Source: Bacteroidetes bacterium RIFCSPLOWO2_12_FULL_35_15 (GTDB lineage: Bacteria; Bacteroidota; Bacteroidia; 2-12-FULL-35-15). Taken from it: DNA of 64,000 nucleotides. A model generated the notes under the pieces. The model ran no database searches. It saw only the letters and a list, made by a program, of their open reading frames with translations, and was not told the origin of the DNA. A program made the translations under genes and the position numbers. This document shows positions 1 through 64,000 of this stretch, one piece after another. How positions within the stretch are numbered: the stretch's first letter is position 1; each line of letters opens with the position of its first letter. The stretch lies in contig MEPB01000037.1 of the NCBI GenBank assembly GCA_001769385.1, positions 12,241-76,240 on the forward strand, given 5' to 3'.

Positions 1-256
1 AGGATAAATAGAGTTTGCGGGGCGATATCTGTAATTTTACTTTAGACTCTGTTTGCATCAGTTTCCCTTTGATACGTTCATGACAGTGCAAGTTATAACG
101 TAAGGTTTTGATATTAGAAATAGATTCGAAAATTTTATTGATCAAATCACGGTTACTCGATATGCTTTCGGTTTTTTTAAAACGGAAAGATAACATCGTG
201 ATACTTAAGCCAATAAGGGTAAATAAAATATAAAAATGTTGTGCCTTTAATTTCAT
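1..256 (-). CDS. Hypothetical secreted protein, N-terminal part (gene runs off window start); paralog of the adjacent 283-aa protein
   Basis: Reverse-strand ATG at 254-256 gives MKLKAQHFYILFTLIGLSITMLSF... (hydrophobic signal-like N-terminus). The segment DLINKIFESISNIKTLRYNLHCHERIKGKLMQTESKVKLQ aligns with EIILHTLDSIKNIRTQSLHVKATERIGKRFLIAESYIKLN of the next ORF. Confidence 0.45.
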   Translation of the reverse strand, partial: MKLKAQHFYILFTLIGLSITMLSFRFKKTESISSNRDLINKIFESISNIKTLRYNLHCHERIKGKLMQTESKVKLQISPRKLYLS

Positions 257-329
257 TAGGATGCTAAAATAGTTTACAAAGATACTCTCATTTTTAATTT
301 AATGTTAATTAATTTATTTCCAATCTCTT

Positions 330-1181
330 TTAAAACCCATATCCTTTATAATTTTTTGAAAATTCATCCGATGTGAATGAATGGTTGATACGCATTTTTG
401 TAAACTCATACGCTTCAAATAATCCCTCATCATCATATACAGTTATGTTTATTGGCAGGTACATCTTTTTATCAATATACATAATAACTTTGCTGCAGTA
501 TGGGATGGGAATAATAAGTTTTTCCCCTTCTTTTATCGACCCAAAGTAACTGGATAGGTTGTTTTTATAACGGATTTTATAATCACTCGTATTTAGTTTA
601 TGTGCAATACTTGTAACGGTTTCACCTTTTTTTGTAATGTATTCGATAAATTTATACTCCGGATAATTGATAATTATTTGATAACATTCTTTATTATCCC
701 AGGTAAGTGTTCCGGCATAGGAAAAATGTTTGTCGAAATCTTTTGGAGAGCTTAAAATAGTATTTGCTATCGTTTTTCCAATATAAGAAGAGCCCAGATC
801 AAAAATGGTATGATGCTGGTCTTTTCTAACAATGCTTCCAAATGGGTCAAGATCAAAATTTATTAAAGGGATAGATTGGGAATGAACAATTGCATTTCCT
901 TTATTAGTGCCTTCTACCCATAATAATTCGATACCTTTTGCAGGACTGTGAAAATATATTTTTTTTGGACTTACATTTAGTTTGATATAAGATTCCGCAA
1001 TTAAAAAGCGTTTCCCAATTCGCTCAGTAGCTTTTACGTGTAAGCTTTGTGTTCTGATGTTTTTGATGCTATCAAGCGTATGCAAAATTATCTCTCTGCA
1101 TGTTATACTTTTTCTGTCTTTTGAACCGCCAATGAATATGGAGGATATTAAAATAATAGCTATCGCTATAGTTTTTTTCAC
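330..1181 (-). CDS. Hypothetical secreted protein (tandem paralog of the upstream partial gene)
   Basis: 283-aa ORF with N-terminal signal peptide (MKKTIAIAIILISSIFIGG). No catalytic motifs recognised. Confidence 0.6.
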   Translation of the reverse strand: MKKTIAIAIILISSIFIGGSKDRKSITCREIILHTLDSIKNIRTQSLHVKATERIGKRFLIAESYIKLNVSPKKIYFHSPAKGIELLWVEGTNKGNAIVHSQSIPLINFDLDPFGSIVRKDQHHTIFDLGSSYIGKTIANTILSSPKDFDKHFSYAGTLTWDNKECYQIIINYPEYKFIEYITKKGETVTSIAHKLNTSDYKIRYKNNLSSYFGSIKEGEKLIIPIPYCSKVIMYIDKKMYLPINITVYDDEGLFEAYEFTKMRINHSFTSDEFSKNYKGYGF

Positions 1182-1278
1182 GCAGCGAAATTAATAAAAA
1201 AAACAGCAAAAATTTCTAATATTTCAAAATGCAACAGGTGAAATTAATTCAGTAAATTCGTACAAATAAATAGTTTTT

Positions 1279-2016
1279 ATGAAAATTATTGGAATAATAC
1301 CAGCCCGTTTTGCATCATCCCGTTTTCCGGGGAAGCCTTTAGTTGAGATAGGAGGAAAGTCGATGATCCAGCGGGTATATGAGCAGGCAAAAAAATCAAG
1401 GTCATTGGCAGATGTTGTTGTTGCAACTGATGATGAACGAATTGTACAGCATGTAAAAACATTTGATGGGAAAGTGGTGATGACAAGTGGAAATCATCAA
1501 AGCGGTACCGACCGTTGTTTTGAGGCGATACAAACATTTTATCCTGCCGCTGATGTGGTGATAAATATTCAGGGAGACGAACCGTTTATTCATCCCGAAC
1601 AGATCGATCTTGTTGCATCCTGCTTCAATTCAGATAAAGTGCAAATTGCAACTTTGGTTAAAAAGATAATCAATAACGAAGAATTGTTTAATGCAAATAT
1701 TCCAAAAGTAGTGATCAATAAGGTTAAAGAAGCGATTTGTTTCAGCCGTCAGACCCTGCCGTTTATTAGGGGAAAGGAGCAATCCGAATGGCTGAACAAT
1801 TATACTTTTTACAAACACATTGGAATTTATGCCTATACAACCAAAGTTTTGAAGGAAATTACATCATTGACACAATCTCCGTTAGAACTGGCAGAAGCTT
1901 TAGAACAACTACGGTGGATTGAGAATGGATACAAAATAAATGTCGAAATAACTGATTTTGAAAGTGTTGCAATTGACTCTCCGGAAGACTTAAAAAAATT
2001 AACAAATTTTTTGTAA
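1279..2016 (+). CDS. kdsB: 3-deoxy-manno-octulosonate cytidylyltransferase (CMP-KDO synthetase)
   Basis: N-terminus MKIIGIIPARFASSRFPGKPLVEIGGKSMIQRV and length 245 aa are typical of KdsB. Confidence 0.9.
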   Translation: MKIIGIIPARFASSRFPGKPLVEIGGKSMIQRVYEQAKKSRSLADVVVATDDERIVQHVKTFDGKVVMTSGNHQSGTDRCFEAIQTFYPAADVVINIQGDEPFIHPEQIDLVASCFNSDKVQIATLVKKIINNEELFNANIPKVVINKVKEAICFSRQTLPFIRGKEQSEWLNNYTFYKHIGIYAYTTKVLKEITSLTQSPLELAEALEQLRWIENGYKINVEITDFESVAIDSPEDLKKLTNFL

Positions 2017-2032
2017 TTTAGCATTTCGATTC

Positions 2033-3061
2033 ATGCAGAAGATAGATTTACATATCAGCAATTTATTATATGATCACGATTGTGTGATTGTTCCTGAACT
2101 AGGAGGTTTTGTTGCTAATTATACCTGCGCAAAAATTCATTCTTCTCAACATTCATTTATACCACCATCAAAAAATATCGTTTTTAATAAGAATCTTAAA
2201 AATAATGATGGGCTTCTGGCAAATCAAATTTCTTCCGCTGAAAGTATTAATTATTCAAGTGCATTGCAGCACATCTCGGCTTTTGTCAATGATTCAAATT
2301 TACTATTGAAAAAAGGGGGCAAAGTAAAAATTGCAGATGTTGGCACCTTGTTTTTGGATGTAGAAAAAAACGTTCAGTTCGAGGCCGATACTACCAATTT
2401 TTTAATAGATGCATTTGGTCTTTCCCAATTTCAATCTCCTGCAATTAAGCGGGATAACATTGGCAAACGAATCGAAAAAGAGTTTAAAGACAGAGGAGCA
2501 GTTCCGGCAGAAAAACGAAAGATAAATATCAAACGATATGTTGCTTTAGCATTAGTGGCTCCTTTGATCTTTGGTATTATATGGATCCCTTTAAAAACAG
2601 ATTTGCTGAAAAATATTAATTATTCAAATTTAAATCCTTTTGCTTCAAAAGAAATTGCAAAACCGGAAATTAAGATTGAAGCAAAAAAATCAAATGCGAA
2701 AACTATCCTTATAAATAGTAGTGATACTTCTGCAATTAAACCAATAATCACACAATCACTTCCGGTTACTGCTAATTTAGTGGAGCCCGTGATAGCGGAC
2801 ACTACATCCGTTGCAAAACAAATAAGCAACAATGTGGATCTGAAATTTCATTTGGTGACAGGTTGTTTCCAAATTCAGGAGAACGCTGAAAAATTTGTTA
2901 TCGATTTACAAAGTCAACACATTTCTGCTTCCATTATCGGTCAAAATGATAGAGGGTTGTATGTTGTAAGTTGCGGTGACTATGCTTCTCGTAAAGAAGC
3001 AAATAGTGAATTAATAAATTTACGTAAACTTCAGCCTTACGCCTGGTTATTTAAAAAATAG
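2033..3061 (+). CDS. SPOR domain-containing protein with HU-like N-terminal domain
   Basis: C-terminal ~75 aa (FHLVTGCFQIQENAEKF...GLYVVSCGDYASRKEANSELINLRK) fits the SPOR peptidoglycan-binding fold. Internal TM segment (VALALVAPLIFGIIWIPL). Confidence 0.7.
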   Translation: MQKIDLHISNLLYDHDCVIVPELGGFVANYTCAKIHSSQHSFIPPSKNIVFNKNLKNNDGLLANQISSAESINYSSALQHISAFVNDSNLLLKKGGKVKIADVGTLFLDVEKNVQFEADTTNFLIDAFGLSQFQSPAIKRDNIGKRIEKEFKDRGAVPAEKRKINIKRYVALALVAPLIFGIIWIPLKTDLLKNINYSNLNPFASKEIAKPEIKIEAKKSNAKTILINSSDTSAIKPIITQSLPVTANLVEPVIADTTSVAKQISNNVDLKFHLVTGCFQIQENAEKFVIDLQSQHISASIIGQNDRGLYVVSCGDYASRKEANSELINLRKLQPYAWLFKK

Positions 3062-3128
3062 TCAGAAATTAGCTTGCTTTACCTCCAATGTTCCTTTGAT
3101 ATTTTATTTCTTAAAAATATAAAATAAA

Positions 3129-3974
3129 ATGATGCGAACGCTTTTCATACTTATTCTTGCTTCTTCTATCGCATCCTGCAAAGATCCTTTACCTGTATAT
3201 TTTGATAAACCAATTGGTGAAAAAATAGCCGTTTTCCCGGAAGACATGCGAGGGTATTATTATAGTTTGGATGACATTATCAATGAAGGGAAAAAAAAAG
3301 CAATGGGAAATTATTTTTTAAAAGAGGATCAAATTTCCATAAAGGATACCCTTAGTTTAGCAAATGCAACCGAGCCCAATAATGATATTTCAGATTCTAC
3401 AAAAAATGAAACAGGGAGTGCTTCTGTTTCAGTAGATTCGGCTCTTTCCATGACTCCCAAAAAAATAAATGATTTTTATAAAATTGCCCGTTTAAATAAA
3501 CTTTCATTTAATTATGTGGATACAATTATTAATAATATTGACAAAAAAGAAAAAATTGTTTTTGGTTTTTTAAAAATTGCTGCCGACAAAATTTCATTGC
3601 TCTATATTGATTCACTGGGTCACAATAATGAATCGACCTTATTAAAATTAGATGAACAATTACAATTAACCAGCTATTTAGGGGCAAATTACCTGAATTT
3701 TAAAACACCTTTTGGATGGGAAATTATGCAGATTGATGCTTGGGATAACGGAACATATTTAAATTTTGTACAATTTTATTTTACTGATTATGATGATCAA
3801 ACAGGAGATGAAAAGTGTTTTCTAAGTTCTACCCAAAATATTTACCCGAAGTTAAAGCCAATTTATAATTCAGAAAAATTGATAATAGGGGTGAAGGGAA
3901 ATACCAAACCGAACTTGTTAATAGAGAAGTTTAAAAAATCGGAATTTAGTCTTGTTCTTTTGAAAGTGGAGTAG
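3129..3974 (+). CDS. Hypothetical lipoprotein
   Basis: Signal peptide plus Cys (ILASSIASCKD). No recognised domains. Confidence 0.55.
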   Translation: MMRTLFILILASSIASCKDPLPVYFDKPIGEKIAVFPEDMRGYYYSLDDIINEGKKKAMGNYFLKEDQISIKDTLSLANATEPNNDISDSTKNETGSASVSVDSALSMTPKKINDFYKIARLNKLSFNYVDTIINNIDKKEKIVFGFLKIAADKISLLYIDSLGHNNESTLLKLDEQLQLTSYLGANYLNFKTPFGWEIMQIDAWDNGTYLNFVQFYFTDYDDQTGDEKCFLSSTQNIYPKLKPIYNSEKLIIGVKGNTKPNLLIEKFKKSEFSLVLLKVE

Positions 3975-4560
3975 GGTTGTCCTTCTTTGTTTCTACCACT
4001 TTTTTTTCAGTGTCATATTTCTCTCTGCTTTTCTTGTAAATTTTTATTGCCATCACCAACGTAAGCGAAAAAATTATCAATCCGAGAATACCCCAAACAA
4101 AGCCGCTGTTGTTCCTGTCTTGTAAAACAATTACAAAAACGATAGCCACTAAAAAAACGGTTGCTACTTCATTCCATAATCGTAATTTGAATGACGAATG
4201 TTTTACATAATCCCTTTGCAATTGTTTGAACATTACATGACATTCTACATGGTACAAAATGAGGCCACCAACAAAACACAGTTTAAGAATAAAAAAAGCT
4301 TTAAATAAATAAAGCTCAATCGGCATTACAAAAATTATCCACCATCCAAAAATCAATGTTAAAATCATGGAAGGCCATGTTATTCCATACCACAGTCGTT
4401 TTTCCATTAATTTATATTGTTTTTGCAAAATGCTTTTTTCCGGTTCTTCCTTCTCTTCTGCTTCGGTGTGATAAATGAACAAACGAACGATATAAAATAA
4501 ACCCGCAAACCAGGTTACAACAAATATGATATGTAATGCCTTTAGATAAAAGAAGCTCAT
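3946..4560 (-). CDS. hemJ: Protoporphyrinogen IX oxidase HemJ (CopD/UPF0093 family membrane protein)
   Basis: N-terminus MSFFYLKALHIIFVVTWFAGLFYIVRLFIYH matches the conserved HemJ start. Multiple TM segments. Confidence 0.75.
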   Translation of the reverse strand: MSFFYLKALHIIFVVTWFAGLFYIVRLFIYHTEAEEKEEPEKSILQKQYKLMEKRLWYGITWPSMILTLIFGWWIIFVMPIELYLFKAFFILKLCFVGGLILYHVECHVMFKQLQRDYVKHSSFKLRLWNEVATVFLVAIVFVIVLQDRNNSGFVWGILGLIIFSLTLVMAIKIYKKSREKYDTEKKVVETKKDNPTPLSKEQD

Positions 4561-4716
4561 CGTTAAATTGAAAAAATGTTTGCGTAAAGGTACAAGGAAA
4601 TTACAGATTATAAATGATAAAATGCATGTTTCGAAATGTGAATTTAAGATGGTGAATAGAAATATACCTGAATCATCAAACGAAATAATTCTGATTATCT
4701 TTGCAAAAAAAATATC

Positions 4717-5238
4717 ATGAAACCGAAAACAGCAAAAGAATCATTAACAATACAAACTCAAATCGTTATGCCTAATGATACCAACACTTTGGGTAATTTA
4801 TTTGGTGGAAGGTTATTGCAGTGGATGGATATTGTTGCATCCATTACTGCTCATCGTCATTGCAAGCGGGTGGTGGTTACAGCATCAGTAAATAGTGTTG
4901 CTTTTAATAATCCGATTAATCATTCAAGTATAGTAACATTGGAATCAAAAGTATCAAGAGCATTTACTTCATCCATGGAAATTTTTATTGATGTTTGGGT
5001 AGAAGATCATGTGACCGGAAAAAAAATGAAATGTAATGAAGCTATTTATACATTTGTTGCTGTTGATCAAAATGGTTCGCCATTGCCTGTTCCTGCACTT
5101 GTTCCCGAAACAGATGAAGAGAAACAGCGTTTCAGTAGCGCTTTGCGCAGACGACAATTGAGTTTAATTTTAGCAGGTAAAATGAAACCGGAGGATGCAA
5201 CTGAATTAAAAGCGCTGTTTGCTCCCGATGTGAAATAA
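4717..5238 (+). CDS. Acyl-CoA thioester hydrolase, hotdog fold (YciA-like)
   Basis: VMPNDTNTLGNLFGGRLLQWMDIVASI... resembles the YciA/BFIT thioesterase N-terminal region. Confidence 0.8.
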   Translation: MKPKTAKESLTIQTQIVMPNDTNTLGNLFGGRLLQWMDIVASITAHRHCKRVVVTASVNSVAFNNPINHSSIVTLESKVSRAFTSSMEIFIDVWVEDHVTGKKMKCNEAIYTFVAVDQNGSPLPVPALVPETDEEKQRFSSALRRRQLSLILAGKMKPEDATELKALFAPDVK

Positions 5239-5286
5239 TTAATCGGATTTTTTTCTGATGCGTTTGAATCTTTATGCAAAATGAAA

Positions 5287-6624
5287 TCAATGAAATTCAT
5301 AGTTGTAATTGATTACATCCGGCAGGGCATCCAACACATCATAAACTTCTTCTTTCATTTTATTCCCTTTAGTATCATACAGGTAGGTTTTTTTTGAGTT
5401 ACTGGAGTTTTCGTTAAAAAACCAGGCTTCTTCAGTAATTTTGTTGGAACTGTTGTAGGAATAGGTTTTCCTATACCCTTGGCTTTCATTTAATTTTACG
5501 CAGCTTTCCGTTGCTAAATTGCCATTTTCGTTATAGCTATAGGTTTTGGTCTCTTCAATTGCATTATCAGCATTGTGTCGTATTTCAAATTCAAGGTTTC
5601 CAAACTCATTGTACACATACTCAATATATCCGGCACTGGAAGGTGTTGATTGTTGTTCCTTAATTTCCAAAAGGTTGCCTTGTTCGTCATAAATACTTTG
5701 ATTGATGGAGGATATCGTTCCATGATCTTTGTACTCTTTACTTTCGATAGTGTTTCCATTGTGATCAAACCTATAGGTTGATTTTTGTATAATACTTCCA
5801 TCTACATTGTAGGATGTTTTTTCAATTTGCTCTCCTTTTGCACTGTATTTGTAGGTAGTCCTGTTGAATATACTTCCATCCTCATTCATAATATCTGCTT
5901 CCACCGAATTGTTGCTATTACTATTAATTTGTCCGTTGAACTCGCTACCAGAGGTAAATGATTTCTCTTCTATCCTGTTGTTTTTCTCATCATATTTAAA
6001 TGACTTTTCAGAATGTATGATGTAAAAGCGGAGCAAGTCTATTTCATTCAAAATGCCATTTTTGTCGTATTTATAATCTTTGCGGGACAATACGGTGCTA
6101 TCAGCATTGGTTTTTATTTCAAGCAATAATTTGTTTTCTTTTGTGTAAGCAAAAATGAATCTGCTTTTAATTTCTTCATCCGCATTGTATTTTATTTCTT
6201 CTGTTTTATTTCCTTTTAGATCATAATTCCTTCTGGTCCTGTTGTTGATTATCAAATCAGTTAATTCTATTGGTGTTTTTTTTCTGTCGTTTTTATCAAA
6301 ATAGCAGGAGCGAGGTTTTATTCTGGAGGAGAGTTTGTAATTTACTTCTTCGGTCATGTTGCCTAAATCGTCATAATTGTATAGGATTCGTTCTACAAAG
6401 GTTCCATCAGCATCGTAATTTTCGGTGATGGTTTTGTTGCCCTTTTTATTGTATTCCATATAGAAAACCATGGTTCCTTTCGTAGAATTAGGAGATTCCG
6501 ATTTCCATGCGATTACCGATTTAACGTCATTTTTGTTAATATTTTCCTCTGACAAAGCGGAACTGGCGAATATCGAATTGAAAAGTACGATGAATAACAG
6601 GATCAATGAAAAATGAATACGCAT
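5287..6624 (-). CDS. Secreted YD-repeat-like protein
   Basis: Signal peptide. Many repeats of the form (K)TYxYDxxGNxxEE (for example KTYSYNENGNLATE, KTYLYDTKGNKMKEE), resembling RHS/YD repeats. Confidence 0.6.
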   Translation of the reverse strand: MRIHFSLILLFIVLFNSIFASSALSEENINKNDVKSVIAWKSESPNSTKGTMVFYMEYNKKGNKTITENYDADGTFVERILYNYDDLGNMTEEVNYKLSSRIKPRSCYFDKNDRKKTPIELTDLIINNRTRRNYDLKGNKTEEIKYNADEEIKSRFIFAYTKENKLLLEIKTNADSTVLSRKDYKYDKNGILNEIDLLRFYIIHSEKSFKYDEKNNRIEEKSFTSGSEFNGQINSNSNNSVEADIMNEDGSIFNRTTYKYSAKGEQIEKTSYNVDGSIIQKSTYRFDHNGNTIESKEYKDHGTISSINQSIYDEQGNLLEIKEQQSTPSSAGYIEYVYNEFGNLEFEIRHNADNAIEETKTYSYNENGNLATESCVKLNESQGYRKTYSYNSSNKITEEAWFFNENSSNSKKTYLYDTKGNKMKEEVYDVLDALPDVINYNYEFH

Positions 6625-6761
6625 AATTTGGAGTAATTTTTGAGCCTACGAAAATACAAAAAAAAATGACATTTTTAATTATGACCGAAAACATTGAAAA
6701 TGTTTAAGTTTTTGGAAATTAGTTTGTTGGAAACTTAAATTATGAAACCCTATATCTTTCA

Positions 6762-6856
6762 TCTCTTCCATACATTTAAAATGTCCTTTCGGGCATTTAT
6801 CATAACCAATTATAGAGCAGGGACGACAGGAAAGATTTTTTACTTCTACCATTTTT
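6762..6856 (-). pseudogene. Orphan 3'-end fragment of a GT9 heptosyltransferase gene (near-identical copy of 9904-9993)
   Basis: ~90 bp identical except one base to the 3' end of the GT9 gene at 9878-10870. Reverse frame reads KMVEVKNLSCRPCSIIGYDKCPKGHFKCMEEM..., against ...KMVEVKNLSCRPCSKIGYDKCPKGHFKCMVDIDENLF in the intact gene. Confidence 0.75.
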
Positions 6857-6937
6857 GATTTTGAAACAGAGATGAAAGGTTTAATAGATATTGAAATTTG
6901 TATTCAAAATTTAACTCCTCAATTAAAACCCCAAAAT

Positions 6938-7438
6938 CTACTCGTAATTCAACGGAGCAACCTTTGAATTTTTAATCGTTGAAAGGATTACCATTGTCGT
7001 CATATTAGAGATCTCTTTAATATTTCTAATTGTGCCCATTGCCAAACGCTCGTAAGCTGCAATGTCCTCGACCATTATTTTTAAAACATAATCAGAAGAT
7101 CCTGTAACATGGTGACACTCGATGATTTCCGGAATAGAATTGATTTCTTTTATAAAATTCGGAACGGCATTACCCTGAGTCTGAGTAAGGGAAACCAGCA
7201 TAAAAGTCTGGATGCCCATCCCTAATGCAACCACATCCACTTCCGCATGATAGCTTTTTATGATTTTGGCTTTTTCGAGCTTTTTAACTCTTTCAAAGGT
7301 TGGGGTTGCAGAAAGGCCCACTTTAGTAGCAAGATCCAGGTTGCTCAGGCAACCATCCTTCTGAAGATGCTTTAAAATTTTAAGATCAATTTTGTCGAGC
7401 TCCTTAATTTTTCCCATTTCGTGTAGTTTTTTTTGCAA
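6938..7438 (-). CDS. Lrp/AsnC family transcriptional regulator
   Basis: N-terminal HTH (LDKIDLKILKHLQKDGCLSNLDLATKVGLSATPTFERVKKLE) plus C-terminal RAM domain. 166 aa. Confidence 0.85.
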   Translation of the reverse strand: MQKKLHEMGKIKELDKIDLKILKHLQKDGCLSNLDLATKVGLSATPTFERVKKLEKAKIIKSYHAEVDVVALGMGIQTFMLVSLTQTQGNAVPNFIKEINSIPEIIECHHVTGSSDYVLKIMVEDIAAYERLAMGTIRNIKEISNMTTMVILSTIKNSKVAPLNYE

Positions 7439-7728
7439 AGTAACATTAAAAAAGACAGATTAAGAATTTTTTTTAGTCCTGAGAATGAAAATATTAATTC
7501 CATGAGTTTGGTGGTAAATGTTTGTTTTTCAGGTATTATCAGTTATTTATTCTTGCTTTTGATAGCTTGTTAGTATTTTATTCTTCATAACTTTCCCTTA
7601 AATTATTTTGATTTGTAAAAAACAGAATATACATTCGCCACCGTTAAAATATCTAGTTATTTATTTATTAGCAGAATTTAATTTCTAGGTTTTGTAAAAC
7701 AGCAGAATAATAACCTTAAAAAATAAAA

Positions 7729-9825
7729 ATGAAAAAGAAAATACTTTGTTTATTGTTAGGAGTTTCTTTAGTTGGAACTTTGGCAAACGCACAAATCAGA
7801 CGTTGCGGGTCCATGGAAAATCTTGAAAGGTTAAAACTGGAAGATCCTTCTTTGGAAACCCGTATGCGACAAATTGAGAATGCAACACAGGAATTTATCA
7901 ATACTCCTGGGCGTGGCATGAATGCGATCATAAACATCCCGGTAGTGGTTCATGTACTTTATAATACAACATCCCAAAATATTAGTGATGCACAAATTCA
8001 ATCTCAAATTACTGTTTTAAACGAGGATTTCAGAAAATTAAATGCAGATAAAATAAATACTCCTTCTGCTTTTGCAACCACAGCCGCTGATGCTGAAATT
8101 AATTTCTGCCTTGCAGGAAAAGATCCAAACGGTGCTGCCACTACGGGTATTATTAGAAAGTACACTGCCGTAACTTCTTTCAGTGATAATGATGGGGTTA
8201 AATATAATTCCTCAGGAGGGGATAATGCATGGCCCTCAGGAAGTTATCTTAACCTTTGGGTTTGTAATCTGGGAGGCGGTTTACTTGGATATGCCCAGTT
8301 TCCGGGAGGTCCCGTTGCTACTGATGGCGTAGTGATTCTTTATAAGTCATTTGGCAGAGGATATTCAACTGTTGCACCTTATAATAAAGGACGTACTTTA
8401 ACACATGAAGTTGGTCATTGGCTAAACCTGAGACATATCTGGGGAGATGCTTCCTGTGGAAATGATCTTGTAACTGATACACCTACGCAGCAAACGTCCA
8501 ACTATGGCTGTCCTACATATCCACACAGAACCTGCTCAAATACAACCAGTGGAGATGAATTCATGAATTATATGGATTATACTGATGATGGTTGCATGAA
8601 CATGTTTTCTTTGGGACAAAAATCAAGGATGCAAGCATTATTTTCCGGAACCCGGGCAAGTTTACTTTCATCAACTGCTTGTGGCTCACCTGCAACAACA
8701 GCATGTAATGTTCCTGCAAGTTTAAATGCATCTGGTATTACAGCATCTGCCGCAACACTTAGCTGGGGCTCGACAGGCGCAACAAGCTATAATGTTAAAA
8801 TTAAAGCTACCTCAGCAACCACTTGGACAACCGCAACAGCTACCACAAATTCAAAAGGTTTTACGGGTCTTATGGCCTCCACTACTTATGAATTTCAAGT
8901 GCAAAGTGTTTGTTCAGGCAGCACAAGCGCTTATTCAGCTTCTGCAAATTTTACAACCACTTCCGGAACGACTACATCATCCACTTTGCTGGCTATAGGT
9001 AATGGAACCAACGTAATGAAAGCCCCATATGGCACTTATTATATGGATGAGAAAACACAATTTATTGTTACAAAAACAGAATTGTTAGCTGCCGGGTACA
9101 CTTCTGCGAATAGCTATATCAAGGCTCTTGCATTTAATGTTTATAATGCAAGCGGACAGGCAATGTACGGGTTCTCCATAAAAATGCGTCATACTACAGC
9201 AGCTTCTTTTTCATCCACTTCTTATTTAAGCAATACCTCAATGACAACGGTATATGCAGCAACTAAAACAGTAACTACAGGATGGAATACCCATACTTTT
9301 ACAACACCTTTCGCATATAATGGAGTGGATAATTTGTTGATTGAAATATGCTGGGATAATAATTCGTACACCACTGATTCAAAAGTATATTGTTCTACTT
9401 TGTCAACATACAACACCATTATGAAACAACAGGATGTTGCTTCAGGAGGTATATGTGCTGCAACTACGGGGACCCAAACTACTTCAAGACCGAATATCCG
9501 TTTAACAATGGGTTCTTCCACCATAGCAAAACGACTTGAAGCCGAAGAAGAAACAATTGAAACGTTTACGCTTTATCCAAATCCTGCATCATATTCTATC
9601 ACGTTAAAGTATGCAACAGAAGCTGAACATTCTGTTATTTCGGTTTATGTTTATAACATGATGGGAGCATTAATTGATCATATTGAACAAGGCGATTTAG
9701 AAAGCGGGGATCATGAATATACGATGGATCTTTCATCATATTCCAATATGCCTAATGGGATTTATTTACTTACGCTTAATATTAACGGTAAGTTAATGAC
9801 AAAGAGATTTGTTTTAACCCGATAA
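7729..9825 (+). CDS. Secreted zinc metalloprotease, M43 (pappalysin/ulilysin-like), with FN3-like domain and T9SS C-terminal sorting domain
   Basis: Signal peptide. HEVGHWLNLRHIWGD is an HExxHxxxxxH metzincin motif. FN3-like segment (ATLSWGSTGATSYNVKIKA...YEFQVQSV). C-terminus (TLYPNPASYSITLKY...GIYLLTLNINGKLMTKRFVL) is typical of the Por/T9SS CTD. Confidence 0.8.
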   Translation: MKKKILCLLLGVSLVGTLANAQIRRCGSMENLERLKLEDPSLETRMRQIENATQEFINTPGRGMNAIINIPVVVHVLYNTTSQNISDAQIQSQITVLNEDFRKLNADKINTPSAFATTAADAEINFCLAGKDPNGAATTGIIRKYTAVTSFSDNDGVKYNSSGGDNAWPSGSYLNLWVCNLGGGLLGYAQFPGGPVATDGVVILYKSFGRGYSTVAPYNKGRTLTHEVGHWLNLRHIWGDASCGNDLVTDTPTQQTSNYGCPTYPHRTCSNTTSGDEFMNYMDYTDDGCMNMFSLGQKSRMQALFSGTRASLLSSTACGSPATTACNVPASLNASGITASAATLSWGSTGATSYNVKIKATSATTWTTATATTNSKGFTGLMASTTYEFQVQSVCSGSTSAYSASANFTTTSGTTTSSTLLAIGNGTNVMKAPYGTYYMDEKTQFIVTKTELLAAGYTSANSYIKALAFNVYNASGQAMYGFSIKMRHTTAASFSSTSYLSNTSMTTVYAATKTVTTGWNTHTFTTPFAYNGVDNLLIEICWDNNSYTTDSKVYCSTLSTYNTIMKQQDVASGGICAATTGTQTTSRPNIRLTMGSSTIAKRLEAEEETIETFTLYPNPASYSITLKYATEAEHSVISVYVYNMMGALIDHIEQGDLESGDHEYTMDLSSYSNMPNGIYLLTLNINGKLMTKRFVLTR

Positions 9826-9846
9826 TCAAATTAATTTAATGAGAAA

Positions 9847-9876
9847 CCCCTGCAAAATTTTCATATTTTGCAGGGG
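9847..9876. terminator. Bidirectional rho-independent terminator between convergent genes
   Basis: Perfect 12-bp stem cccctgcaaaat / attttgcagggg with a 6-nt loop, flanked by T/A tracts on both strands. Confidence 0.7.
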
Positions 9877-9877
9877 T

Positions 9878-10870
9878 TTAAAATAAATTTTCATCAATAT
9901 CCACCATACATTTAAAATGTCCTTTCGGGCATTTATCATAACCAATTTTAGAGCAGGGACGACAGGAAAGATTTTTTACTTCTACCATTTTTGAATTCAG
10001 ATCAGCCAAGTAAGGAGTAAAACCAAACGCAGGAACTGTATTTCCCCAAACCGAAATAATTTCTTTTTTGAAGGCAGCGGCAATGTGCATTAATCCTGTA
10101 TCGTGTGTAATGATTTTTTTTGCATGTTTAATCAAGGATGCTGATTGATTCAAATTGTATTTTCCGCAAGCATTATAAATGTTCGTTCCGATAGCTTTTT
10201 CAATTTCATATGCTTTGGCAATATCTTCTTTCCCTCCTAATAAAATAATTGGTTGGTTAATTTTTTTACAGATTGAAATTATTTTTTCAGTTGGTAATTG
10301 TTTGGTAAAATGTTTCGCTCCGATCACAAAGCCAATGTACCCTTTTTGATGCACTGATGGAAGTGATGTAATTTGTATTTCATCTTTTTCAGGAATAAAA
10401 TAATCCAAACCTTTGTTATCATTGTTTATTCCGAGCTTTTCAACTGTCTGCATGTAGCGGTCAACAATATGTAATGCGGGCATTTTGTTGATCTTGAAAT
10501 TAACCAGGATCCATTTTTTGAAATTTAATTTTTTGAAAGAAGAGGAAGGTTTTCCTAAATTAATTTTTATACGCGAGGAACGTAAGTTGTTATGAAGATC
10601 GATCACAAAGTCAAATTTCTCTTTTTTTAATTCAGAAATTACATCCTTTACATTTTTTTCAAGGATATGAATTTTTGTGAGATAAGGATTGTTTTCTAAA
10701 ATCCCTTTAAACGATTTTTTAGTGAGGTAATGAATTTCAATCTCCGGCTTTTGTTCTTTGATACATCTGATTACGGGTGTAGTCAATACAATATCGCCAA
10801 TAGAACTAAAACGTATGATGAGTATTTTTTTCAAATTTATTTGATTTTTAAATCCGCTAGTCACCTCCAT
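9878..10870 (-). CDS. Glycosyltransferase family 9 (LPS heptosyltransferase-like)
   Basis: KILIIRFSSIGDIVLTTPVIRCIKEQ N-terminal motif typical of GT9. C-terminal Cys cluster CRPCSKIGYDKCPKGHFKC. Confidence 0.8.
   Translation of the reverse strand: MEVTSGFKNQINLKKILIIRFSSIGDIVLTTPVIRCIKEQKPEIEIHYLTKKSFKGILENNPYLTKIHILEKNVKDVISELKKEKFDFVIDLHNNLRSSRIKINLGKPSSSFKKLNFKKWILVNFKINKMPALHIVDRYMQTVEKLGINNDNKGLDYFIPEKDEIQITSLPSVHQKGYIGFVIGAKHFTKQLPTEKIISICKKINQPIILLGGKEDIAKAYEIEKAIGTNIYNACGKYNLNQSASLIKHAKKIITHDTGLMHIAAAFKKEIISVWGNTVPAFGFTPYLADLNSKMVEVKNLSCRPCSKIGYDKCPKGHFKCMVDIDENLF
9904..9993 (-). repeat. Second copy (in the intact gene) of the 90-bp repeat shared with 6762-6856
   Basis: Direct comparison of the two segments: one mismatch (ttatagag vs ttttagag). 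Confidence 0.75.
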
Positions 10871-10892
10871 TTTGGGAGGATTAGGGAGAGGT

Positions 10893-11885
10893 TTATTTCT
10901 CCGAATAAATTACTTCCAGCAATGTTTGTCCAACGGCTTTCAATGTAGTTTTATCAATTATGCTCATGTTGTCAGAATGTTTGTGATGGTAATCACCGAA
11001 TCCTCCTGTAGCTTGATTGTATTCAATTATATCAATACAAGGAACTCCTGCTTTATTAACCCAAATATGATCATCGATACCTACAAAAGATTTTGTTTGT
11101 GATGAAAAATAATTTCCATAACCAATATCGTTTGCTGTTTTCCAAACTTTATTAACGACTGCAGAAGCGAATTCAACAGAATTGCTTTCTTTTGGAAAAA
11201 TAGCATTTGCACCACCAACCATATCTAATAATACCCCAAAATTTGCTGTATAGTTCGGTATGTGTAAATTTTTTGACCAGTATTGTGAACCTAAGCACCA
11301 GGTGTTTTCATCTCCTCCGCTTTCGCCATAATCTTCCATATCAAAAAGTATAATATCAACTCCAATGTTTGGATTTTTCAAATTTACCTGACGGGCAATT
11401 TCCATTCCTATACCAACTCCACTGGGGCCATCATTTGCACTATCAAAAGGCTTGTCAGGGTCTTTTGTATCCGAGTCGGCCCAGGGACGTGTATCCCAGT
11501 GTGAGCAGATCATTATCCGACTTTGAAGTTCAGGTTTATAGGATGCGATAATGTTTTTCAAACTGAACTGTTTTTTATCGAAAGTTTGAACGGTTCCTTT
11601 TTGAATGATCACATTCATACCGAATGATCTTAATTTTGCTGCCAGATAATCTGCGCACCTAGCATGTGCTGAAGATCCCGGAATCCGCGGACCAAAATCA
11701 ACTTGTGCTTTTACATACGAGTAGGCTGAATCAGAATTAAAATCGGGAGCAGGTATTTTTTTTACTTCAACTTCAGGCACTATAACCTTTTCTTTAGGTT
11801 CAGTGCCGCAAGAACTAATAAACAGGACTATCGAAACAGCAATAATTAATTGAATTTTATTCTTCAATCGACCAGGTTGCACCAT
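10893..11885 (-). CDS. M28-family peptidase / glutaminyl-peptide cyclotransferase-like lipoprotein
   Basis: Lipoprotein signal (FISSCG). The region ICSHWDTRPWADSD...GPSGVGIGMEIARQ is M28 zinc-ligand-like, resembling bacterial glutaminyl cyclases. Confidence 0.65.
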   Translation of the reverse strand: MVQPGRLKNKIQLIIAVSIVLFISSCGTEPKEKVIVPEVEVKKIPAPDFNSDSAYSYVKAQVDFGPRIPGSSAHARCADYLAAKLRSFGMNVIIQKGTVQTFDKKQFSLKNIIASYKPELQSRIMICSHWDTRPWADSDTKDPDKPFDSANDGPSGVGIGMEIARQVNLKNPNIGVDIILFDMEDYGESGGDENTWCLGSQYWSKNLHIPNYTANFGVLLDMVGGANAIFPKESNSVEFASAVVNKVWKTANDIGYGNYFSSQTKSFVGIDDHIWVNKAGVPCIDIIEYNQATGGFGDYHHKHSDNMSIIDKTTLKAVGQTLLEVIYSEK

Positions 11886-13329
11886 CTTTTGTATCTTTAA
11901 TAGTAATATTGATCTTTTTTAAATCATCTCGTAATTTATCAGAAGAGGCAAAATCTTTTTTTGTTTTTATCTCTTTCCTGATCTCTAAAATAATTTCCAT
12001 AACACCTTGTAATGCTTTATCTTTCGATGTATTCGAACTTTCTGATTTTAATCCCAGAACATCAAATACAAAATTATGCATCAATTTTTTCAATCCTTTT
12101 ATGTCACTTTCAGAAAAAGAAATTTTACCATCATTGGCGGAATTAATTTCTCGAGTAATCTCAAATAATTCAGCAATTAAAACAGGTGAATTAAAATCAT
12201 CATTCATTGCATCGTAACATGCTTTTATTCGTTCATTAAGAAATATTCCTGAATTCGAGGAAGGCTTGATCTTTTCTAATGTTTTGATTGCAGTCATCAA
12301 ACGTGCATACCCTTTTTCGGATGCCTGAAGTGCTTCATTCGAAAAATCTAATGTACTTCGATAATGACTTTGCATCATAAAAAAACGTACCCCCATCGGG
12401 CTATATCCTTTTTCCAGTAAGGGATGATTTCCTGTAAACAGCTCGCCCGGTAAAAACCCATTTCCTGCTGTTTTCGACATGCGAACTCCATTAACAGTAA
12501 GCATGTTAGTATGCATCCAGTATTTTACAGGTGATTTGTGGTTGCAGGCTTGTGATTGTGCTATTTCGTTGGTATGATGGGTTGCCTGCAGATCCATTCC
12601 ACCGCCATGTATATCAAATGTGTTGCCTAAATATTTACTGCTCATCGCTGAACATTCAATGTGCCAACCTGGAAATCCCCATCCCCATGGAGAAGGCCAG
12701 CGCATTAATGTTTCTGGTTTTGCTCCTATCCACAATGCAAAATCCAGTCGGCCACGTTTTTCATCTTGCCCGCTTAGTTCACGGGTCCCTTCCAATAGAT
12801 CTTCTAATTTGCGATTGGTAAGCTGTCCGTAAGGAAATTCTTTATTGTATTTTTCAACATCAAAATATACAGTTCCATTTATTTCATAGGCATATCCTTT
12901 TGAAATAATTTCTTTTATCATTTCTATTTGCTCGCAAATATGTCCGGTTGCTGTAGGTTCGATGCTGGGAGGAAGCGTATTGAATGCTTGCATTACATCA
13001 TGAAAACCAAGCGTATATTTCTGAACAATTTCCATGGGTTCCAGTTGTTCGAGTTTTGCTTTTTTAGCAAATTTATCATCTCCTTCATCCCTGTCACCTT
13101 CCAAATGGCCAGCATCAGTTATATTTCGAACATAACGCACTTTAAACCCAAGGTGTAATAAGTAGCGATAAATTAGATCGAAAGAAATAAATGTTCGGCA
13201 GTTTCCTAAATGAACATCACTATATACGGTTGGTCCACAAACATATAAGCCAACTAATCCTGGATTTACAGGCTCAAATTTTTCTTTTGTTCTCGAAAGA
13301 GTATTGAATAATGTAAGTTGATTTTGCAT
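11857..13329 (-). CDS. cysS: Cysteine--tRNA ligase
   Basis: N-terminus LVGLYVCGPTVYSDVHLGNCRTFISFD (HIGH region) and KMSKS-like RMSKTAGN. 490 aa. Confidence 0.9.
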   Translation of the reverse strand: MQNQLTLFNTLSRTKEKFEPVNPGLVGLYVCGPTVYSDVHLGNCRTFISFDLIYRYLLHLGFKVRYVRNITDAGHLEGDRDEGDDKFAKKAKLEQLEPMEIVQKYTLGFHDVMQAFNTLPPSIEPTATGHICEQIEMIKEIISKGYAYEINGTVYFDVEKYNKEFPYGQLTNRKLEDLLEGTRELSGQDEKRGRLDFALWIGAKPETLMRWPSPWGWGFPGWHIECSAMSSKYLGNTFDIHGGGMDLQATHHTNEIAQSQACNHKSPVKYWMHTNMLTVNGVRMSKTAGNGFLPGELFTGNHPLLEKGYSPMGVRFFMMQSHYRSTLDFSNEALQASEKGYARLMTAIKTLEKIKPSSNSGIFLNERIKACYDAMNDDFNSPVLIAELFEITREINSANDGKISFSESDIKGLKKLMHNFVFDVLGLKSESSNTSKDKALQGVMEIILEIRKEIKTKKDFASSDKLRDDLKKINITIKDTKDGATWSIEE

Positions 13330-13338
13330 AAATAAAAA

Positions 13339-13363
13339 GGACTTATGAAATTTTCATAAGTCC
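13339..13363 (-). terminator. Rho-independent terminator downstream of the MORN-repeat gene
   Basis: Stem ggacttatga / tcataagtcc, followed on the minus strand by a T-tract. Confidence 0.55.
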
Positions 13364-13402
13364 AAAGATATTAAGTTTTTAAGATTAATTACGCTGTAAA
13401 AA

Positions 13403-14281
13403 TTATTCTTCAATTACAGCATCGCCAATATATTTTCCTGCTTTATAAATTGCAATACGAGTTAAGATACCGTCATTGCTATAATAGTACACTTTCCCTT
13501 CAACTAAGCGGTTTTTACTGAATGTACCATCTTTTGATACTTGTTTATTAGAGTTATATAATTTCCAATAACCTTCACCGTTAAACACTTTACCCAGATT
13601 ATCTTTTTCAGTTTTTTGAGGAATCACCGGTGGGGCTTCTACTACTTCATCCGGTTTTTTAGCTACAATAGGTTTTTTAGGTTCAAATGTCTTTGTAGTC
13701 GCAACATCAAGGGTTCCACCGTTAAAATTTTTCTCGGATTTTATGTCCCCATTTTCATAAAATTCCTTTAATACACCGGATTCTTTTCCTTCAGCCCAAC
13801 TTCCTTCAATCATAACCTGTCCGTTTTCATGAAAATATTGTTGCGTTCCTTCACGTTTTCCTGTTGCATTAAATTTGAATGCTTGCTGAACCTGGCCATT
13901 TTCATAGTAAAGTTTGTAATCTCCTACCCAACGGTTATTTTTCCATAAACCTTCTTCTTTGATCTTTCCATTATCATGGTACATAACAGCATAACCACTA
14001 GGACGATTGTTTTCATAAGTGATTTTACTTTTTACGTTGTTGTTAGGGTAATATTCTTTCCAGATACCAATCTTCTTGCTATCCGTATATTTTCCCTCTT
14101 CAACTTTTTGATCATCCTTGTATTCTGGTTTGTGAACCATTTTGTTGAAAATGATCCATTTACCTTGCTTTTTACCGGCTAGGTCAGTAAAATTTATAGT
14201 GTCATTATTGTTTAATTCAAAAGACTGAGCTATTACAATTTTACAAGTGATGAATAATAATATTAAAATAATTTTTTTCAT
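13403..14281 (-). CDS. Secreted MORN-repeat-variant (YwqK-like) protein
   Basis: Signal peptide, then repeated ~23-aa units of GxWKEYYxNGxxKSEGxY type. Confidence 0.65.
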   Translation of the reverse strand: MKKIILILLFITCKIVIAQSFELNNNDTINFTDLAGKKQGKWIIFNKMVHKPEYKDDQKVEEGKYTDSKKIGIWKEYYPNNNVKSKITYENNRPSGYAVMYHDNGKIKEEGLWKNNRWVGDYKLYYENGQVQQAFKFNATGKREGTQQYFHENGQVMIEGSWAEGKESGVLKEFYENGDIKSEKNFNGGTLDVATTKTFEPKKPIVAKKPDEVVEAPPVIPQKTEKDNLGKVFNGEGYWKLYNSNKQVSKDGTFSKNRLVEGKVYYYSNDGILTRIAIYKAGKYIGDAVIEE

Positions 14282-14408
14282 TGGAGTAGATAATTTTATT
14301 TTATATTTCTATGCTAAATTACTGCACTTTTTCTTTTATTAATGATTAATTAGACCAAAAGGAGTATTAAATCGACCAATCATAAATCCGATATTTTTAC
14401 GAATAGGT

Positions 14409-15374
14409 TTACATATAGGTTTCACTTTCCGTACACTTTTTTAAATTTTTTATCATATCATTTGTCATTCCAATTAAATCAAATTCAGGCTTCCAGTTCC
14501 AGTGTTCAGCAGCCATACTGGAATCAATGCTTTGAGGCCAGCTGTCAGCAATAAATTGGCGTGAATCCGATTTATAAGAAATACTAAAATTGGGAATATG
14601 TTTTTTTATTTCGATTGCGATATCTTTTGGTGAAAAACTTAAACCGGATAAATTATAACTCGAACGTATTTTTATTTTATCCGGATCGGCCTGCATAATT
14701 CCAATAGTTGCCTTTATTGCATCCGGCATATACATCATTGGTAAAGTAGTGTTCTCGGATAAGAAACACTCATAAGAGCCTGTTTTAATTGCTTCATGAA
14801 AAATATGAACGGCATAATCCGTAGTGCCACCACCAGGAGCTGATTTCCAGCCAATTAATCCGGGATAACGTAAACTCCTCACATCTACATTGTATTTGTT
14901 ATAATAATACTCGCACCAGCGTTCTCCAGCTTGTTTGCTAATTCCGTAAACCGTACTCGGTTCCATTATCGTGTATTGTGGTGTATTTACTTTTGGTGTA
15001 TTCGGTCCAAAAACAGCGATGGAGCTGGGCCAATAAACTTTGGAGATTATTTTTTCTTTCGCAAGATCCAAGACATTAAACAAGCCAATCATATTTAAAT
15101 CCCAGGCAAACTTTGGGTTTTTTTCCGCTGTTGCCGAAAGCAGTGCAGCTAATAAATACACTTGATTGATATTGTGCCGTTTGACGATCTCAAGTAAATT
15201 TTGAGTGTTTAAAACATCAATTACTTCAAAAGGCCCATCTTTTGCTTGTTCTGTGACTTTTATGTCAGAGGCAATTACATTGTCAATGCCATAAATGTTT
15301 CTTAGATTTTCAACCAGCTCAATTCCAATTTGTCCGGATGAACCAATTACCAATATTTTCTCGCTCGTTCGCAT
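14409..15374 (-). CDS. NAD-dependent epimerase/dehydratase family protein (L-threonine 3-dehydrogenase-like)
   Basis: Rossmann motif KILVIGSSGQIGIELV near the N-terminus. Probable true start at the internal Met (MRTSEK), not the ORF-track start at 15404. Confidence 0.75.
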   Translation of the reverse strand: MRTSEKILVIGSSGQIGIELVENLRNIYGIDNVIASDIKVTEQAKDGPFEVIDVLNTQNLLEIVKRHNINQVYLLAALLSATAEKNPKFAWDLNMIGLFNVLDLAKEKIISKVYWPSSIAVFGPNTPKVNTPQYTIMEPSTVYGISKQAGERWCEYYYNKYNVDVRSLRYPGLIGWKSAPGGGTTDYAVHIFHEAIKTGSYECFLSENTTLPMMYMPDAIKATIGIMQADPDKIKIRSSYNLSGLSFSPKDIAIEIKKHIPNFSISYKSDSRQFIADSWPQSIDSSMAAEHWNWKPEFDLIGMTNDMIKNLKKCTESETYM

Positions 15375-15472
15375 ACCAAATATAATTGAGAGGCTAAATA
15401 TCACTATTATATTTTAATCTGAAAAATTTGTATTGCTGACATAAATCATGATTTCGCTCATTATCCTTATAT

Positions 15473-16546
15473 TTGCTATGTTTTAAACAGCTGAAATTTA
15501 TGTTATTACAAAACAGAGTTAATAAAAATGAACTGAAAAAGAGGATTAAGGAAGACGATACAAAGCGTATCACTGTTTCTTTTTACCGATATGTAATTAT
15601 TGAGAATCCACAGGAACTAAGGGATAATTTATTTGCTCAATGGACCAATTTAAAGATATTAGGTCGCATATATATTGCACAGGAAGGAATTAATGCACAA
15701 ATGTGTGTGCCTTTAGAAAATTGGGAATTATTCAAAGAAAATTTATTTAAGGATAAACGTTTTTATAGTATTCCATTTAAGATAGCGATAGAGGATGATG
15801 GTAAATCATTTTATAAACTGACACTAAAAGTGCGTCCGAAAATTGTTGCCGATGGCTTGGATGATAATGCATTCGATGTTACTAATGTCGGAAATCATTT
15901 AACTGCGAAAGAATTTAATGATGCAATGGAAAGTCCCGACTCGATTGTTGTGGATATGCGTAACCATTATGAAAGCGAAGTTGGTAAATTCATTGGTGCT
16001 ATTTGTCCGGATGCGGATACTTTTCGTGAAGAGTTGCCAATAGTGTTAGAAGAATTAAAAGACAAGAAGGATAAGAAGATCGTGATGTATTGTACGGGTG
16101 GTGTGCGTTGCGAAAAGGCAAGTGCCTATCTCAAACATCATGGTTTTAAAGATGTAAATCAATTGCATGGTGGAATTATTGATTATGTTCGACAAATAAA
16201 GGCGGAAGGCTTGGAATCAAAATTTATAGGAAAAAACTTTGTATTTGATGAAAGAGTTGGTGAACGAATTACGGAAGATGTGATCGCACAATGTCATCAA
16301 TGCGGTTCTCCATGCGATACACATGTAAATTGCGCAAATGATGATTGCCATTTATTATTTATACAATGTGAGAGATGTGTTGAAAAAATGAAAGGTTGTT
16401 GCACTCCGGAATGTATGGATATTGCTTTGTTACCGGTTGAAGAACAGCGTGCTTTGAGAAAAGGAAGAAAAAAACAAGATTCATTAGCTGTTTATAAAAG
16501 TCGGTTACGACCTAATTTGAAAGAAATCTTAGATAAAAGAGCTTAA
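15473..16546 (+). CDS. trhO: Rhodanese-domain tRNA uridine(34) hydroxylase-like protein (UPF0176/TrhO)
   Basis: [13 protein letters not shown]... and rhodanese active-site loop [16 protein letters not shown]-terminal Cys-rich tail. Confidence 0.75.
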
Positions 16547-16625
16547 ATGAAATTATTTATTAAATGTTTAAATTTTTGTTTTTTTTGAAAAATGTATCAA
16601 AGAATATTTTTCAAAAAAAAGCTTC

Positions 16626-16641
16626 TTTCAACATGTTGAAA
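16626..16641. promoter_or_regulatory. Perfect 16-bp palindrome upstream of the MMPL transporter gene (candidate operator)
   Basis: tttcaacatgttgaaa is its own reverse complement. It lies ~95 bp upstream of the 16735 start. Confidence 0.35.
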
Positions 16642-16734
16642 ATCAAGCACTAAATTTCCCCGGATTTCTCTTTTTGTCAGTATTATTATTATGATTAATT
16701 TCGATGTTCTATACTAAAGAAGAGCATTAGAAAT

Positions 16735-19134
16735 ATGTGGGCATCAATAGCACGATTTATTTTACGTAACAGAATAAAAATAATTATTGTATTAGGTCTA
16801 ATTACTGCTGTAATGGGCTATTTTGCACGTACTGCAGAAATTAAATACGAATCTCCCAAATTATTACCCGATCACGATACCACTGCTATTGAATATAAAG
16901 AATTCAAAAAACGTTTTGGGCAAGATGGAAGTGTCATGTTTATTGGTATCAGTGATAATGGATTATATAAATTAGATCGTTTCAATCAATGGTACGATCT
17001 CGGGAATGCAATAAAAGAAGTTTATGGTGTTAAAGCTGTTGTTTCAGTGGCTCGTCTTCAAAATCTTCGTAGAAATGATAGTTTAGGTAAATTCGAAAAT
17101 TTACCAATCATCACTCATCGTCCCACAAAACAAACAGAAGTTGATAGTATCAGGCAGGTTGTTCAAAGTCTTCCATTTTATCAAGGCATCATTTATAATG
17201 ATTCGGCCCATGCTACTTTAATGGCAATTACATTTGATGACAAACAATTAAATACAAAAAAAAGATTTGATATAGTTGATAATATCAAAAAGGAAGTAGA
17301 TAAATTTGTTGGGCTTTCTCGTGTGGAGGTACATTATTCAGGAATGCCCTATATTCGAACAGCTGTAGCCAGAAAGATAAAGGATGAAACCACATTGTTT
17401 ATGGTTCTTGCTTTTATTGTCACCGCAATTATCTTGTTTTTCTTTTTTCGCTCATTTTTACCCGTTATTTTTTCACTGGCTGTAGTATTTGTGGGTGTTA
17501 TCTGGTCGGTCGGGTTGTTGGTTCTGGTCGGCTATCAGATTTCTGTATTAACAGGATTGATACCTCCTTTACTCATTGTTATTGGTGTCCCCAATTGTAT
17601 CATGCTGCTCAACAAGTATCATACGGAATACAAAAAGAACGGGAATAAAATGCGATCCTTATCACGATCCATTGAAAAGGTGGGTGTTTCTTTATTTTTA
17701 GCGAACATTACAACAGCTATTGGGTTTGCCGTGTTTTGTTCGACCGATAGTACCTTGCTGTTTGAATTCGGATTGATATCTTCTATCAGCGTAATATTTA
17801 CCTACCTGGTTTCAATGATGCTTATTCCAATTGTTTTTAGTTTTTTGCCTGCCCCATCTGTAAAACATACCAAACATTTACAAGCAAAATCTATTACAAA
17901 ACTCCTGGAAAAAATAGATTATTCGGTACATCATCACCGAAAGATAATTTATATAACAGTCATTATCATAATAGGCATTTCAATTTTCGGGATCACTAAA
18001 ATAAAACCATTGGGTTATGTGGTGGATGATTTACCTAAGAAAGATCCTGTACTCCTTGATTTAAAATATTTTGAGAAAGATTATCGTGGGGTATTACCTT
18101 TTGAAATTAGTATTGATACAAAAAAACCAAATGGAGTTTTTTCTGATGGAGGCCGTACACTCTATAAGATCAATAAACTTCAAAAGCTGATGGCGCAGGA
18201 TTCTGTTTTTTCAAGAGCTGTTTCGGTAGTAGAAGGAATTAAGTTTTTTAATCAGGCATATAATGACGGAGAGAAAAAATCGTACCGCCTTCCCGGGGCT
18301 ATCGAATTACAAAAGATCGCTGATTTTGCAGGTAATGATGTAAAAGGACGACAAGGACAGTTTGCAGCTTTTATTGATAGTACAAAACGATATACACGGG
18401 TAAGCATTGCAATGGCAGATATAGGGTCGCTGGAAATGGCAAAATTGATAAATAAGCTTCAACCGCGCATTGACAGTCTTTTCAATTTTGATTATGAAAC
18501 AAATACCTGGTTAAGCGCAGATAAAAATTTTAAAGTGGTAATGACAGGGAGCAGCTTAATGTTTTTAAAAGGGAATCAATTTTTGGTGGAAAATCTTTTG
18601 GAGAGTGTTTTGCTGGCAATTATTCTGATTGCTATTGTCATGTACACCTTATTTATGTCGCCACGAATGATCATTATTTCGGTAGTTCCCAGTTTGATCC
18701 CTCTGATTATTACAGCAGGCTTGATGGGTTTCTTTGATATTCATTTAAAACCAAGTACCATTTTAATTTTTAGTATTGCCTTTGGTATAGCATCAGATGG
18801 GACATTGTATTTTCTTACAAAATACAGGCAGGAATTTAAACAGAATAAAAATAATATTTCAAAAACGGTGTCATTAACTATTCGCGAAACAGGAGTGAGT
18901 ATGATCTATACTGCAATTATTTTATTCTGCGGTTTTGGAATTTTTACTGCATCAAGTTTTGGTGGAACCAAAGCCTTGGGATATTTAATTTCTTTAACAC
19001 TACTGATCGCATATTGCTCAAACTTACTGTTATTGCCATGTTTTTTGCTGTCATTAGAAAAACGGTTAACTAATAAAGCATTTTTACAAGAACCGCTTAT
19101 TGAAGTAGATGACGAGGAAGAGACACTAATTTAA
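16735..19134 (+). CDS. MMPL/RND-superfamily membrane transporter (two 6-TM bundles)
   Basis: 799 aa. Two hydrophobic blocks separated by large loops, the SSD-like architecture typical of MMPL exporters. Confidence 0.75.
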   Translation: MWASIARFILRNRIKIIIVLGLITAVMGYFARTAEIKYESPKLLPDHDTTAIEYKEFKKRFGQDGSVMFIGISDNGLYKLDRFNQWYDLGNAIKEVYGVKAVVSVARLQNLRRNDSLGKFENLPIITHRPTKQTEVDSIRQVVQSLPFYQGIIYNDSAHATLMAITFDDKQLNTKKRFDIVDNIKKEVDKFVGLSRVEVHYSGMPYIRTAVARKIKDETTLFMVLAFIVTAIILFFFFRSFLPVIFSLAVVFVGVIWSVGLLVLVGYQISVLTGLIPPLLIVIGVPNCIMLLNKYHTEYKKNGNKMRSLSRSIEKVGVSLFLANITTAIGFAVFCSTDSTLLFEFGLISSISVIFTYLVSMMLIPIVFSFLPAPSVKHTKHLQAKSITKLLEKIDYSVHHHRKIIYITVIIIIGISIFGITKIKPLGYVVDDLPKKDPVLLDLKYFEKDYRGVLPFEISIDTKKPNGVFSDGGRTLYKINKLQKLMAQDSVFSRAVSVVEGIKFFNQAYNDGEKKSYRLPGAIELQKIADFAGNDVKGRQGQFAAFIDSTKRYTRVSIAMADIGSLEMAKLINKLQPRIDSLFNFDYETNTWLSADKNFKVVMTGSSLMFLKGNQFLVENLLESVLLAIILIAIVMYTLFMSPRMIIISVVPSLIPLIITAGLMGFFDIHLKPSTILIFSIAFGIASDGTLYFLTKYRQEFKQNKNNISKTVSLTIRETGVSMIYTAIILFCGFGIFTASSFGGTKALGYLISLTLLIAYCSNLLLLPCFLLSLEKRLTNKAFLQEPLIEVDDEEETLI

Positions 19135-19247
19135 ATGGGTGAAAATTAAAAATAAAGTTGAATGAATTAATTAGGTTGATTGAGGTGTTTAATATTCTTA
19201 ATTTTCAATAATTAACTTTTTGACTCCATTAACTTAATAACTATTTT

Positions 19248-20111
19248 ATGAAAGGAATAATCTTAGCAGGAGGTTCAGGAACACGCTTACATCCTCTTAC
19301 ACTCGCAGTAAGTAAACAATTAATGCCGGTATATGATAAACCAATGATTTATTATCCACTATCTGTATTAATGATGGCAGGTATTTCAGAGATATTGATC
19401 ATTTCAACTCCACATGATCTGCCAAACTTTGAACGATTATTGGGAGATGGAAAAAATTTGGGTTGCAAATTTAGTTATGCTGTTCAGGAAATTCCAAATG
19501 GTCTGGCGCAAGCATTTGTAATTGGCGAAAAATTTATCGGGAAGGATAAGGTTGCATTAATATTAGGTGATAATATTTTTTACGGAGCAGGTTTAGGAAG
19601 GTTGTTACAACAACATCAAAATCCTGATGGAGGAGTTGTTTTTGCATACCATGTTTCTGATCCCGAAAGATATGGTGTTGTAGAGTTTGATGAGAATGAA
19701 AAAGCAATTTCCATTGAAGAAAAACCTTCTCATCCGAAATCAAATTATGCTGTTCCCGGATTATATTTTTATGATAACAGTGTGGTGCAAGTTGCTAAAA
19801 CCTTAAAGCCGAGTGCAAGAGGGGAATATGAAATTACAGATGTAAATAAATATTATTTGCAACAAGGAAAATTAAAAGTTGCTATTTTGGATCGAGGAAC
19901 AGCTTGGCTGGATACCGGAACATTTGCATCACTTACTCAAGCAGGGCAGTTTGTTCAGGTAATTGAGGAGCGACAAGGATTGCGTATTGGCTGTATAGAA
20001 GAAGTTGCCTATCGGATGAAATATATTAATAAGGAACAATTAAAACAACTTGCCGAGCCGTTAATGAAAAGTGGTTATGGTAATTATTTAATGAAACTCG
20101 CAGATAATTAG
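19248..20111 (+). CDS. rfbA: Glucose-1-phosphate thymidylyltransferase
   Basis: [41 protein letters not shown] is canonical RmlA. Confidence 0.9.
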
Positions 20112-20150
20112 TGTTTTTTTTAATGCGATTTCATACTAAAATTTAATATT

Positions 20151-21095
20151 ATGATTGATAAAATTAAAATTCTAATAACAGGTGGTGCAGGATTTATTCC
20201 AAGTGCATTAGCTGAAAAGCTGGCTGAAAGTCCTGAAAATTATATTGTTATAGTGGATAGTTTGTTAACAGGAAGTCTTGAAAAAGTACCTGTTTCAAAA
20301 CACAATAACATTAAGTTTATTAAATGCGATGTTAATGAATTTCGGGACATATCAAGCGTGTTTTATGCTTATTCGTTTGATTATGTTTTTCATTATGCTG
20401 CAATGGTTGGGGTAAAAAGAACCTTAGAAAACCCTGTTAAAGTATTAAATGATATTTCGGGTATCAAGTACATATTAAATTTATCGAAAAATTCAGGTGT
20501 TAAAAGAGTGTTTTATTCATCCTCATCTGAAGTATATGGTGAACCTGTGGAGTTTCCTCAGAATGAACATACAACTCCATTGAATTCTCGTTTACCTTAT
20601 GCGATCGTAAAAAATGTGGGGGAGGCTTATTTAAAATCATTTAAAAAAGAATACGATCTGGATTATACTATTTTTAGATTTTTCAATACATTCGGACCTA
20701 AACAAAGTAAAGACTTTGTTGTTTCGAAATTTATTTCGGCAGCTTTGAATAATAATGATATTACCTTATATGGTGATGGAAAGCAAACCCGGACATTCTG
20801 TTTTATAGATGATAATATTGAAGCAACTACAAATGCATTTTATAAAAAATTAGTTGTGAATGATGTAGCGAATATTGGCGGGGATATTGAAACAACTATT
20901 TTGGAGTTGGCACAAATAATCATCAGATTAACCAATTCCAAATCAAAAATAATTTATTTACCTTCTCTTGAAGAGGGTGATATGACACGAAGAAGACCCG
21001 ATACTACAAAAATGAAACAATTGCTTCATCGTGATCCAATTCTATTGGAAGCAGGGTTAAAGAAAGTGTTGGAAAATACCAAATTTATTTTATAA
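20151..21095 (+). CDS. NAD-dependent epimerase/dehydratase (nucleotide-sugar modifying, SDR family)
   Basis: KILITGGAGFIPSAL Rossmann motif, a YxxxK-type catalytic segment (YAIVKNVGEAY), 314 aa. Adjacent to rfbA. Confidence 0.8.
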   Translation: MIDKIKILITGGAGFIPSALAEKLAESPENYIVIVDSLLTGSLEKVPVSKHNNIKFIKCDVNEFRDISSVFYAYSFDYVFHYAAMVGVKRTLENPVKVLNDISGIKYILNLSKNSGVKRVFYSSSSEVYGEPVEFPQNEHTTPLNSRLPYAIVKNVGEAYLKSFKKEYDLDYTIFRFFNTFGPKQSKDFVVSKFISAALNNNDITLYGDGKQTRTFCFIDDNIEATTNAFYKKLVVNDVANIGGDIETTILELAQIIIRLTNSKSKIIYLPSLEEGDMTRRRPDTTKMKQLLHRDPILLEAGLKKVLENTKFIL

Positions 21096-21101
21096 TACAT
21101 T

Positions 21102-22082
21102 TTGGACTCAATCAAAAAATATCAAGAGAAAATTGAACAGGCTTTAATAAAAAAAAGCTATGGCTCACATCCAAAAGAACTTTACGATCCAATCGAATAT
21201 ATTATGTCTCTTGGCGGAAAGAGAATGCGGCCGGTATTGGTTTTTATCGGATGCGATTTTTTTGGAGGTAATGTTGAAAAGGCTTTGCATCCGGCATTAG
21301 CCATTGAATTGTTTCACAACTTCACCTTGATGCATGATGATATCATGGATAATGCCCCATTACGCAGAAATCAAACAACAGTTCACGAAAAATGGAATAA
21401 CAATGTTGCTATTTTAAGTGGAGATGCTATGTTGGTAAGAGCGTATCAGGAATTGTGTAAGTCTGATGTGGCAGTGCTCCCGCAGCTCTTAAATGTTTTT
21501 AGCGATATTGCAATTAAGGTATGTGAAGGACAACAATTGGATATGAATTTTGAAAAACTTCAAAAAGTAGCTATTCCGGAATACCTGAAAATGATAGCAT
21601 TAAAAACTTCAGTATTGCTTGGCGGAAGTTTAAAAATAGGAGCTCTTTTGGCAGATGCAACTGAAAGTGATGCTCAAAAACTTTACGACTTTGGTAAACA
21701 TATTGGTATCGCATTTCAATTGCAGGACGATATTTTGGATGTATATGCAGATGCAGAAAAATTCGGGAAGCAAGTAGGAGGAGATATCATTGCCAATAAA
21801 AAAACATTTCTTCTTTTGAAAGCTTTGGAAATGGTTGAAGGTAATCGATTCATGAAGGAAGAATTACAGTTGTGGTTGAATGCACCACATTTTGATCCTG
21901 CCGAAAAAGTTGCAGCAATAACTTCCATCTATAATTTTTTAAATGTTCGTGAAATTGCACGTCATGAAATGCAAAAGCATTATGATATAGCTTTGACTTT
22001 CCTAAATGATATTTCTGTTGAGCAGAATAAAAAAAATGAACTGATTGCTTTCGCGGATAGTTTAATGGTGAGAGAAGTGTGA
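21102..22082 (+). CDS. Polyprenyl diphosphate synthase (trans-isoprenyl diphosphate synthase family)
   Basis: First aspartate-rich motif LMHDDIMD and second FQLQDDILD. Confidence 0.8.
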   Translation: MDSIKKYQEKIEQALIKKSYGSHPKELYDPIEYIMSLGGKRMRPVLVFIGCDFFGGNVEKALHPALAIELFHNFTLMHDDIMDNAPLRRNQTTVHEKWNNNVAILSGDAMLVRAYQELCKSDVAVLPQLLNVFSDIAIKVCEGQQLDMNFEKLQKVAIPEYLKMIALKTSVLLGGSLKIGALLADATESDAQKLYDFGKHIGIAFQLQDDILDVYADAEKFGKQVGGDIIANKKTFLLLKALEMVEGNRFMKEELQLWLNAPHFDPAEKVAAITSIYNFLNVREIARHEMQKHYDIALTFLNDISVEQNKKNELIAFADSLMVREV

Positions 22083-22115
22083 CCTACCTATCAATATAAA
22101 TTACTTCTCAGATTT

Positions 22116-23090
22116 TTAAATTTTAAATCCCAATTTTTCTCGTACTCTTTTTAAAGTTGTTTTTGCAATTACACGTGCTTTGCTTGCTCCTACTTGCAGT
22201 TTAGCATCCAACTCTGAACGGTTATTCATGTAATAAGTATAGGTTTCACGTTGTATTTTAAATTTATCTAATAGCAATTCATACAAAGCTGTTTTTGCAT
22301 GTCCATAACCATAATTCCCTTTCAAATAATTTTCGTGCATTGTTGCAACTTGCTCTTCCGTTGCGATTAATTTATACAATGCAAATACATTACAAGTGGT
22401 AGGGTTTTTAGGTTCTTCTAATGGAGTGCCATCCGTAATGATACCCATCACCACTTTTTTTAATTCTTTTTCAGGAAGAAAAATATTGATGAAATTATTT
22501 AAAGATTTACTCATTTTTTTTCCATCTGTTCCAGGAACAAGCATTGTCACTTCATCTGTTTTTCCTTCCGGAATAACGAATACTTCACCATAGTGATGAT
22601 TGAATTTTTCAGCAATATCACGGGTCATCTCCAGATGTTGCATTTGGTCCTTTCCGACTGGAACAAAATTTGCATCATACAAAATAATATCCGCAGCCAT
22701 CAAAACAGGATACGTAAATAAACCTGCATTTACATCCGCCAAACGATCTGATTTATCTTTGAAAGAATGTGCATTTGCCAACATGGGAAAGGGAGTAAAA
22801 CAATTCAAATACCAGGTCAGTTCACACACTTCCGTAACATCACTTTGACGATAGAAAATATTCTTATCAGTATCGAAACCAAAAGCCAACCAAGTTGCTG
22901 CAACTGCATCAGTACTTTCTTTTATGAAAGCAGGATCTTTAATTGTTGTTAAGGAATGAAGATCAGCAATAAAAAATAATGATTCATTTCCTTCTTGTTT
23001 TGACAATTCAATTGCTGGAACAATGGCCCCTAAAATGTTTCCTAAGTGTGGGATATTGGTACTTTGAATTCCCGTAAGTATTCTTGACAT
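22116..23090 (-). CDS. trpS: Tryptophan--tRNA ligase
   Basis: TGIQSTNIPHLGNILGA (HIGH-like) and KMSKSL. 324 aa. Confidence 0.9.
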   Translation of the reverse strand: MSRILTGIQSTNIPHLGNILGAIVPAIELSKQEGNESLFFIADLHSLTTIKDPAFIKESTDAVAATWLAFGFDTDKNIFYRQSDVTEVCELTWYLNCFTPFPMLANAHSFKDKSDRLADVNAGLFTYPVLMAADIILYDANFVPVGKDQMQHLEMTRDIAEKFNHHYGEVFVIPEGKTDEVTMLVPGTDGKKMSKSLNNFINIFLPEKELKKVVMGIITDGTPLEEPKNPTTCNVFALYKLIATEEQVATMHENYLKGNYGYGHAKTALYELLLDKFKIQRETYTYYMNNRSELDAKLQVGASKARVIAKTTLKRVREKLGFKI

Positions 23091-23282
23091 ATATATTTAA
23101 AATTAAGAGCAAAAAACGAATAAAAAAAATTTTGCCAAAGATAAGTTTATTTAAATAATTGACTAGATGAATAGTTTTTTGTTTGAGTTTAAAGCCAGTT
23201 TAAATTGTACTCAAACCTCTCCCGCTAAATCTTCTACTTATAATAAATAATTAATGTTTGGTTTTTAGTACATTTGCGTTAG

Positions 23283-24035
23283 ATGCAGTATTTGTTTATT
23301 ATCCCTCGAACTCTTTGGAAGATCTTATTTATGCTCAATTTTGCATTGGCATTGATCATTCTTTCCCCGTTGATTTATTTGTTTTTTAATAAAAAAGAAT
23401 TTTTTAAAAAATCGTATAACCTGACAAGATTTTTAAGTCATTGGTTAGTTTTTGTTCCCGGAATAATTTTGAACATAAAGAGAGAGACTCCTGCAAACCA
23501 ATTACCCAAAACAGCAATTTATTGTTCTAACCATTCATCCTATCTTGATATTATTTTAGCCTTTGTTGTGATAAAAAATCATTTTATTTCATTAGGGAAA
23601 AAACAATTAGAAAAAGTTCCAATTTTGAGAATGTTTTTTAAGAATGTTCATATTTTAGTGGACAGAAAAAGTGTGTCGAGCTCGCATCGGGCTTTTTTGA
23701 GATTGGCAAAATATCTTGACAATGGTACCAGCATTTTAGTTTTTCCGGAAGGAACCATTTCGAATTCAGGACAACTACTTGCTTTCAAAAATGGTGCATT
23801 TAAATTAGCGATCGATAAACAAGTTCCTATTGTACCCATTACATTTTTGAATAATTGGAAGCTTTTGCAAAATGGAGGGTTTTTGAAAGCAAAAGGGCGA
23901 CCGGGAATTTGTCGTATTGTTGTTCACAAACCAATTTATACTACCGGAATGAGTGAAAAGGATTTATTATCTTTGAGAACACAAGTTTACGATGTTATTT
24001 CTAAAGAATTAAACAACTATAACGCTGGGAATTAG
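23283..24035 (+). CDS. 1-acyl-sn-glycerol-3-phosphate acyltransferase-like (lysophospholipid acyltransferase)
   Basis: N-terminal TM, HxxxxD motif (NHSSYLDII), and FPEGT motif. Confidence 0.75.
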   Translation: MQYLFIIPRTLWKILFMLNFALALIILSPLIYLFFNKKEFFKKSYNLTRFLSHWLVFVPGIILNIKRETPANQLPKTAIYCSNHSSYLDIILAFVVIKNHFISLGKKQLEKVPILRMFFKNVHILVDRKSVSSSHRAFLRLAKYLDNGTSILVFPEGTISNSGQLLAFKNGAFKLAIDKQVPIVPITFLNNWKLLQNGGFLKAKGRPGICRIVVHKPIYTTGMSEKDLLSLRTQVYDVISKELNNYNAGN

Positions 24036-24061
24036 TAGCTTGAATAAAAAACAATTTTGCC

Positions 24062-24352
24062 ATGAAAATAGATAATGAAACGGTAGATAAAATTGCTCAT
24101 TTAGCTCGTTTAGAATTTGAGAATGAAGCAAAAGAACAAATTATTAAGGATATGAATAATATGCTTGCTTTTGTGGAAAAGCTGAATGAATTAGATACTT
24201 CTAATGTGGAGCCTTTGATTTACATGAATGAGGAAGTAAATGTTTTGCGTGAAGATGAAGTGAGGCACTATATTACCCAAGACGAAGCATTAAAGAATGC
24301 ACCAAAACATGATTCGGATTATTTTAAAGTGCCAAAAGTTATTGAAAAATAA
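24062..24352 (+). CDS. gatC: Asp/Glu-tRNA amidotransferase subunit C
   Basis: 96 aa. VDKIAHLARLEFENEAKEQIIKDMNNMLAFVEKL is typical GatC. Confidence 0.85.
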   Translation: MKIDNETVDKIAHLARLEFENEAKEQIIKDMNNMLAFVEKLNELDTSNVEPLIYMNEEVNVLREDEVRHYITQDEALKNAPKHDSDYFKVPKVIEK

Positions 24353-24373
24353 AAAATAATCTGAATCTTTAAC

Positions 24374-26776
24374 TTACACTTCAAATCCCCATTCGTCATT
24401 AAATAATTTATCAGGAGAAGAAGGTTTTTTAGGGATCTGTGTCTCTGCGCTTGGAAACGTTTTTTTGATTTCTATGTTTTTCTCAGTTGCCTCTTTCATC
24501 TTCTCTTTAAAGTTTTTGTTTTTAGGCCGTTCTGTTCGCTTCGTTTGTTCCTGTTTTGTGGAAGTTGAAACATTATTTTTCTTTCTCTCTTCGATTACTT
24601 CAACCAATGCAAAATCCAGTTGTTTTTTTACCAGGTCGGCACGTTTTACTTCTATTCTAACAGTATCACCCAGTGTAAGCACTTTGCCATATTTTCGTCC
24701 TCTTAAGCAATAATTATCTTCATCAAAAAAATAATTATCGTCATTCAGATCGCGTAAGCGAATCATGCCTTCGCAATGATTTTCAATAATTTCAACAAAA
24801 ATTCCCCATTCGGTAACACCGGAGATTTTTCCGTCATATTCTTGCCCTATTTTATCCTGTAGAAATTGTACCTGTTTGTATTTTATGGATGCCCGTTCAG
24901 CATCAGCAGCAAGTTTTTCCATGTCGGAAGAATGTTTGCATTGCTCCTCTAGTTTTTCAATATCCGGATTTTTTCCTCCATCTAAATAATGTTGTAATAA
25001 ACGATGAACCATTACATCGGGATATCTGCGGATAGGAGAAGTAAAGTGAGTATAATATTCAAATCCTAAACCATAATGTCCAATATTTTTTGTAGTATAA
25101 ATAGCTTTTGCCATGGTTCGAATGGCAAGCATTTCTATCATTCCTGATTCTTTTTTCTGATTCACTTCTTTCAATAAATTATTCATTGAATCAGCAACCA
25201 TTTTTTCGTTTTTGATATTTAATTTGTAACCGAATTTTGCAACAAATTCAGCAAAATTATTTAGTTTGTCTGGATTTGGTTTGTCATGGATCCTATAAAC
25301 AAATGGTTTTTGCGAATCCTGACTTTTATTTTTTGATTCTTGATTCTTGGTTCTTGATTCTTTCTCTTGCTTCTTCTTACCAACAAATTCAGCTACTTTT
25401 CTATTAGCCAACAACATAAAATCTTCTATCAATTGATTGGAATCTTTTGCAATTTTAAAAAATACGCCTGTTGGATTTCCTGCTTCATCCAAATGAAATT
25501 TTACTTCCATTTTTTCAAATGCGATGCTTCCTTTTTTAAACCTGTTGGCTCGTAGTGTTTTTGCTAATCTATCAAGTGTTAAAATTTCTTCTTTGAAATC
25601 GCCTTCCTCGGTTTCAATAACTTGTTGAGCTTCTTCGTATGTAAATCGTCTGTCGGAATTAATGATTGTTCTTCCAAACCACTCCTCAACTACTTCTGCA
25701 TCCTCCGTCATTTCAAAAACAGCGGAGAAACATAATTTTTCTTCGTGCGGACGAAGGGAACACACATTATTTGATAAAACTTCCGGAAGCATCGGAACAA
25801 CTCTATCAACAAGGTAAACAGAGGTGGCACGGGAAATTGCCTCCTGGTCTATCATGGAAGAAGTTTTTACATAATGACTTACATCGGCAATGTGAACACC
25901 GATTTCCCAGTTGCCATTGTTTAATTTTTGTATAGATAAAGCATCATCAAAATCTTTTGCATCAACCGGATCGATGGTAAATGTAGTGATAGTTCTAAAG
26001 TCACGTCTTTTTGAAATTTCTTCTTCCGTAATTTTGATAGGGATCAGGTCCGCGGCTCTTTCAACATCTTTAGGAAACTCATACGGTAAACCATATTCAG
26101 CAAGAATAGCATGCATTTCGGTATTGTTTTCTCCCACATCACCAAGTACTTCAATAATTTCACCAATCGGATTCACGCCATTTTTCGGCCATTCAACAAT
26201 TCTGGCAATTGCTTTTTGCCCATTTTTTGCACCATTTAATTTATCAAGTGGAATATATATATCAACATGAACTTTAATGTTGCTTGGAACTAAAAAGGCA
26301 AAACGGGGAGAAATTTGTATGGTACCTACAAATTTTATTTTTGCACGTTCAATAACCTCTATAATTTCTCCTTCTTGTTTGCCACTTCGTTTTGGAAATA
26401 AAAGAACTTTTACAATATCGCCATGCATGGCGTTTAGTGTTTTCTTTGGAGAAATCAGCACATCATCGGTTGTTTCTTCAGAAACAATATAAGCTGTTCC
26501 TGTGCTGGTCATATCAACCCGCCCGGTAATGTATTTTTGGATAGATTTTATTTTAAATTTACCTCTTTCCGGTTCAGATATAGAATCGGAATTTTTTAAT
26601 TCGGATAAGATCGTATTAATTAACAAGCGCTGAGAATGATCTGTAACAGATAATTCTGCAGCAATTTGTTTGTAATTTAGAGCTTTGTTAGGGGTTTTCG
26701 ATAATACTTTTAAAATTTCTTCGAAAAAAAAACTTTTGTTCTTTCCCTGAGTTTTATTTTTGAACTTTTTTGGCAT
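24374..26776 (-). CDS. rnr: Ribonuclease R
   Basis: 800 aa with RNB catalytic region, S1 domain and Lys-rich C-terminal tail. Confidence 0.9.
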   Translation of the reverse strand: MPKKFKNKTQGKNKSFFFEEILKVLSKTPNKALNYKQIAAELSVTDHSQRLLINTILSELKNSDSISEPERGKFKIKSIQKYITGRVDMTSTGTAYIVSEETTDDVLISPKKTLNAMHGDIVKVLLFPKRSGKQEGEIIEVIERAKIKFVGTIQISPRFAFLVPSNIKVHVDIYIPLDKLNGAKNGQKAIARIVEWPKNGVNPIGEIIEVLGDVGENNTEMHAILAEYGLPYEFPKDVERAADLIPIKITEEEISKRRDFRTITTFTIDPVDAKDFDDALSIQKLNNGNWEIGVHIADVSHYVKTSSMIDQEAISRATSVYLVDRVVPMLPEVLSNNVCSLRPHEEKLCFSAVFEMTEDAEVVEEWFGRTIINSDRRFTYEEAQQVIETEEGDFKEEILTLDRLAKTLRANRFKKGSIAFEKMEVKFHLDEAGNPTGVFFKIAKDSNQLIEDFMLLANRKVAEFVGKKKQEKESRTKNQESKNKSQDSQKPFVYRIHDKPNPDKLNNFAEFVAKFGYKLNIKNEKMVADSMNNLLKEVNQKKESGMIEMLAIRTMAKAIYTTKNIGHYGLGFEYYTHFTSPIRRYPDVMVHRLLQHYLDGGKNPDIEKLEEQCKHSSDMEKLAADAERASIKYKQVQFLQDKIGQEYDGKISGVTEWGIFVEIIENHCEGMIRLRDLNDDNYFFDEDNYCLRGRKYGKVLTLGDTVRIEVKRADLVKKQLDFALVEVIEERKKNNVSTSTKQEQTKRTERPKNKNFKEKMKEATEKNIEIKKTFPSAETQIPKKPSSPDKLFNDEWGFEV

Positions 26777-26891
26777 ACATCAAAAGTGCTAAGATTTAAG
26801 GGAAAAGCAAAAACTTTTTAAGAAAAACTTATTTTTTTATTATGGATGCAACCAAATAATGCAACTTTGCATCTAAACAACAGAAACGATT

Positions 26892-27419
26892 ATGACTGAT
26901 GAGCAAATAGTAAATGGCTGTATTCAAAAGAATGCTCTTGCTCAGGAATATTTGTATAAAAAGTTTTCACGAAAAATGATGGGCGTTTGCCTTCGTTATT
27001 CAGATAGTCAGGAGGAGGGAGAGGATGTTTTACAAAACGGGTTTATAAGTGTTTTTGAAAATATTGGATCATTTAAAGGAACGGGGTCGTTGGAAGGGTG
27101 GATTCGGAAAATAATGACCAATACAGCACTGACAAATATTAGAAAGAATAAAAAATTAAAACAAAATATAGCTTTGGATAGTGTAGAGTTCGCACTCCCC
27201 TCGGCCAATTATACGAATGAAAATTTTGCGGTAAAGGATTTGTTAAAAATAATACAAACATTACCACCTGGTTTTAGAACAGTTTTTAACTTGTATGCGA
27301 TCGAAGGATATTCCCATAAAGAAATAGGTGATATGTTGGATATTTCTGAGGGAACTTCAAAATCGCAATATTCAAGAGCAAAAGCACATTTACAAAAAAT
27401 AATATCAATTGACAGATAG
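26892..27419 (+). CDS. ECF-family RNA polymerase sigma-70 factor
   Basis: Region 2 (YKKFSRKMMGVCLRYSDSQEEGEDVLQNGFI) and region 4 HTH (YSHKEIGDMLDISEGTSKSQYSRAK). Confidence 0.85.
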   Translation: MTDEQIVNGCIQKNALAQEYLYKKFSRKMMGVCLRYSDSQEEGEDVLQNGFISVFENIGSFKGTGSLEGWIRKIMTNTALTNIRKNKKLKQNIALDSVEFALPSANYTNENFAVKDLLKIIQTLPPGFRTVFNLYAIEGYSHKEIGDMLDISEGTSKSQYSRAKAHLQKIISIDR

Positions 27420-28426
27420 TGATCAACATGAAAAATAACAATTTAGAAGATTTATTTAAAGATTCGTTCGAAAATTTTGAAGCGGATATTAATCCAAACG
27501 TTTGGAAAAATATTAAGGCTGGAATAAAAGAAGGGGATTCAGGAGTTGTAGCAAAGTTCAAATTTAACAAAATTGGCGTTAATGCTATTGTTGCCATAGT
27601 TTCGTCTATTGCCGCAATTATAGGAACTGTTTTGGTGATGAATATTGGATCTGATGACAGCAGCAGATCAAAACCGGTTAATACCACCCACGATGCCGAA
27701 TTAAACAAAACGGTTATTTCACCACAACAATCAGCAACAACTGAAAAAGGAGCTCCTGTTAAGGAAATTGAGCAAAAAGCGAACTGTTCGAACATTCAAA
27801 ATACAAATAATTCAGGAATAACAACTGATCAAATAACGAGTGAGAATATCGGAAATATCAAAAAAGACAAACAAAAGATCAACTCTATTATCAACACATT
27901 GTCTGAAGAACCAGTTGCATTAATCAATGCTTATCCAATTGGTGGAACAGTTCCTTTATTTGTGAATTTATCAAACAAAGGAATTGGAAAGACAAATAAA
28001 TGGACATTTAATGATGGGAAAAAATCAACCACATCAGCCAACCCTGTCCATGTTTTTGAAAATCCGGGTGTTTATACCGTTATTCTTACGTCTGTAAGTG
28101 CGGAAGGGAAAACATCAATTGACAGTGTGGAGGTGGAAGTAACAGGCAATTCATCTATTTCTCCAATTCCAACAGAGTTTTCGCCTAATGGTGATGGAAT
28201 AAATGATGAGTTTGTTTTTAAAAGCCAGTTTATTGCCAATATGAGCGCTGTTATATTTGATAAAAACGGCAATATTATTTATACATGGGAAGGTGAAGGA
28301 AAATGGGATGGAAAGGATTCAAAAGAAAAAAATGCGAAAATCGGGACCTATTTTTATTTGATTTCAGCGGTAGGTGTTGACGGAAAGAAGTTTGAACAAA
28401 AAGGATCAATAAATCTTACCAGATAA
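27419..28426 (+). CDS. Anti-sigma-like single-pass membrane protein with periplasmic PKD-like domain and gliding-motility-type (T9SS type B) C-terminal domain
   Basis: Start overlaps the sigma gene stop by 1 nt. ~50-aa N-terminal segment, TM (AIVAIVSSIAAIIGTVLVM), Ser/Thr-rich linker, PKD-like segment (PVHVFENPGVYTVILTSVSAEG). C-terminal FSPNGDGINDEF...GTYFYLISAVG block typical of the CHU_C/T9SS type B CTD. Confidence 0.65.
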   Translation: MINMKNNNLEDLFKDSFENFEADINPNVWKNIKAGIKEGDSGVVAKFKFNKIGVNAIVAIVSSIAAIIGTVLVMNIGSDDSSRSKPVNTTHDAELNKTVISPQQSATTEKGAPVKEIEQKANCSNIQNTNNSGITTDQITSENIGNIKKDKQKINSIINTLSEEPVALINAYPIGGTVPLFVNLSNKGIGKTNKWTFNDGKKSTTSANPVHVFENPGVYTVILTSVSAEGKTSIDSVEVEVTGNSSISPIPTEFSPNGDGINDEFVFKSQFIANMSAVIFDKNGNIIYTWEGEGKWDGKDSKEKNAKIGTYFYLISAVGVDGKKFEQKGSINLTR

Positions 28427-28565
28427 TATTTAAATGTTTTATTGTTGAAAATACGTAAAAAGCTCAAAAAAGATTATAAAACTGAAGAGGAAATATAAAA
28501 TCCCTCTTCAGTTTTTTTATTTTGAAACTATAAATTATATTATATTAGCATCAAAAAAATTTAGG

Positions 28566-31500
28566 GTGAAAAAAAATAAAATTTGTATTTTCTTTTTATT
28601 GGGATTGTTGCTAACTCAAAACCTAAGGGCATCACATATCGCAGGCGGTGATTTGAGTTATGTTTGTTTAGGAAATAACCAATATCAGATCAATCTTAAT
28701 TTGTTTGTTGATTGTTTGGGTTTTGACCCTGGAGCTAACCAAACCATAACTTTTACAAGTTCGTGTGGAGGAAGTGCAACTGCAACGGTAAATGTAATTA
28801 ATCCCGGTGGTACAGAAATTTCTCAATTATGTCCTGCACAAATAAATAATAGTACATGTAATGGAGGAACCCTGCCCGGCATGTGGGGTTTCCATTTCAC
28901 CGGGACAGTAACACTCGCTCCTGCATGTGATACCTGGACAATGAGCTGGACCACCTGTTGCAGAAATGCAGCAATTTTAAATCTTCAGACTCCTGATGTT
29001 TTCGGAAGTTATATTCAAGCGACCCTCAATAGTGTCACGGCTCCATGTAATAGCTCTCCATCATTTACTTCTCAGCCAATCCCTTATGTTTGCGTTAATC
29101 AGCAAGTAAATTATAATTATGGTGTTGTTGAAACAGATGGTGATTCTATGTATTATTCATTGATAAATGCAATGGATGCAAATGCTGTTAATCTTGCTTA
29201 TGTTGCAGGGTATTCAGCTAGTTCTCCAATTCCCGGAATCACCATTAATCCGATAACAGGGGTGCTTACTTTTACCCCAACCATGCTTGGGAATTTTGTA
29301 GTAGTTGTTTTGGTTCAGGAATATGATAGCAATGGAAATTTGATTGGAACAGTTATGCGTGACATTCAGTTTATCGTACAAAGTTGTTCCAATATTGTTC
29401 CTGATCCTACTGCCGGTGCAATTTCAAATTTAACAGGAACAGCTGTTCAAACAAGTCCTTTTTCTATTGAAATGTGCGAGGGATCTTCTTTTACATTTGA
29501 TGCTACTTATACTGATGCAAATGCAGGAGATGTTTTAACATTGGTTTCAAATATTTCAACTGTACTGGCCGGGTCAACACTTACCACAACAGGAGCAAAC
29601 CCGCTTGTAGCAACTATAACCTGGACTGCTCCTGGCGGAAGTGCAAATACAAATACCAGTTTTAGTGTTACCGTTAATGACGGAGCCTGCCCTGTTATGG
29701 GGCAACAAACATTTGTTTATGACATTAATGTTCAGCCTCGAACTCTAGCGGGCCCCGACCATATTATTTGTGGAATACAAAGTGTAACATTAACCGGAAC
29801 AGGTGGAAGCCTTTTTACATGGAACGTAATAAGTGGTCCTGCAATGATTGTTGGAACAAATTTCTCTTGCAATCCTTGTGCAAATCCTATTGCATCTCCA
29901 AATGCTACCACCACTTATGAAGTGGTAAGTAATCTGAGCGGAACCTGCGTAAATAAAGATACAGTTACTGTTACTGTTGTTCCCGATTTTTCTTTTGTCA
30001 CCATTCAGACTACTGATACCTTGTGTTTGCAGCAACTTGTGCAGTTAAATATTACAGGTTCTCCTGCCGGAGCATATACCTATTTATGGTCTCCACCAAC
30101 GTATCTGAATAATATTACAATTGCCAATCCTACAGCAAATGTTACTGTTCCGGGAACCTATAGCTATTATGTTGATATTACAAGCCCTTTGGGTTGCCTT
30201 AAAAAAGATACTGCAACTATAACAATTCTCCCGGACATCAGAACCCGAGTTGGACCGGATACAGTATTGTGTATTTCCCAAAGTGCCCAATTAAATGCGA
30301 CAAGTGGAAGTTCTTTTTCCTGGAATGTATTAAGCGGTACTCCAATGGTTGTTGGAACAAATTTTTCCTGTAACCCATGCGCCAATCCTATTGCTACACC
30401 AACTGTAACAACGGTATATCAGGTAACGAGCAATTTAAACGGTACTTGTATAAATAAAGACACCATTACTGTTACTGTTGTTCCAAATTTTTCCTATGTA
30501 ACAAGTCAGAGTTCAACGAGCTCATGCTTGTTGCAGCCAATACAATTTAATGCAGTGGGTTCTCCTGCCGGGACATATACCTATGACTGGTCTCCTTCCA
30601 CGTATCTAAACAATACAACAATCGCAGACCCTGTTGCAACAATTTCTTCTCCCGGAACCTATACGTATTATGTGAATATAACAAGTCCTTTGGGTTGCGT
30701 GAAAATTGATACTGCTTCCATTACAATAACTGCAAGTTATCCTCCAAATCCGGTTTCAACTGTAACGGATACGGTTGTTTGTGTAGGCGATACAGTTTTA
30801 CTTGGGGTAACTTTTGGAACTTCAGTTCCATCAGTATGTGGTACAAATCCGATAGGTTGTAGTGCTGCTTTAGTTGGAACTGTGGGAACAGGAACAACCT
30901 CCAACTCTACTACCAGCTATCCCGCACCTTACGGAAATTGGTACACTTCTGCAAAGCATCAGTTTTTGTTTAAAGCTTCAGAGTTAATTGCTGCAGGAAT
31001 TACCGGAGGAAAAATTGATCAGATCGATTTTAATGTCTCTACAATTACTGGAATAACAGCATATCACGAATATACAATAAATATGGGTTGTACAAATCTG
31101 ACTACTTTAACGAATTGGGTGACCGGCTTATCAAATGTTTACACTCCAAAAACCTATAATGTTGCAAGTGGATGGAACGGCCATGTTTTTGATCTGGCTT
31201 ATGAATGGGACGGAATATCAAATGTGGTAGTTGAAATTTGTTTTAGTGAAATGCCACCAACATCAAATTACACTAACAATTGTTCTTCCCCTTATACAAC
31301 AACAACATTTACATCTTGTTTATATTCAATAAGTGATGTTACACCACAATGTCCAAATCTGGGTCTGCCAACTACAACTAATAACAGACCAAATGTTCGT
31401 TTTCATTATTGTGGATCTGCTCCAGACTCAACAAAATATACATACACCTGGATGCCGCTAAGCGGAGTTTTTAATCCGCATACACAAACTACAGGTGCGA

Positions 31501-32363
31501 TAGTTAGCGGGAATACAAATTATTATGTTATTGTTACTGATACAGTTAGTGGTTGTTTAGATACTGCATTTATTAATATTTATGCCGGCACTAACTCTAT
31601 TAATGTGAATGCGGGGAATGATGTAACTATTTGCCCGGGTGCATCTACAACATTACAGGCAACAGGCGCATCTCAATTTATATGGAGCCCGCCTACAGCA
31701 TTATCAAGCACAACGATTGCAAATCCTAGCGCAAATCCAACAACTACAATTACTTATACCGTTACAGGGACCAGCCAATGTGTTTCGGGGCAGGGAATGG
31801 ATAGTGTAAAAGTTATTGTTCCTATTGTTTCTCCTTTAACAATATCTGCAGGGGATAATCAGGAGGTTTGTGTTTCAACAGTATATGGATTGAATGTTGC
31901 TTCCTCAGGAGGTTATGGAAATAACACCTATGCCTGGACCTTATTATCAGGTGCAGCTATTGATCCAATAAATAATGCGAACACAGCAAATGCTTCGGTG
32001 ACTCCGACATTAGAAGGAACAAATACATATCAGATTACAACAATAGATGCATGTGGTAATTCAGTTACAGATACAGTTCTCGTTAATGTTCTACCGGATT
32101 GCGATCTGGAAATTCCAAATATTTTTACACCGAATGGCGATGGGGAAAATGATTATTTTATTGTGAATGCGAAGCATCTCAACTCTTATTCAATTGTTAT
32201 TTATAATCGCTGGGGGAAAAAGGTATTTGAGTCAAACGATGTTAATCAAAGTTGGGACGGAAAAAATAATGAGGACGGAACTTATTTTTACATCATTAAA
32301 GCGGAAGGAATTGATAAAATGCTTTATGATAAAAAAGGCTATCTTCAACGATTAGGAAAATAA
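28566..32363 (+). CDS. Large secreted T9SS type B cargo protein (1265 aa) with Ig-like tandem repeats and gliding-motility-associated C-terminal domain
   Basis: Signal peptide. Two ~161-aa tandem repeats. C-terminal FTPNGDGENDYF...GTYFYIIKAEG CTD. A mid domain (YGNWYTSAKHQFLFKASELIAAG...) resembles one in the M43 protease at 7729. Confidence 0.75.
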   Translation: MKKNKICIFFLLGLLLTQNLRASHIAGGDLSYVCLGNNQYQINLNLFVDCLGFDPGANQTITFTSSCGGSATATVNVINPGGTEISQLCPAQINNSTCNGGTLPGMWGFHFTGTVTLAPACDTWTMSWTTCCRNAAILNLQTPDVFGSYIQATLNSVTAPCNSSPSFTSQPIPYVCVNQQVNYNYGVVETDGDSMYYSLINAMDANAVNLAYVAGYSASSPIPGITINPITGVLTFTPTMLGNFVVVVLVQEYDSNGNLIGTVMRDIQFIVQSCSNIVPDPTAGAISNLTGTAVQTSPFSIEMCEGSSFTFDATYTDANAGDVLTLVSNISTVLAGSTLTTTGANPLVATITWTAPGGSANTNTSFSVTVNDGACPVMGQQTFVYDINVQPRTLAGPDHIICGIQSVTLTGTGGSLFTWNVISGPAMIVGTNFSCNPCANPIASPNATTTYEVVSNLSGTCVNKDTVTVTVVPDFSFVTIQTTDTLCLQQLVQLNITGSPAGAYTYLWSPPTYLNNITIANPTANVTVPGTYSYYVDITSPLGCLKKDTATITILPDIRTRVGPDTVLCISQSAQLNATSGSSFSWNVLSGTPMVVGTNFSCNPCANPIATPTVTTVYQVTSNLNGTCINKDTITVTVVPNFSYVTSQSSTSSCLLQPIQFNAVGSPAGTYTYDWSPSTYLNNTTIADPVATISSPGTYTYYVNITSPLGCVKIDTASITITASYPPNPVSTVTDTVVCVGDTVLLGVTFGTSVPSVCGTNPIGCSAALVGTVGTGTTSNSTTSYPAPYGNWYTSAKHQFLFKASELIAAGITGGKIDQIDFNVSTITGITAYHEYTINMGCTNLTTLTNWVTGLSNVYTPKTYNVASGWNGHVFDLAYEWDGISNVVVEICFSEMPPTSNYTNNCSSPYTTTTFTSCLYSISDVTPQCPNLGLPTTTNNRPNVRFHYCGSAPDSTKYTYTWMPLSGVFNPHTQTTGAIVSGNTNYYVIVTDTVSGCLDTAFINIYAGTNSINVNAGNDVTICPGASTTLQATGASQFIWSPPTALSSTTIANPSANPTTTITYTVTGTSQCVSGQGMDSVKVIVPIVSPLTISAGDNQEVCVSTVYGLNVASSGGYGNNTYAWTLLSGAAIDPINNANTANASVTPTLEGTNTYQITTIDACGNSVTDTVLVNVLPDCDLEIPNIFTPNGDGENDYFIVNAKHLNSYSIVIYNRWGKKVFESNDVNQSWDGKNNEDGTYFYIIKAEGIDKMLYDKKGYLQRLGK
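29740..30725 (+). repeat. Intragenic tandem duplication (2 x ~483 bp) in the large cargo gene
   Basis: Protein repeats RTLAGPD...TGTGGSLFTWNVISGPAMIVGTNFSCNPCANPIASP... and RTRVGPD...ATSGSSFSWNVLSGTPMVVGTNFSCNPCANPIATP.... The nucleotide copies have diverged (~80% identity by eye). Confidence 0.6.
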
Positions 32364-32398
32364 AGGAAACGGTTATTCAAAAAATGGGCCCTAAGAAA

Positions 32399-34120
<1,722 letters not shown>

Positions 34121-34241
34121 TTATCTTTTGGTTGGGTTTTTGAAAATTCAATAATGCCATTAGAATTGAAAATTCCCCTTTGTTTCCAAAAAAATAGTTT
34201 AATTTTATTTCTGTCAAAAAATAAATCAACAGTTTCCGATT

Positions 34242-37200
34242 GTGTTTTTAAACTTTTTTATGAATAAACTTTTTCACGCTTTCTTATTAGTTTTCTTTGC
34301 TTTAATAATTCAGCAAAAATTGGAGGCGCAGTACAATGGCTATCCAATAAGAAATTATACTTCAAAGGAAAACAAAGGTTTTACTCAAAACTGGGTTTGT
34401 GTACAGGATAAAAGGGGTGTGCTTTATTTTGGAAATAGCAGTGTTATTTTAGAATATGATGGAAAAGTATGGCGAAAAATACCCGTTACAAGCAGTGTGG
34501 CAATACGGTCGTTATACATTGATAGTTTAGGAACTATTTATGTTGGTTCAGTTGGCGATTTCGGCCTTTTAGTTCCTCAAAAAAATGGCGAACTTGTTTT
34601 TCAATCCTTAACAAAAGGACTAACAGAAAAAGAAAAAAACTTTTCAGATGTATGGAAAATCCACAATAATAAAGGGGCTGTAATTTTTCAATCAAGCGAG
34701 AATTTATTTTTTCTGAAGGATAACAAAATAACTACGATCAGTCCTGAATTTTCTTTTGCTTCCCTTTCTTTTATTGCAAATGATGATTTTTATATCCGGC
34801 AACGCATGGTTGGTCTGATGAAATTAGAAGGTAATAAACTTCATCTGATTCCTGAAGGTGAAAAGCTGAAAGATGATGGAATATTGGGAGTTATTCCATT
34901 TCCAAAACATTCAAAAAATAAATATCTGGTGCTTACCGGTGATAATGGATTTTTTTTAATTGATGATATTAAAAAAAATATAACACCTGTTTTGTCAACT
35001 TCAGCAAAACAGTTGAATGATATTGGAGTACTGGGAATGAACTGGTTTAATGATTCAACAATTTTTATAAACTCCCGTGGAGGTATTATTTCCCTGAATC
35101 AAAAACTGGAGCTGCAAAAAATTATAAATAAAAGCGATGGATTAAATGATGAATCAATTGCAAATATGTTTGTTGATAAACAAAAAGAATTATGGCTATG
35201 TACAAATAATGGTATTAGTAAAATATCTATCAATTCACCACTTTACTTTTACAATAATTCCTCCGGATTAAAAGGCAACATATTTAAAATTTCTATTTAT
35301 AATAATAAAATATTTGTAGGAACTACTGCAGGTATATTTCAGGCAGAATTAAACAACCAGAATAAAAGCAGCACCGCTGAAAAATTGATTTTTAAGAATA
35401 TTGAAGGAACCTATTTTGAGGTATGGGATTTTAATCAAAATAAAAATCAATTGTTAGCAGCAACAAGTGATGGAGTTTTTGAAATAGCCAATAATAAAGC
35501 AAATAGAATAACGAAAGCCTATTCAAATATTATTTTTAATTCGGTAAATAGCGAAAATAGAATGTATGTAGGAGAAAAAGATGGACTGAAAATTCTTGAA
35601 AAAAATAAAAGTTTAAAATGGGAAGTAAAACATTTTCTTGATTTCCCAACAGATGATATTGTAAGTATTGTTGAAATACCCAATGATTCAATCGATCCAA
35701 AGGAAGTTGTTTTGTGGATGACTACAAGAAATAAGGGTGCAATGAAAGTATCATTTGATGGAACATTTAATTATAAACTGACAAGATACGATACTACAAG
35801 AGGTTTACCCAATGAATTAATAAATCTGGAGATATATAATGGTAAAGTATATTTCTGTAATGCTGTTGGTTCATTTGTCTATGATAAAAACAAAATATCC
35901 GCATTTACTCCCGCTCTTAATTGGGGTACCGGAAATATATTTTTATATGATAAAAACAAAGATGAGGGAAAGAAAAAGTGTTTTACAGAAATTCCGATGA
36001 ATTCTATTTGGAATGAAAAGGAAACACTAATTTCTGATGATTCTATTTCAGGCGATGGAAAAAATTTATTAAATGCTTTGATGGTGATGGAAGAAAAGGG
36101 ATACACGTATTATCAGAATAATCCGGATATCTTATGGATTGGACTTTCTGATATCCTTATCAGGTATGATTCGCATGTTAAAAAAGATTATCAAACAGCA
36201 TTTAATACCTTGATCAGGAAAGTATCGATAGGAAAAGATTCAACTGTTTTTTTTGGCACCTATTCCAATCCAATTAGCGAAACAAAAAGAATTGTTTCAT
36301 TAGATCAGGGAAGCGACCAGTTTCTTCAACTGCCTTATAAATATAATAGTTTGACATTTGAATATGCTGCGCCATTTTTTGAACGTGAGGAACAGACTCA
36401 ATTCAGTTACAAACTAATCGGCTTTGATACAGCATGGTCTGCATGGTCAATAAGTTCGTCTAAACAATTTACTAATTTATTCGAAGGGGAATACATATTT
36501 ATTGTAAAAGCTAAAAGTGTTTATCAAAACGAAAGCCGGGTTGCTCACTATAAATTTACAATTCTCCCGCCTTGGTATAGAACTTTTTGGGCTTATATAT
36601 TTTATTTATTGATATTCGTTTTATTAATTGTTATTGCCGTAAAAATTAGTGTAAGGCGATTAACCCTTGCCAAAATTAAACTGGAAAAAATTGTGACAGA
36701 ACGCACGACAGAAGTAGTAAAACAAAAAGAAGAACTTCAGCAAAAAAGTGCAATCATTGAAATCGCTTATGATGATATTAAATCAAGTATTAATTATGCC
36801 AAACGTATTCAGGAATCTATTCTGCCATTAAAGAATGAAATAAAAAAATCATTCCCTGAGTCATTTGTTTTATTTAAACCCCGTGATATTGTGAGTGGCG
36901 ATTTTTATTGGTTTTCAAAACATGAGAATAGGAATATAATTGCTTGCGTTGATTGCACCGGACATGGCGTTCCGGGGGCTTTTATGAGCATGATCGGCAA
37001 CACCATACTGAACGAAATAATAAATGAAAAAGGAATAGAAACACCTTCAGAAATATTAAATTTATTGCATGAACGTGTTCGTCAATCTCTTAAACAGGAT
37101 CTGGAAAACGCTGAAACGAGGGATGGAATGGATATATCGCTTTGCGTTATTGATACTTTAAATAGCAAAATACAGTATGCCGGAGCAAACCGGCCCTTGT

Positions 37201-37529
37201 ACATTATCCGCAAAAACAAGCTGGAAGAAATAAAACCAAACAAAATGCCAATTGGGGGTTATCAGATGGAGGAGGACAGGCGCTTTCTTAATCATGAAAT
37301 TTCATTGAATAGTGGTGATACAATTTATTTAACTACTGATGGCTATGCCGATCAGTTTGGCGGAGAAAAAGGGAAGAAATTTATGGTGAAACGGTTTCAC
37401 CAACTGTTAATGGAGATTCAAGATCAAACCATGGAACATCAGGCTGAAACGCTTAGATCTACTATTGAAAAATGGCAAGGGTCGTTAGAACAAGTAGATG
37501 ATATACTTTTGATCGGTATAAAAGTTTAG
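34242..37529 (+). CDS. Membrane-anchored PP2C/SpoIIE-family protein phosphatase with periplasmic beta-propeller (two-component-regulator-propeller-like) and Y_Y_Y-like sensor domains
   Basis: Signal peptide, ~750-aa periplasmic region, Y_Y_Y-like segment just before the TM (WYRTFWAYIFYLLIFVLLIVIAV), coiled coil. C-terminal PP2C block (DIVSGDFYW...CTGHGVPGAFMSM...DGMD...TDGYADQFGG...DDILLIG). Confidence 0.8.
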   Translation: MFLNFFMNKLFHAFLLVFFALIIQQKLEAQYNGYPIRNYTSKENKGFTQNWVCVQDKRGVLYFGNSSVILEYDGKVWRKIPVTSSVAIRSLYIDSLGTIYVGSVGDFGLLVPQKNGELVFQSLTKGLTEKEKNFSDVWKIHNNKGAVIFQSSENLFFLKDNKITTISPEFSFASLSFIANDDFYIRQRMVGLMKLEGNKLHLIPEGEKLKDDGILGVIPFPKHSKNKYLVLTGDNGFFLIDDIKKNITPVLSTSAKQLNDIGVLGMNWFNDSTIFINSRGGIISLNQKLELQKIINKSDGLNDESIANMFVDKQKELWLCTNNGISKISINSPLYFYNNSSGLKGNIFKISIYNNKIFVGTTAGIFQAELNNQNKSSTAEKLIFKNIEGTYFEVWDFNQNKNQLLAATSDGVFEIANNKANRITKAYSNIIFNSVNSENRMYVGEKDGLKILEKNKSLKWEVKHFLDFPTDDIVSIVEIPNDSIDPKEVVLWMTTRNKGAMKVSFDGTFNYKLTRYDTTRGLPNELINLEIYNGKVYFCNAVGSFVYDKNKISAFTPALNWGTGNIFLYDKNKDEGKKKCFTEIPMNSIWNEKETLISDDSISGDGKNLLNALMVMEEKGYTYYQNNPDILWIGLSDILIRYDSHVKKDYQTAFNTLIRKVSIGKDSTVFFGTYSNPISETKRIVSLDQGSDQFLQLPYKYNSLTFEYAAPFFEREEQTQFSYKLIGFDTAWSAWSISSSKQFTNLFEGEYIFIVKAKSVYQNESRVAHYKFTILPPWYRTFWAYIFYLLIFVLLIVIAVKISVRRLTLAKIKLEKIVTERTTEVVKQKEELQQKSAIIEIAYDDIKSSINYAKRIQESILPLKNEIKKSFPESFVLFKPRDIVSGDFYWFSKHENRNIIACVDCTGHGVPGAFMSMIGNTILNEIINEKGIETPSEILNLLHERVRQSLKQDLENAETRDGMDISLCVIDTLNSKIQYAGANRPLYIIRKNKLEEIKPNKMPIGGYQMEEDRRFLNHEISLNSGDTIYLTTDGYADQFGGEKGKKFMVKRFHQLLMEIQDQTMEHQAETLRSTIEKWQGSLEQVDDILLIGIKV

Positions 37530-37530
37530 C

Positions 37531-37560
37531 AAAAAGCCCACAATCTGTGGGCTTTTTCTT
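37531..37560. terminator. Bidirectional rho-independent terminator
   Basis: Hairpin agcccaca-atct-gtgggct flanked by A and T tracts (aaaaagcccacaatctgtgggctttttc). Confidence 0.7.
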
Positions 37561-37561
37561 T

Positions 37562-37771
37562 TTATGCATTTTTAATCTCTGTAATGATCACTTTTCCGGT
37601 AGGGGTAGTTACTTTAACGTAAACAAATCCATCCCCGATTTTTCTATCAATGGTAGCACCCGGTTGGAAAAATTCCCATTTGTTGGCTGTACCTGCTTCG
37701 GTTAAACGTCCGGAATCACTGTCATAGATATCTGCAAGTGTTCCGCTTTTGTCTTCTCTAATTGCTGCCAT
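37562..37771 (-). CDS. Small hypothetical protein (69 aa)
   Basis: ORF directly bounded by the terminator hairpin. No hydrophobic segments. No recognised motif. Confidence 0.4.
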   Translation of the reverse strand: MAAIREDKSGTLADIYDSDSGRLTEAGTANKWEFFQPGATIDRKIGDGFVYVKVTTPTGKVIITEIKNA

Positions 37772-37913
37772 AAATTTTTTTTATAGGTTAATATTAATTT
37801 TATTAAGCTAAGTAACTAAATATTAATTAGAACAACAAACTTTAAAACGATTTCCTCCGTAAGATTTTATAACCATATTTTGATATATTTGTCTTACTAA
37901 ATAATACTACTCC

Positions 37914-39893
37914 ATGGTACGTTTCGTTTTTATCTTTCTCTTAGCGATCTGTTTAACATTTCCGGGTTTTGGAAATAATAAATTAGATTCATTAATAAAC
38001 CAAATCGAAACATTTAAAGAAGATACCTCAAAGGTTAATGAGATATTGAAAGTATGTGCTCTTATCCGAGAAAATGACCCTGACAGAACGATTGAGATCG
38101 CTGAGAAAGGGATTAAACTTTCGCAAAACCTGGATTATAAATTAGGCTTAGCAAAGTGTATTCAAAATGTGGGTATTGCATATCATAACAAAGGCAATTA
38201 TGAAAAGGCGGTAGATAATTATCTGAAAGCATTAAAATATTTTGATGAACTAAAAGATGACAATGGTATAGGAACAACTTATAATTTGTTGGGGATCGTA
38301 TGTCGTTTACAAGGTAATTATAAACAGGCAATTGAATATTATAAAAAAGCGCTTCAATTGTCAAAGGAAAGCGGGGATAAAAAAAGTTATGCCGGTACAC
38401 TTTTAAATATTGGAAATGTGTTTTATTTTTCTAATGATTTTGAATCTGCAATTGATTATTATCAACAAGCAAATGCAATATTTCTTGAATTAGGAAAAAA
38501 AAATGAAGCTGCAACTTGTCTGCAAAATATTGGAAGTATTTATTTTTCGCTAAGTAAATTTGATCTTGCTCTTGAAAACTATACAAAAGTATTGGATGTA
38601 AGACTTGGAGATAATGATCAATCGCTTATTGCTGTGGCTTTAAATAATATCGGGGAGGTTTATAAAGAGAAAGGAGATTTTCATAAAGCAATTGAATTTA
38701 TAAATAAGAGCATAATTATTTCTAAAAAAACTGATGCTAAAGAAACACTCCGGATTAATTACGAAAACATGTTAGATCTTTATTCTAAACAAGGAAATTA
38801 TAAAGAAGCCATCAACTATTTTAAATTAGTTTCAGATTTAAAAGACACTATTTTTAATATCGAAAGCAATAAGCATTTGCAAGGACTTTCGGTAAAATAT
38901 GAATCTGAAAAAAAAGAATCTGAAAATAAAATTCTTCGTTCGGAAACAGAACGGCAAAAAATTATTAATTGGTCAATAAGTACAGGATTGTTTTTATTGG
39001 CAGTGCTAACATTTTTCATTTTCAGAGGATACAAAAACAAGAAACGTGCACACCTGATCATCAGCGATCAAAAAAAAGAAGTGGAACGGCAAAAATTAAT
39101 TGTTGAAAATCAAAAAGAATTAGTTGAAGAAAAAAACAAAGAAGTATTGGATAGTATTTATTATGCCCGTAGGATCCAACGGGCACTTTTAACAAGTGAA
39201 GGATATATTAAAAAACATTTGAATGCCGATTTTTTTATTCTCTTTAAACCAAAAGATATTGTTAGCGGTGATTTTTATTGGGCCGTGGAGCACAATAATT
39301 TATTTTTTATAATGACCGCAGATTGTACAGGGCATGGTGTTCCGGGAGCATTCATGAGTATGTTGGGGATTAATTTTTTAAATGAGATTATTATTGAACG
39401 GAAAATAAAAAATCCTGCTCTTATATTGGATATTTTACGCGAAGAGATCATTCGTAACTTGAATCCGGAAGGTGCCGAAGAAGCAAAAGATGGAATGGAT
39501 GCCGTAATATGTGTGTACGATATGCAAAACAAAAGGATGGATTTTGCTGCGGCCAACAATCCTTTGTGGTTAAATAGAAATGGAGTGATAACTGAATACA
39601 AAGCTGATAAAATGCCTGTGGGAAAATATTATGAAAATGCCTTGGGTTTTACCAAACAAAGTATTGAATTAGAAGCCGGCGATACCATTTACACCTTTAC
39701 AGATGGTTATGCTGATCAGTTTGGTGGCGACAAAGGAAAAAAATTTAAATATAAACCATTGAAAGAAATGTTCCTGGAAAACAGCAACAGATCAATGAAA
39801 GAGCAAAAAGATATATTTGACAAAACATTCGAAAGCTGGCGTGATAAATTAGAACAAGTGGATGATATTTTAGTGATTGGAATAAAAGTTTAA
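37914..39893 (+). CDS. Membrane-anchored PP2C/SpoIIE phosphatase with periplasmic TPR sensor domain
   Basis: Signal peptide, ~8 TPR-like units (GNYEKAVDNYLKALKYF...), TM (WSISTGLFLLAVLTFFIF). C-terminal PP2C block homologous to the 34242 and 39895 proteins. Confidence 0.8.
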   Translation: MVRFVFIFLLAICLTFPGFGNNKLDSLINQIETFKEDTSKVNEILKVCALIRENDPDRTIEIAEKGIKLSQNLDYKLGLAKCIQNVGIAYHNKGNYEKAVDNYLKALKYFDELKDDNGIGTTYNLLGIVCRLQGNYKQAIEYYKKALQLSKESGDKKSYAGTLLNIGNVFYFSNDFESAIDYYQQANAIFLELGKKNEAATCLQNIGSIYFSLSKFDLALENYTKVLDVRLGDNDQSLIAVALNNIGEVYKEKGDFHKAIEFINKSIIISKKTDAKETLRINYENMLDLYSKQGNYKEAINYFKLVSDLKDTIFNIESNKHLQGLSVKYESEKKESENKILRSETERQKIINWSISTGLFLLAVLTFFIFRGYKNKKRAHLIISDQKKEVERQKLIVENQKELVEEKNKEVLDSIYYARRIQRALLTSEGYIKKHLNADFFILFKPKDIVSGDFYWAVEHNNLFFIMTADCTGHGVPGAFMSMLGINFLNEIIIERKIKNPALILDILREEIIRNLNPEGAEEAKDGMDAVICVYDMQNKRMDFAAANNPLWLNRNGVITEYKADKMPVGKYYENALGFTKQSIELEAGDTIYTFTDGYADQFGGDKGKKFKYKPLKEMFLENSNRSMKEQKDIFDKTFESWRDKLEQVDDILVIGIKV

Positions 39894-39894
39894 T

Positions 39895-42015
39895 ATGAAA
39901 ATGAAAAAGACAATCAATTATTTTTTTTCTTACCGCTTGATCATACTTTGTTTTGCAATAGGGGGCAGCGGTAAACTGTTGCAAGCTCAAAACTCAAATA
40001 AAATTGCAGATAGCTTAATTGTTTTGCTGAAATCAGCAACAGATACAACACGTATAAATATATTGAATGAAATCGCTTATGAATATATTTCTGATGCTCC
40101 TGAAACAGCAACAAAATATGCAAATGAAGCTTTGCAGCTGGCGCAGAATGTTGATTTTTTAATGGGAGAAATAAATGCAAATAATAATTTGGGATTGGCT
40201 CAGTATTACAGCAATAATTATGATGCTGCACTTGACTATTACAATAAGGTGCTTTTGTTAGCTAGGAAAAATGGGGATAAATTAAAAGAAGCGAGCGCCA
40301 TAAATAATATTGGATTGGTATATGATGATAAAGCAGACTATACTAAAGCACTGGAAAATTATTTAAAGGCATTACAAATAGTAGAAAAAATAAATGGCAA
40401 ACGACTTATTGCCAGCACCACTAATAATATAGCATTGATTTATCAAAATCAGGGAAAATATGAACAAGCACTCGCTTTTCATCACAAAGCATTAAAAATA
40501 AAGGAAGAAATTAAAAATACAAAAGGGGTAGGAAACTCCTTGCATAATATTGCCCTGGTCTATAAACTAAAAGGTGATTACGAAAAAAGTTTAGAATATA
40601 ATTTTAAAGCTTTAGCCATTCGGGAATCAGTGAATGATATGAACGGGAAAGCTCTTACATTAAATAATATTGGTAGCGTATATGAATCGATGGAAGAATT
40701 TGATAAAGCGCGTACCTATTTTGAGGAGTCCCTTGAAATACGAAAACAATTAAAGGACCAATATGGTTTAGCGGTTACTATATTTAGCCTGGGCTCCAAC
40801 TATTTTAGCCGGAAACAATATGAAAAAGGTTTTGAATACATGCAGGAAGCGATCGAAATATCAAAAAAAATCGGGGCAAATGAGTTACTTAAAAAAGAAT
40901 ACCAAACAATGGCAGAAGTGTTTGCTGACCGGCAAAATTTTTCAAAAGCATACGAATATCAAAAACTATATATTAACGTAAAAGATTCTATTTTAAATGC
41001 TGAAACAGAAAAACAAATTAATGAACTACAAACAAAATACGAAACAGAGAAAAAGCAAAAGGAAATTGAACTGATCACTAAAAATAATGAGATCCAGGCG
41101 CTCGAACTTAATAAAAATAAATTATGGATATGGATGCTCGTTGTAGCTGTTTTATTAGTGTTTACGCTTGCAGGATTGTTTTACAACAGGTCTAAATTAA
41201 AACAAAAGGCAAATGTATTGCTAGAGCATCAAAACACGGAAATAACGCAGCAGAAAAAAGAAATTACCGATAGTATCAATTATGCAAAACGCATACAGGA
41301 ATCTATTCTTCCACCATCTGAACATTGGAAAAAATTACTGCCGGATAGTTTTATTTTTTATCGTCCCAAAGATATTGTCAGCGGTGATTTTTATTGGATA
41401 GAACAAAAAAACCAAACTGTTTGTTTTGCCGCTGTGGATTGCACCGGACATGGTGTTCCGGGAGCCCTCATGTCGGTAGTTGGATTTAATTTACTGACAC
41501 AAGCCGTGAACGAAATGAATTTAACAAAACCTTCAGAAATACTAAAACATTTAGATGCAGGGGTTACAAAAACATTACGACAATCAAATGACGGAAAAGG
41601 TGTGAAGGATGGAATGGATCTTTCCTTGTGTTCATTAAATAAGGAAACAAATGAATTGCAATATGCCGGAGCATTTAATTCATTGTACTACATTAATAAT
41701 GGAGTATTTATTGAAATAAAAGCGGATAAATTTCCAATAGGTGTTAATCTTGATGGTATTGTGGATAATTATACCAATCATACTATTCAACTTCAAAAAG
41801 GAGATGCTGTTTATTTATACAGTGATGGTTATGCCGACCAGTTTGGAGGAGCAAAAGGAAAAAAATTCAAATACAACCAATTGAAAAACTTGCTTGTTTC
41901 AATTTCAGAAAAGCCAATTGAAGAACAGCAAAAATTAATTGCAGATGCTTTTGATAATTGGAAAGGGGAGCTGGAACAAATAGATGATGTGTTGATAATC
42001 GGGGTGAGGGTGTAA
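39895..42015 (+). CDS. Membrane-anchored PP2C/SpoIIE phosphatase with periplasmic TPR sensor domain (third paralog)
   Basis: Starts 2 nt after the previous stop. TPR array, TM (LWIWMLVVAVLLVFTLAGLFY), PP2C block (DIVSGDFYWIEQ...CTGHGVPGALMSV...SDGYADQFGG). Confidence 0.8.
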   Translation: MKMKKTINYFFSYRLIILCFAIGGSGKLLQAQNSNKIADSLIVLLKSATDTTRINILNEIAYEYISDAPETATKYANEALQLAQNVDFLMGEINANNNLGLAQYYSNNYDAALDYYNKVLLLARKNGDKLKEASAINNIGLVYDDKADYTKALENYLKALQIVEKINGKRLIASTTNNIALIYQNQGKYEQALAFHHKALKIKEEIKNTKGVGNSLHNIALVYKLKGDYEKSLEYNFKALAIRESVNDMNGKALTLNNIGSVYESMEEFDKARTYFEESLEIRKQLKDQYGLAVTIFSLGSNYFSRKQYEKGFEYMQEAIEISKKIGANELLKKEYQTMAEVFADRQNFSKAYEYQKLYINVKDSILNAETEKQINELQTKYETEKKQKEIELITKNNEIQALELNKNKLWIWMLVVAVLLVFTLAGLFYNRSKLKQKANVLLEHQNTEITQQKKEITDSINYAKRIQESILPPSEHWKKLLPDSFIFYRPKDIVSGDFYWIEQKNQTVCFAAVDCTGHGVPGALMSVVGFNLLTQAVNEMNLTKPSEILKHLDAGVTKTLRQSNDGKGVKDGMDLSLCSLNKETNELQYAGAFNSLYYINNGVFIEIKADKFPIGVNLDGIVDNYTNHTIQLQKGDAVYLYSDGYADQFGGAKGKKFKYNQLKNLLVSISEKPIEEQQKLIADAFDNWKGELEQIDDVLIIGVRV

Positions 42016-42025
42016 TTTCTTTCAC

Positions 42026-45000
42026 CTAAAAATAAGCCCTCACTTGCGCACCACCTGTATGAATAATTTTTGTGCCTTCTGATTTACGTCCATCATACGT
42101 AATACTCAATTGCATATTGTTTGATAAATTACGCTGGTAAGCTAAGCCCCAGGTAATATTTTCTCCTGCTTTTAAGGCATCTAACATTTCAAAAGCGAGG
42201 GAGGTATTTTGACTTCCATTAAATTTAATTTGAATAAAATTGGCTTTTAAATTTAAACTTCCTTTTTGTAAAACATTGTATTTGATTTCAGCACCATAAT
42301 CTTGCAATATGGCAGTTTGTCCGCCAAATTCAGCTTTATTTTTTTTATCGGTGTATTTAAAAGAAACACTTACGCGGAAAGAAGTGTTGGGTTGATAACT
42401 AAATTTTGGCTCCAATTCATAATAGGAGATAGCATAATCTCTTGTGTTGAAATATGCTGATTTGCTTGATTTAACACCATTCTTGCCATCTAAGATCCAC
42501 GTTAATTGTTGCACAATGTTCCAACGTAAATGTGCTTCTTCATACGTGTTTTGGTGGGTGTCAAAGCCATTCACCAATAAAATTTTATTCCGGACATCCT
42601 GATAAGAAATATCAAGACCAAATACGGAGCTTAACTGGTTGATGAATAATGTATTTCTGAATGAAGAACTGAGTGTAATTAATGTGCTGTCATTTGTTTC
42701 TGATAAAAACGGATTGTATGCTTTTGTGAGATCGTCTTCATTTGATTTCCGATCCACACGATACGTTGTTTGATTTGCAAATCGGGAAATAAATTTCCGG
42801 AATCCTGTTTTAGTTGCCCATAATGCGGATGGTTTTAACATCAGCATTTCAGAAAACTGATTGCTATACGTTTTTACATAATCACTGGTAGGCGTGTAAA
42901 CTTTAATATAAATTGCCTGATCTTGAAAAGCTGCTATTTCAAACTCGTTTAATTCTTTTATTCCATTGTTGTTATAATCATTCCATGTGTAAACACCTTG
43001 TCCGGGTGCGACAGCAATGTACGAGAATTCTTTTTTTACTTCCAACCCCGAACCAATTTCATAAAAAGTATTGGAGTAAATTATTCCTTTCCATAATTTA
43101 AAATTGTATTCAATTCTTGAAACTAAGGAGTTGTCTGTTAAAGCAGAATCTCCAATTTTTAATCTTCGATAAGCAGCATTTATTTTTAATTGATTGTTTG
43201 GATTTTTAAGAAGTTCTAAAAAGGCGCCATAATTTTCAGCAAATGCGGCTTCATTTAATTTGGGTTTCCCGGAATTGTTTTTCACATTATAATCTGTTCG
43301 TTGCTTGTAATTTATTCCATAATGATTTTTTGTAGAATCTGAATTTTGTGCATACGCTTGCCATTCCCAGAATTGATAACTGTTGGAGAGGATTGAATCT
43401 TTATTGTTTAAGGCGAATTTGTTTTGCTCAAACTCATCTTTTAATCCAAGAGTCAGCCATTTTATTTTTTGAGAAACGCCACTTTTGTGCCTGTAAAAAT
43501 TAGTGTTGGTAGTGCTAGCTGAATTTAATAAACTTCCATCGTATAAAATTGCAACCCCTTTAACAGCAAGGTTAATGTTGGCATTGTGTTTTGTTGCATT
43601 GTATCTTGTTCCTTCCAAAAGCGCATTGAATCTGTATATTGCTGCTCCAATTTCTTTTTTAGACACACCTATAGCAGCTCCTACAACATGTTGATCATCA
43701 GCAAGAGTCGTGTTTCCACGATTCCAGTCTCTTTCAAATTCGATGCTACGGTAACGTTCGACCGGAGAAAAGTATTTCTGAACATATTCGTAATTTAAAT
43801 TAGTAAGCAGTGTAAGTGGACTATAGGTTGAGTCTTTCGCTTTAGTTCGGTTAAACGGGGAAGCATTATCAAAATTCATTTTCAAAGCATAACCAACATC
43901 ATCATTGCTATTCGCAGATGAAAATGTATTAATATCATTATTGCTCGCAGCAGCTTCTATTGATAATTTGCTGTATTTGTTGAATAAATAGTCAGCACCA
44001 ACGGTGAGCATTTGTTTTTTCTTAGGTGCTATCAATTGGATCACAGGCTCGTAGCTCCCGTGTAGCGTATCGCCCGTTATACTTGGTGCAACCCACTGAA
44101 AAACTTTTCCGTTTGCACTTGAAGTAATTTGATTGTAATGGCCTTTTCCTACTCCAACATTACTGAAGGTGACACGAAAATGAGCGGTGCTATCCGTCCT
44201 GTAAACAAAAATATTCTTATAGATAGTTGCTCCAATTAAGGTATCTTTTTTTTGATATAATACTTCACTGTTCGAAAAAGGGATACTGTCATAGCTTGGA
44301 CTGATAGCAAGTGATAAAGTATCGCCAACATCAGATAATATTTTTTTCTGAGCTGTTGTCAGATCTTGTTGCAAGGGTTGGTTTTTGCTGTCTTGTTCAG
44401 AATATACATTTACATGTAATTTTAATTTCCCTTGTTCATAATCATTTCCAAAATGCACCAGGGAACGTGCATAATTTTTATCGGAATATTGAAATTCCAC
44501 AACAATGCGTTTATCTTTTGTGATAAGTTGTTTAGCTGTAAATGTAAGTTCTGAAGTATTATAATTAATTACATAATCATTCTCTTGCCCTCTGTCCATA
44601 AGTCGTCCATCGACATACACTTTTTCTGTTCCGGATAATACACTGATGTACGTTTCGTTTTCTGCGCCATGTAATCGATAGGGTCCTTGATTACTCTCCA
44701 CACCTTGAATTTGATTTCGTGCAAATTTTCCTCTCGAAACTGCCGCACTCAAACTGGTTTTGTAAAGTCCTTGTTTGGAAATATCTTTATTACTTCCATT
44801 AATTTTTTGTGTCGTTGAAAAACTTACTCCTTGTGCTTTTTTATTGAAATTCATAAAATAAGACCTGGGCCGGGTCAATTGAAAATCACCTGCAATCAAT
44901 TTTGTATTCATAGTTGATAATTGAATAAATACTTTATCAAACTCTTGCAATTGCTGAGTATTTCCTTCGGGTTGAATAGGAATATTATTATCTGTTGCCG

Positions 45001-45550
45001 CTAATAATATATCAATATTATTACTCAAATGTCCGGATAGTTGCAAATTTAAATTTGAATTTACTACTACATCCTGATTATTTCCAAACGAAATTCCACG
45101 CGAAATACTTCCGCTTTTATTCAAACCATCCATTTTAAATATGTCATCATTTTTTGATTCGATATTATAACTGAAAGGGTTAGTTTTTCCGAATAAATCT
45201 GCCTTTATTCGGTTTACATCTTTATGTTTTGTTTCTTGTGAAAATAGATAGGGAAATGTTTTGTAGGAAGAAAAAATAATATCTGCTTTTATATTTTCTT
45301 CAAGTAATTTTTTTCGATTTAAAATGACCAACCCCTCTGCATAATTTATTTTATAATAGGAGGTATCAAGTAAAGTTCCATTTATGGTGGAAAGTTTTAT
45401 TGAACCCGGAACAATACTTAAGGAGTCGAGTTTAACAGTATCAGAAATTACCGAAAAGGATTTAGTTCGATTATTGACGGTGTTTTGCGCAAATCCGCCA
45501 ATACACATAAATAGTATAGCTAAGAGCAATATTTTTTTTCGAACCATCAC
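42026..45550 (-). CDS. Large (1174 aa) predicted outer-membrane beta-barrel protein of unknown function
   Basis: Signal peptide. Alternating amphipathic beta-strand-like composition rich in N/S/T/Y. C-terminal ...VRAYF, an aromatic terminal residue typical of OM beta-barrels. Confidence 0.55.
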   Translation of the reverse strand: MMVRKKILLLAILFMCIGGFAQNTVNNRTKSFSVISDTVKLDSLSIVPGSIKLSTINGTLLDTSYYKINYAEGLVILNRKKLLEENIKADIIFSSYKTFPYLFSQETKHKDVNRIKADLFGKTNPFSYNIESKNDDIFKMDGLNKSGSISRGISFGNNQDVVVNSNLNLQLSGHLSNNIDILLAATDNNIPIQPEGNTQQLQEFDKVFIQLSTMNTKLIAGDFQLTRPRSYFMNFNKKAQGVSFSTTQKINGSNKDISKQGLYKTSLSAAVSRGKFARNQIQGVESNQGPYRLHGAENETYISVLSGTEKVYVDGRLMDRGQENDYVINYNTSELTFTAKQLITKDKRIVVEFQYSDKNYARSLVHFGNDYEQGKLKLHVNVYSEQDSKNQPLQQDLTTAQKKILSDVGDTLSLAISPSYDSIPFSNSEVLYQKKDTLIGATIYKNIFVYRTDSTAHFRVTFSNVGVGKGHYNQITSSANGKVFQWVAPSITGDTLHGSYEPVIQLIAPKKKQMLTVGADYLFNKYSKLSIEAAASNNDINTFSSANSNDDVGYALKMNFDNASPFNRTKAKDSTYSPLTLLTNLNYEYVQKYFSPVERYRSIEFERDWNRGNTTLADDQHVVGAAIGVSKKEIGAAIYRFNALLEGTRYNATKHNANINLAVKGVAILYDGSLLNSASTTNTNFYRHKSGVSQKIKWLTLGLKDEFEQNKFALNNKDSILSNSYQFWEWQAYAQNSDSTKNHYGINYKQRTDYNVKNNSGKPKLNEAAFAENYGAFLELLKNPNNQLKINAAYRRLKIGDSALTDNSLVSRIEYNFKLWKGIIYSNTFYEIGSGLEVKKEFSYIAVAPGQGVYTWNDYNNNGIKELNEFEIAAFQDQAIYIKVYTPTSDYVKTYSNQFSEMLMLKPSALWATKTGFRKFISRFANQTTYRVDRKSNEDDLTKAYNPFLSETNDSTLITLSSSFRNTLFINQLSSVFGLDISYQDVRNKILLVNGFDTHQNTYEEAHLRWNIVQQLTWILDGKNGVKSSKSAYFNTRDYAISYYELEPKFSYQPNTSFRVSVSFKYTDKKNKAEFGGQTAILQDYGAEIKYNVLQKGSLNLKANFIQIKFNGSQNTSLAFEMLDALKAGENITWGLAYQRNLSNNMQLSITYDGRKSEGTKIIHTGGAQVRAYF

Positions 45551-45579
45551 AGATTTAAAAGTACTAATTATACCGAAAC

Positions 45580-45611
45580 AAAATACCCGAACGAATGAAC
45601 GAATTCATTCG
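45580..45611. promoter_or_regulatory. 14-bp-stem inverted repeat in the divergent intergenic region between the large OMP gene and xth
   Basis: cccgaacgaatgaa-cgaa-ttcattcgttcggg is a perfect 14-bp stem with a 4-nt loop, upstream of both flanking genes. Confidence 0.4.
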
Positions 45612-45770
45612 TTCGGGAGGTGGTTTCAGAAAATGAACTTGTGTTAACCCAGACTATACAAATATCGATCACATAATCTTTTCGGAACCACCATAAATAA
45701 AACATCTTTGATATAGGTTCATAACAAATGCATTTTATACATTTGTTGCACCTAATTAATACGCAAAAAA

Positions 45771-46538
45771 ATGACAAAAATTATAACATACAATCTAAAT
45801 GGTATTCGTTCTGCAATGAGCAAAGGATTAATGGAATGGTTAAAAGCCGCTGATCCGGATATTTTATGTGTTCAGGAATTAAAAGCAGAACCGGGACAAT
45901 TGGATGTAAGCATTTTTGAAGAAGCCGGTTATCATCATTTTTGGTTTCCTGCGCAAAAGAAAGGATACAGTGGAGTGGCTATTTTTACCAAACAAAAACC
46001 GGATCATGTTCAATATGGTTGTGGTATCGAAAAATACGATTTTGAAGGCCGTGTTATCCGCGCTGATTATGGTGATGTATCTGTATTGAGCGTTTATCAC
46101 CCCAGCGGTAGCAGTGGTGAGGAAAGGCAGGCATTCAAGATGCAATGGCTGGAAGATTTTGAAAATTATATTATTAAATTAAAAAAGGAGCGGCAAAAAC
46201 TAATTATCTGTGGCGATTACAACATTTGCCATCAACCGATCGATATTCATAATCCTAAAAGTAATGCGAACAGCAGTGGTTTTTTGCCCGAAGAGCGGGA
46301 CTGGATCGATAAATTCATGAAATCGGGGTTTGTAGATAGTTTCCGGCATTTTAATAAAGAGCCACATAATTACAGTTGGTGGAGTTTTAGAGCGAATGCC
46401 CGTGCAAAAAATTTGGGTTGGCGTATTGATTACAATTTGGTTAGTTCTAATCTGGAGTCAAAAATGAAGCGGGTGGCTATATTGCCGGAAGCAAAACATT
46501 CAGATCATTGTCCTGTAGTTCTGGAGATAGATTTATAA
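45771..46538 (+). CDS. xth: Exodeoxyribonuclease III (AP endonuclease)
   Basis: MTKIITYNLNGIRSAMSKGLMEWLKAADPDILCVQELKA and C-terminal SDHCPV are canonical ExoIII/EEP motifs. Confidence 0.9.
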   Translation: MTKIITYNLNGIRSAMSKGLMEWLKAADPDILCVQELKAEPGQLDVSIFEEAGYHHFWFPAQKKGYSGVAIFTKQKPDHVQYGCGIEKYDFEGRVIRADYGDVSVLSVYHPSGSSGEERQAFKMQWLEDFENYIIKLKKERQKLIICGDYNICHQPIDIHNPKSNANSSGFLPEERDWIDKFMKSGFVDSFRHFNKEPHNYSWWSFRANARAKNLGWRIDYNLVSSNLESKMKRVAILPEAKHSDHCPVVLEIDL

Positions 46539-46647
46539 AAAAACGCTATAAATACCTCAAAGAACTTTTTCTTGTTATTTTTAAAGAAATTTACAGATAT
46601 TCTATATATTTGTGCTTCTTGAAATAAATAAAATATATCTTTCAAAT

Positions 46648-48399
46648 ATGAAAAAAGTAATTTATTCATTATTGGTTGTTGGTTTTTTGTCATCTTGTGG
46701 TGGCGGAAATAACACTACAGGTGAATCTCGTAAAGCCAACGGAGGCGTATATTACGGAGGTGTTTTTAGAATGAATGAAGTAGAGGATTTTCGTAACCTT
46801 TTTCCTTTAAACATTACTGAAGTAACTTCACATCGTATCGCAAATCAGGTTTATGAAGGCTTGGTTAAGCTTTCGCAGGATGATTTAACGATTTTAGCCT
46901 CTTTAGCTGAAAAATGGGAAAAAAATGCTGATGCATCACAATGGACATTTCATATTCGTAAAGGTGTAAAATTCCATGATGACCCTTGTTTTTCTGATGG
47001 AAAAGGCAGAGAAGTTACGGCAAAAGATTTTAAATATTGTTTCGACCGACTTTGCACTTCAAGTCCTGAAAATCAGCAGTTTAATGGCTCATTTAAGGAT
47101 CGGGTAGTGGGCGCTAATGAATATTACCAATCTACGATTGATAAAAAACCTTTAGCAGGAGGTGTTTCAGGAGTTAAGGTAATTGATGATTATACAATTG
47201 AAATTGATCTGATTCATTCATTTGCCGGATTTCTTAATATTTTGAGTACTCCCGGTTGTTGGGTATATCCACAAGAAGCACAAGAAAAGTATGGAGTTGA
47301 TATGCGTGTAAAATGTGTTGGTACGGGTGCTTTTCAAGTGAAAAACATAAAAGAAGGAGACAATGTTATTTTAGAAAGAAATCCTAATTATTGGAATGTT
47401 GATGAATTTGGAAATCAACTACCTTACTTAGATGCAATAAAGTTTACGTTCATCAAAGAAAAAAAAGCTGCATTGTTAGAATTTAAACGCGGAAATCTTG
47501 ATATGATGTTCAGTTTACCGATCGAAATGATTCCCGATATTTTAGGAGAACTGGATCATGCAAAAGAAGGAAATACTCCTTTCGAAATGCAGGTAGTACC
47601 CGCTATGAGCACATTCTATTTAGGTTTTCAGAATCAAGGGGAAATATTCAATAAAAAAGAAGTTCGTTTAGCATTTAACTATGCTATCGATCGCGAAAAA
47701 ATTGTTAATTACACGCTGCAAGGTGAAGGAATCCCGGGGATTTATGGTATCGTACCTCCTTCATTTAAGGAATATGACATCAAACGTTTAAAAGGGTTCT
47801 CATTTGATGTGGATAAAGCTCGTAAATACATGGCTGCAGCAGGTTATCCTGATGGGAATGGTTTTCCAAAATTAACATTGCAAATAAATAGTGGTGGCGG
47901 GGATAGAAATATTCAAACAGCTGAAGTAATTCAAAAAATGTTAAAAGAGAATCTTAACATTGATGTGGAAATAAATGTGATGCCTTTTGCAGAACATCTG
48001 GAGAGTTTAGAAACTGGCAAGGCTCAGTTTTGGAGATCTGCCTGGGTAGCAGATTATCCGGATCCTGAAACTTTTTTATCTTTATTATATGGTAAAAATG
48101 TTCCTGAAAAAATAACAGATAAATCCTATTTAAATTCGGTTCGTTATAAAAGTGCCAAATTTGATTCGTTATTTTCCGCTGCATTAAGAGAGGTGGATGA
48201 CAAAAAACGTTTTGATTTATATCTTCAGGCAGACCAGGTTGCAATTGATGACGCAGCAATTATGCCTGTTTTTTATGATGAAAATTATCGATTAATTCAA
48301 ACCAATGTTAAAAATTTTACCGCCAATGCAATGGAATACAGAGATTTGTCTCATGTGTATTTTGAATCAAAAGAAGCAAAAGCAGAATCTAAAAAATAA
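46648..48399 (+). CDS. ABC-transporter solute-binding lipoprotein, family 5 (peptide/nickel type), orphan
   Basis: Lipoprotein signal (LLVVGFLSSCGG). Length and composition typical of SBP_bac_5. No permease or ATPase genes adjacent. Confidence 0.75.
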   Translation: MKKVIYSLLVVGFLSSCGGGNNTTGESRKANGGVYYGGVFRMNEVEDFRNLFPLNITEVTSHRIANQVYEGLVKLSQDDLTILASLAEKWEKNADASQWTFHIRKGVKFHDDPCFSDGKGREVTAKDFKYCFDRLCTSSPENQQFNGSFKDRVVGANEYYQSTIDKKPLAGGVSGVKVIDDYTIEIDLIHSFAGFLNILSTPGCWVYPQEAQEKYGVDMRVKCVGTGAFQVKNIKEGDNVILERNPNYWNVDEFGNQLPYLDAIKFTFIKEKKAALLEFKRGNLDMMFSLPIEMIPDILGELDHAKEGNTPFEMQVVPAMSTFYLGFQNQGEIFNKKEVRLAFNYAIDREKIVNYTLQGEGIPGIYGIVPPSFKEYDIKRLKGFSFDVDKARKYMAAAGYPDGNGFPKLTLQINSGGGDRNIQTAEVIQKMLKENLNIDVEINVMPFAEHLESLETGKAQFWRSAWVADYPDPETFLSLLYGKNVPEKITDKSYLNSVRYKSAKFDSLFSAALREVDDKKRFDLYLQADQVAIDDAAIMPVFYDENYRLIQTNVKNFTANAMEYRDLSHVYFESKEAKAESKK

Positions 48400-48571
48400 A
48401 AAAATTACAGAATAAGTATAAAAACCATTCTTCAAAAGAGGAGTGGTTTTTTTTGTTTCATAATTATTAACAAAATGCAGGTGTTGATTTGTGCATAAAG
48501 TTTCTTTAGGATCCTAAAACCAGCGTACATTTTTAATAATATTGTACTGATAATCATAAATAATTTTACAA

Positions 48572-49579
48572 ATGAAAAACGGCATAAAGTATTTTACAGT
48601 TTTGTTGTTAAGCACTGCACTATTTTCATGTGTACCTCAGCGCAAACTCGAAGAGGAACAAGCAAAACGTGACAATTGTGAAAAAGAGCTTGCAGCTTTA
48701 AAAACAAGCAGTCAGGGTTGCGATACAAAGTTGAATGAAGCCACAACCAAATTAATTGAAGGAGAAAAAATAGTAGCAGGCTTAAAAAAAGATACATCTA
48801 TTACCGGGACAAGCTATCGAAATCTAACAGCAAAATATGATAAATTAAATCAGATCAATGAACAATTGCTGGATAAATACAATCGTTTGCTGGAGGGGAA
48901 TTTAGCAGATACTAAAAAAATTTCCGGGGAACTGCAAGGAACTCAGGAACAGCTTTTGAAAAAGCAGGATGAACTTAAACAACTCGAGGCACAATTAAAT
49001 GTTCAAAAGAAAAACTTAGATGCACTTACTGCTGAATTGCAAAAGCGCGAGGCACGTGTTGCCGAATTAGAAGGAGTGTTGAAAAAGAAGGATGAGGCGG
49101 TAAATGATTTAAAGAAAAAACTTTCTGACGCATTATTTGGCTTTGAGGGAAAGGGCCTGACAATTACCCAGAAAAACGGAAAAGTGTATGTTTCTATGGA
49201 AGAAAGTTTACTATTTGCTTCCGGAAGCACTACCGTTGAAACAAAAGGGGTGGATGCGTTAAAGAAAGTAGCAAAAGTGTTGGAGCAAAATACAGATATC
49301 AATATTTTAATTGAAGGTCATACGGATGATGTTCCAATGATAGGAAAAGGGGATATAAAAGATAATTGGGATCTAAGCGTAATGCGGGCAACTTCAATTG
49401 TAAAAATTATTACTAAAAACAGTACAGTTGATCCTAGGCGACTAACTGCTGCCGGAAGAGGTGAATATTTCCCTATCGACCCTGTTAAAACAACAGATGC
49501 AAGGAAAAAAAACAGGAGAACAGAAATTATTTTGACTCCCAAATTGGATGAACTTTTCAAAGTTCTTGAAACAAACTAA
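48572..49579 (+). CDS. OmpA-family lipoprotein with long coiled-coil region
   Basis: Lipoprotein signal (ALFSCV), heptad-rich middle. C-terminal OmpA-like block (ILIEGHTDDVPM...NWDLSVMRATSIV...RRTEIIL). Confidence 0.8.
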   Translation: MKNGIKYFTVLLLSTALFSCVPQRKLEEEQAKRDNCEKELAALKTSSQGCDTKLNEATTKLIEGEKIVAGLKKDTSITGTSYRNLTAKYDKLNQINEQLLDKYNRLLEGNLADTKKISGELQGTQEQLLKKQDELKQLEAQLNVQKKNLDALTAELQKREARVAELEGVLKKKDEAVNDLKKKLSDALFGFEGKGLTITQKNGKVYVSMEESLLFASGSTTVETKGVDALKKVAKVLEQNTDINILIEGHTDDVPMIGKGDIKDNWDLSVMRATSIVKIITKNSTVDPRRLTAAGRGEYFPIDPVKTTDARKKNRRTEIILTPKLDELFKVLETN

Positions 49580-49599
49580 AAATTATTTTTTTTATCTCA

Positions 49600-49635
49600 A
49601 GAGCTGAAGCAATAAAAACTTCAGCTCTTTTTTTG
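49600..49635 (+). terminator. Rho-independent terminator after the OmpA-family gene
   Basis: agagctgaag-caataaaaa-cttcagctct followed by ttttttt. Confidence 0.65.
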
Positions 49636-49700
49636 AAAAATTTTCAGACTTTGTATCTTTTTGAAAAAATTACGTTAAAAACATAACAAATAAAAAGAAA

Positions 49701-51431
49701 ATGAAAAAATGGATTCTTTTATTATTAATTACAACTATCGGTAATAGTGTGTTTTCACAACTTGTTACAGAATATTGGGATGTTGCTCAAACGAAAAAGA
49801 AAAGTGAACAACAAATGAAAAATGGTATGCAAGATGGAAAATTTGTTGCTTGGTTTGAAAACGGTGACATAGCCAGAGAAGGAGCTTTTGTGGAAGGAAA
49901 AGAGAATGGAAAATTTAGTTCGTTTTATCCCGGTAAAAAAGTTAAAGCGGAGGAAAATTATTCAAACGGGAAAAAGAACGGAACATGGAAATATTGGTAT
50001 ATAAATGGAAATAAAGCACAAGAAAATTTTTTTAAAAATGATCAACCGGACAGTACCTGGACCGGATGGTATGAAAGCGGGAAGCTAAAAAGTTCAGAAA
50101 GCTATAAAAACGGGAAAAAAGAGGGCACCTGGACTTATTATTATGAAAACGGACAAAAAGAAAGTGAAGGTAGTTTTAAAAATAATTTTGCAGAAGGTTT
50201 GTATTCCGCTTGGTATTCAAATAATGTAAAGCAACAGGAAGGACAATTTAAAAACGGAAAAAAAACCGGGCTGTGGAGGGATTGGTTTAAAAATGAAAAG
50301 CCAAAGCAAGAATTGCTCTATGAAAACAATGAAGCATTATTAATGAATTTATGGTTAGAAACAGGAGAGCACATTGTAATCAATGGAAATGGAAAATTTA
50401 CTATGGTTTATGATAATGGCACAAAAAAAGGGGAAGGATATTATAAAGATGGTCGCTTAGATGGAGATTGGTTGTTTTACGCTCCTTCCGGTGAAAAGGA
50501 TTATCAGGTTACCTACCAAAAAGGAAAAAAAAACGGGCCATGTATCAATTGGTTTAAAAATGGAAAAGTAAAAAGTGAAGGGCCTTTTCTGGATGACAAA
50601 AAAAATGGAACATGGAAATGGTATAATGAGAATGGAAAACAGGTGATGGAAGGCTTATTAAAGGATGATTTACGAACCGGAAAATGGATGTACTGGTTTG
50701 AAACCGGTATTAAGGAATCAGAAGGTTTTTATAAAAATGATTTACAAGACAGTATTTGGAAATATAATTATAAAGATGGTTCAAAATGGAAAGAAGGAAA
50801 ATTTAAAAATGGTTTGAAGGAAGGGTTTTGGACAATTTGGTTTGAAAGCGGGCAAAAACTTCAGGAAGGAAATTATGTTTCCGGAAAAGAAGAAGGAGTT
50901 TGGTTCTCTTGGTATGACAATGGAATAAAAAAAGATGAAGGAAGTTTTAAATCAGGGAAAATGGATGGAACATGGAAAGGTTGGTTTCCCAATAATAATC
51001 CAAACTATACAGGCTACTATAAAGATGAACTAAAAGATGGAGCATGGAAATATTATTTTGATTCGGGAAAAATAAAAGAAGAAGGCGGCTATAAAAAAGG
51101 CAAAAAAGATGGGCATTGGATATTCTGGACGCCCTTTGGTTTTAAAGATAGCGAAGGAAATTACAAAGAGGAAAAACCTGATGGTCTTTGGACCTATTAT
51201 TTTGAAACCGGTGGAAAATCCATGGAGCAGAGGTTTAGCGATGGAAAATTAAATGGAGATTGCAGCTCTTGGTATGAAAATGGAAAATTAAAAAGTAAGA
51301 CTTCTTATACTTTGGTAAAAGATAAAAATGGCCGGGTTGAAAGTAAGCCTAATGGGGAATGGCTGTATTATGACGAAAATGGTAATGTTATGATGCAGAC
51401 AACCTATAAAAAAGGAATTAAAGTAAAATAA
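49701..51431 (+). CDS. Secreted MORN-repeat-variant (YwqK-like) protein, ~20 tandem repeats
   Basis: Signal peptide, then repeated GKKxGxWxxWYENGxKxxEGxFKNG units throughout the 576 aa. Confidence 0.7.
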   Translation: MKKWILLLLITTIGNSVFSQLVTEYWDVAQTKKKSEQQMKNGMQDGKFVAWFENGDIAREGAFVEGKENGKFSSFYPGKKVKAEENYSNGKKNGTWKYWYINGNKAQENFFKNDQPDSTWTGWYESGKLKSSESYKNGKKEGTWTYYYENGQKESEGSFKNNFAEGLYSAWYSNNVKQQEGQFKNGKKTGLWRDWFKNEKPKQELLYENNEALLMNLWLETGEHIVINGNGKFTMVYDNGTKKGEGYYKDGRLDGDWLFYAPSGEKDYQVTYQKGKKNGPCINWFKNGKVKSEGPFLDDKKNGTWKWYNENGKQVMEGLLKDDLRTGKWMYWFETGIKESEGFYKNDLQDSIWKYNYKDGSKWKEGKFKNGLKEGFWTIWFESGQKLQEGNYVSGKEEGVWFSWYDNGIKKDEGSFKSGKMDGTWKGWFPNNNPNYTGYYKDELKDGAWKYYFDSGKIKEEGGYKKGKKDGHWIFWTPFGFKDSEGNYKEEKPDGLWTYYFETGGKSMEQRFSDGKLNGDCSSWYENGKLKSKTSYTLVKDKNGRVESKPNGEWLYYDENGNVMMQTTYKKGIKVK

Positions 51432-51446
51432 CTTTTGAATGCTCTC

Positions 51447-51806
51447 TTATCTTCGGGCTCTGGTTACTTTTGGCCTTCTTCGAGGGTCGTGTGGATGTTT
51501 TATGTAATGGCGATGGTGATTTGTTTCAACCACAACTTTTTTGTTTTTTCTTGCATAAACAGTGCTAAACCATGCAATGCCTATTACAAATGCCAAACCT
51601 AAAAACATATACAGGTAACTCATTTTTTCCTGAAAGGCTTGATGCTCCTGCTCTGCTTTTATCTGTGCCAAAGAGTTTTTAATGTTACTTACATCTTGTG
51701 CAAAAGAATTAATACTTAATAAAACCGTTGATAAGAAAAATAAGGCACAAGATTTCCAATAAGTTTTTCTTTCTTTTCCTGCGGATTTTTTTGTTAAAGT
51801 TTTCAT
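51447..51806 (-). CDS. Hypothetical small membrane protein with basic His/Arg-rich C-terminus
   Basis: Signal/TM segments and HHRHYIKHPHDPRRRPKVTRARR tail. No homolog recognised. Confidence 0.4.
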   Translation of the reverse strand: MKTLTKKSAGKERKTYWKSCALFFLSTVLLSINSFAQDVSNIKNSLAQIKAEQEHQAFQEKMSYLYMFLGLAFVIGIAWFSTVYARKNKKVVVETNHHRHYIKHPHDPRRRPKVTRARR

Positions 51807-51996
51807 AATCGTTTAATAAAATGAAACATTTTTTTGATTGCTATAAAGAAATATTCCATAAAAGTACAAAAAATGTCGATAAGCAACCATTTTTTTTCTA
51901 TTAATACGTAATTGGGGTTCAGAAAGTTGCGAAAAAATATTTGGTAATTTGTAAATATTGACGTACATTTGCATCTGTAATAGAAGAATAATTTAT

Positions 51997-52018
51997 AGAG
52001 GGGACCATTGTCCCCTCT
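51997..52018 (+). promoter_or_regulatory. GC-rich hairpin plus T-tract 18 nt upstream of the rimP start (terminator/attenuator-like leader element)
   Basis: agaggggac-catt-gtcccctct followed by ttcttttgcc, then the rimP ATG at 52037. Confidence 0.45.
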
Positions 52019-52036
52019 TTCTTTTGCCTCATTGAT

Positions 52037-52501
52037 ATGATTACTGTTGAAAAAATCAAAAAATTAGCAGACGCTAAAATTGCCGAAGGGACTAATTTTA
52101 TTGTTGATATTAGCGTTAAGCCGGGTAATAAAATTATCGTTCTGTTAGATAATGATCATGGGATTTCTGTTGTTGATTGCGTAGAAATGAGCCGTCACAT
52201 TGAGTTTAGTTTAGACAGAGAATCAGAAGATTTTGAATTGAATGTTATGTCCCCTGGACTTACAGAGCCTTTTAAAATTTTACGGCAGTATCAAAAAAAT
52301 ATTGGCAAATATGTAGATATCACAACCAAAGAAAATAAAAAAATATCGGGAAAATTAATTTCAGTAGATGAAACAGCCATACTTCTTGAAACCAAAACAA
52401 AAGAAAAAGTAGAGGGTAAAAAAGGAAAACAACAAATTATCAATAATATCAATTTAACATTTAATCAAATCAAAGAAACAAAAATTGTAATATCATTTTA
52501 A
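52037..52501 (+). CDS. rimP: Ribosome maturation factor RimP
   Basis: 154 aa. Position immediately upstream of nusA-infB. N-terminal IVDISVKPGNKIIVLLD... is RimP-like. Confidence 0.85.
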   Translation: MITVEKIKKLADAKIAEGTNFIVDISVKPGNKIIVLLDNDHGISVVDCVEMSRHIEFSLDRESEDFELNVMSPGLTEPFKILRQYQKNIGKYVDITTKENKKISGKLISVDETAILLETKTKEKVEGKKGKQQIINNINLTFNQIKETKIVISF

Positions 52502-52512
52502 TACTAAAAAAA

Positions 52513-53763
52513 ATGGAAAGCATTAATTTAATTGAATCGTTCTCAGAATTTAAAGAAATAAAAAACATTGATAGAGCTACATTGATGAGCATTATTGAAG
52601 ATGTATTTCGAAGCATGTTAGTAAAAAAATATGGATCAGATGAAAACTTCGATATTATCGTAAATCCTGACCGTGGTGATATTGAGATATGGCAAAATCG
52701 TACGATCGTTGATGATGAATTTGCAGAGGATAGTTTTGATTACGAGGAAGGAAAACATATCAGTTTAACCGAAGCCAGAAAAATTGAACCTGATTTCGAA
52801 CTGGGCGAGGAAGTAACTACTCCTGTAAAGTTGAATGACTTTGGAAGAAGAGCGGTGTTAGCAGTACGTCAAAATTTGGTTTCAAAAATTCTTGAACTGG
52901 AAAAAGATAGTTTGTATAAAAAATACAAGGAAAGAGTTGGCGAAATAATGACCGGTGAAGTATATCAGATCTGGAAAAAAGAATTATTAATACTTGATGA
53001 AGAAGGTAACGAACTTTTGTTGCCTAAATCAGAGCAAATTGCTTCCGACTTCTTTAAAAAAGGAGATACTATTCGTGCAGTTGTTCAGCGTGTTGAAATG
53101 AAAAATAACTCACCTGTAATTATTTTATCAAGAACATCATCCGCATTTTTGGAACGCTTATTTGAATTAGAAGTTCCTGAGGTATTTGATGGTCTTATCA
53201 CTATTAAAAAAATTGTGCGTGAACCGGGTGAAAGAGCTAAGGTTGCAGTAGAATCATATGATGACAGAATTGATCCTGTTGGTGCTTGTGTTGGAATGAA
53301 AGGATCCCGTATTCATGGAATTGTTCGTGAGTTACGTAATGAAAACATCGATGTTATTAATTACACCAGTAATCCAACATTATTTATTACCAGAGCATTA
53401 AGTCCGGCAAAAATCACTTCTGTTAAAATTGATGAAGAAACAAAACGAGCTGAAGTATTTTTAAAACCGGATCAGGTTTCTTTAGCAATAGGAAAAGGTG
53501 GACATAATATTAAATTAGCAGGTAAATTAACCGGTTATGAGATAGATGTTTATCGTGATACGGATATTGATCTTGAAGATGTGGATCTTGAAGAATTTGC
53601 AGATGAGATCGAAAGCTGGATCTTGGATGAGCTAAAAAATATTGGTTGTGATACTGCAAAAAGCGTATTGGAACTATCAACCGAAGAGCTTGTTAAGCGT
53701 ACCGATTTAGAAGAAGTAACAGTAAATGAAGTAAAAGCAATTTTGCAATCAGAGTTTGAATAA
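52513..53763 (+). CDS. nusA: Transcription termination/antitermination factor NusA
   Basis: S1 and tandem KH regions (GACVGMKGSRIHGIVRELRNENIDVI). 416 aa. Confidence 0.9.
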   Translation: MESINLIESFSEFKEIKNIDRATLMSIIEDVFRSMLVKKYGSDENFDIIVNPDRGDIEIWQNRTIVDDEFAEDSFDYEEGKHISLTEARKIEPDFELGEEVTTPVKLNDFGRRAVLAVRQNLVSKILELEKDSLYKKYKERVGEIMTGEVYQIWKKELLILDEEGNELLLPKSEQIASDFFKKGDTIRAVVQRVEMKNNSPVIILSRTSSAFLERLFELEVPEVFDGLITIKKIVREPGERAKVAVESYDDRIDPVGACVGMKGSRIHGIVRELRNENIDVINYTSNPTLFITRALSPAKITSVKIDEETKRAEVFLKPDQVSLAIGKGGHNIKLAGKLTGYEIDVYRDTDIDLEDVDLEEFADEIESWILDELKNIGCDTAKSVLELSTEELVKRTDLEEVTVNEVKAILQSEFE

Positions 53764-53851
53764 AGTAGTTAATTAGTTGATTGGGCTAATTTAGGGTTAG
53801 CCTGATTTGACCCAATTGACCCAATTAACCAGTCAACCATTACACAATTAT

Positions 53852-56770
53852 ATGTCAGAAAATACAGTACAACGATTAAGTAAAGTAGCCAAGGAACTCA
53901 ATGTTAGTGTTTCTACAATAACAGAATTTCTTAAAGGTAAAGGACATGTCATAGAAAATAATCCTATGGCAAAAATTTCAGAAGAACTGTATTCAATTCT
54001 TTCAAAAGAATATCAATCAGAAAAGGCGGCTAAGGAAGAAGCGAAACAAGTAACATCCAGCTCTCGCGCAAAAAAAGAAAGTATAACCCTGGACGAAGAA
54101 GCAAAAGTTTCTAATGTTAAAAAAGTTGAAGAGGAAGAAGATATAATAATTAAAAACGTGCAGAATATTCCTCCTCCGGAAAAAATAAAGGAGAAGCCTG
54201 TAGAAATTGTTTCTAAAAAAACTGAGCCGGAGGAAGAAAAAGAAGTTATTAAATCGGATGTTAAGTTTACGGTAGTTTCTAAAATTGATCTGGATGCTCT
54301 GAACACAAAAACTAAACCGGCCAAAAAAACGAAATTAACAAAGGAAGAAGAGAAAGCTGCAAAAGAAGAAGAGAAAAAAGCTAAAGCTAAACCAACAAAA
54401 GGAAAAGCAAAAGCAAAAAAAGAAGATGAGGTTGTAGAAGAACAAAAAGAAGTTCAAGAAATTAAAGCACCTGTTGTTGAAGCTGAAGTAATTCCTGAAA
54501 TAAAATCAAGCGATCTTCCTCAAGAAGATTTTCTTGCAACAAAAGTTGAAAAATTAGAAGGACCCAAAATTATGGGTAAAATAGATTTACCTGTAAAAGA
54601 AGAACGAAAAAAACCGGTTGCTTCATCAACCCCGGCAACCCCGGCAAACGATAACAAGAAAAAACGTAAACGCATTAAAAAGAGTTATGGCGGTGCTACG
54701 CTTGGCGATACCTGGAATGCAAATAAAAAACCTGGAACACCTGGTGCCACGGGAACAACAGGTGGTACCGGAACCCCTGTAAATAATGCTCCAAGAAAAC
54801 AATATCCGAATAACACCTTTACACCACAAACACCAAGAGGTAAATATGTTAAACCGGGAAAAGTAGTATTAACTCCTGAAGAAATTCAGGCACAAATAAA
54901 AGAAACGCTTGCTCGTTTAAGCGGAGCAGGAAAATCCAAAGCTTCCAAACACCGTAAATCTAAACGGGATATGGTGAGTGAACGTATTCAGGAAGCTGCA
55001 GATCAGCAAGAGGCAGAGAAAAAAGTAATTAAGGTTACTGAATTTGTTTCTGCAAATCAATTAGCGCAGATGATGGATATTTCGGTAAACGAAATCATTT
55101 CCACATGTATGAGTTTAGGAATGTTTGTTTCCATTAATCAACGTTTAGATGCCGAAACAATAGCTATTGTGGCTGAAGAGTTTGGATACTCGCTGGAGTT
55201 CGTCAGTGTTGAAGTGCAAGAGGCAATAAAAGAAGAAGAAGATACAGAAGATCAATTATTATCCCGTTCACCAATTGTAACAGTAATGGGTCACGTTGAC
55301 CATGGTAAAACATCCTTATTGGATTATATCCGTAAGGCGAATGTTATTGCGGGTGAAGCAGGTGGTATCACACAACATATTGGTGCATATAACGTAAAAT
55401 TAGAAAACGAAAAAACAATTACATTCCTTGATACACCGGGTCACGAAGCCTTTACTGCGATGCGTGCCCGTGGTGCCCAGGTAACTGATATTGCAATTAT
55501 TGTTGTAGCAGCCGATGATAGTGTAATGCCTCAAACCATTGAAGCGATAAATCATGCGCAGGCTGCAGGTGTTCCAATTGTTATTGCAATTAATAAAATT
55601 GACAAACCCGGAGCTAATCCTGATAAGATTCGCGAAGCATTATCGCAATTAAATATTTTGGTGGAAGAATGGGGAGGAAAGGTTCAGTGTCAGGAAATTT
55701 CTGCGAAAAAAGGAAGTAACATTGAAACATTGCTTGAAAAAGTGTTGTTGGAAGCAGAGATGCTTAATTTGAAAGCGAATCCGAATAAAAATGCAACAGG
55801 AACGGTTATTGAATCGGAGCTGGATAAAGGCCGGGGATATGTTAGTACCATACTTGTTGAAGCAGGCACATTGAAAGTTGGAGATATTGTATTAGCAGGT
55901 TGTTTCAGCGGTAAAGTAAAAGCACTGCATAATGAACGCGGACAAGTTGTAAAAGAAGCAGGACCAGCAATGCCGGTAATATTACTGGGTTTGAGTGGTG
56001 CGCCTCAAGCGGGTGATAAATTTCATGTAATGTCAGATGAACGTGAAGCTCGTGAAATTGCTGCGAAACGTTTGCAATTACAACGTGAACAAGGTATCAG
56101 AACAAATAAGCATATTACATTAGATGAAATTGGAAGACGATTAGCGATTGGTGATTTTAAAGAATTGAATGTAATTGTAAAAGGTGACGTGGATGGTTCT
56201 GTGGAAGCATTAGCAGATTCATTGCAAAAACTATCGACTGAAAAAATTCAGATAAAAATTATTCATAAATCTGTTGGTGCCATCAGTGAATCGGATGTAT
56301 TATTAGCTTCGGCATCCAATGCTATCGTTGTTGGTTTCCAGGTTCGCCCTTCAGCAGGTGCCCGTAAAATAGCGGAAACAGAACAAATTGATATTCGTTT
56401 ATATTCTATTATTTATGATGCGATCAATGAAATAAAAGCGGCAATGGAGGGAATGTTAGCCCCTGAATTTGAAGAAAAAATTGTTTGCAACATTGAGATT
56501 CGTGAAGTATTTAATATTACCAGAGTCGGTACAATTGCAGGATGTTTTGTGTTAGACGGAAAAGTGACCCGTAATACCAAAGTACGTGTGATAAGTGATG
56601 GTATTGTTGTTCATACCGGTGAGCTGGGTTCTTTAAAACGTTTTAAAGATGATGTGAAAGAAGTAAACAAAGGTTTTGAATGTGGATTGAACATCAAAAA
56701 TTTCAACGGTATCAAAGTTGGTGATATTATTGAAGGATATGAATTAGTGGAAGTAAAAGCGAAATTATAA
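53852..56770 (+). CDS. infB: Translation initiation factor IF-2
   Basis: Low-complexity K/E-rich N-terminal region, G-domain ([24 protein letters not shown]). Start likely at the internal Met MSENTVQRL, not the ORF-track start at 53807. Confidence 0.9.
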
Positions 56771-56845
56771 TATTCTCTTTTTTAATGAAAGGCTCTGCAG
56801 TATTGCTTTAACTACACAAGTCTAAGGTGGGAGGAAAAAAATGAG

Positions 56846-56876
56846 AAAGGACGCTAGTTTTAGCGTCCTTTTTGTT
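56846..56876. terminator. Rho-independent terminator shared by infB (+) and the convergent minus-strand operon
   Basis: ggacgcta-gttt-tagcgtcc with aaa upstream and tttttg downstream. Confidence 0.7.
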
Positions 56877-56894
56877 CTTTGGTAAGAGCTGTAT

Positions 56895-57641
56895 TTACGA
56901 TCTAAGCCAAGTAAATACCATTTTTAAGTAGCTATTTAAGTAATCATCCAAGTTCTGTGATTTCAAGCCAAAATCAGCTAGCTTTCTGTAAGGACTGCCT
57001 GGGGAAGGAGTCGCAAAGCATTCTATTGAACCGCCATTACTACATTCAATAACCCTCAAAAAAGGTTTTTTTACTAAATCGGGATTGCCATTTATACTTT
57101 GAAGCAATGTGTTTTGAAGTTCAAATGATTTGCTTTCATTCATACTTAATGTTGGATGCTTATTAAAAAAGGCACTATTTAGAAACATTTCATTCATTAC
57201 ACCCTTAGAAGAACACAATATTTTAATCGTTTGTCCCTTTTGGGGGTATTTAAAAAAAAGATGATTGTATGTCCTTTCCGTTAAATGTTTGTCTAAAGCA
57301 GATTTATCCTTCCTGTTGCAGCTGAATATCATATCAGTAATACCAATTGAATTTTTTTCAAGGCTATTTTTTATTGAAGCGACATTTTCAAGAAAGATTT
57401 CTGAGTCGAAAAATGTTTGATACCAATACCAAAACCTATTATTTGAACTTCCATAATAGAATTGGATGTCGCCATTTTTGACTCTTTCAATGGTCTTAAG
57501 CGCATTTAATTTCCCATCATTAGAAAAGGTCAATGACCACGTAGGAAAGCTACCTAGAATTATTTTTGAATGGTTTAAGGTAGGACTATCGAAATCTATT
57601 CTCGGATGAAATTCCCGTAAATTATTTGAAGTATTTTTCAT
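56895..57641 (-). CDS. Hypothetical protein, last gene of the operon; weak resemblance to UDG-superfamily motifs
   Basis: Overlaps the upstream gene by 20 nt. N-terminal ILGSFPTWS resembles UDG motif A (GxxPG-type). C-terminal FATPSPGSPYRKL resembles motif B (HPSPLS / NPSGLS). Not confirmed. Confidence 0.5.
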   Translation of the reverse strand: MKNTSNNLREFHPRIDFDSPTLNHSKIILGSFPTWSLTFSNDGKLNALKTIERVKNGDIQFYYGSSNNRFWYWYQTFFDSEIFLENVASIKNSLEKNSIGITDMIFSCNRKDKSALDKHLTERTYNHLFFKYPQKGQTIKILCSSKGVMNEMFLNSAFFNKHPTLSMNESKSFELQNTLLQSINGNPDLVKKPFLRVIECSNGGSIECFATPSPGSPYRKLADFGLKSQNLDDYLNSYLKMVFTWLRS

Positions 57642-59400
57642 ACAGATCTTCTCCCATTTTTCTGTAGTGACTGGACTTATATCCTTTGAAAGGGAAATTG
57701 CTTACATCGGCAAATTTACTCTTATATAACTCAATGTCTCCATGTTTTTTATTTTCGATCAGAATCCTTAAGCAATTAATAACACCGTTGATAGTAGTGA
57801 CACTCAGAATAGTATTTCCAGCAACTCTATTCACTTTCCAATTTTCATTGTCAATATTGGCTTTCAAACCGATAAAAATGTTTCGAATTTGCTCGACACA
57901 AAAAGCTCGATATTCATCAAGAAGTTTATAGTCATCCTTCTTTTTTTTCAAGTCCTCCTTATTCTTTTTTACCCAAAAACTGAATAAGCTATCTACACCT
58001 TCAAATTTCACTAGTGGTTTTAGGCCAAAGCTTATTATAGTGGTGGTTTTCAATTTAGATTTTTCAAACCAATATTCTTCAAATAGACCACCTAATGGAC
58101 CGGACTCGTTCAATTTGCTAATTATATATTTTGAAATTGATGCCGTTGAAAACGGATTCATCATAAACTCAATTTCATACTTTAATTGTGGAGAAGCCCC
58201 AGACTGATTAGAGTTAATTTCCAAAAATAATTTAGCTTCAAATTTTATCCTTTTTTCTTCAGGTTCGTCTTTGGGATAAAGGATACCTGTAATCAATAAA
58301 TTCTGAATTCCCCTCAAGCCTGCAATAGATTTTTCATAAACATCATCTCCTTCATGATATGAATATGTCCTATGCTGGCCATCAATAATTCCTATAATAT
58401 TCGCTTTACTTGATATTTTAATGGTGGCTGGCTGTACCCTTGTAATACCTGGATTTGTGAAATTTCCTTTATTGTCTATTGACAATTCGCTACCTCCTTC
58501 ATCTAATATTCTAATCTCATTAATTGGTAAAGTTGTTATAATATTATTGATGAATACACGTTTTTCATCGTGCAAATATTTGCGCATACTTTTTATTTTT
58601 TGGGCAACAAACATCCGCTGATAAAATCCAATGTTATCCTTATTTCTCCAACCATCCCTTCTCAAGACGTAGGCTCGTTTAATTAAAGATTCAGCATCAA
58701 TATAAAATGAAACAATCTTATAGCCCTCTTTGAAAGAACTATGTTCTTCAGGCAATATATGCCCAGAGAATTCATCTACAGTACTCTTTGACGCTTGTTT
58801 TATATTGTCACCGATCTTCGAAAAGTCAATTCCAAGAAAATCAAAAAACTCATGTTTTGTGGACTTCTTTATGATTTTGGCGATGCTCACAAAATACTTT
58901 ACAACAGGGTAATCAAAATAATGAATGTTTGTTACCAAAACCTTATGTTCATTAACTACCTTGCGTTTTGAAGCATACAGAATTCGAATTTGCAATTGAT
59001 TTGCAGTGTATTTATTGCTGGTAACGCTTTCAAAGACTTGTTTTAAGGACTTAAACTTGTCCTCAGTCAAAAGGAATTTGAAAAAATTAGCGGGATTTAA
59101 ATTTATTTTATCGTAAATAATTTTCTTTTCCTTCAAATGGATTCCTGGATCACCAATGGTGTATTCAGTAAGTACAAAGATATTTTCATAATAGAAGATG
59201 TCATCGATTTCTGACTCACGGCTGTCATAAGTAAAATGTTTGCCATCAATCCCTGGGACTCTTGAAAATCCGATATTCGTCATCAAGGTTCTTATCTCTC
59301 TGGCTTGTTGATCTTGTTCTCTTTTTTGTTCCTTTTCTTGATCACTGAGTTTTTTCTTCCCCTTCTTTTTACCTTTCGCTTTTGTTTTTTTTGTTTTCAT
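57622..59400 (-). CDS. DGQHR-motif protein (DndB-like, ParB/Srx-fold superfamily) with Lys-rich N-terminal tail
   Basis: Contains ANIIGIIDGQHRTYSYHEG, the diagnostic DGQHR motif of the DndB family. N-terminus MKTKKTKAKGKKKGKKK. 592 aa. Confidence 0.7.
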   Translation of the reverse strand: MKTKKTKAKGKKKGKKKLSDQEKEQKREQDQQAREIRTLMTNIGFSRVPGIDGKHFTYDSRESEIDDIFYYENIFVLTEYTIGDPGIHLKEKKIIYDKINLNPANFFKFLLTEDKFKSLKQVFESVTSNKYTANQLQIRILYASKRKVVNEHKVLVTNIHYFDYPVVKYFVSIAKIIKKSTKHEFFDFLGIDFSKIGDNIKQASKSTVDEFSGHILPEEHSSFKEGYKIVSFYIDAESLIKRAYVLRRDGWRNKDNIGFYQRMFVAQKIKSMRKYLHDEKRVFINNIITTLPINEIRILDEGGSELSIDNKGNFTNPGITRVQPATIKISSKANIIGIIDGQHRTYSYHEGDDVYEKSIAGLRGIQNLLITGILYPKDEPEEKRIKFEAKLFLEINSNQSGASPQLKYEIEFMMNPFSTASISKYIISKLNESGPLGGLFEEYWFEKSKLKTTTIISFGLKPLVKFEGVDSLFSFWVKKNKEDLKKKKDDYKLLDEYRAFCVEQIRNIFIGLKANIDNENWKVNRVAGNTILSVTTINGVINCLRILIENKKHGDIELYKSKFADVSNFPFKGYKSSHYRKMGEDLYEKYFK

Positions 59401-59415
59401 CGAGAAAGAAAAATT

Positions 59416-60318
59416 TTATGGTTTTGCCTTATTTATATCAGTAATTGTACTCATTGCACTAACTACATCCTTGGCATAGATAATGTTTTCTTGTCCAGCC
59501 TTGCCTTCATAAGTAAAATTAAACAAGAGAGAAATAATTCGTTTCCTTCCTCCTACAGACAATTTCTCATCTCCGTAGACGTAGAACTCATGTTTGTTCA
59601 GAGTATAAAGGTTTTGAGAGGCCTTTTTTATTACAACCTTAGTAACACCTATAATAGACTTTTGCTCATATTTAAGCTTGTCAATAGTTCCAACACTTGC
59701 TTCAAATGAAGCTTTAAATTTAAGCGCAGCTGGATCATTCAAATTGCCTTCAATAACATCGTGTAATAGGGTTTTATATTCATTTAAATCTTCACCTTCT
59801 GCAACTGGCCAAGTGAGAAATAATGAAAAATTTCTGCTATATTTTTTTTGAAACTCAAAAACAGATTTGATTGTGGCATCGAAAGGATACTTTACACTGG
59901 CTTGCATTCTCCCATCAAAATCCAAATTTACTACATCGACAGGAAAGGTTTTATTTTTTCCACTAATTATGAAACTATAATTGGCTGCAATGTATGGGAT
60001 GAAGTCCGCTTCCACTTTGGCTTCGATGAGTTTTTCACTTAACTTTCTTTGAATTTTTGGATCTTTTTCGAAACATCTCACATTTCCTTTGATAATTCTA
60101 AAATTAGGGGTTCCATCAACGGATTTTGATTCTGCTTCTTCCCAATCAATCAGGCCTTCATCTTTGAACAGATGCAAATCTTGCATTGCCTCCGCTGGAA
60201 ATGTTAAAATACTGAAGTCACGTTCCTGGTCACCGAATATTTCTTTGGCGAAGGCAACCCACTTTTTTCTAATAAAGTCTTTTGGGCTGGAGTTATGTTT
60301 ATAGACGGCTTTAGGCAT
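59416..60318 (-). CDS. Hypothetical protein (300 aa) in the operon
   Basis: Tightly spaced between the GHKL ATPase and DGQHR genes. VDVVNLDFDG is faintly Rossmann/MTase-motif-I-like but unconvincing. Confidence 0.5.
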   Translation of the reverse strand: MPKAVYKHNSSPKDFIRKKWVAFAKEIFGDQERDFSILTFPAEAMQDLHLFKDEGLIDWEEAESKSVDGTPNFRIIKGNVRCFEKDPKIQRKLSEKLIEAKVEADFIPYIAANYSFIISGKNKTFPVDVVNLDFDGRMQASVKYPFDATIKSVFEFQKKYSRNFSLFLTWPVAEGEDLNEYKTLLHDVIEGNLNDPAALKFKASFEASVGTIDKLKYEQKSIIGVTKVVIKKASQNLYTLNKHEFYVYGDEKLSVGGRKRIISLLFNFTYEGKAGQENIIYAKDVVSAMSTITDINKAKP

Positions 60319-60324
60319 ACAGTA

Positions 60325-61974
60325 TTACTTGGCTTTCCATTCATCTATTTTTTTATAAAATAGCTCCTTTAGTTTTTTTGCATCACCTCGACTTTCATTG
60401 AAAGAATTTTCGAATATGATAAAAATGGTTTGCAAATATTCCCAATCACTTTTTTTAAACTTATTTTTAGCAACAGAATCAATCTCAATTACAGTCCCTT
60501 TATTTTTTGTCGTAACAATTTTAACAGGAGAAACTTCTTCTTCCTCCTTCTTTTTTTTACTTCCTTTTTGGGGAGTTGCAGGTTTAGGCTTTGATGAATA
60601 CGTAACCTTCTTAGCTTTTAAAATTCGCTTTGTGGCATCCTTCTTAACCTTATCCTTTTTGGCATCTCTAACATTTTTCCCGTCATCATATAATTTAAAA
60701 GCAATCTTAAAGATGTCCTCCTTCAAATATTCATGTAAAAAGTTCTGTAAAGCAATATAATCTGGGTGGGTTACCCTGAACGATTTTCGATCAATATTCA
60801 TTGCATCCTCAAGACCCTGTTCGATATATAATTCTCCTGAGATCCAGTTCCTAAATATCTGTTCCATATAAACAGGATATCTTAAAAAAGTGCCGTCAAA
60901 CCCAAATCGCTCTGCAATAGGAATGTTTTTTATTCTAATAGCTACACCATTTAGTTCACGAGGAATTAACAAACTGTTTTGTATGTAAAAATATCCCTTG
61001 AGAGCAATGAAATTATCACTATCGCCAATTCTGATTTTCTTTTTAAATGATGTATGCTCTGCTCTCTTATTTTTATCCTTGGGAAAGTAAATTGGCTTTT
61101 TAAGATACATGCCATCAAAATCCACCTTGAAGTTGAATTTTTTATGAAGAGAAACAATTTCATCAATTGTTTTATCCTTAACTCCTTCAATCGGCCCACC
61201 ATCAATATATTCAACGGGAATGTAAGATGCTAAATCAATAATGAACTGCATATACTCACTATCGTTTTCCCAAGAGTAGACGCTTTTGCTAGCGTGATGT
61301 GCAAGCAGATCTTTCATAGTTTTAAATGAAAGCTTAGCAAAGCCCTTGTTTTTTTCTTTTACCGCTTGAGCTTTATATGTCTCATCATTAAATATCTTTA
61401 AAACAGGCTCTTTTAATCCTACCAGCCTGATTGCTGTAAAGTGTTCGTTCTTATCTTCTTTTTCATTTACTAGGGTAAACTTCCCTTTCAAATAAGTATC
61501 TTCATCATCGCTTTTAGATGGCTTACTATCAAGAATTTCTTTGAAATCAATCCTTGCAGTAAACTTTATCGCTTCACCTTTCTTTGAAGATACAACTTCT
61601 AATACATCACATATCTCATTTACTGCAATAAAACCGATACCTATTTTTCCAATCAATGGTCTGCCAGCTGCAGAAAATTCACCTCTGTTTCGTTTGTTAG
61701 ATTTACTAATCCATGCAAAATTGTTATCAAAATCCTCTGCATTCATTCCATTTCCATCATCTAAGATCGTTATGCTATCTTCGATAGGTTTCATTCTAAT
61801 AATCACATTTTGCGCATCAGCATCAAATGAATTATTTACTAATTCTTTGATACAACTTGCAGGAGAGCTGTAAATACCAGAGCTCAGATCATTTATAATC
61901 TGAGAATGTACTTTAATCTCTCCAACTTGTTCGATGTCCAGAGCAAGAGTTATGTCATTATTTTTATCGGTCAT
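60325..61974 (-). CDS. GHKL-superfamily ATPase (MORC/MutL-like Bergerat fold) with Lys-rich C-terminal tail
   Basis: N-box IKELVNNSFDADAQNV, G1 ILDDGNGMN, G2 GKIGIGFIAV within the first 120 aa. C-terminal KKDKVKKDATKRILKAKK...KGSKKKKEEEE. Confidence 0.7.
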   Translation of the reverse strand: MTDKNNDITLALDIEQVGEIKVHSQIINDLSSGIYSSPASCIKELVNNSFDADAQNVIIRMKPIEDSITILDDGNGMNAEDFDNNFAWISKSNKRNRGEFSAAGRPLIGKIGIGFIAVNEICDVLEVVSSKKGEAIKFTARIDFKEILDSKPSKSDDEDTYLKGKFTLVNEKEDKNEHFTAIRLVGLKEPVLKIFNDETYKAQAVKEKNKGFAKLSFKTMKDLLAHHASKSVYSWENDSEYMQFIIDLASYIPVEYIDGGPIEGVKDKTIDEIVSLHKKFNFKVDFDGMYLKKPIYFPKDKNKRAEHTSFKKKIRIGDSDNFIALKGYFYIQNSLLIPRELNGVAIRIKNIPIAERFGFDGTFLRYPVYMEQIFRNWISGELYIEQGLEDAMNIDRKSFRVTHPDYIALQNFLHEYLKEDIFKIAFKLYDDGKNVRDAKKDKVKKDATKRILKAKKVTYSSKPKPATPQKGSKKKKEEEEVSPVKIVTTKNKGTVIEIDSVAKNKFKKSDWEYLQTIFIIFENSFNESRGDAKKLKELFYKKIDEWKAK

Positions 61975-61976
61975 TC

Positions 61977-62927
61977 TTAATATAAAAAGTGTTCTGGTTT
62001 TCTGGCAACAGCCATGTTAGCGGTAGGCACAAACACAGGTTTTCCCATTTCACGAATTTTTAAATTTCCTATTTTGTACTGACTCATTCTTTCTTCGCCA
62101 ACTCGAATGAATTTTATATACTTTTCTATTCCTAATGAATTTCTTTTGTTCTTGAGAGCCGCGATCATTGTTGACCCAACTCCCGCAAATGGATCCAAAA
62201 TCCAATCATTTTCTTTTGTTAAAGCAAGAACACACCTTTCTACAAGTTCTATTGGGTACTGGCAAGGATGAATTGTTTTTTCTTTATGATTAGCCTTAAC
62301 GTTAGGGATTTCCCAAATGTCCTTCTCCCATTCACTTCGTACAATTTTCCAAACATCAGAAGGATTCTTTCCTTTAGGATTACCCGAAATCTGCCCTTTC
62401 TTTTCACCTTTGTAATATGTTTTTCCAGGATACTTTGCTGGCACTCTAACATCATCAAGATTAAATGTATATTTATCCGATTTCGAATACCACATTATAG
62501 TTTCATATCGCCCAGAAAATCTTTGCGAAGCATGAAGTCCATGCTCAAAATGCCAAATAATTCGATTGCGAAGAATCAGTTTTTCTTTAGCGAAAATATC
62601 GTGATAAAAAATATCCAAAGGCACAACCTCTTTTGTTTTCGGATTTATATAATTACCAACCTGCCAGCAGATGCTGCCTTTTTTATCAAGTAGAGTAACT
62701 AATTTTTTAATAATTGATTCAATTTCCAGTTTATAATTTTCTAAGGAATTAGACTTTTCATATTCCTTATCCATATTATAAGGCGGGGAAGTCATAATAA
62801 GTTTAAACTTCTTTTTCTGCGCAATCAATTTATCCAAATTTTTATCCGCTACTCCATGAATATAATCTGCAGCAACAACCCTGACCCTTCTTTTAGCCTT
62901 TGCTTGTTTTTTTACTGCCTTCGCCAT
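61977..62927 (-). CDS. Beta-class amino DNA methyltransferase (N4-cytosine or N6-adenine)
   Basis: Motif IV IMTSPPYN precedes motif I ILDPFAGVGST (beta-class order), plus HPCQYP motif. Lys/Arg-rich N-terminus MAKAVKKQAKAKRR. Confidence 0.8.
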   Translation of the reverse strand: MAKAVKKQAKAKRRVRVVAADYIHGVADKNLDKLIAQKKKFKLIMTSPPYNMDKEYEKSNSLENYKLEIESIIKKLVTLLDKKGSICWQVGNYINPKTKEVVPLDIFYHDIFAKEKLILRNRIIWHFEHGLHASQRFSGRYETIMWYSKSDKYTFNLDDVRVPAKYPGKTYYKGEKKGQISGNPKGKNPSDVWKIVRSEWEKDIWEIPNVKANHKEKTIHPCQYPIELVERCVLALTKENDWILDPFAGVGSTMIAALKNKRNSLGIEKYIKFIRVGEERMSQYKIGNLKIREMGKPVFVPTANMAVARKPEHFLY

Positions 62928-62949
62928 AATTTTAATTTTATATCCTTTT

Positions 62950-62966
62950 TTTGCAGTTTTACTGCA
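62950..62966. promoter_or_regulatory. 17-bp palindrome immediately upstream of the methyltransferase start (candidate operator)
   Basis: ttgcag-tttta-ctgcaa, 23 nt upstream of the ATG at 62927 on the transcribed strand. Confidence 0.35.
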
Positions 62967-63064
62967 AGAGCAAATATAAGTTAAAAAGAGCGAATGGAGT
63001 AGGTAAAAATTTCAATCATCTTCCACTACAGCTATCGGTGGTAAAAGAATGCCATAAGCCATAT

Positions 63065-63325
63065 CTAGTTCACGTGTAAGGTATCTAGGAAACTCCCTTT
63101 TAACTTTAACCCGAATTCCTTTATGAGATCACCCAAGTTCATTTCAAATTCTTCAGCCAGTTTATAACACCAAAACAATGTTGGACTAATCTCCCCACGC
63201 TCAAGACGAGATATGTTTTGGTAATTATTCCCGACTTTAGAAGCCAGATGTGCCTGTGGCCAATCCTTTTCAAGTCTCTTTTTTGCACAGTTAAGGCAGG
63301 AAAGGAATGCAAGGCCTTTTTGTTT
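63065..63325 (-). CDS. XRE-family HTH reading frame (controller-like), with no in-frame ATG/GTG/TTG start; possibly frameshifted or degraded
   Basis: Minus-strand frame reads CAKKRLEKDWPQAHLASKVGNNYQNISRLERGEISPTLFWCYKLAEEFEMNLGDLIKEFG, a textbook XRE helix-turn-helix layout. The ORF-track ATG at 63369 is in a different frame. Confidence 0.4.
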   Translation of the reverse strand, partial: KQKGLAFLSCLNCAKKRLEKDWPQAHLASKVGNNYQNISRLERGEISPTLFWCYKLAEEFEMNLGDLIKEFGLKLKGSFLDTLHVN

Positions 63326-63405
63326 TTACATATATTTAAACAAATGATTAAATATATTGTTTTAATCAAAATATAAATTTAATTTTGTTATGCTATTTTG
63401 TAATC

Positions 63406-64000
63406 ATGAAAGTTAAAAAAGAAATAATAGATCCTTCAACGGAAGAAAAGATTAAGAATGCTGCCCGGAAAGTATTTACTCAAAAAGGCTATGCCGGTAC
63501 CAAAACAAGAGATATAGCGGAGGAGGCTGGAATTAATCTGGCATTGCTCAATTATTATTTCAGAAGCAAGGAAAAACTTTTTGACATTATCATGTTGGAG
63601 AGTTTTCAGGAATTTATGCGATCAATGATCTCTGTTTTCAATGACGAAAAAACTTCGCTAGAGAAAAAAATTGAATCGATGGTGAGTAACTACATTGATT
63701 TATTAATAAAACAACCCGATATTCCGCTTTTTATTCTTAGCGAATTGAGAAATAATCCGAATGAAATAGTTAAAAAAATGAGTTTAGATAATAACCTGAT
63801 GAAATCATTTTTTATGAAGCAAATTCAACAAGCAATTAAAGAGGAGAAAATTTCAGACATAAGTCCGGTACATTTTTTTATGAATATGATGAGTTTGACC
63901 GTTTTTCCATTTGTCGCAAGTCCGATGCTTAAAAATTTAGGAGATCTACAGCAAAAAGATTTTGACAAATTAATGCAAGAACGTAAAAAATTAATTCCCA
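63406..64000 (+). CDS. TetR/AcrR family transcriptional regulator (3' end beyond window)
   Basis: ATG at 63406. N-terminal HTH KIKNAARKVFTQKGYAGTKTRDIAEEAGINLALLNYYFRSKEKLF is a canonical TetR signature. No stop before the window end. Confidence 0.75.
   Translation, partial: MKVKKEIIDPSTEEKIKNAARKVFTQKGYAGTKTRDIAEEAGINLALLNYYFRSKEKLFDIIMLESFQEFMRSMISVFNDEKTSLEKKIESMVSNYIDLLIKQPDIPLFILSELRNNPNEIVKKMSLDNNLMKSFFMKQIQQAIKEEKISDISPVHFFMNMMSLTVFPFVASPMLKNLGDLQQKDFDKLMQERKKLIP

Follow-up and report, generated by a model that had tools for sequence, protein, structure and literature searches.

Proteins with a DGQHR domain are so far known only as poorly understood accessories of unusual DNA-modification systems: phosphorothioation, where the protein is DndB, and the insertion of 7-deazaguanine, where it is DpdB. 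Both of these characterised stand-alone DGQHR proteins work with modification enzymes, DndB within the dnd operon and DpdB for DpdA (PMC10164549, PMC4507180). DpdB is a DNA-stimulated ATPase, and DGQQR, the equivalent motif, is needed for the NTPase activity of SspE, whose ParB-type domain belongs to a group of modification sensors (PMC10164549); binding of both ATP and GTP has been reported for a DndB-like protein (10.1101/2025.10.10.680097). The published signatures of the DGQHR domain are a QR pair, DGQHR itself, and FxxxN (PMC4619093). The closest remark in the literature to the protein described here is that COG1479/DGQHR ParB domains occur fused to HNH, PD-(D/E)xK, or HEPN nucleases (PMC3632139). 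In the literature on DGQHR, DndB-like, and DpdB/ParB proteins and on GHKL/MORC proteins in restriction–modification (R-M), no module of a methylase with a DGQHR nuclease was found described, nor was a characterised member of the present family found.

The window studied here, that is, the whole analysed stretch of 64,000 nucleotides, comes from Bacteroidetes bacterium RIFCSPLOWO2_12_FULL_35_15. At positions 57622..59400 of the minus strand it carries an intact ORF for a predicted NTP-gated restriction nuclease, a 592-aa protein that is 100% identical to a hypothetical protein deposited for this bacterium. Its 944 homologs are mostly ~580–610 aa long and conserved over their full length. From the N terminus, the protein consists of a Lys-rich tail, a long helix, a PD-(D/E)xK-like domain, a DGQHR ParB/Srx-like domain, and a helical C-terminal domain; the AlphaFold2 model of the whole has a pLDDT of 84 and a pTM of 0.80. 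Sequence searches of all PDB chains with the full protein and with the family profile returned nothing meaningful. Given this three-domain architecture and the methylase gene that almost always lies just upstream in the family, the DGQHR protein most likely provides the cutting activity of a novel type of R-M system, as opposed to being a DndB regulator.

For the central domain (residues ~225–440; positions 58081..58728, minus strand), which is predicted to bind NTP, the NCBIfam model TIGR03187 (DGQHR domain) matched residues 231–438 with E = 1.1e-15 (58.1 bits; curated cut-off, 58.85), and the same model was found in 54 of 54 aligned homologs (best E = 5e-22). Weaker matches were obtained with the DpdB model NF041060 (E = 2e-6; 26.8 bits, cut-off 300), with DGQHR_dnd_1 (E = 5e-5; 22.5 bits, cut-off 450), and with Pfam DndB, PF14072 (E = 7e-4; 19.2 bits, cut-off 29.1), and precomputed PF14072 matches exist for many homologs. 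PADLOC, whose restriction-enzyme models derive from REBASE, gave a weak DpdB match only (E = 2e-7, confined to residues 225–347) and no restriction-enzyme or defence-system model. The DGQHR pentapeptide itself (D340–R344; positions 58369–58383, minus strand) lies inside the conserved TIGR03187 domain and is thus not a chance pentapeptide. All three signatures, Q261-R262, D340–R344, and F392-L-E-I-N396, are each at least 95% conserved across 78 homologs with identities down to 33%. As for structure, Foldseek against BFVD showed that the model resembles DndB-like, Noc/ParB, GmrSD_N, and Spo0J proteins. The 592-aa protein therefore carries a genuine DGQHR domain of the DndB/DpdB type within the ParB/Srx superfamily, and the two checks proposed in the preliminary description, structural resemblance to the ParB/DndB fold and alignment of the motif with homologs, both came out in its favour.

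The label "DndB-like" that was first given to the protein is, judged by family models and motifs, apt at the level of the shared domain only, since the protein falls outside the DndB, DpdB, and GmrSD/SspE families. Phosphorothioation partners had been described as missing, and this was borne out. No dnd gene was found in the flanks or among the 10 ORFs scanned from the 26 of at least 200 aa in window positions 1–40000; where these ten large ORFs had matches, the matches were to housekeeping or other non-dnd genes, and two had no match at 1e-10. A true DndB with its dnd partners elsewhere in the window was rejected on this result. Similarly, there were no dnd genes among the called and Pfam-labelled genes at the sampled homologous loci.

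N-terminal to the DGQHR domain, residues ~45–200 (positions 58801..59268, minus strand) form a predicted PD-(D/E)xK, or restriction-endonuclease-fold, domain of ~160 residues, as judged by Foldseek on the AlphaFold model. When residues 18–224 were modelled alone (pLDDT 84.7), the best 50 PDB matches listed were all PD-(D/E)xK nucleases. The top match, R2 RLE, had E = 1.1e-3 and a probability of 0.99 at a TM score of about 0.35, which is weak in absolute terms; Bax1, the small subunit of R.BspD6I, Cdn1, Can2, Nt.BspD6I, BstEII, and the cap-snatching endonucleases of arenaviruses and bunyaviruses were also among the matches listed. A putative active-site cluster (E64, D66, D67, N73, E79, T81, H88, and K92; positions 59125–59211, minus strand) could be placed by sequence and conservation, and of these residues D66, N73, E79, T81, H88, and K92 show no variation among 78 sequences, the most distant of them at 33% identity. 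The strand motif D66...E79-x-T81 is non-canonical, reading E-x-T and not (D/E)-x-K, with H88 and K92, both invariant, located on the helix that follows; for this reason the catalytic competence of the domain is an assumption. In R2 RLE the catalytic Lys is likewise downstream of the acidic strand. Profile searches with the N-terminal domain were less informative: against all PDB chains no nuclease family was linked, and a Pfam scan of 23 N-domain sequences at E values up to 10 gave scattered noise and no nuclease family. Against 1.84 billion representatives, the profile produced 316 matches, all with the methylase-linked three-domain protein's own architecture, and thus no tie to other families.

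The protein had earlier been proposed as the DNA-sensing or nicking effector of its system. A DNA-attacking effector of a methylase-linked system remains the most plausible role, with the difference that cutting would more likely be done by the N-terminal PD-(D/E)xK-like domain, which had gone unnoticed, than by ParB-type nicking. The Lys-rich N-terminal tail was correctly described. Read from the sequence, it spans residues 1–17 (positions 59350..59400, minus strand) with 11 Lys; it is predicted to be disordered, with a pLDDT below 50 over residues 1–12, and the family consensus N terminus is likewise Lys-rich. At the other end, residues ~441–592 (positions 57625..58080, minus strand) make up an α-helical domain by the secondary structure of the model, where pLDDT is mostly above 90, with W476, Y497, W521, N538, R545, and Y579 conserved among 78 homologs. 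Inspection of residues 441–592 revealed no EHxxP or [DE]HxxP motif of His-Me nucleases. A HEPN-type motif (Rx4-6H) was considered and rejected, R545 being conserved but without a conserved His at the right spacing.

Of the five genes in the window operon, the first (positions 61977..62927, minus strand) encodes a 316-aa β-class DNA methylase, identified by Pfam N6_N4_Mtase (E = 7e-51) and PADLOC MTase_II (E = 1e-63). Its motifs, TSPPY as motif IV and ILDPFAGVGS as motif I, lead us to predict an N4-cytosine methylase, and TSPPY (SPPY) is present in 68 of the 70 methylases that adjoin family members. Methylases 73–81% identical adjoin DGQHR genes at loci L005 and L008 and a GHKL gene at L091. 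Across the family, about 75 of 79 informative loci have an N6_N4 methylase gene directly upstream of, and co-oriented with, the DGQHR gene, with gaps mostly of −30 to +20 bp and reading frames that often overlap. This linked pair is found in Bacteroidota, Alpha-, Gamma-, and Deltaproteobacteria, Acidobacteriota, Calditrichota, Bacilli, Fusobacteria, and Parcubacteria, in a Thermoplasmatota archaeon, on rhizobial plasmids, and in the integrase–repressor region of the temperate Akkermansia phage Chantilly. Overall, the tightly conserved family of ~590-aa DGQHR proteins covers at least 285 species in many phyla, including one archaeon, the Akkermansia phage, and the rhizobial plasmids. AbiE, Type I R-M, GmrSD, and nSTAND–Mrr genes and integrative elements are among the defence-island neighbours at homologous loci.

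Taken together, the observed domain architecture, conservation, and gene linkage suggest that the pair is probably a two-gene R-M unit, in which a ParB/DndB-like NTPase domain would control a predicted nuclease whose partner is a β-class methylase with predicted N4-cytosine specificity. The host's own DNA would carry the mark of the methylase. Where the mark is missing, the central DGQHR domain would bind and hydrolyse a nucleoside triphosphate and, by analogy to ParB, DpdB, DndB, and SspE, might thereby form a dimer, clamp onto the DNA, or move along it. This NTP-dependent step would in turn license cutting by the N-terminal domain through D66, E79-x-T81, H88, and K92, and the Lys-rich tail may add non-specific DNA affinity. 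We would go further only tentatively, as what follows is possible but on balance doubtful: that a ParB/DndB-type NTP-gated clamp or switch represents the first R-M class to replace the helicase-like motors of Types I and III, whereby NTP-driven dimerisation or sliding on DNA lacking m4C would join two PD-(D/E)xK domains to cut.

The DGQHR protein could instead be a helper on the modification side. Acting as a transcriptional repressor or as a DNA clamp that depends on NTP, it would load or target the neighbouring methylase or regulate it, and its PD-(D/E)xK-like domain would be a catalytically dead DNA-binding module. The precedent of DndB and DpdB, which act on the modification side and not the restriction side, would by analogy argue against a restriction role; the missing canonical Lys of the N-terminal strand motif points the same way, as does the frequent fusion of phage ParB-fold domains to N6_N4 methylases (10.1101/2025.10.10.680097). 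At L072, in one complete genome, the methylase is frameshifted while the adjoining DGQHR gene is intact, a pattern unexpected for a lethal nuclease unless it reflects a sequencing error or another methylase provides protection. We nevertheless regard a helper role as unlikely. Six polar residues invariant in 78 sequences from many phyla are hard to explain in a dead domain, and the same methylase clades work without a DGQHR protein at L091, L092, and L094. Moreover, two methylase subclasses that share only about 25% identity have replaced each other at least three times on the nuclease tree; such interchangeability argues against a specific loader interface and is consistent with components that act independently, as they do in Type II systems. 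Decay of the DGQHR gene tells a similar story. At L096/L097, L026, and L052 it is frameshifted or stopped beside an intact methylase, and homolog clusters include numerous truncated copies that lie on long contigs; repeated inactivation with the methylase kept fits a toxic gene, as the two-gene R-M reading would have it.

The window operon is larger than the pair. Its five genes are tightly packed and co-oriented, flanked immediately by rimP–nusA–infB and by a TetR-like gene, with a bidirectional terminator-like hairpin (positions 56844..56873; 13-bp stem, T-run on both strands) between infB and the operon end. The core pair is split by two genes, the first of which (positions 60325..61974, minus strand) encodes a 549-aa GHKL ATPase of the MORC/MutL type (HATPase_c_3, E = 5.5e-19). 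Over residues 20–191, roughly the N-terminal 190, it is similar to the GHKL domain found in restriction enzymes of the BbrUII/HgiDII family (E = 1e-25), and we read it as a MORC/paraMORC-style ATPase. The second (positions 59416..60318, minus strand) encodes a 300-aa distant relative of the PP_RS20740 family (NF047698, E = 4e-7; found in 18 of 19 family members, best E = 1e-10), for which only 22 homologs were found and which is always paired with, and placed after, the GHKL gene. Last in the operon is a gene (positions 56895..57641, minus strand) whose first 20 bp are shared with the 3' end of the DGQHR gene. Its 248-aa product is a divergent UDG-superfamily-like protein (TIGR04274 hypoxanthine-DNA glycosylase, E = 1e-5); the family profile matches PDB 2l3f at E = 0.04, and Pfam UDG is weakly detected in 6 of 35 members. 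Those of its 88 homologs that were named or sampled are all from Bacteroidota, and homologs adjoin SPPY methylases that have different restriction partners; the protein is possibly a Vsr-like repair glycosylase.

The neighbouring methylase and GHKL ATPase were both present as first described. The methylase alone is the constant partner, however, as the GHKL ATPase accompanies the DGQHR protein in only about 3 of 80 genome loci, and this count led us to reject it as an obligatory partner. Orthologs of the ATPase were found at L006/L018, L009, L048, L091, L092, and L093, and it occurs elsewhere with the same methylase clades where the DGQHR protein is absent. The 300-aa and 248-aa proteins likewise occur with these clades without a DGQHR protein, and all three are read as lineage-restricted accessory modules of methylase-centred defence operons and not as core components.

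These accessory genes bear on a further possibility, namely that the DGQHR protein is a sensor or clamp that recognises unmethylated or foreign DNA and, without cutting, recruits or activates other effectors, here the UDG-like protein or the pair of GHKL ATPase and 300-aa protein; this corresponds to the DNA-sensing role first suggested. The compact arrangement of the window operon and the recurrence of the same five genes in permuted order at L009, L018, and L048 are in keeping with this, as are the SspE-type sensors noted above. We consider it quite unlikely, given that in about 70 of the 80 genome loci, which were screened for the five window proteins only, no gene is conserved beyond those for the methylase and the DGQHR protein. 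It follows that the DGQHR protein must itself carry the effector function, and it does possess a nuclease-fold domain of its own. It is very unlikely that the protein is a nuclease of the GmrSD/SspE/AIPR kind that acts on its own, in modification-dependent (Type IV) restriction or in abortive infection, and merely clusters with methylases in defence islands. In favour of this, the fusion of a ParB-like domain to a nuclease is a typical Type IV arrangement (PMC4619093, PMC3632139), the model resembles GmrSD_N proteins, and GmrSD genes are close by at L006 and L092, but the adjacency of one methylase family in so many loci across phyla, often with overlapping frames, goes far beyond island clustering, and the protein has no DUF1524/HNH domain, EHxxP motif, or Pfam GmrSD_N match.

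If the two-gene R-M reading is correct, the DGQHR domain is here built into the apparent nuclease of a simple, widespread, and mobile methylase–nuclease pair, which would bring a new enzyme architecture to the R-M field and might yield a practically useful endonuclease that is NTP-dependent and sensitive to m4C. ParB-fold NTPases would then serve modification-dependent and modification-blocked restriction alike, and the pair would offer a tractable minimal two-gene model for how DGQHR domains, including those of DndB and DpdB, read the modification state of DNA. Several hundred proteins annotated as "DGQHR domain-containing" or "hypothetical," including those of gut Bacteroides mobile elements and the Akkermansia prophage, would be re-annotated.

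Compared with known systems, the DGQHR protein shares with DndB and DpdB its detection by TIGR03187, NF041060, and PF14072. Unlike them, it scores far below the DndB and DpdB family cut-offs, has no dndACDE, dpdA, or TGT-like neighbours, and carries an extra N-terminal nuclease-fold region of ~220 residues, its 592 aa comparing with ~350–380 aa in two domains for DndB; its partner is a methylase, and it is predicted to act in restriction instead of in modification or regulation. GmrSD, SspE, and BrxU likewise combine a ParB-superfamily NTPase with a nuclease domain in one defence polypeptide, and GmrSD_N resembles the model. Those Type IV enzymes are built from a DUF262 ParB-like NTPase and a C-terminal DUF1524 His-Me (HNH-like) nuclease, whereas the predicted nuclease here is N-terminal and of the PD-(D/E)xK fold, the motif is DGQHR and not DGQQR, EHxxP is absent, and neither Pfam GmrSD_N nor GmrSD_C matched the 592-aa protein. 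Coupling to a cognate methylase leads us to predict that the DGQHR enzyme is blocked by modification, which would make it the mirror image of these modification-dependent enzymes.

The likeness to MORC/paraMORC GHKL R-M operons (Iyer, Abhiman, and Aravind 2008, PMC2292703) and to the R.HgiDII/BbrUII enzymes (PMC2441816) concerns the accessory genes and not the DGQHR protein: the window GHKL ATPase sits in a cytosine-methylase operon, related loci have SNF2 helicases, and a putative repair enzyme is found where Vsr often sits, although the GHKL protein matches HgiDII-type enzymes over their ATPase domain only. In Type III R-M (Mod and Res), as here, the gene for a PF01555 β-class methylase is directly upstream of, and often overlaps, that for a protein with an NTPase and a PD-(D/E)xK domain. 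The NTPase of the DGQHR protein is instead of the ParB/Srx fold without SF2 helicase motifs, profile scans of the 592-aa protein gave no match to ResIII, DEAD, or Helicase_C, and the two interchangeable methylase subclasses argue against an obligate Mod–Res complex. In comparison with Type II systems, the ~590-aa protein differs by its conserved ParB/DndB-type NTP-binding module, its predicted NTP dependence, which is unusual for Type II enzymes, and the lack of a match to REBASE-derived models; it resembles them in forming a two-gene cassette of methylase and nuclease that is horizontally mobile in defence islands, plasmids, and prophage, and in which methylases are exchanged and nuclease genes decay.

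The DGQHR protein is encoded by an intact 592-amino-acid ORF (57622–59400, minus strand), and a hypothetical protein deposited for Bacteroidetes bacterium RIFCSPLOWO2_12_FULL_35_15 has the identical sequence. The DGQHR pentapeptide picked out in the preliminary description occupies residues 340–344 (58369–58383, minus strand) and lies within a bona fide DGQHR domain. The NCBIfam model TIGR03187 matched residues 231–438 with E = 1.1e-15 and a score of 58.1 bits, the cut-off being 58.85. Weaker matches came from the models for DpdB, DGQHR_dnd_1 and Pfam DndB, and TIGR03187 was also matched by 54 of 54 aligned homologs. The three published signatures of the domain, a QR pair, DGQHR and FxxxN (PMC4619093), were found at Q261-R262, D340-R344 and F392..N396, each at least 95% conserved across 78 sequences ranging down to 33% identity. 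The protein belongs to the superfamily of DGQHR domains. Other features of the preliminary description also held: the Lys-rich N-terminal tail (11 lysines in 17 residues, predicted to be disordered), and the methylase and GHKL ATPase neighbours, which belong to the same operon. A scan of ten large ORFs elsewhere in the window turned up no dnd gene, and the flanking genes are housekeeping genes.

An AlphaFold2 model of the protein was confident (pLDDT 84, pTM 0.80) and comprised, after an N-terminal tail and a long helix, an alpha/beta domain (residues ~45–200), the DGQHR domain (residues ~225–440) and a helical C-terminal domain. When the whole model was compared with the PDB using Foldseek, nearly all matches were PD-(D/E)xK nucleases, with weak E-values; residues 18–224 were therefore modelled alone (pLDDT 84.7). 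The 50 best matches listed for this model in the PDB were all PD-(D/E)xK nucleases, among them the R2 retrotransposon restriction-like endonuclease (E = 1.1e-3, prob 0.99), Bax1, the R.BspD6I small subunit, Nt.BspD6I, Cdn1, Can2, VC1899, BstEII and the cap-snatching endonucleases of arenaviruses and bunyaviruses. Within this domain, D66, N73, E79, T81, H88 and K92 are invariant in 78 of 78 sequences, position 64 is always Glu or Asp, and conservation of D67 is 96%. In the model, D66 is followed by one strand of a hairpin, the next strand contains E79-x-T81, and the helix after it bears H88 and K92; D66/E79-x-T81/H88/K92 would plausibly form a non-canonical PD-(D/E)xK site whose lysine has moved to the helix. 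No sequence profile recognised the N-terminal domain, and its own profile, searched against 1.84 billion representatives, returned 316 matches, all to the N terminus of the same ~590-aa architecture. Against a viral structure library, the remainder of the model matched a DndB-annotated protein (prob 0.97), a Noc/ParB-like protein (prob 0.99), and GmrSD_N and Spo0J/ParB proteins. Neither an EHxxP/His-Me motif nor a conserved HEPN motif was found in the C-terminal domain.

Members of the family are ~580–610 aa long and conserved over their full length. A word-indexed database gave 944 matches to the window's protein, the best 120 at 53–74% identity, and relatives are encoded in at least 285 of 185,579 species genomes. 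These genomes are spread over many bacterial phyla and include one from Parcubacteria and one from a Thermoplasmatota archaeon. Further copies are present on two rhizobial plasmids and in the temperate Akkermansia phage Chantilly (ON453895.1). In this gut phage (locus L088, 1519–4625), a homolog of 33% identity is accompanied by an SPPY methylase of the ~420-aa class; the two genes are convergent and lie between integrase and repressor, a typical position for lysogenic conversion or defence.

An N6_N4 DNA methylase gene was seen directly upstream of the DGQHR gene in Pseudomonas, Bacteroides, a deltaproteobacterium, Mucilaginibacter and a metagenomic Bacteroidota contig. ORFs were then called in 80 genome loci and compared with the five operon proteins of the window: of 79 informative loci, about 75 have a same-strand methylase gene immediately upstream, and the two genes mostly overlap or lie no more than ~20 bp apart. 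The methylases fall into two subclasses of ~310 aa (the window's type) and ~420 aa, with a mutual identity of only ~25%. On a neighbour-joining tree of DGQHR proteins these subclasses were exchanged at least three times, the window's clade being a 310-aa island within a 420-aa clade. For exocyclic amino-methylases, SPPY rather than DPPY at motif IV predicts N4-cytosine methylation; because TSPPY was present in 68 of 70 parsed partners, these are predicted from sequence to be N4-cytosine methylases. In another locus (L094, 1499–2897), a methylase 60% identical to the window's is followed directly by a 154-aa BglII/BamHI-family endonuclease, which may hint at the recognition sequence of that methylase clade. 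DGQHR genes reside in defence islands or on mobile elements, near AbiE, Type I R-M, GmrSD, nSTAND-Mrr, integrases and RteC.

The best-supported reading, and one we consider probable, is that methylase and DGQHR protein form a two-gene restriction-modification unit whose nuclease is under ParB/DndB-type NTP control. The methylase would protect host DNA, the DGQHR protein would cut unmodified DNA through its PD-(D/E)xK domain, and the ParB/DndB-type domain would control cutting through NTP binding and hydrolysis. We infer this control step from relatives: DpdB, a ParB-fold ATPase, is a dimer whose activity DpdA-DNA stimulates, the equivalent DGQQR motif is needed for SspE NTPase activity, and ParB clamps and slides on DNA using CTP (PMC10164549), while ATP and GTP are bound by a DndB-like protein (10.1101/2025.10.10.680097). 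A more specific form, a restriction enzyme driven by a ParB clamp, is tentative and on balance doubtful.

Decay of the DGQHR gene is evident. In three lineages the DGQHR gene is inactivated beside an intact methylase: by a frameshift inside the nuclease domain in two samples (L096/L097, 3238–5011; 99% identical to an intact copy), and by in-frame stops in L026 (9959–11743) and L052 (9889–11629). Both genes are broken in L065, and protein clusters of the family hold many truncated copies on long contigs. The counter-example is a complete Sphingomonas genome (L072, 8962–9932), where the methylase is apparently frameshifted and the adjoining DGQHR gene intact; together with the modest fold-match statistics and the E-x-T motif, it is among the main weaknesses of the restriction-modification reading. 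That the protein is instead a helper or regulator on the modification side seems unlikely, and a sensor or clamp handing over to other effectors is about equally unlikely; an independent Type IV or abortive-infection nuclease is very improbable.

The window operon comprises five co-oriented, tightly packed genes, all on the minus strand: the methylase (61977–62927), a GHKL ATPase of HATPase_c_3 type (60325–61974), a 300-aa distant relative of the PP_RS20740 family (59416–60318), the DGQHR gene and a 248-aa divergent UDG-superfamily candidate (56895–57641). On one side it is bounded by a bidirectional terminator-like hairpin with a perfect 13-bp stem (56844–56873), common to the defence operon and the convergent infB; at the other boundary, an intergenic region is followed by a TetR-like gene. 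Just upstream of the operon lies an XRE-type helix-turn-helix reading frame (…LASKVGNNYQNISRLERGEISPTL…; 63065–63330, minus strand), whose ATG is followed at once by TAA, with no other start codon ahead of the HTH. This frame may be the remnant of a gene for a controller (C) protein.

The N-terminal ~190 residues of the GHKL ATPase resemble the ATPase domain of BbrUII/HgiDII-family restriction enzymes, R.HgiDII being known to carry an N-terminal GHKL domain (PMC2441816). The ATPase and its 300-aa neighbour were invariably found together as a pair; Pfam PF28273 appears in the precomputed annotation of two homologs of the latter (P0132, P0134). The pair joins the methylase–DGQHR core in only a few Bacteroidota, in permuted orders: GHKL-300-methylase-DGQHR-248 in two Mucilaginibacter species (L009, L018), 248 | methylase-DGQHR-GHKL-300 in L048, and methylase-GHKL-300-DGQHR-248 in the window. 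It also accompanies the same two methylase clades without the DGQHR nuclease, with a methylase 81% identical to the window's followed by GHKL-293 (L091, 5421–8882), with the 420-aa methylase class and a 300-aa gene cut by an IS element (L092, 4825–8753), and in Winogradskyella with a short 343-aa DndB-like protein and a 430-aa protein (L093, 535–6857). The pair may be a separate restriction-like module using the same methylase.

The 248-aa protein matched TIGR04274 (E = 1e-5), and its family profile matched PDB 2l3f (E = 0.04), labelled 'uncharacterized', which we take to be a Methanosarcina UDG-like protein; Pfam UDG was matched weakly by 6 of 35 family members. All named or sampled members among its 88 homologs are from Bacteroidota, and in the loci sampled, L093 (7001–7723), L094 (7001–7729) and L095 (7001–7729) among them, they adjoin SPPY methylases. 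Restriction partners nearby vary, being a DGQHR nuclease, a BglII/BamHI-fold nuclease with an SNF2 helicase and a NOV_C protein (as in Fluviicola), or uncharacterised genes. The 248-aa protein might serve m4C systems as a Vsr-like repair glycosylase, or act as a glycosylase effector; by analogy with MORC/paraMORC operons, and speculatively, it may repair deamination damage at methylated cytosines. A second accessory set, of a ~420-aa protein, an SNF2-family helicase (~590–625 aa) and a NOV_C-like ~300-aa protein, was seen beside the 310-aa methylase class, adjoining a DGQHR nuclease in L054 (11781–17056) and, fragmented, in L044 (5965–9860), and a BglII/BamHI-fold nuclease in L094 (1499–7032).

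No definition or characterisation of the DGQHR-nuclease family was found in the literature, PADLOC models or NCBIfam names; databases label its members 'DGQHR domain-containing' or 'hypothetical'. Makarova et al. made the general observation that fusions of COG1479/DGQHR ParB domains with PD-(D/E)xK nucleases can occur, as can links of these domains to R-M systems (PMC3632139). The protein differs from DndB in its lack of dnd linkage, a score far below the cut-off and an extra domain; from DpdB in scoring 27 bits against 300 and lacking DpdA; and from Type III Res in lacking helicase motifs. The window's modular accessory genes fit the MORC/paraMORC R-M operons that Iyer et al. described, in which GHKL ATPases accompany cytosine methylases, SNF2 helicases and Vsr repair nucleases (PMC2292703). 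GmrSD/SspE differ in carrying DUF1524 or EHxxP, both absent here, yet are an architectural mirror, each combining a ParB-like NTPase with a nuclease, the DGQHR protein being paired with a protective methylase. The action proposed for the DGQHR protein most resembles that of a restriction nuclease in the style of Type II or Type III.

Follow-up and report, generated by a model that had tools for sequence, protein, structure and literature searches.

The gene that closes a five-gene operon in this genome raises the question of whether its small product is a DNA glycosylase and, if so, whether it acts as the restriction effector of the DNA methyltransferase (MTase) encoded at the head of the same operon. 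The preliminary description had pointed to two stretches that resemble the motifs shared by uracil-DNA glycosylases (UDG), and had proposed a glycosylase coupled to the MTase. We have analysed the locus within the window, by which we mean the whole stretch of 64,000 nucleotides. The genes and elements concerned are the following, in the order in which the operon is read.

63065-63325, minus strand: open frame of XRE-type HTH, upstream of the MTase gene, without a start codon before the HTH
61977-62927, minus strand: beta-class N6_N4 DNA MTase, 316 aa (PF01555, E=7e-51)
60325-61974, minus strand: GHKL (HATPase_c_3) ATPase, 549 aa, with a BbrUII/HgiDII restriction-enzyme-like N-terminus
59416-60318, minus strand: 300-aa protein (P300), function unassigned, with a weak match to the PP_RS20740 family
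57622-59400, minus strand: DGQHR (DndB/DpdB-like) protein, 592 aa (TIGR03187 DGQHR, E=1e-15; PADLOC DpdB, E=2e-7)
56895-57641, minus strand: UDGL, the UDG-superfamily-like glycosylase gene, 248 aa (open reading frame, AF2 model, Foldseek and profile matches)
56844-56873, either strand: intrinsic terminator, bidirectional and common to the convergent infB gene, a 13-bp hairpin followed by a T-run

The ATG start codon of UDGL lies within the end of the DGQHR gene, the overlap up to the DGQHR stop being of 20 nt (57622-57641), and the terminator hairpin lies 22 nt beyond the UDGL stop; these features bear out the earlier placement of UDGL as the terminal gene of the minus-strand operon, the fifth after those of the MTase, GHKL, P300 and DGQHR proteins. 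The MTase carries motif IV TSPPY at residue 47 and motif I DPFAGVGS, and belongs to the same family as the MTases that are paired with BglII/BamHI-like restriction endonucleases (REases). The GC content of the operon is 32–34% and that of the flanks 31–40%, a base composition that does not hint at recent transfer, and no tRNA was found near the operon. The XRE-type frame is possibly a decayed controller gene.

Taken as a single sequence, UDGL provides weak evidence of UDG membership. Indeed, Pfam gives no match at E≤1 and the gathering threshold of the UDG family PF03167 is not reached, none of the PADLOC-DB v2 families is matched at E≤1, and a phmmer search of the PDB with the single protein returns nothing meaningful, an acetyltransferase match at E=0.31 having been discarded as spurious. 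The family 6 (hypoxanthine-DNA glycosylase, HDG) model TIGR04274 is matched at E=1e-5 over residues 60–143 only, with 25.7 bits against a cutoff of 80. The reading of UDGL as a bona fide HDG orthologue was considered and rejected.

The profiles, on the other hand, argue strongly for membership. There are 88 cluster-level homologues of UDGL, and all those with a taxon name belong to Bacteroidota, as does the Bacteroidetes MAG of the window (RIFCSPLOWO2_12_FULL_35_15). The alignment of UDGL with 36 homologues of 43–73% identity (A1, 37 sequences), used as a profile against 1.8 billion proteins, retrieved 372 representatives at E≤1e-3. Of the 73 relatives sampled, 65 are recognised by TIGR04274, with 5.6e-24 as the best E-value, and 10 by PF03167 at E≤0.01, with a best of 7e-7; the link of UDGL itself to this Pfam family is transitive only. 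When A1 is compared by hhalign with an alignment of short-form relatives of about 200 aa (A3), the probability is 99.9 (E=2e-33), and the A3 profile in turn matches, at E=3.3e-11 and over its full length, 2L3F, a putative UDG of M. acetivorans with 161 residues which is the structural representative of family 6. This last alignment spans ILILGSLPS, YYGNPGNDFW, the L-W-D strand end, the S-R-E-G-S-x-D hairpin and VLPSSSGA. The A3 profile also matches the MUG of D. radiodurans (DrMUG, 2C2P) at E=0.002, and a profile which includes UDGL (A2) matches 2L3F at E=1.7e-11 and, marginally, DrMUG at E=0.055.

The AF2 model of UDGL, obtained from A1, has a pLDDT of 94.9 and a pTM of 0.91, and displays four core strands and flanking helices in the alternation of strands and helices expected for UDG. 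The sheet is four-stranded and parallel within an alpha/beta fold, motif 1 (A) ending strand 1 (residues 26–30) and motif 2 (B) ending the last core strand (residues 205–210). A Foldseek search of the PDB with this model places 2L3F on top, as the sole match above 0.2 probability among the matches listed. The predicted fold, the 2L3F match and the A2 and A3 profile matches thus support the assignment of the UDGL protein to the UDG superfamily. The preliminary description had held that a model without the UDG alpha/beta fold, or homologues that do not conserve the two motifs, would speak against this idea; we find the fold in the model and the motifs conserved.

In comparison to 2L3F, UDGL is about 90 residues longer: a helical insert of about 25 residues separates motif 1 from the YG..N.FW motif, and there are extra helices and a hairpin at residues 150–205. 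We read it, from these comparisons of sequence, as a distinct long-form family with insertions, sister to family 6 and the MUG2 class, which would work like the enzymes of these two groups and be a member of neither. The only Rosetta-stone yield was P0090, in which a DEAD/ResIII-like helicase is fused to a glycosylase without motif 1; this fusion probably reflects either an artefact or gene decay.

The conserved elements of the protein, from its N-terminus onwards, are the following.

57603-57614, minus strand: N-terminal E-x-H-P motif (E10, F11, H12, P13), with H12 invariant and P13 nearly so in 73 sequences
57534-57560, minus strand: motif 1 (A) region ILGSFPTWS, residues 28–36, with G30, S31, F32, P33 and W35 invariant
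57429-57461, minus strand: FYYGSSNNRFW, residues 61–71, with G64, S65, N68 and W71 invariant
57291-57344, minus strand: GITD...R110...S114-A-L-D117, the end of strand 2 and a beta-hairpin, with D103 and D117 invariant
56979-57011, minus strand: motif 2 (B) region TPSPGSPYRKL, residues 211–221, with P212 to P217, R219 and L221 invariant

The reading of ILGSFPTWS and TPSPGSPYRKL as UDG motifs A and B is upheld by their invariance in the 36 homologues and by their location at the expected strand ends of the AF2 model. Within A1 (n=37), the invariant positions comprise G30-S31-F32-P33 and P212-S213-P214-G215-S216-P217, together with D79, T102, D103, R110, S114, D117, Y125, N126, S145, K146 and N150, and all 73 sequences of the wider family retain H12, G30, W71, D103 and D117. 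Through the family profile, motif 1 of UDGL pairs with ILILGSLPS of 2L3F, and the S-P-S of the short-form relatives aligns with VLPSSSGA (2L3F) and LPSTSP (DrMUG). The Y-G-x-x-x-N-x-F-W motif is common to family 6 and MUG-type enzymes; its Asn, conserved in family 6, is N68 in UDGL, which is matched by N39 in the alignment with 2L3F and falls on the YYANPENKFW motif in that with DrMUG. N39 of 2L3F is reported to be functionally important (Lee et al., 2011). D117 aligns with Asp93 of DrMUG, the catalytic residue in the loop after strand 2 that typifies MUG2, and it is precisely at this position (D/A) that the 2C2P chain departs from that of 2C2Q, the latter being the D-to-A mutant of DrMUG. Asp93 has been described as a novel catalytic residue (PMC5128194), and the position of D103 is that of a base-reading Asn in other UDG families and of E147 in Brig1 (PMC5387724, PMC11078745).

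Motif 1 of UDGL (G30-S31-F32-P33-T34) is devoid of the Asp/Asn of families 1 and 2, and the GINPG sequence of the MUG/TDG family 2, with its catalytic Asn, is not present. F32 occupies what we take to be the position of this Asn in MUG (GINPG). Also, motif B is without the His of families 1 and 4, for which the invariant E-x-H-P motif might substitute. Considered as a whole, the conserved residues speak for a catalytically active enzyme, with a chemistry of the MUG2/HDG kind.

The role of such an enzyme was approached through its genomic neighbourhoods. The loci gathered were 22 from genomes and a further 17 from metagenomes, plus individual look-ups, and neighbours were labelled by phmmer and Pfam; the informative loci are the 29, the window counted, with at least 45% identity. 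An N6_N4 MTase is found in the same cluster in 22 of these 29 loci, always with a T-S-P-P-Y motif IV, and no MTase is nearby in 7/29. The partner MTases have three unrelated architectures, of 316, 427 and 888 aa, and the loci are distributed as follows.

Type A: 427-aa MTase and DGQHR protein, with or without GHKL and P300 (L008, L009, L011-L014, L017, L018, L022, L032)
Type B: 316-aa MTase, BglII/BamHI-like REase of 151–154 aa and a protein of about 420 aa, with or without SNF2 helicase and NOV_C (L007, L010, L015, L016, L023, L031, L033)
Type D: 888-aa MTase and a protein of about 330 aa (L035, L038)

Three more loci are probably of type B, namely L029 and L041, where a short contig shows the 316-aa MTase alone, divergent from UDGL, and L034, which is truncated upstream of SNF2 and NOV_C. 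UDGL always stands at the cluster edge, either divergent from the MTase across 90–150 bp or as the last co-directional gene, and P300 is always paired with a GHKL gene (together in L008, L012, L014, L017 and L018). The operon of the window is a mosaic which combines an MTase of type B (its match to the L010 enzyme has E=1e-127) with the GHKL, P300 and DGQHR genes of type A. Concerning the more distant clades, L024-L026 adjoin clusters of KAP NTPase, DruA and GHKL, L046 adjoins a Type III R-M system with a DPPY Mod, and L021 and L039 adjoin topoisomerase IB. The settings of L019 and L020 are non-defence, and the neighbours that are not defence-like at some loci include an efflux pump, a TonB receptor and topoisomerase IB. 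Intact UDGL copies with no MTase within 10 kb are found in L019, L020, L021, L024, L025, L039 and L040.

In the neighbour-joining tree, glycosylases from loci of types A, B and D are intermingled, and the tree is incongruent with partner type, which indicates that the gene has been re-assorted among partners; homologues that are 50–60% identical adjoin SPPY MTases of three unrelated architectures. For the DGQHR protein the homologues number at least 944 and come from several phyla, as compared to 88 for UDGL, and the 427-aa SPPY MTase with DGQHR (MT427+DGQHR) was found without UDGL in all four genomes sampled (Bacteroides xylanisolvens, Pseudomonas, Dyadobacter and a deltaproteobacterium). The partner modules have nuclease candidates of their own, which are the BglII/BamHI-like REase, the BbrUII/HgiDII-like N-terminus of GHKL and the DGQHR protein. 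No UDGL relatives were found in 2.9 million viral contigs (IMG/VR). The distribution of UDGL is patchy, restricted to Bacteroidota among named taxa and centred on defence or MTase neighbourhoods, a pattern that is not that of a housekeeping gene. Regarding the coupling to an MTase proposed at the outset, the linkage is far above chance (22/29) and to this extent the proposal stands; however, the partner is not one cognate MTase, and the seven loci without an MTase do not conform to it.

In beta-class amino-MTases, SPPY denotes N4-cytosine methylation (M.PvuII, M.BamHI) and DPPY N6-adenine methylation (M.RsrI, M.MboIIA, CcrM), and the cognate MTases of the BglII and BamHI REases produce m4C. 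The partner MTases of UDGL probably make m4C as well, a call drawn from motif IV because, for both MTase types, the nearest relatives of solved structure, being m6A enzymes with DPPY (M.RsrI, M.MboIIA), are uninformative on the base.

These observations lead us to consider UDGL as probably a base-excising accessory of restriction/defence systems, best read as optional and portable and not as the dedicated effector of the GHKL/DGQHR operon. The 22/29 SPPY loci, the three architectures, the incongruent tree, the occurrence of MT427+DGQHR without UDGL and the lack of viral relatives account for this view of an accessory, portable nature. The role of restriction effector of the operon, which the preliminary description had raised as a possibility, is in consequence unlikely, given the three MTase architectures, the incongruent tree, the other nuclease candidates and a module that widely lacks UDGL; the idea of UDGL as the sole effector was likewise rejected. 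An accessory glycosylase effector, or a repair enzyme, attached to methylation-based defence would be the better reading.

More specifically, we tentatively propose, by analogy and at somewhat less than an even chance, that UDGL is a monofunctional glycosylase of the UDG superfamily with a Brig-like role, excising a non-canonical base. The family would branch beside family 6 and the D. radiodurans MUG2 class. A nucleotide would be flipped into a pocket lined by the G30-S31-F32-P33 loop, N68-x-F70-W71, T102-D103 and the R110/S114/D117 hairpin, with the P212-S-P-G-S-P217 loop pinching or intercalating the DNA. The attacking water could be positioned by D117, the equivalent of DrMUG Asp93, by N68 or by both, D103 would read the Watson-Crick edge of the base, and excision would leave an abasic site. 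The gene may have been recruited repeatedly, as a portable module, to the edges of methylation-based restriction/defence operons of Bacteroidota, nearly always with an SPPY MTase, and the copy in the window would be co-transcribed after the MTase, GHKL, P300 and DGQHR genes. Its likeliest target would be a modified base carried by invading DNA and missed by the methylation-sensitive nucleases nearby, so that excision would widen the target range of the locus. We favour the Brig-like role because of the defence-island setting, the MTase-free defence partners in the outgroups, the patchy distribution and the precedents of Brig1, Brig2 and Brig3. Against it count the lack of a PADLOC match and of a detectable relation to Brig1, as well as the loci that are not defence-like.

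The steady SPPY preference across three architectures would be unexpected of a pure hitch-hiker and is left unexplained by the Brig-like model; it hints at a chemical link to methylation. It is possible, though on the whole doubtful, that UDGL is functionally coupled to N4-cytosine methylation, either as a restriction glycosylase of UDG fold, which would be the first of its kind and whose attack on cytosine m4C would block, or as a Vsr-like guardian which removes a lesion made by the amino-MTase, such as 3-methylcytosine or a cytosine otherwise N-adducted or deaminated. In either version, this coupling would explain why three unrelated SPPY architectures each acquired the same small glycosylase. 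Considered by itself, a Vsr-like repair glycosylase acting on a lesion due to the N4-cytosine MTase, whatever the specificity of the latter, seems to us rather unlikely; the lesion could be a deamination product or come from off-target alkylation, as in 3-methylcytosine or other N-adducted cytosine. The closest characterised relatives, family 6 HDG and DrMUG, are repair enzymes, which favours this role and counts against the Brig-like one. Furthermore, the association follows SPPY chemistry over three architectures with no single nuclease partner, the incongruent tree fits a function independent of specificity, the role would explain the co-regulation suggested by the frequent divergence of UDGL and MTase over a shared intergenic region of 90–150 bp, and the copies that stand alone or adjoin topoisomerase IB fit DNA repair. 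There are also precedents, since Vsr accompanies C5-MTases, ALKB2 and the DNMTs evolve together, and 3,N4-ethenocytosine is a substrate of E. coli MUG. Nevertheless, outgroup clades adjoin MTase-free modules (KAP NTPase/DruA/GHKL) or a DPPY Type III Mod, most MT427+DGQHR modules are without UDGL and their MTase therefore has no need of it, deamination of m4C yields uracil, which is removed by ordinary Ung, and the m4C product itself is deduced from motif IV, with m6A enzymes as the closest solved MTases.

An improbable alternative is that UDGL is a methylation-blocked restriction glycosylase which excises an unmethylated base in a specific sequence while the neighbouring MTase protects the host, that is, an analogue of R.PabI with a UDG fold. 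The divergent MTase/UDGL pairs (L009, L010, L012, L013, L022, L023, L029, L032 and L041) do resemble classic R-M systems, and R.PabI, a DNA glycosylase whose gene is paired with that of a DNA MTase, is a precedent for a glycosylase as R component (PMC4357717). However, R.PabI is sequence-specific and has a single cognate MTase, whereas UDGL has unrelated MTases, and the one-to-one co-inheritance with a single cognate MTase lineage is not observed; with copies 50–60% identical beside three MTase families and an incongruent tree, matching specificities are unlikely. The seven intact copies without an MTase within 10 kb, the other nuclease candidates in the clusters and the small single-domain protein with no evident sequence-reading domain in the AF2 model speak against it as well. 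Besides, the fold of R.PabI is not that of UDG, and R.PabI is absent among the 50 Foldseek matches listed for the UDGL model. It is very improbable that UDGL is a catalytically inert sensor or DNA-binding subunit of UDG fold, whose part would be to recognise a flipped base, leaving the glycosidic bond uncleaved, and to bring in or control the ATPase and nuclease proteins encoded nearby. The absence of Asp/Asn from motif 1, with Phe at the presumed position of the MUG Asn, and of His from motif B could be taken in this sense, and UdgX (PMC4787834) is one instance of a UDG-fold protein whose chemistry is altered. Yet the invariance of D103, D117, N68 and H12 in 37 to 73 sequences, the DrMUG Asp93 position included, favours a retained chemistry, and the occurrence with many different partners, and also alone, would be odd for a dedicated subunit.

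Comparison with known systems places the Brig-like reading among its neighbours. Family 6 HDG (TIGR04274; 2L3F) is the best match to UDGL in both sequence and structure: the two share a G-S-x-P motif 1 without the catalytic Asp/Asn, the Y-G-x-x-x-N-x-F-W motif, T/W-D at the end of strand 2, the R...S..D hairpin and a motif 2 of P-S-x-S type. UDGL differs from family 6 in its PSPGSP motif B, in its N-terminal E-x-H-P motif and in its patchy occurrence in defence/MTase settings of Bacteroidota. DrMUG (MUG2; 2C2P/2C2Q) has in common with UDGL the NxFW and T-D motifs and D117/Asp93; its motif-1 region, however, is not aligned with the UDGL family profile, and DrMUG is a chromosomal uracil repair enzyme. 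Vsr offers a conceptual analogy only, that of a small repair-type enzyme which travels with a class of MTases whatever the target sequence; it has a different fold and is an endonuclease that nicks T:G mismatches, and UDGL has SPPY amino-MTases as partners.

Brig1, Brig2 and Brig3 are anti-phage effectors of the UDG superfamily; homologues of Brig1 are found near BREX/Pgl, and Brig3 acts in an operon with its partner BapA. Brig1 was compared by sequence, and Brig2 and Brig3 by description only. UDGL belongs to the same superfamily and the logic proposed for it is the same, a small stand-alone glycosylase of defence islands that would produce abasic sites in modified phage DNA. Even so, hhalign of A1 against Brig1, whose sequence was taken from the paper supplement and may contain OCR errors, gave a probability of 0.2 over 7 columns, and membership of the Brig1 family was rejected at the profile level. 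Motif 1 is GLNPG in Brig1 and G-S-F-P in UDGL, and the tight linkage to SPPY MTases is not reported for the Brigs.

The action of UDG-superfamily glycosylases as anti-phage effectors is thus already known, and recent: Brig1 dates from 2024, Dag1/2 and Brig2 from 2025 and Brig3 from 2026. All of them came from functional or structure-guided screens, as sequence models miss such glycosylases. A family of the UDGL type with a systematic SPPY-MTase linkage was not found in the literature searched and is absent from PADLOC-DB v2. UDGL adds to the superfamily a UDG-derived family, confined to Bacteroidota and undetected by Pfam and PADLOC, whose genomic signature is unusually sharp, with SPPY-type amino-MTases adjacent in at least three restriction/defence architectures. 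The biological costs of N4-cytosine methylation are poorly understood, and UDGL, should it prove to depend on m4C chemistry, would be the first partner, in repair or in restriction, that is specific to this modification. If it is a defence enzyme, it would imply unknown base modifications in Bacteroidota phages and provide a new base-specific reagent. The neighbourhoods also delineate candidate defence modules, which are MT427+DGQHR, GHKL+P300 and an array of BglII-like REase, P417, SNF2 and NOV_C.

Judged from sequence comparison, the operon of the window is a mosaic. Its MTase (61977-62927, minus strand) matches the product of L010:2393-3343, a locus from another genome, with E=1e-127 and belongs to a 316-aa family, which elsewhere is paired with BglII/BamHI-like REases, while the elsewhere partner of the GHKL ATPase, the 300-aa protein P300 and the DGQHR protein is a different, 427-aa MTase. 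An additional open frame is located directly upstream of the MTase start:

Window 63065-63325, minus strand: XRE-type helix-turn-helix open frame of 86 codons, containing ..QNISRLERGEISPTL..

ATG, GTG and TTG are all absent ahead of the helix-turn-helix in this frame, possibly the remnant of a gene for a controller (C) protein belonging to the R-M-like operon.

The association of the glycosylase with MTase and REase genes (type B) is recurrent, the glycosylase gene being the last of a co-directional array:

L016:4496-10029: representative array; found also in L007, L015, L031 and L033.

The order is MTase with an SPPY motif IV, BglII/BamHI-like REase (154 aa), a 417-438-aa protein for which the Pfam search gave no match, SNF2-family helicase, NOV_C-domain protein and glycosylase. 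Within the metagenome-assembled L007 (4409-5349) the type-B MTase is broken into two overlapping ORFs of 188 and 174 aa, by a frameshift in the gene or by an error of sequencing, and the REase-like and glycosylase genes are both intact.

The DGQHR protein, for which there are at least 944 homologues, is likewise found in a recurrent arrangement:

L047, L049, L050 and L051 (compare window 57622-62927, minus strand): self-contained gene pair of an SPPY MTase (417-429 aa) and a DGQHR protein (~590 aa).

The hosts are Bacteroides, in which the pair sits within an integrative element, Pseudomonas, Dyadobacter and one deltaproteobacterium, and the adjoining genes are those of AbiE, GmrSD or Type I R-M systems. 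The pair has the appearance of a previously uncharacterised defence module of the R-M-like kind. In L051, from a deltaproteobacterial MAG, a 196-aa Pfam-UDG protein (12862-13452), which matches the wider-family glycosylase profile with E=8e-11, is encoded 3 kb downstream of the module, with BrnT, Fic and RsgA genes in between.

As to the glycosylase itself, a short motif precedes strand 1:

Window 57603-57614, minus strand: E-x-H-P motif (residues E10-P13), with H12 invariant in 73/73 wider-family sequences.

The motif is not known to have a described counterpart in UDG families 1-5, and it may supply the histidine which is absent from motif B.

Other neighbourhoods were also observed. More distant homologues (36-45% identity) adjoin a cluster:

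L024:870-8295, L025:10728-16072 and L026:4748-9959: KAP-family NTPase, DruA-like protein and two HATPase_c_3 proteins.

These clusters contain no MTase and are a candidate for another defence system. At two independent loci from one glycosylase clade, the gene immediately upstream of the homologue, read in the same direction, encodes a bacterial topoisomerase IB (L021:8947-9978 and L039:5890-7035). Finally, the profile search retrieved an 887-aa protein, P0090, in which a DEAD/ResIII-like N-terminal region of ~700 aa is joined to a glycosylase domain beginning past motif 1; the arrangement may reflect a genuine fusion, gene decay or faulty assembly.

Follow-up and report, generated by a model that had tools for sequence, protein, structure and literature searches.

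GHKL ATPases of the MORC type have been tied to restriction-modification computationally since 2008, when Iyer, Abhiman & Aravind predicted MORC and paraMORC members in restriction-modification contexts (PMC2292703). VcSduA, a paraMORC3-type GHKL-Shedu nuclease, protects against phage in a manner that depends on both its ATPase and its nuclease residues (PMC12137116). In addition, DndD and DndE have been proposed to act as a 'scanning pair' that recruits phosphorothioation or cytosine methylases (Rakesh, Aravind & Krishnan 2024, PMC10853773), and ATPase-dependent loading of a methyltransferase has been demonstrated for MANTIS (bioRxiv 10.64898/2026.09.23.753747).

The locus analysed here lies in a 64,000-nucleotide stretch of Bacteroidetes bacterium RIFCSPLOWO2_12_FULL_35_15 (the window), where an original prediction had placed a MORC/MutL-like GHKL ATPase embedded in a modification operon. 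We find that this ATPase belongs to a compact two- or three-gene module in which it is locked to a methyltransferase-shaped partner, and in which the DNA-marking enzyme is swappable. The operon and its borders comprise the following features.

63065-63331, minus strand: XRE-type HTH reading frame in the position of a controller protein, upstream of the methyltransferase; it begins ATG TAA and has no intact start
61977-62927, minus strand: beta-class N4/N6 DNA methyltransferase, 316 aa, with SPPY at residue 47 (Pfam N6_N4_Mtase 7.1e-51; PADLOC MTase_II 1.1e-63)
60325-61974, minus strand: GHKL ATPase gene, 549 aa, A3F72_10990, NCBI annotation 'hypothetical protein' (HATPase_c_3 5.5e-19; database entry 100% identical; AlphaFold pLDDT 86.9)
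59416-60318, minus strand: partner gene, 300 aa, A3F72_10985, predicted class I SAM-methyltransferase fold (NCBIfam, AlphaFold, Foldseek, synteny)
57622-59400, minus strand: DGQHR-domain protein (DndB/DpdB-like, ParB superfamily), 592 aa, A3F72_10980 (TIGR03187 1.1e-15; PADLOC DpdB 2e-7)
56895-57641, minus strand: 248-aa protein, tentatively of the UDG superfamily (family-6 hypoxanthine-DNA-glycosylase-like; TIGR04274 1e-5)
56844-56873, no strand assigned: bidirectional terminator-like hairpin between infB and the operon end (13-bp stem on both strands)

The predicted operon setting is borne out, in that an N6_N4_Mtase gene adjoins the ATPase gene, the kind of neighbourhood that Iyer et al. 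2008 foresaw for MORC and paraMORC members (PMC2292703). Similarly, the 2-nt gap reported after the methyltransferase is exact: this gene ends in TAA, followed by GA and then by the ATG of the GHKL frame. The five protein genes from methyltransferase to UDG-like protein are tightly packed, with gaps of -20 to 15 nt (the UDG-like gene overlaps the DGQHR gene by 20 nt), and three other Bacteroidota genomes carry all five genes as well, in rearranged order. A search for signs of island insertion (flanking direct repeats, tRNA genes, Rfam RNAs) found none.

Within the 549-aa product, four parts follow one another.

61411-61932, minus strand: Bergerat-fold ATP-binding domain, residues ~15-188, with motifs I-IV (invariant columns in 95 sequences; hhalign; NCBIfam)
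60766-61410, minus strand: middle (transducer/S5-like) domain, residues ~189-403 (spanned by Foldseek alignments; invariant residues)
60526-60765, minus strand: long helix 404-452, short strand 456-461 and Lys-rich linker 462-483 (predicted secondary structure, pLDDT, composition)
60328-60525, minus strand: conserved C-terminal alpha/beta domain, residues 484-549 (AlphaFold elements; conserved F521, E522 and F539)

HATPase_c_3, the Pfam model to which the original prediction had pointed, covers residues 36-146 above its cut-off (5.5e-19), and the N-box, G1 and G2 motifs that it had called clear are all present. Motif I (N box) reads E44-x3-N48-x2-D51 in 'KELVNNSFDA', motif II (G1) D72-x-G74-x-G76 in 'DDGNGM', and motif III (G2) G109-x2-G112-x-G114 in 'GKIGIGF'; to these we add T180 as motif IV, which was absent from the earlier list. 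The residues of motifs I-IV are invariant across 95 homologues and occur in the expected order, placing the protein in the GHKL superfamily. Full-length homologues at 34-73% identity are found in many bacterial and archaeal phyla, and the frame is therefore not a chance reading frame. Members of the family share their architecture over the full length, and the AlphaFold model of the whole protein reaches pLDDT 86.9 and pTM 0.81.

These data support assignment of the protein to the class of GHKL ATPases with a transducer-type middle domain, which includes MutL, MORC, Hsp90 and GyrB. This much of the 'MORC/MutL-like' label stands; membership in either named family does not. For MORC, a regular-expression scan recovered the family-defining S5 motif GhXhhpXXRhl in just 1 of 95 relatives, and in a related block, G327-Y-[FI]-Y-x-Q, the diagnostic Arg is replaced by L, I or Q. 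The MORC3 ATPase cassette (5ix2) ranks 15th among Foldseek matches (6.5e-12, TM 0.49 on the target), with an alignment that runs through the transducer region. For MutL, TIGR00585 reaches 44.6 bits (cut-off 180) and aligns with residues 34-85 only, DNA_mis_repair and MutL_C give no match, and the hhalign alignment to E. coli MutL (62 columns, 8e-8) ends after motif II. A sensor histidine kinase can likewise be set aside: HisKA-type models do not match, HATPase_c reaches 22.4 bits against a cut-off of 26.4, and the ATP-binding domain is N-terminal. When 37 members were compared with Pfam, nothing outside GHKL superfamily domains was matched, and none matched the S5/transducer or middle-domain models; similarly, accessory domains of MutL, Hsp90, GyrB or histidine kinases were not detected in the GHKL protein.

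The relationship to Hsp90 is closer in structure than in sequence family. The original prediction had named top homologues among histidine kinases, HSP90 or GyrB, with a conserved full-length architecture, as the outcome that would speak against it. By fold this is what was found: the top 14 Foldseek PDB matches are TRAP1, Hsp90, HtpG and GRP94 (8.8e-14 to 6e-12), as expected of an Hsp90 N plus middle fold, and the best of them, TRAP1 (8.8e-14), aligns through both domains. By family membership it was not, since every Hsp90 model failed: PF00183 matches none of 37 members, and PRK14083 stays at 39.8 bits, below its cut-off of 455. In profile searches the Hsp90 N domain (5.7e-9) and MutL (1.5e-8) are on a par, and hhalign to E. 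coli HtpG extends over 112 columns (1.8e-9), with the G1-G2 lid region aligned. Besides the N plus middle fold, the two families have in common an N-M-C layout in three parts that includes a flexible, charged segment. Unlike Hsp90, the protein lacks an insertion after the N box, and its middle domain is not alignable by sequence: hhalign gives a probability of <1% against HtpG and MutL, and against HtpG the profile of this region performs no better than 500 shuffles. These structural matches, together with one homologue annotated 'Chaperone protein HtpG' and a weak match of 26/37 members to a sacsin domain (N-terminal and ATP-binding-like according to its NCBIfam model), might suggest a housekeeping Hsp90-like chaperone paralogue that is in the operon by accident. 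We consider this highly improbable, given the failure of the Hsp90 models, the strict link to DNA-modification genes rather than proteostasis, and a patchy taxonomic distribution, sporadic in more than 20 bacterial and archaeal phyla and often beside integrases or TnpB. In Smithellaceae, moreover, the frame of the GHKL gene is intact and the partner beside it has decayed, a picture resembling the remnant of a mobile module.

The middle domain carries three family signatures, namely G327-Y-[FI]-Y-x-Q...P338, G343-x2-IRIKN, and G-E381-[IL]-Y-x-E-x-G387-L-E389-x-A-M-N393-I-D-R396-x-S-F399. Compared by eye, the 'AMNIDRxSF' of the third resembles the 'PLNxSRExL' of the Hsp90 catalytic loop, a candidate lead. 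The end of the protein had been described as a ~60-aa Lys/Glu-rich tail, and this has to be corrected. The Lys-rich segment (residues ~425-485; 19 K, 4 E and 5 D in 61 residues) is internal, its first part forming the end of a 49-residue helix (404-452) in the AlphaFold model; residues 462-483 are without predicted secondary structure and have the lowest confidence in the model, and the whole helix/linker region (404-483) varies in length and sequence among homologues. It is followed by a conserved domain of ~65 aa, with modelled strands at 484-490 and 493-498, helices at 508-528 and 532-546, and F521, E522 and F539 conserved in the family. This C-terminal domain could possibly serve dimerisation.

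The best sequence-family match for the ATP-binding domain is the N terminus of the BbrUII/HgiDII restriction enzymes (NCBIfam NF050001, 1e-25), with which our protein also shares an adjoining methyltransferase gene in a restriction-modification-type context. The match is limited to positions 3-171 of a 659-position profile (90.4 bits against a cut-off of 550), and the remainder of the protein is unrelated, excluding full-length membership. PADLOC REase_II similarly matches the N domain (6.5e-16), as do, weakly, phage-encoded proteins (about 33-34% identity over ~115-170 residues), one of which is annotated ParaMORC3. Searches of plasmid and phage collections returned N-domain matches only, with zero full-length relatives.

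In the broad sense the protein thus fits the paraMORC class: it combines an N-terminal GHKL domain with intact ATP motifs and a transducer-type domain, lacks the MORC-specific motif, neighbours DNA methylases in restriction-modification-type surroundings, and is sporadically distributed, consistent with lateral mobility. We infer that the family is a member of this known class. It differs from the paraMORC1-5 subfamilies, with which it was compared by description, in that domain searches found no restriction-fold nuclease (as in paraMORC3), TIR (paraMORC4) or HxH (paraMORC5) C-terminal domain, and the ExxxH of paraMORC2 is absent as well. Its constant neighbour is a methyltransferase-fold protein and not an SF2 helicase or endonuclease, and coupling to DndC and B12-radical-SAM genes is not part of the paraMORC description. 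VcSduA, an anti-phage protein, has a GHKL N domain too and shows that such ATPases can control an immune effector; unlike our protein, in which a nuclease domain is lacking and which relies on a separately encoded partner, it is a single gene with its own PD-(D/E)xK (DUF4263) nuclease. In view of VcSduA (PMC12137116), prokaryotic GHKL defence proteins can no longer be called experimentally uncharacterised in general, as they had been; for this particular family the description holds.

The partner protein is encoded directly downstream of the ATPase. It weakly matches the PP_RS20740 family (NCBIfam NF047698, 4.3e-7; Pfam PF28273), which appears in the literature as a hypothetical protein affecting furfural tolerance, and PADLOC returned no system-specific match for it. 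Its AlphaFold model (pLDDT 82, pTM 0.84) predicts a Rossmann-like seven-strand class I methyltransferase fold, and almost all of the Foldseek PDB matches listed are methyltransferases of class I or proteins with a methyltransferase fold (best 3.9e-6, TM 0.38-0.43). In the 56-sequence family E84, at the end of strand 2, is found in 56/56 members, and N131-x-D133 at the end of strand 4 is also invariant. The canonical glycine-rich SAM loop is absent, the motif I position reading T-[FL]-[PSC]-[AG], and so is motif IV [DNS]PP[YFW], whose position reads N131-[LF]-D133 with no conserved aromatic; lacking both, the partner is at most a putative enzyme or base reader. Domain searches and Foldseek detected no nuclease motif or fold in either the partner or the GHKL protein.

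To what extent the two genes belong together is seen across genomes. The partner lies directly downstream of the GHKL gene on the same strand in 55 of 57 non-redundant loci, usually overlapping it (median gap -1 nt), and they form an obligate gene pair. A DNA-modification gene stands beside the pair (within -3/+4 kb) in 53 of the 57, and its identity changes from locus to locus: N6_N4 methyltransferases of different subfamilies are found in 43 loci, B12-radical-SAM enzymes in 7, DndC in 4 and HsdM in 2, and four loci have no modification gene nearby. The pair-associated DndC is a clear member of its family (TIGR03183 2e-112, above cut-off), and in three loci DndC, GHKL gene and partner occur together with no DndD or DndE in the flanks; we found no published link of DndC with GHKL-, HATPase-, MORC- or Hsp90-like proteins in a literature search. 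DndC, DndD and DndE occur beside the pair only in genomes other than that of the window, whose five operon proteins match no DndA/C/D/E or DpdA model and thus do not make up a Dnd or Dpd system. Restriction-type neighbours, namely dnd_restrict_1 (PLD plus SF2 helicase), DptH, or DndB with HEPN, are present in subsets of loci; helicases are found in only 3, and the majority of loci are without an effector gene. In loci other than that of the window, HTH_3 genes have been seen close to the pair.

The remaining genes of the window operon raise the question of whether the methyltransferase belongs with the pair at all. The DGQHR protein comes just short of the DGQHR model (TIGR03187 58.1 bits against a cut-off of 58.85) and far short of the DpdB model (26.8 against 300). 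The UDG-like protein scores 25.7 bits against a cut-off of 80 with TIGR04274, which matches 5/6 orthologues, and has the conserved blocks GSFPTW, GITD..SC.RK and PSPGSPYR; PDB sequence and profile searches with these two proteins gave nothing significant, the best match for the UDG-like protein being 2l3f (E 0.65). Elsewhere the DGQHR protein usually follows directly on an N6_N4 methyltransferase of ~420 aa with no GHKL gene nearby, as in the Bacteroides, Pseudomonas and Dyadobacter contexts examined, and the 590-aa DGQHR family, with at least 944 matches, is far larger than the GHKL family (a metagenome scan with a single DGQHR protein returned one fragment). An operon type with ParB nuclease, DNA methylase and HEPN has also been described (PMC3710099). 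The methyltransferase could then be part of a 'methylase plus ParB-like nuclease' module that is adjacent to the GHKL-partner pair by chance, with the pair standing alone and needing no modifier. This seems quite improbable to us: most of the 43 N6_N4 loci are without any DGQHR gene, the methyltransferase in them is often 0-7 nt from the pair, and the methyltransferase of the window is of the 313-aa subtype that accompanies the pair at other loci (E 1e-160 in two of them), not of the ~420-aa DGQHR-associated subtype. In Mucilaginibacter-type loci the sole methyltransferase is of a ~427-aa type that is elsewhere part of the DGQHR module, and there its linkage to the pair could therefore be indirect.

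We interpret these observations, with moderate confidence, as pointing to a self/non-self system that is based on modification and has as its portable core an 'ATPase plus DNA-reader' pair, to which interchangeable modifiers attach. The system would represent a variant of restriction-modification-like systems of the paraMORC type. In the proposed mechanism the GHKL ATPase, with its Bergerat domain, Hsp90/MORC-type transducer, helix and Lys-rich linker and small C-terminal domain, would dimerise, and the dimer would close around DNA upon ATP binding. The target would then be inspected by the methyltransferase-fold partner, and the resulting complex would license the modification enzyme, so that host DNA becomes marked; this enzyme is an SPPY-type N4/N6 methyltransferase here and DndC or a B12-radical-SAM enzyme elsewhere. 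Unmodified DNA would instead be handed over to variable effectors, which in the window may be the co-operonic ParB-like DGQHR and UDG-like proteins, and in other genomes the PLD-helicase, DptH or HEPN. The analyses show the domain identities, the conserved motifs, the pairing of the two genes and the exchange of modification genes; clamping of DNA, the reader role of the partner, formation of a physical complex and a function in defence are inferred. Several points count against the scheme. Methyltransferases of the beta class with ~310 aa normally act on their own, without a loader. Furthermore, the three-gene core has no recognisable nuclease, and the restriction output is therefore unexplained wherever an extra effector is absent. 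Also adverse are the partner's missing SAM loop and motif IV, the possibly indirect methyltransferase linkage in Mucilaginibacter-type loci, the four loci that have no modification gene nearby, and a middle domain whose similarity to Hsp90 or MutL escapes sequence comparison.

A likely functional parallel to such a core, by analogy and not by homology, is the DndD-DndE pair. There too an ATPase co-evolves with a DNA-recognition partner alongside DndC or DNA methylases, often with DndB-type ParB proteins and variable nucleases, and the GHKL-partner pair follows DndC immediately in loci from which DndD and DndE are missing. The ATPases are unlike (GHKL versus ABC), as are the recognition partners (methyltransferase fold versus double ribbon-helix-helix).

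If the modifier merely protects the host, the GHKL protein and its partner may represent the restriction half of the system, a two-subunit ATP-dependent restriction or exclusion complex that either contains an unrecognised catalytic site or does no cutting and clamps or compacts unmodified DNA in a BREX-like or MORC-like way. That the N domain is nearest in sequence to restriction enzymes and paraMORC3/Shedu-type proteins is consistent with this reading, as are the constancy of the pair beside a varying modification gene, the prediction of paraMORCs as restriction components by Iyer et al. 2008 (PMC2292703), the precedent of VcSduA, in which a GHKL domain can gate an immune nuclease (PMC12137116), and DndH, which uses an inactive Dam-like domain as a DNA reader (PMC10853773). 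Against it stand the missing nuclease motif or fold in both proteins, the demand that one conserved reader sense m4C/m6A, phosphorothioate and the radical-SAM product alike, and the loci with DndC and without DndD or DndE, which suggest that the pair is needed for modification. We regard a pure restriction role as rather unlikely.

The opposite arrangement, an epigenetic marking system with no restriction, would cast the partner as a second, active methyltransferase, or as a specificity subunit, with the GHKL protein as its loader; the DGQHR and UDG-like genes would then form an unrelated module. In the predicted fold of the partner the acidic residue at the SAM-ribose position is invariant, which would suit this role, an effector gene is missing from most loci, and many Dnd modification modules are likewise without restriction genes (PMC10853773). 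The sporadic distribution, consistent with horizontal transfer, the recurrence beside DptH, dnd_restrict_1, HEPN and DGQHR genes, and the close packing of the five window genes and their reshuffled reappearance as a set in three other Bacteroidota genomes argue otherwise, and we find modification alone unlikely. Equally doubtful in our estimation is a bolder form of the favoured core, in which the pair would found an unnamed nuclease-free immune or epigenetic system, a MORC/Hsp90-like clamp using a degenerate methyltransferase fold as 'modification reader'. Such a system might topologically entrap and silence unmodified foreign DNA, or might serve as a universal ATP-driven loader for the N4/N6 methyltransferase, for DndC (in place of DndD-DndE) and for the B12-radical-SAM enzyme (with a new DNA modification).

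Two described systems were considered and set aside on their published descriptions. MANTIS (Gao_RL; MtsA/MtsB/MtsC), in which loading and activation of a defence methyltransferase require an ATPase together with a co-factor, is a precedent for ATP-dependent self-marking; unlike the locus described here it relies on an AAA+ ATPase, MtsA, and on a dedicated helicase-nuclease (PLD-helicase), has no GHKL protein, shows no sequence or fold relationship to ours, and differs in gene content as described for MtsABCD. MADS is described as an eight-gene mad operon of ~22 kb with a type I-like methylase and a kinase, again a different gene content.

What is new in the present data is the context, that is, a near-constant partner combined with an interchangeable modification gene. 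Should the pair load the modifier, the 'scanning ATPase plus reader' logic that has been proposed for DndD-DndE and demonstrated for MANTIS would have a second solution, independent of fold, and DndC genes without DndD/E would be accounted for. Should the pair restrict with no nuclease involved, bacteria would possess a counterpart to silencing of the MORC type. Finally, the variant with a B12-radical-SAM gene hints at an undescribed DNA modification.

The GHKL gene lies second in a five-gene operon on the minus strand, which is bounded by the infB terminator (56844-56873) and a divergent TetR-like gene and has intergenic gaps of -20 to 15 nt.

Genes of the modification operon, from gene 1 to gene 5
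61977-62927 (-): N6_N4 DNA methyltransferase (7e-51), with an SPPY motif
60325-61974 (-): GHKL ATPase
59416-60318 (-): 300-aa partner protein
57622-59400 (-): DGQHR/DndB-like protein of 592 aa (TIGR03187, 1e-15)
56895-57641 (-): 248-aa protein, tentatively family-6 UDG/hypoxanthine-DNA glycosylase-like on weak similarity (1e-5; five of six orthologues match)

Upstream of the methyltransferase, where a restriction-modification system would carry its controller protein, is an XRE-type HTH frame (63065-63331, -; '...KKRLEKDWPQAHLASKVGNNYQNISRLERGEISPTLFWCYKLAEEFEMNLGDL...'). It lacks an intact start because its first codons are ATG TAA, the next usable start being an internal TTG, and it could represent a pseudogene, a sequencing error or a non-canonical start. 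The G+C content of the modification island (~33%) equals that of its surroundings, and neither flanking repeats nor a tRNA gene were found at it.

The GHKL gene is a single ORF of 549 aa. The database entry 'hypothetical protein A3F72_10990', from the metagenome-assembled Bacteroidetes bacterium RIFCSPLOWO2_12_FULL_35_15, matches it at 100% identity. Its ATG follows the methyltransferase TAA after GA, which is the 2-nt gap of the original prediction. Pfam HATPase_c_3 covers residues 36-146 (5.5e-19), and the ORF has every Bergerat motif: the three already recognized, namely motif I (E44-x3-N48-x2-D51), motif II (D72-x-G74-x-G76) and motif III (G109-x2-G112-x-G114), and in addition motif IV (T180). 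None of the residues of these four varies among 95 aligned full-length homologues, and the ATP site is intact. The supposed ~60-aa Lys/Glu-rich tail, by comparison, is not a tail: the Lys-rich stretch, with 19 Lys among the 61 residues of ~425-485, is internal and is followed by a conserved alpha/beta domain of ~65 residues. A good-quality AlphaFold model (pLDDT 86.9, pTM 0.81) shows this stretch as the last part of a 49-residue helix and a low-confidence linker.

Matches to sequence models are confined to the N domain, and include the N terminus of the BbrUII/HgiDII restriction enzymes (1e-25, profile positions 3-171 of 659, far under cut-off), MutL (TIGR00585, 9e-12, residues 34-85), the HSP90-family model PRK14083 (2e-10) and the sacsin N-terminal domain (2e-9), as well as PADLOC REase_II (6.5e-16) and phrog_6203 (8e-30). 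Against PDB sequences the family profile put the N domain of Hsp90 (5.7e-9) on a par with MutL (1.5e-8). With hhalign, similarity to E. coli HtpG extended through motif III (112 columns, 1.8e-9), whereas that to MutL reached only motif II (62 columns, 8e-8). The best Foldseek matches of the full model in the PDB were TRAP1, Hsp90, HtpG and GRP94 (8.8e-14 downward), with N and middle domains aligned, and the MORC3 ATPase cassette ranked 15th (6.5e-12). A chaperone role for the GHKL protein takes a minor share of the probability. For the middle domain, a Pfam search of 37 family members gave no match, and alignments to the HtpG or MutL middle domains were no better than those of shuffled sequences. 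The MORC-defining motif GhXhhpXXRhl (PMC2292703) occurs in only one of the 95 family sequences, and the diagnostic Arg is missing from a related block, G327-Y-[FI]-Y-x-Q. Therefore, of the earlier label "MORC/MutL-like GHKL ATPase", the GHKL ATPase stands and membership of MORC or MutL does not; the protein combines a GHKL ATPase domain with a predicted transducer-type domain, is Hsp90/MORC-like in fold, and belongs to no named family. It fits the broad concept of paraMORC (Iyer et al. 2008) but displays none of the hallmarks described for paraMORC1-5.

ORFs were called in 80 loci, taken from one genome per species, and in further loci from metagenomes, and were searched with iterated profiles; 57 non-redundant loci were counted, in which the GHKL gene is intact and 1 kb or more of sequence follows it. 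A partner homologue lies directly downstream on the same strand in 55 of these 57, with a median gap of -1 nt and an overlap or at most 10 nt in 49 of 53 pairs. GHKL protein and partner are thus an obligate pair, and are probably co-translated. The partner family is small: a search of 1.84 billion proteins gave 103 representatives at E <= 1e-3. One marginal match aside, these are stand-alone proteins or fragments of up to ~385 aa, with no fusion to another domain among them. The window's partner weakly matches the uncharacterised PP_RS20740 family (Pfam label PF28273). Among the PDB matches listed for its AlphaFold model (pLDDT 82, pTM 0.84), almost all are class I SAM-methyltransferase folds, for example KijD1 (3.9e-6), BCDIN3D, TrmM, M.TaqI and Mtf1, the last a transcription factor with such a fold; a methyltransferase fold is accordingly predicted for the partner. 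Residues conserved without exception among 56 family members include E84, where strand 2 ends and an acidic residue usually contacts the SAM ribose, and N131-x-D133, where strand 4 ends, in the position of motif IV; the glycine-rich motif I and [DNS]PP[YFW] are both absent. In Smithellaceae (L002-L004, L024; genes at 9611-10595 of L002) an intact GHKL gene, present on many peatland metagenome contigs, adjoins a partner gene split into fragments of 57 and 131 aa and an intact radical-SAM gene, the whole set being located beside dnaK-grpE.

The pair, patchily distributed over more than 20 bacterial and archaeal phyla, has a DNA-modification gene within -3/+4 kb in 53 of the 57 loci. Chance adjacency of independent systems is given little weight.

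DNA-modification genes beside the pair
N6_N4 methyltransferase: 43 loci, several subfamilies, either side of the pair (SPPY 24, DPPF 10, DPPY 3)
B12-binding radical-SAM protein: 7 loci, directly after the partner
DndC: 4 loci, directly before the GHKL gene (TIGR03183, 2e-112, over cut-off)
HsdM: 2 loci

Coupling of pair and modifier is tight but promiscuous. SPPY is typical of N4-cytosine enzymes, and the methyltransferases that carry it may belong to this class. The radical-SAM protein (~370-400 aa, with a B12-binding domain and a weak resemblance to TIGR04013) takes the methyltransferase's place, after the partner in L020, L021, L023, L025 and L002 and after the GHKL gene in L067 and L074, and could write a hitherto undescribed DNA modification. 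DndC (TIGR03183, over cut-off) is directly followed by GHKL gene and partner in L061 (1026-4975), L065 (8749-12663; upstream neighbour, housekeeping gyrB) and L077 (302-4228), and neither DndD nor DndE was found in the fetched flanks of these three; in L073 a complete DndC-DndD-DndE set lies beside the pair.

Canonical phosphorothioation requires DndD and DndE; DndC with the pair but without them therefore points towards a modification role, as does the GHKL-partner-methyltransferase core, in which no nuclease was found. In such a role the pair would resemble the DndD-DndE scanning pair, proposed to recruit phosphorothioation or cytosine methylases (PMC10853773), and ATPase-dependent methyltransferase loading has been demonstrated for MANTIS (bioRxiv 10.64898/2026.09.23.753747). 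Two observations point towards restriction: the N domain is closest to restriction enzymes and Shedu-type paraMORC3 proteins, and inactive methyltransferase folds act as DNA readers in DndH (PMC10853773). In our estimate pure restriction, with the pair restricting unmodified DNA, is unlikely, and a role in modification only is quite improbable. In subsets of the loci the pair has restriction-type neighbours: in archaeal loci, dnd_restrict_1 (PLD + SF2 helicase), dnd_assoc_4 and a DndD-like ATPase; in L058, DptH; in Chitinophaga and Winogradskyella, a short DndB with HEPN. A combined reading, to which we give about an even chance, is a 'decision complex' in which ATP would dimerise the GHKL protein and clamp it on DNA, as in other GHKL-transducer proteins, the partner would inspect the DNA, and the complex would both license self-modification and report unmodified DNA to variable effectors.

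GHKL ATPases in restriction-modification-like systems are a known kind, computationally predicted in 2008 as the original prediction had it (PMC2292703), although they are no longer all experimentally uncharacterised, since the VcSduA branch now has experimental support (PMC12137116). The variant with the partner seems not to have been described: no PADLOC 2.0 model covers the partner, and our literature search returned no paper describing the pair or linking DndC with GHKL-type ATPases. MADS and MANTIS were rejected as its identity, each being a different system. The GHKL-partner set is a clean, testable candidate system, with a function that is putative throughout.

The window's combination of methyltransferase, GHKL, partner, DGQHR and UDG-like genes is found again, with the gene order shuffled, in a flavobacterial MAG and in two genomes of Mucilaginibacter. 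In Chitinophaga and Winogradskyella (L001 3444-7592, L015 5336-9900), by contrast, pair and methyltransferase are joined by a short ~350-aa DndB and a HEPN protein instead of the long DGQHR and UDG-like proteins, a gene set that matches the 'ParB nuclease + methylase + HEPN (MAE_28990)' operon type of Anantharaman et al. 2013 (PMC3710099). Compared with the GHKL family, the 590-aa DGQHR family is much the larger, with at least 944 database matches; these include a cluster of 585 sequences from Bacteroides xylanisolvens. In each of the three contexts examined, from Bacteroides, Pseudomonas and Dyadobacter, its gene comes immediately after that of a ~420-aa N6_N4 methyltransferase and a GHKL gene is absent (L091/L092 5734-8785, L093 5755-8782, L094 5703-8809). 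This two-gene 'methylase + ParB-like' module appears to be common among bacteria of gut and soil. Because DGQHR has its own module elsewhere, the window operon is best seen as a GHKL-partner-methyltransferase core and a DGQHR module that share the methyltransferase.

The neighbouring rimP-nusA-infB housekeeping operon (52037-56770, +) and the modification operon share one bidirectional terminator, at which both end. Farther out, 49701-51431 (+) encodes a secreted-looking protein of 576 aa made up almost entirely of ~23-residue repeats, of the type 'YxNGxKxxEGxFKNGKKxGxW', which may be MORN-variant or YwqK-like.
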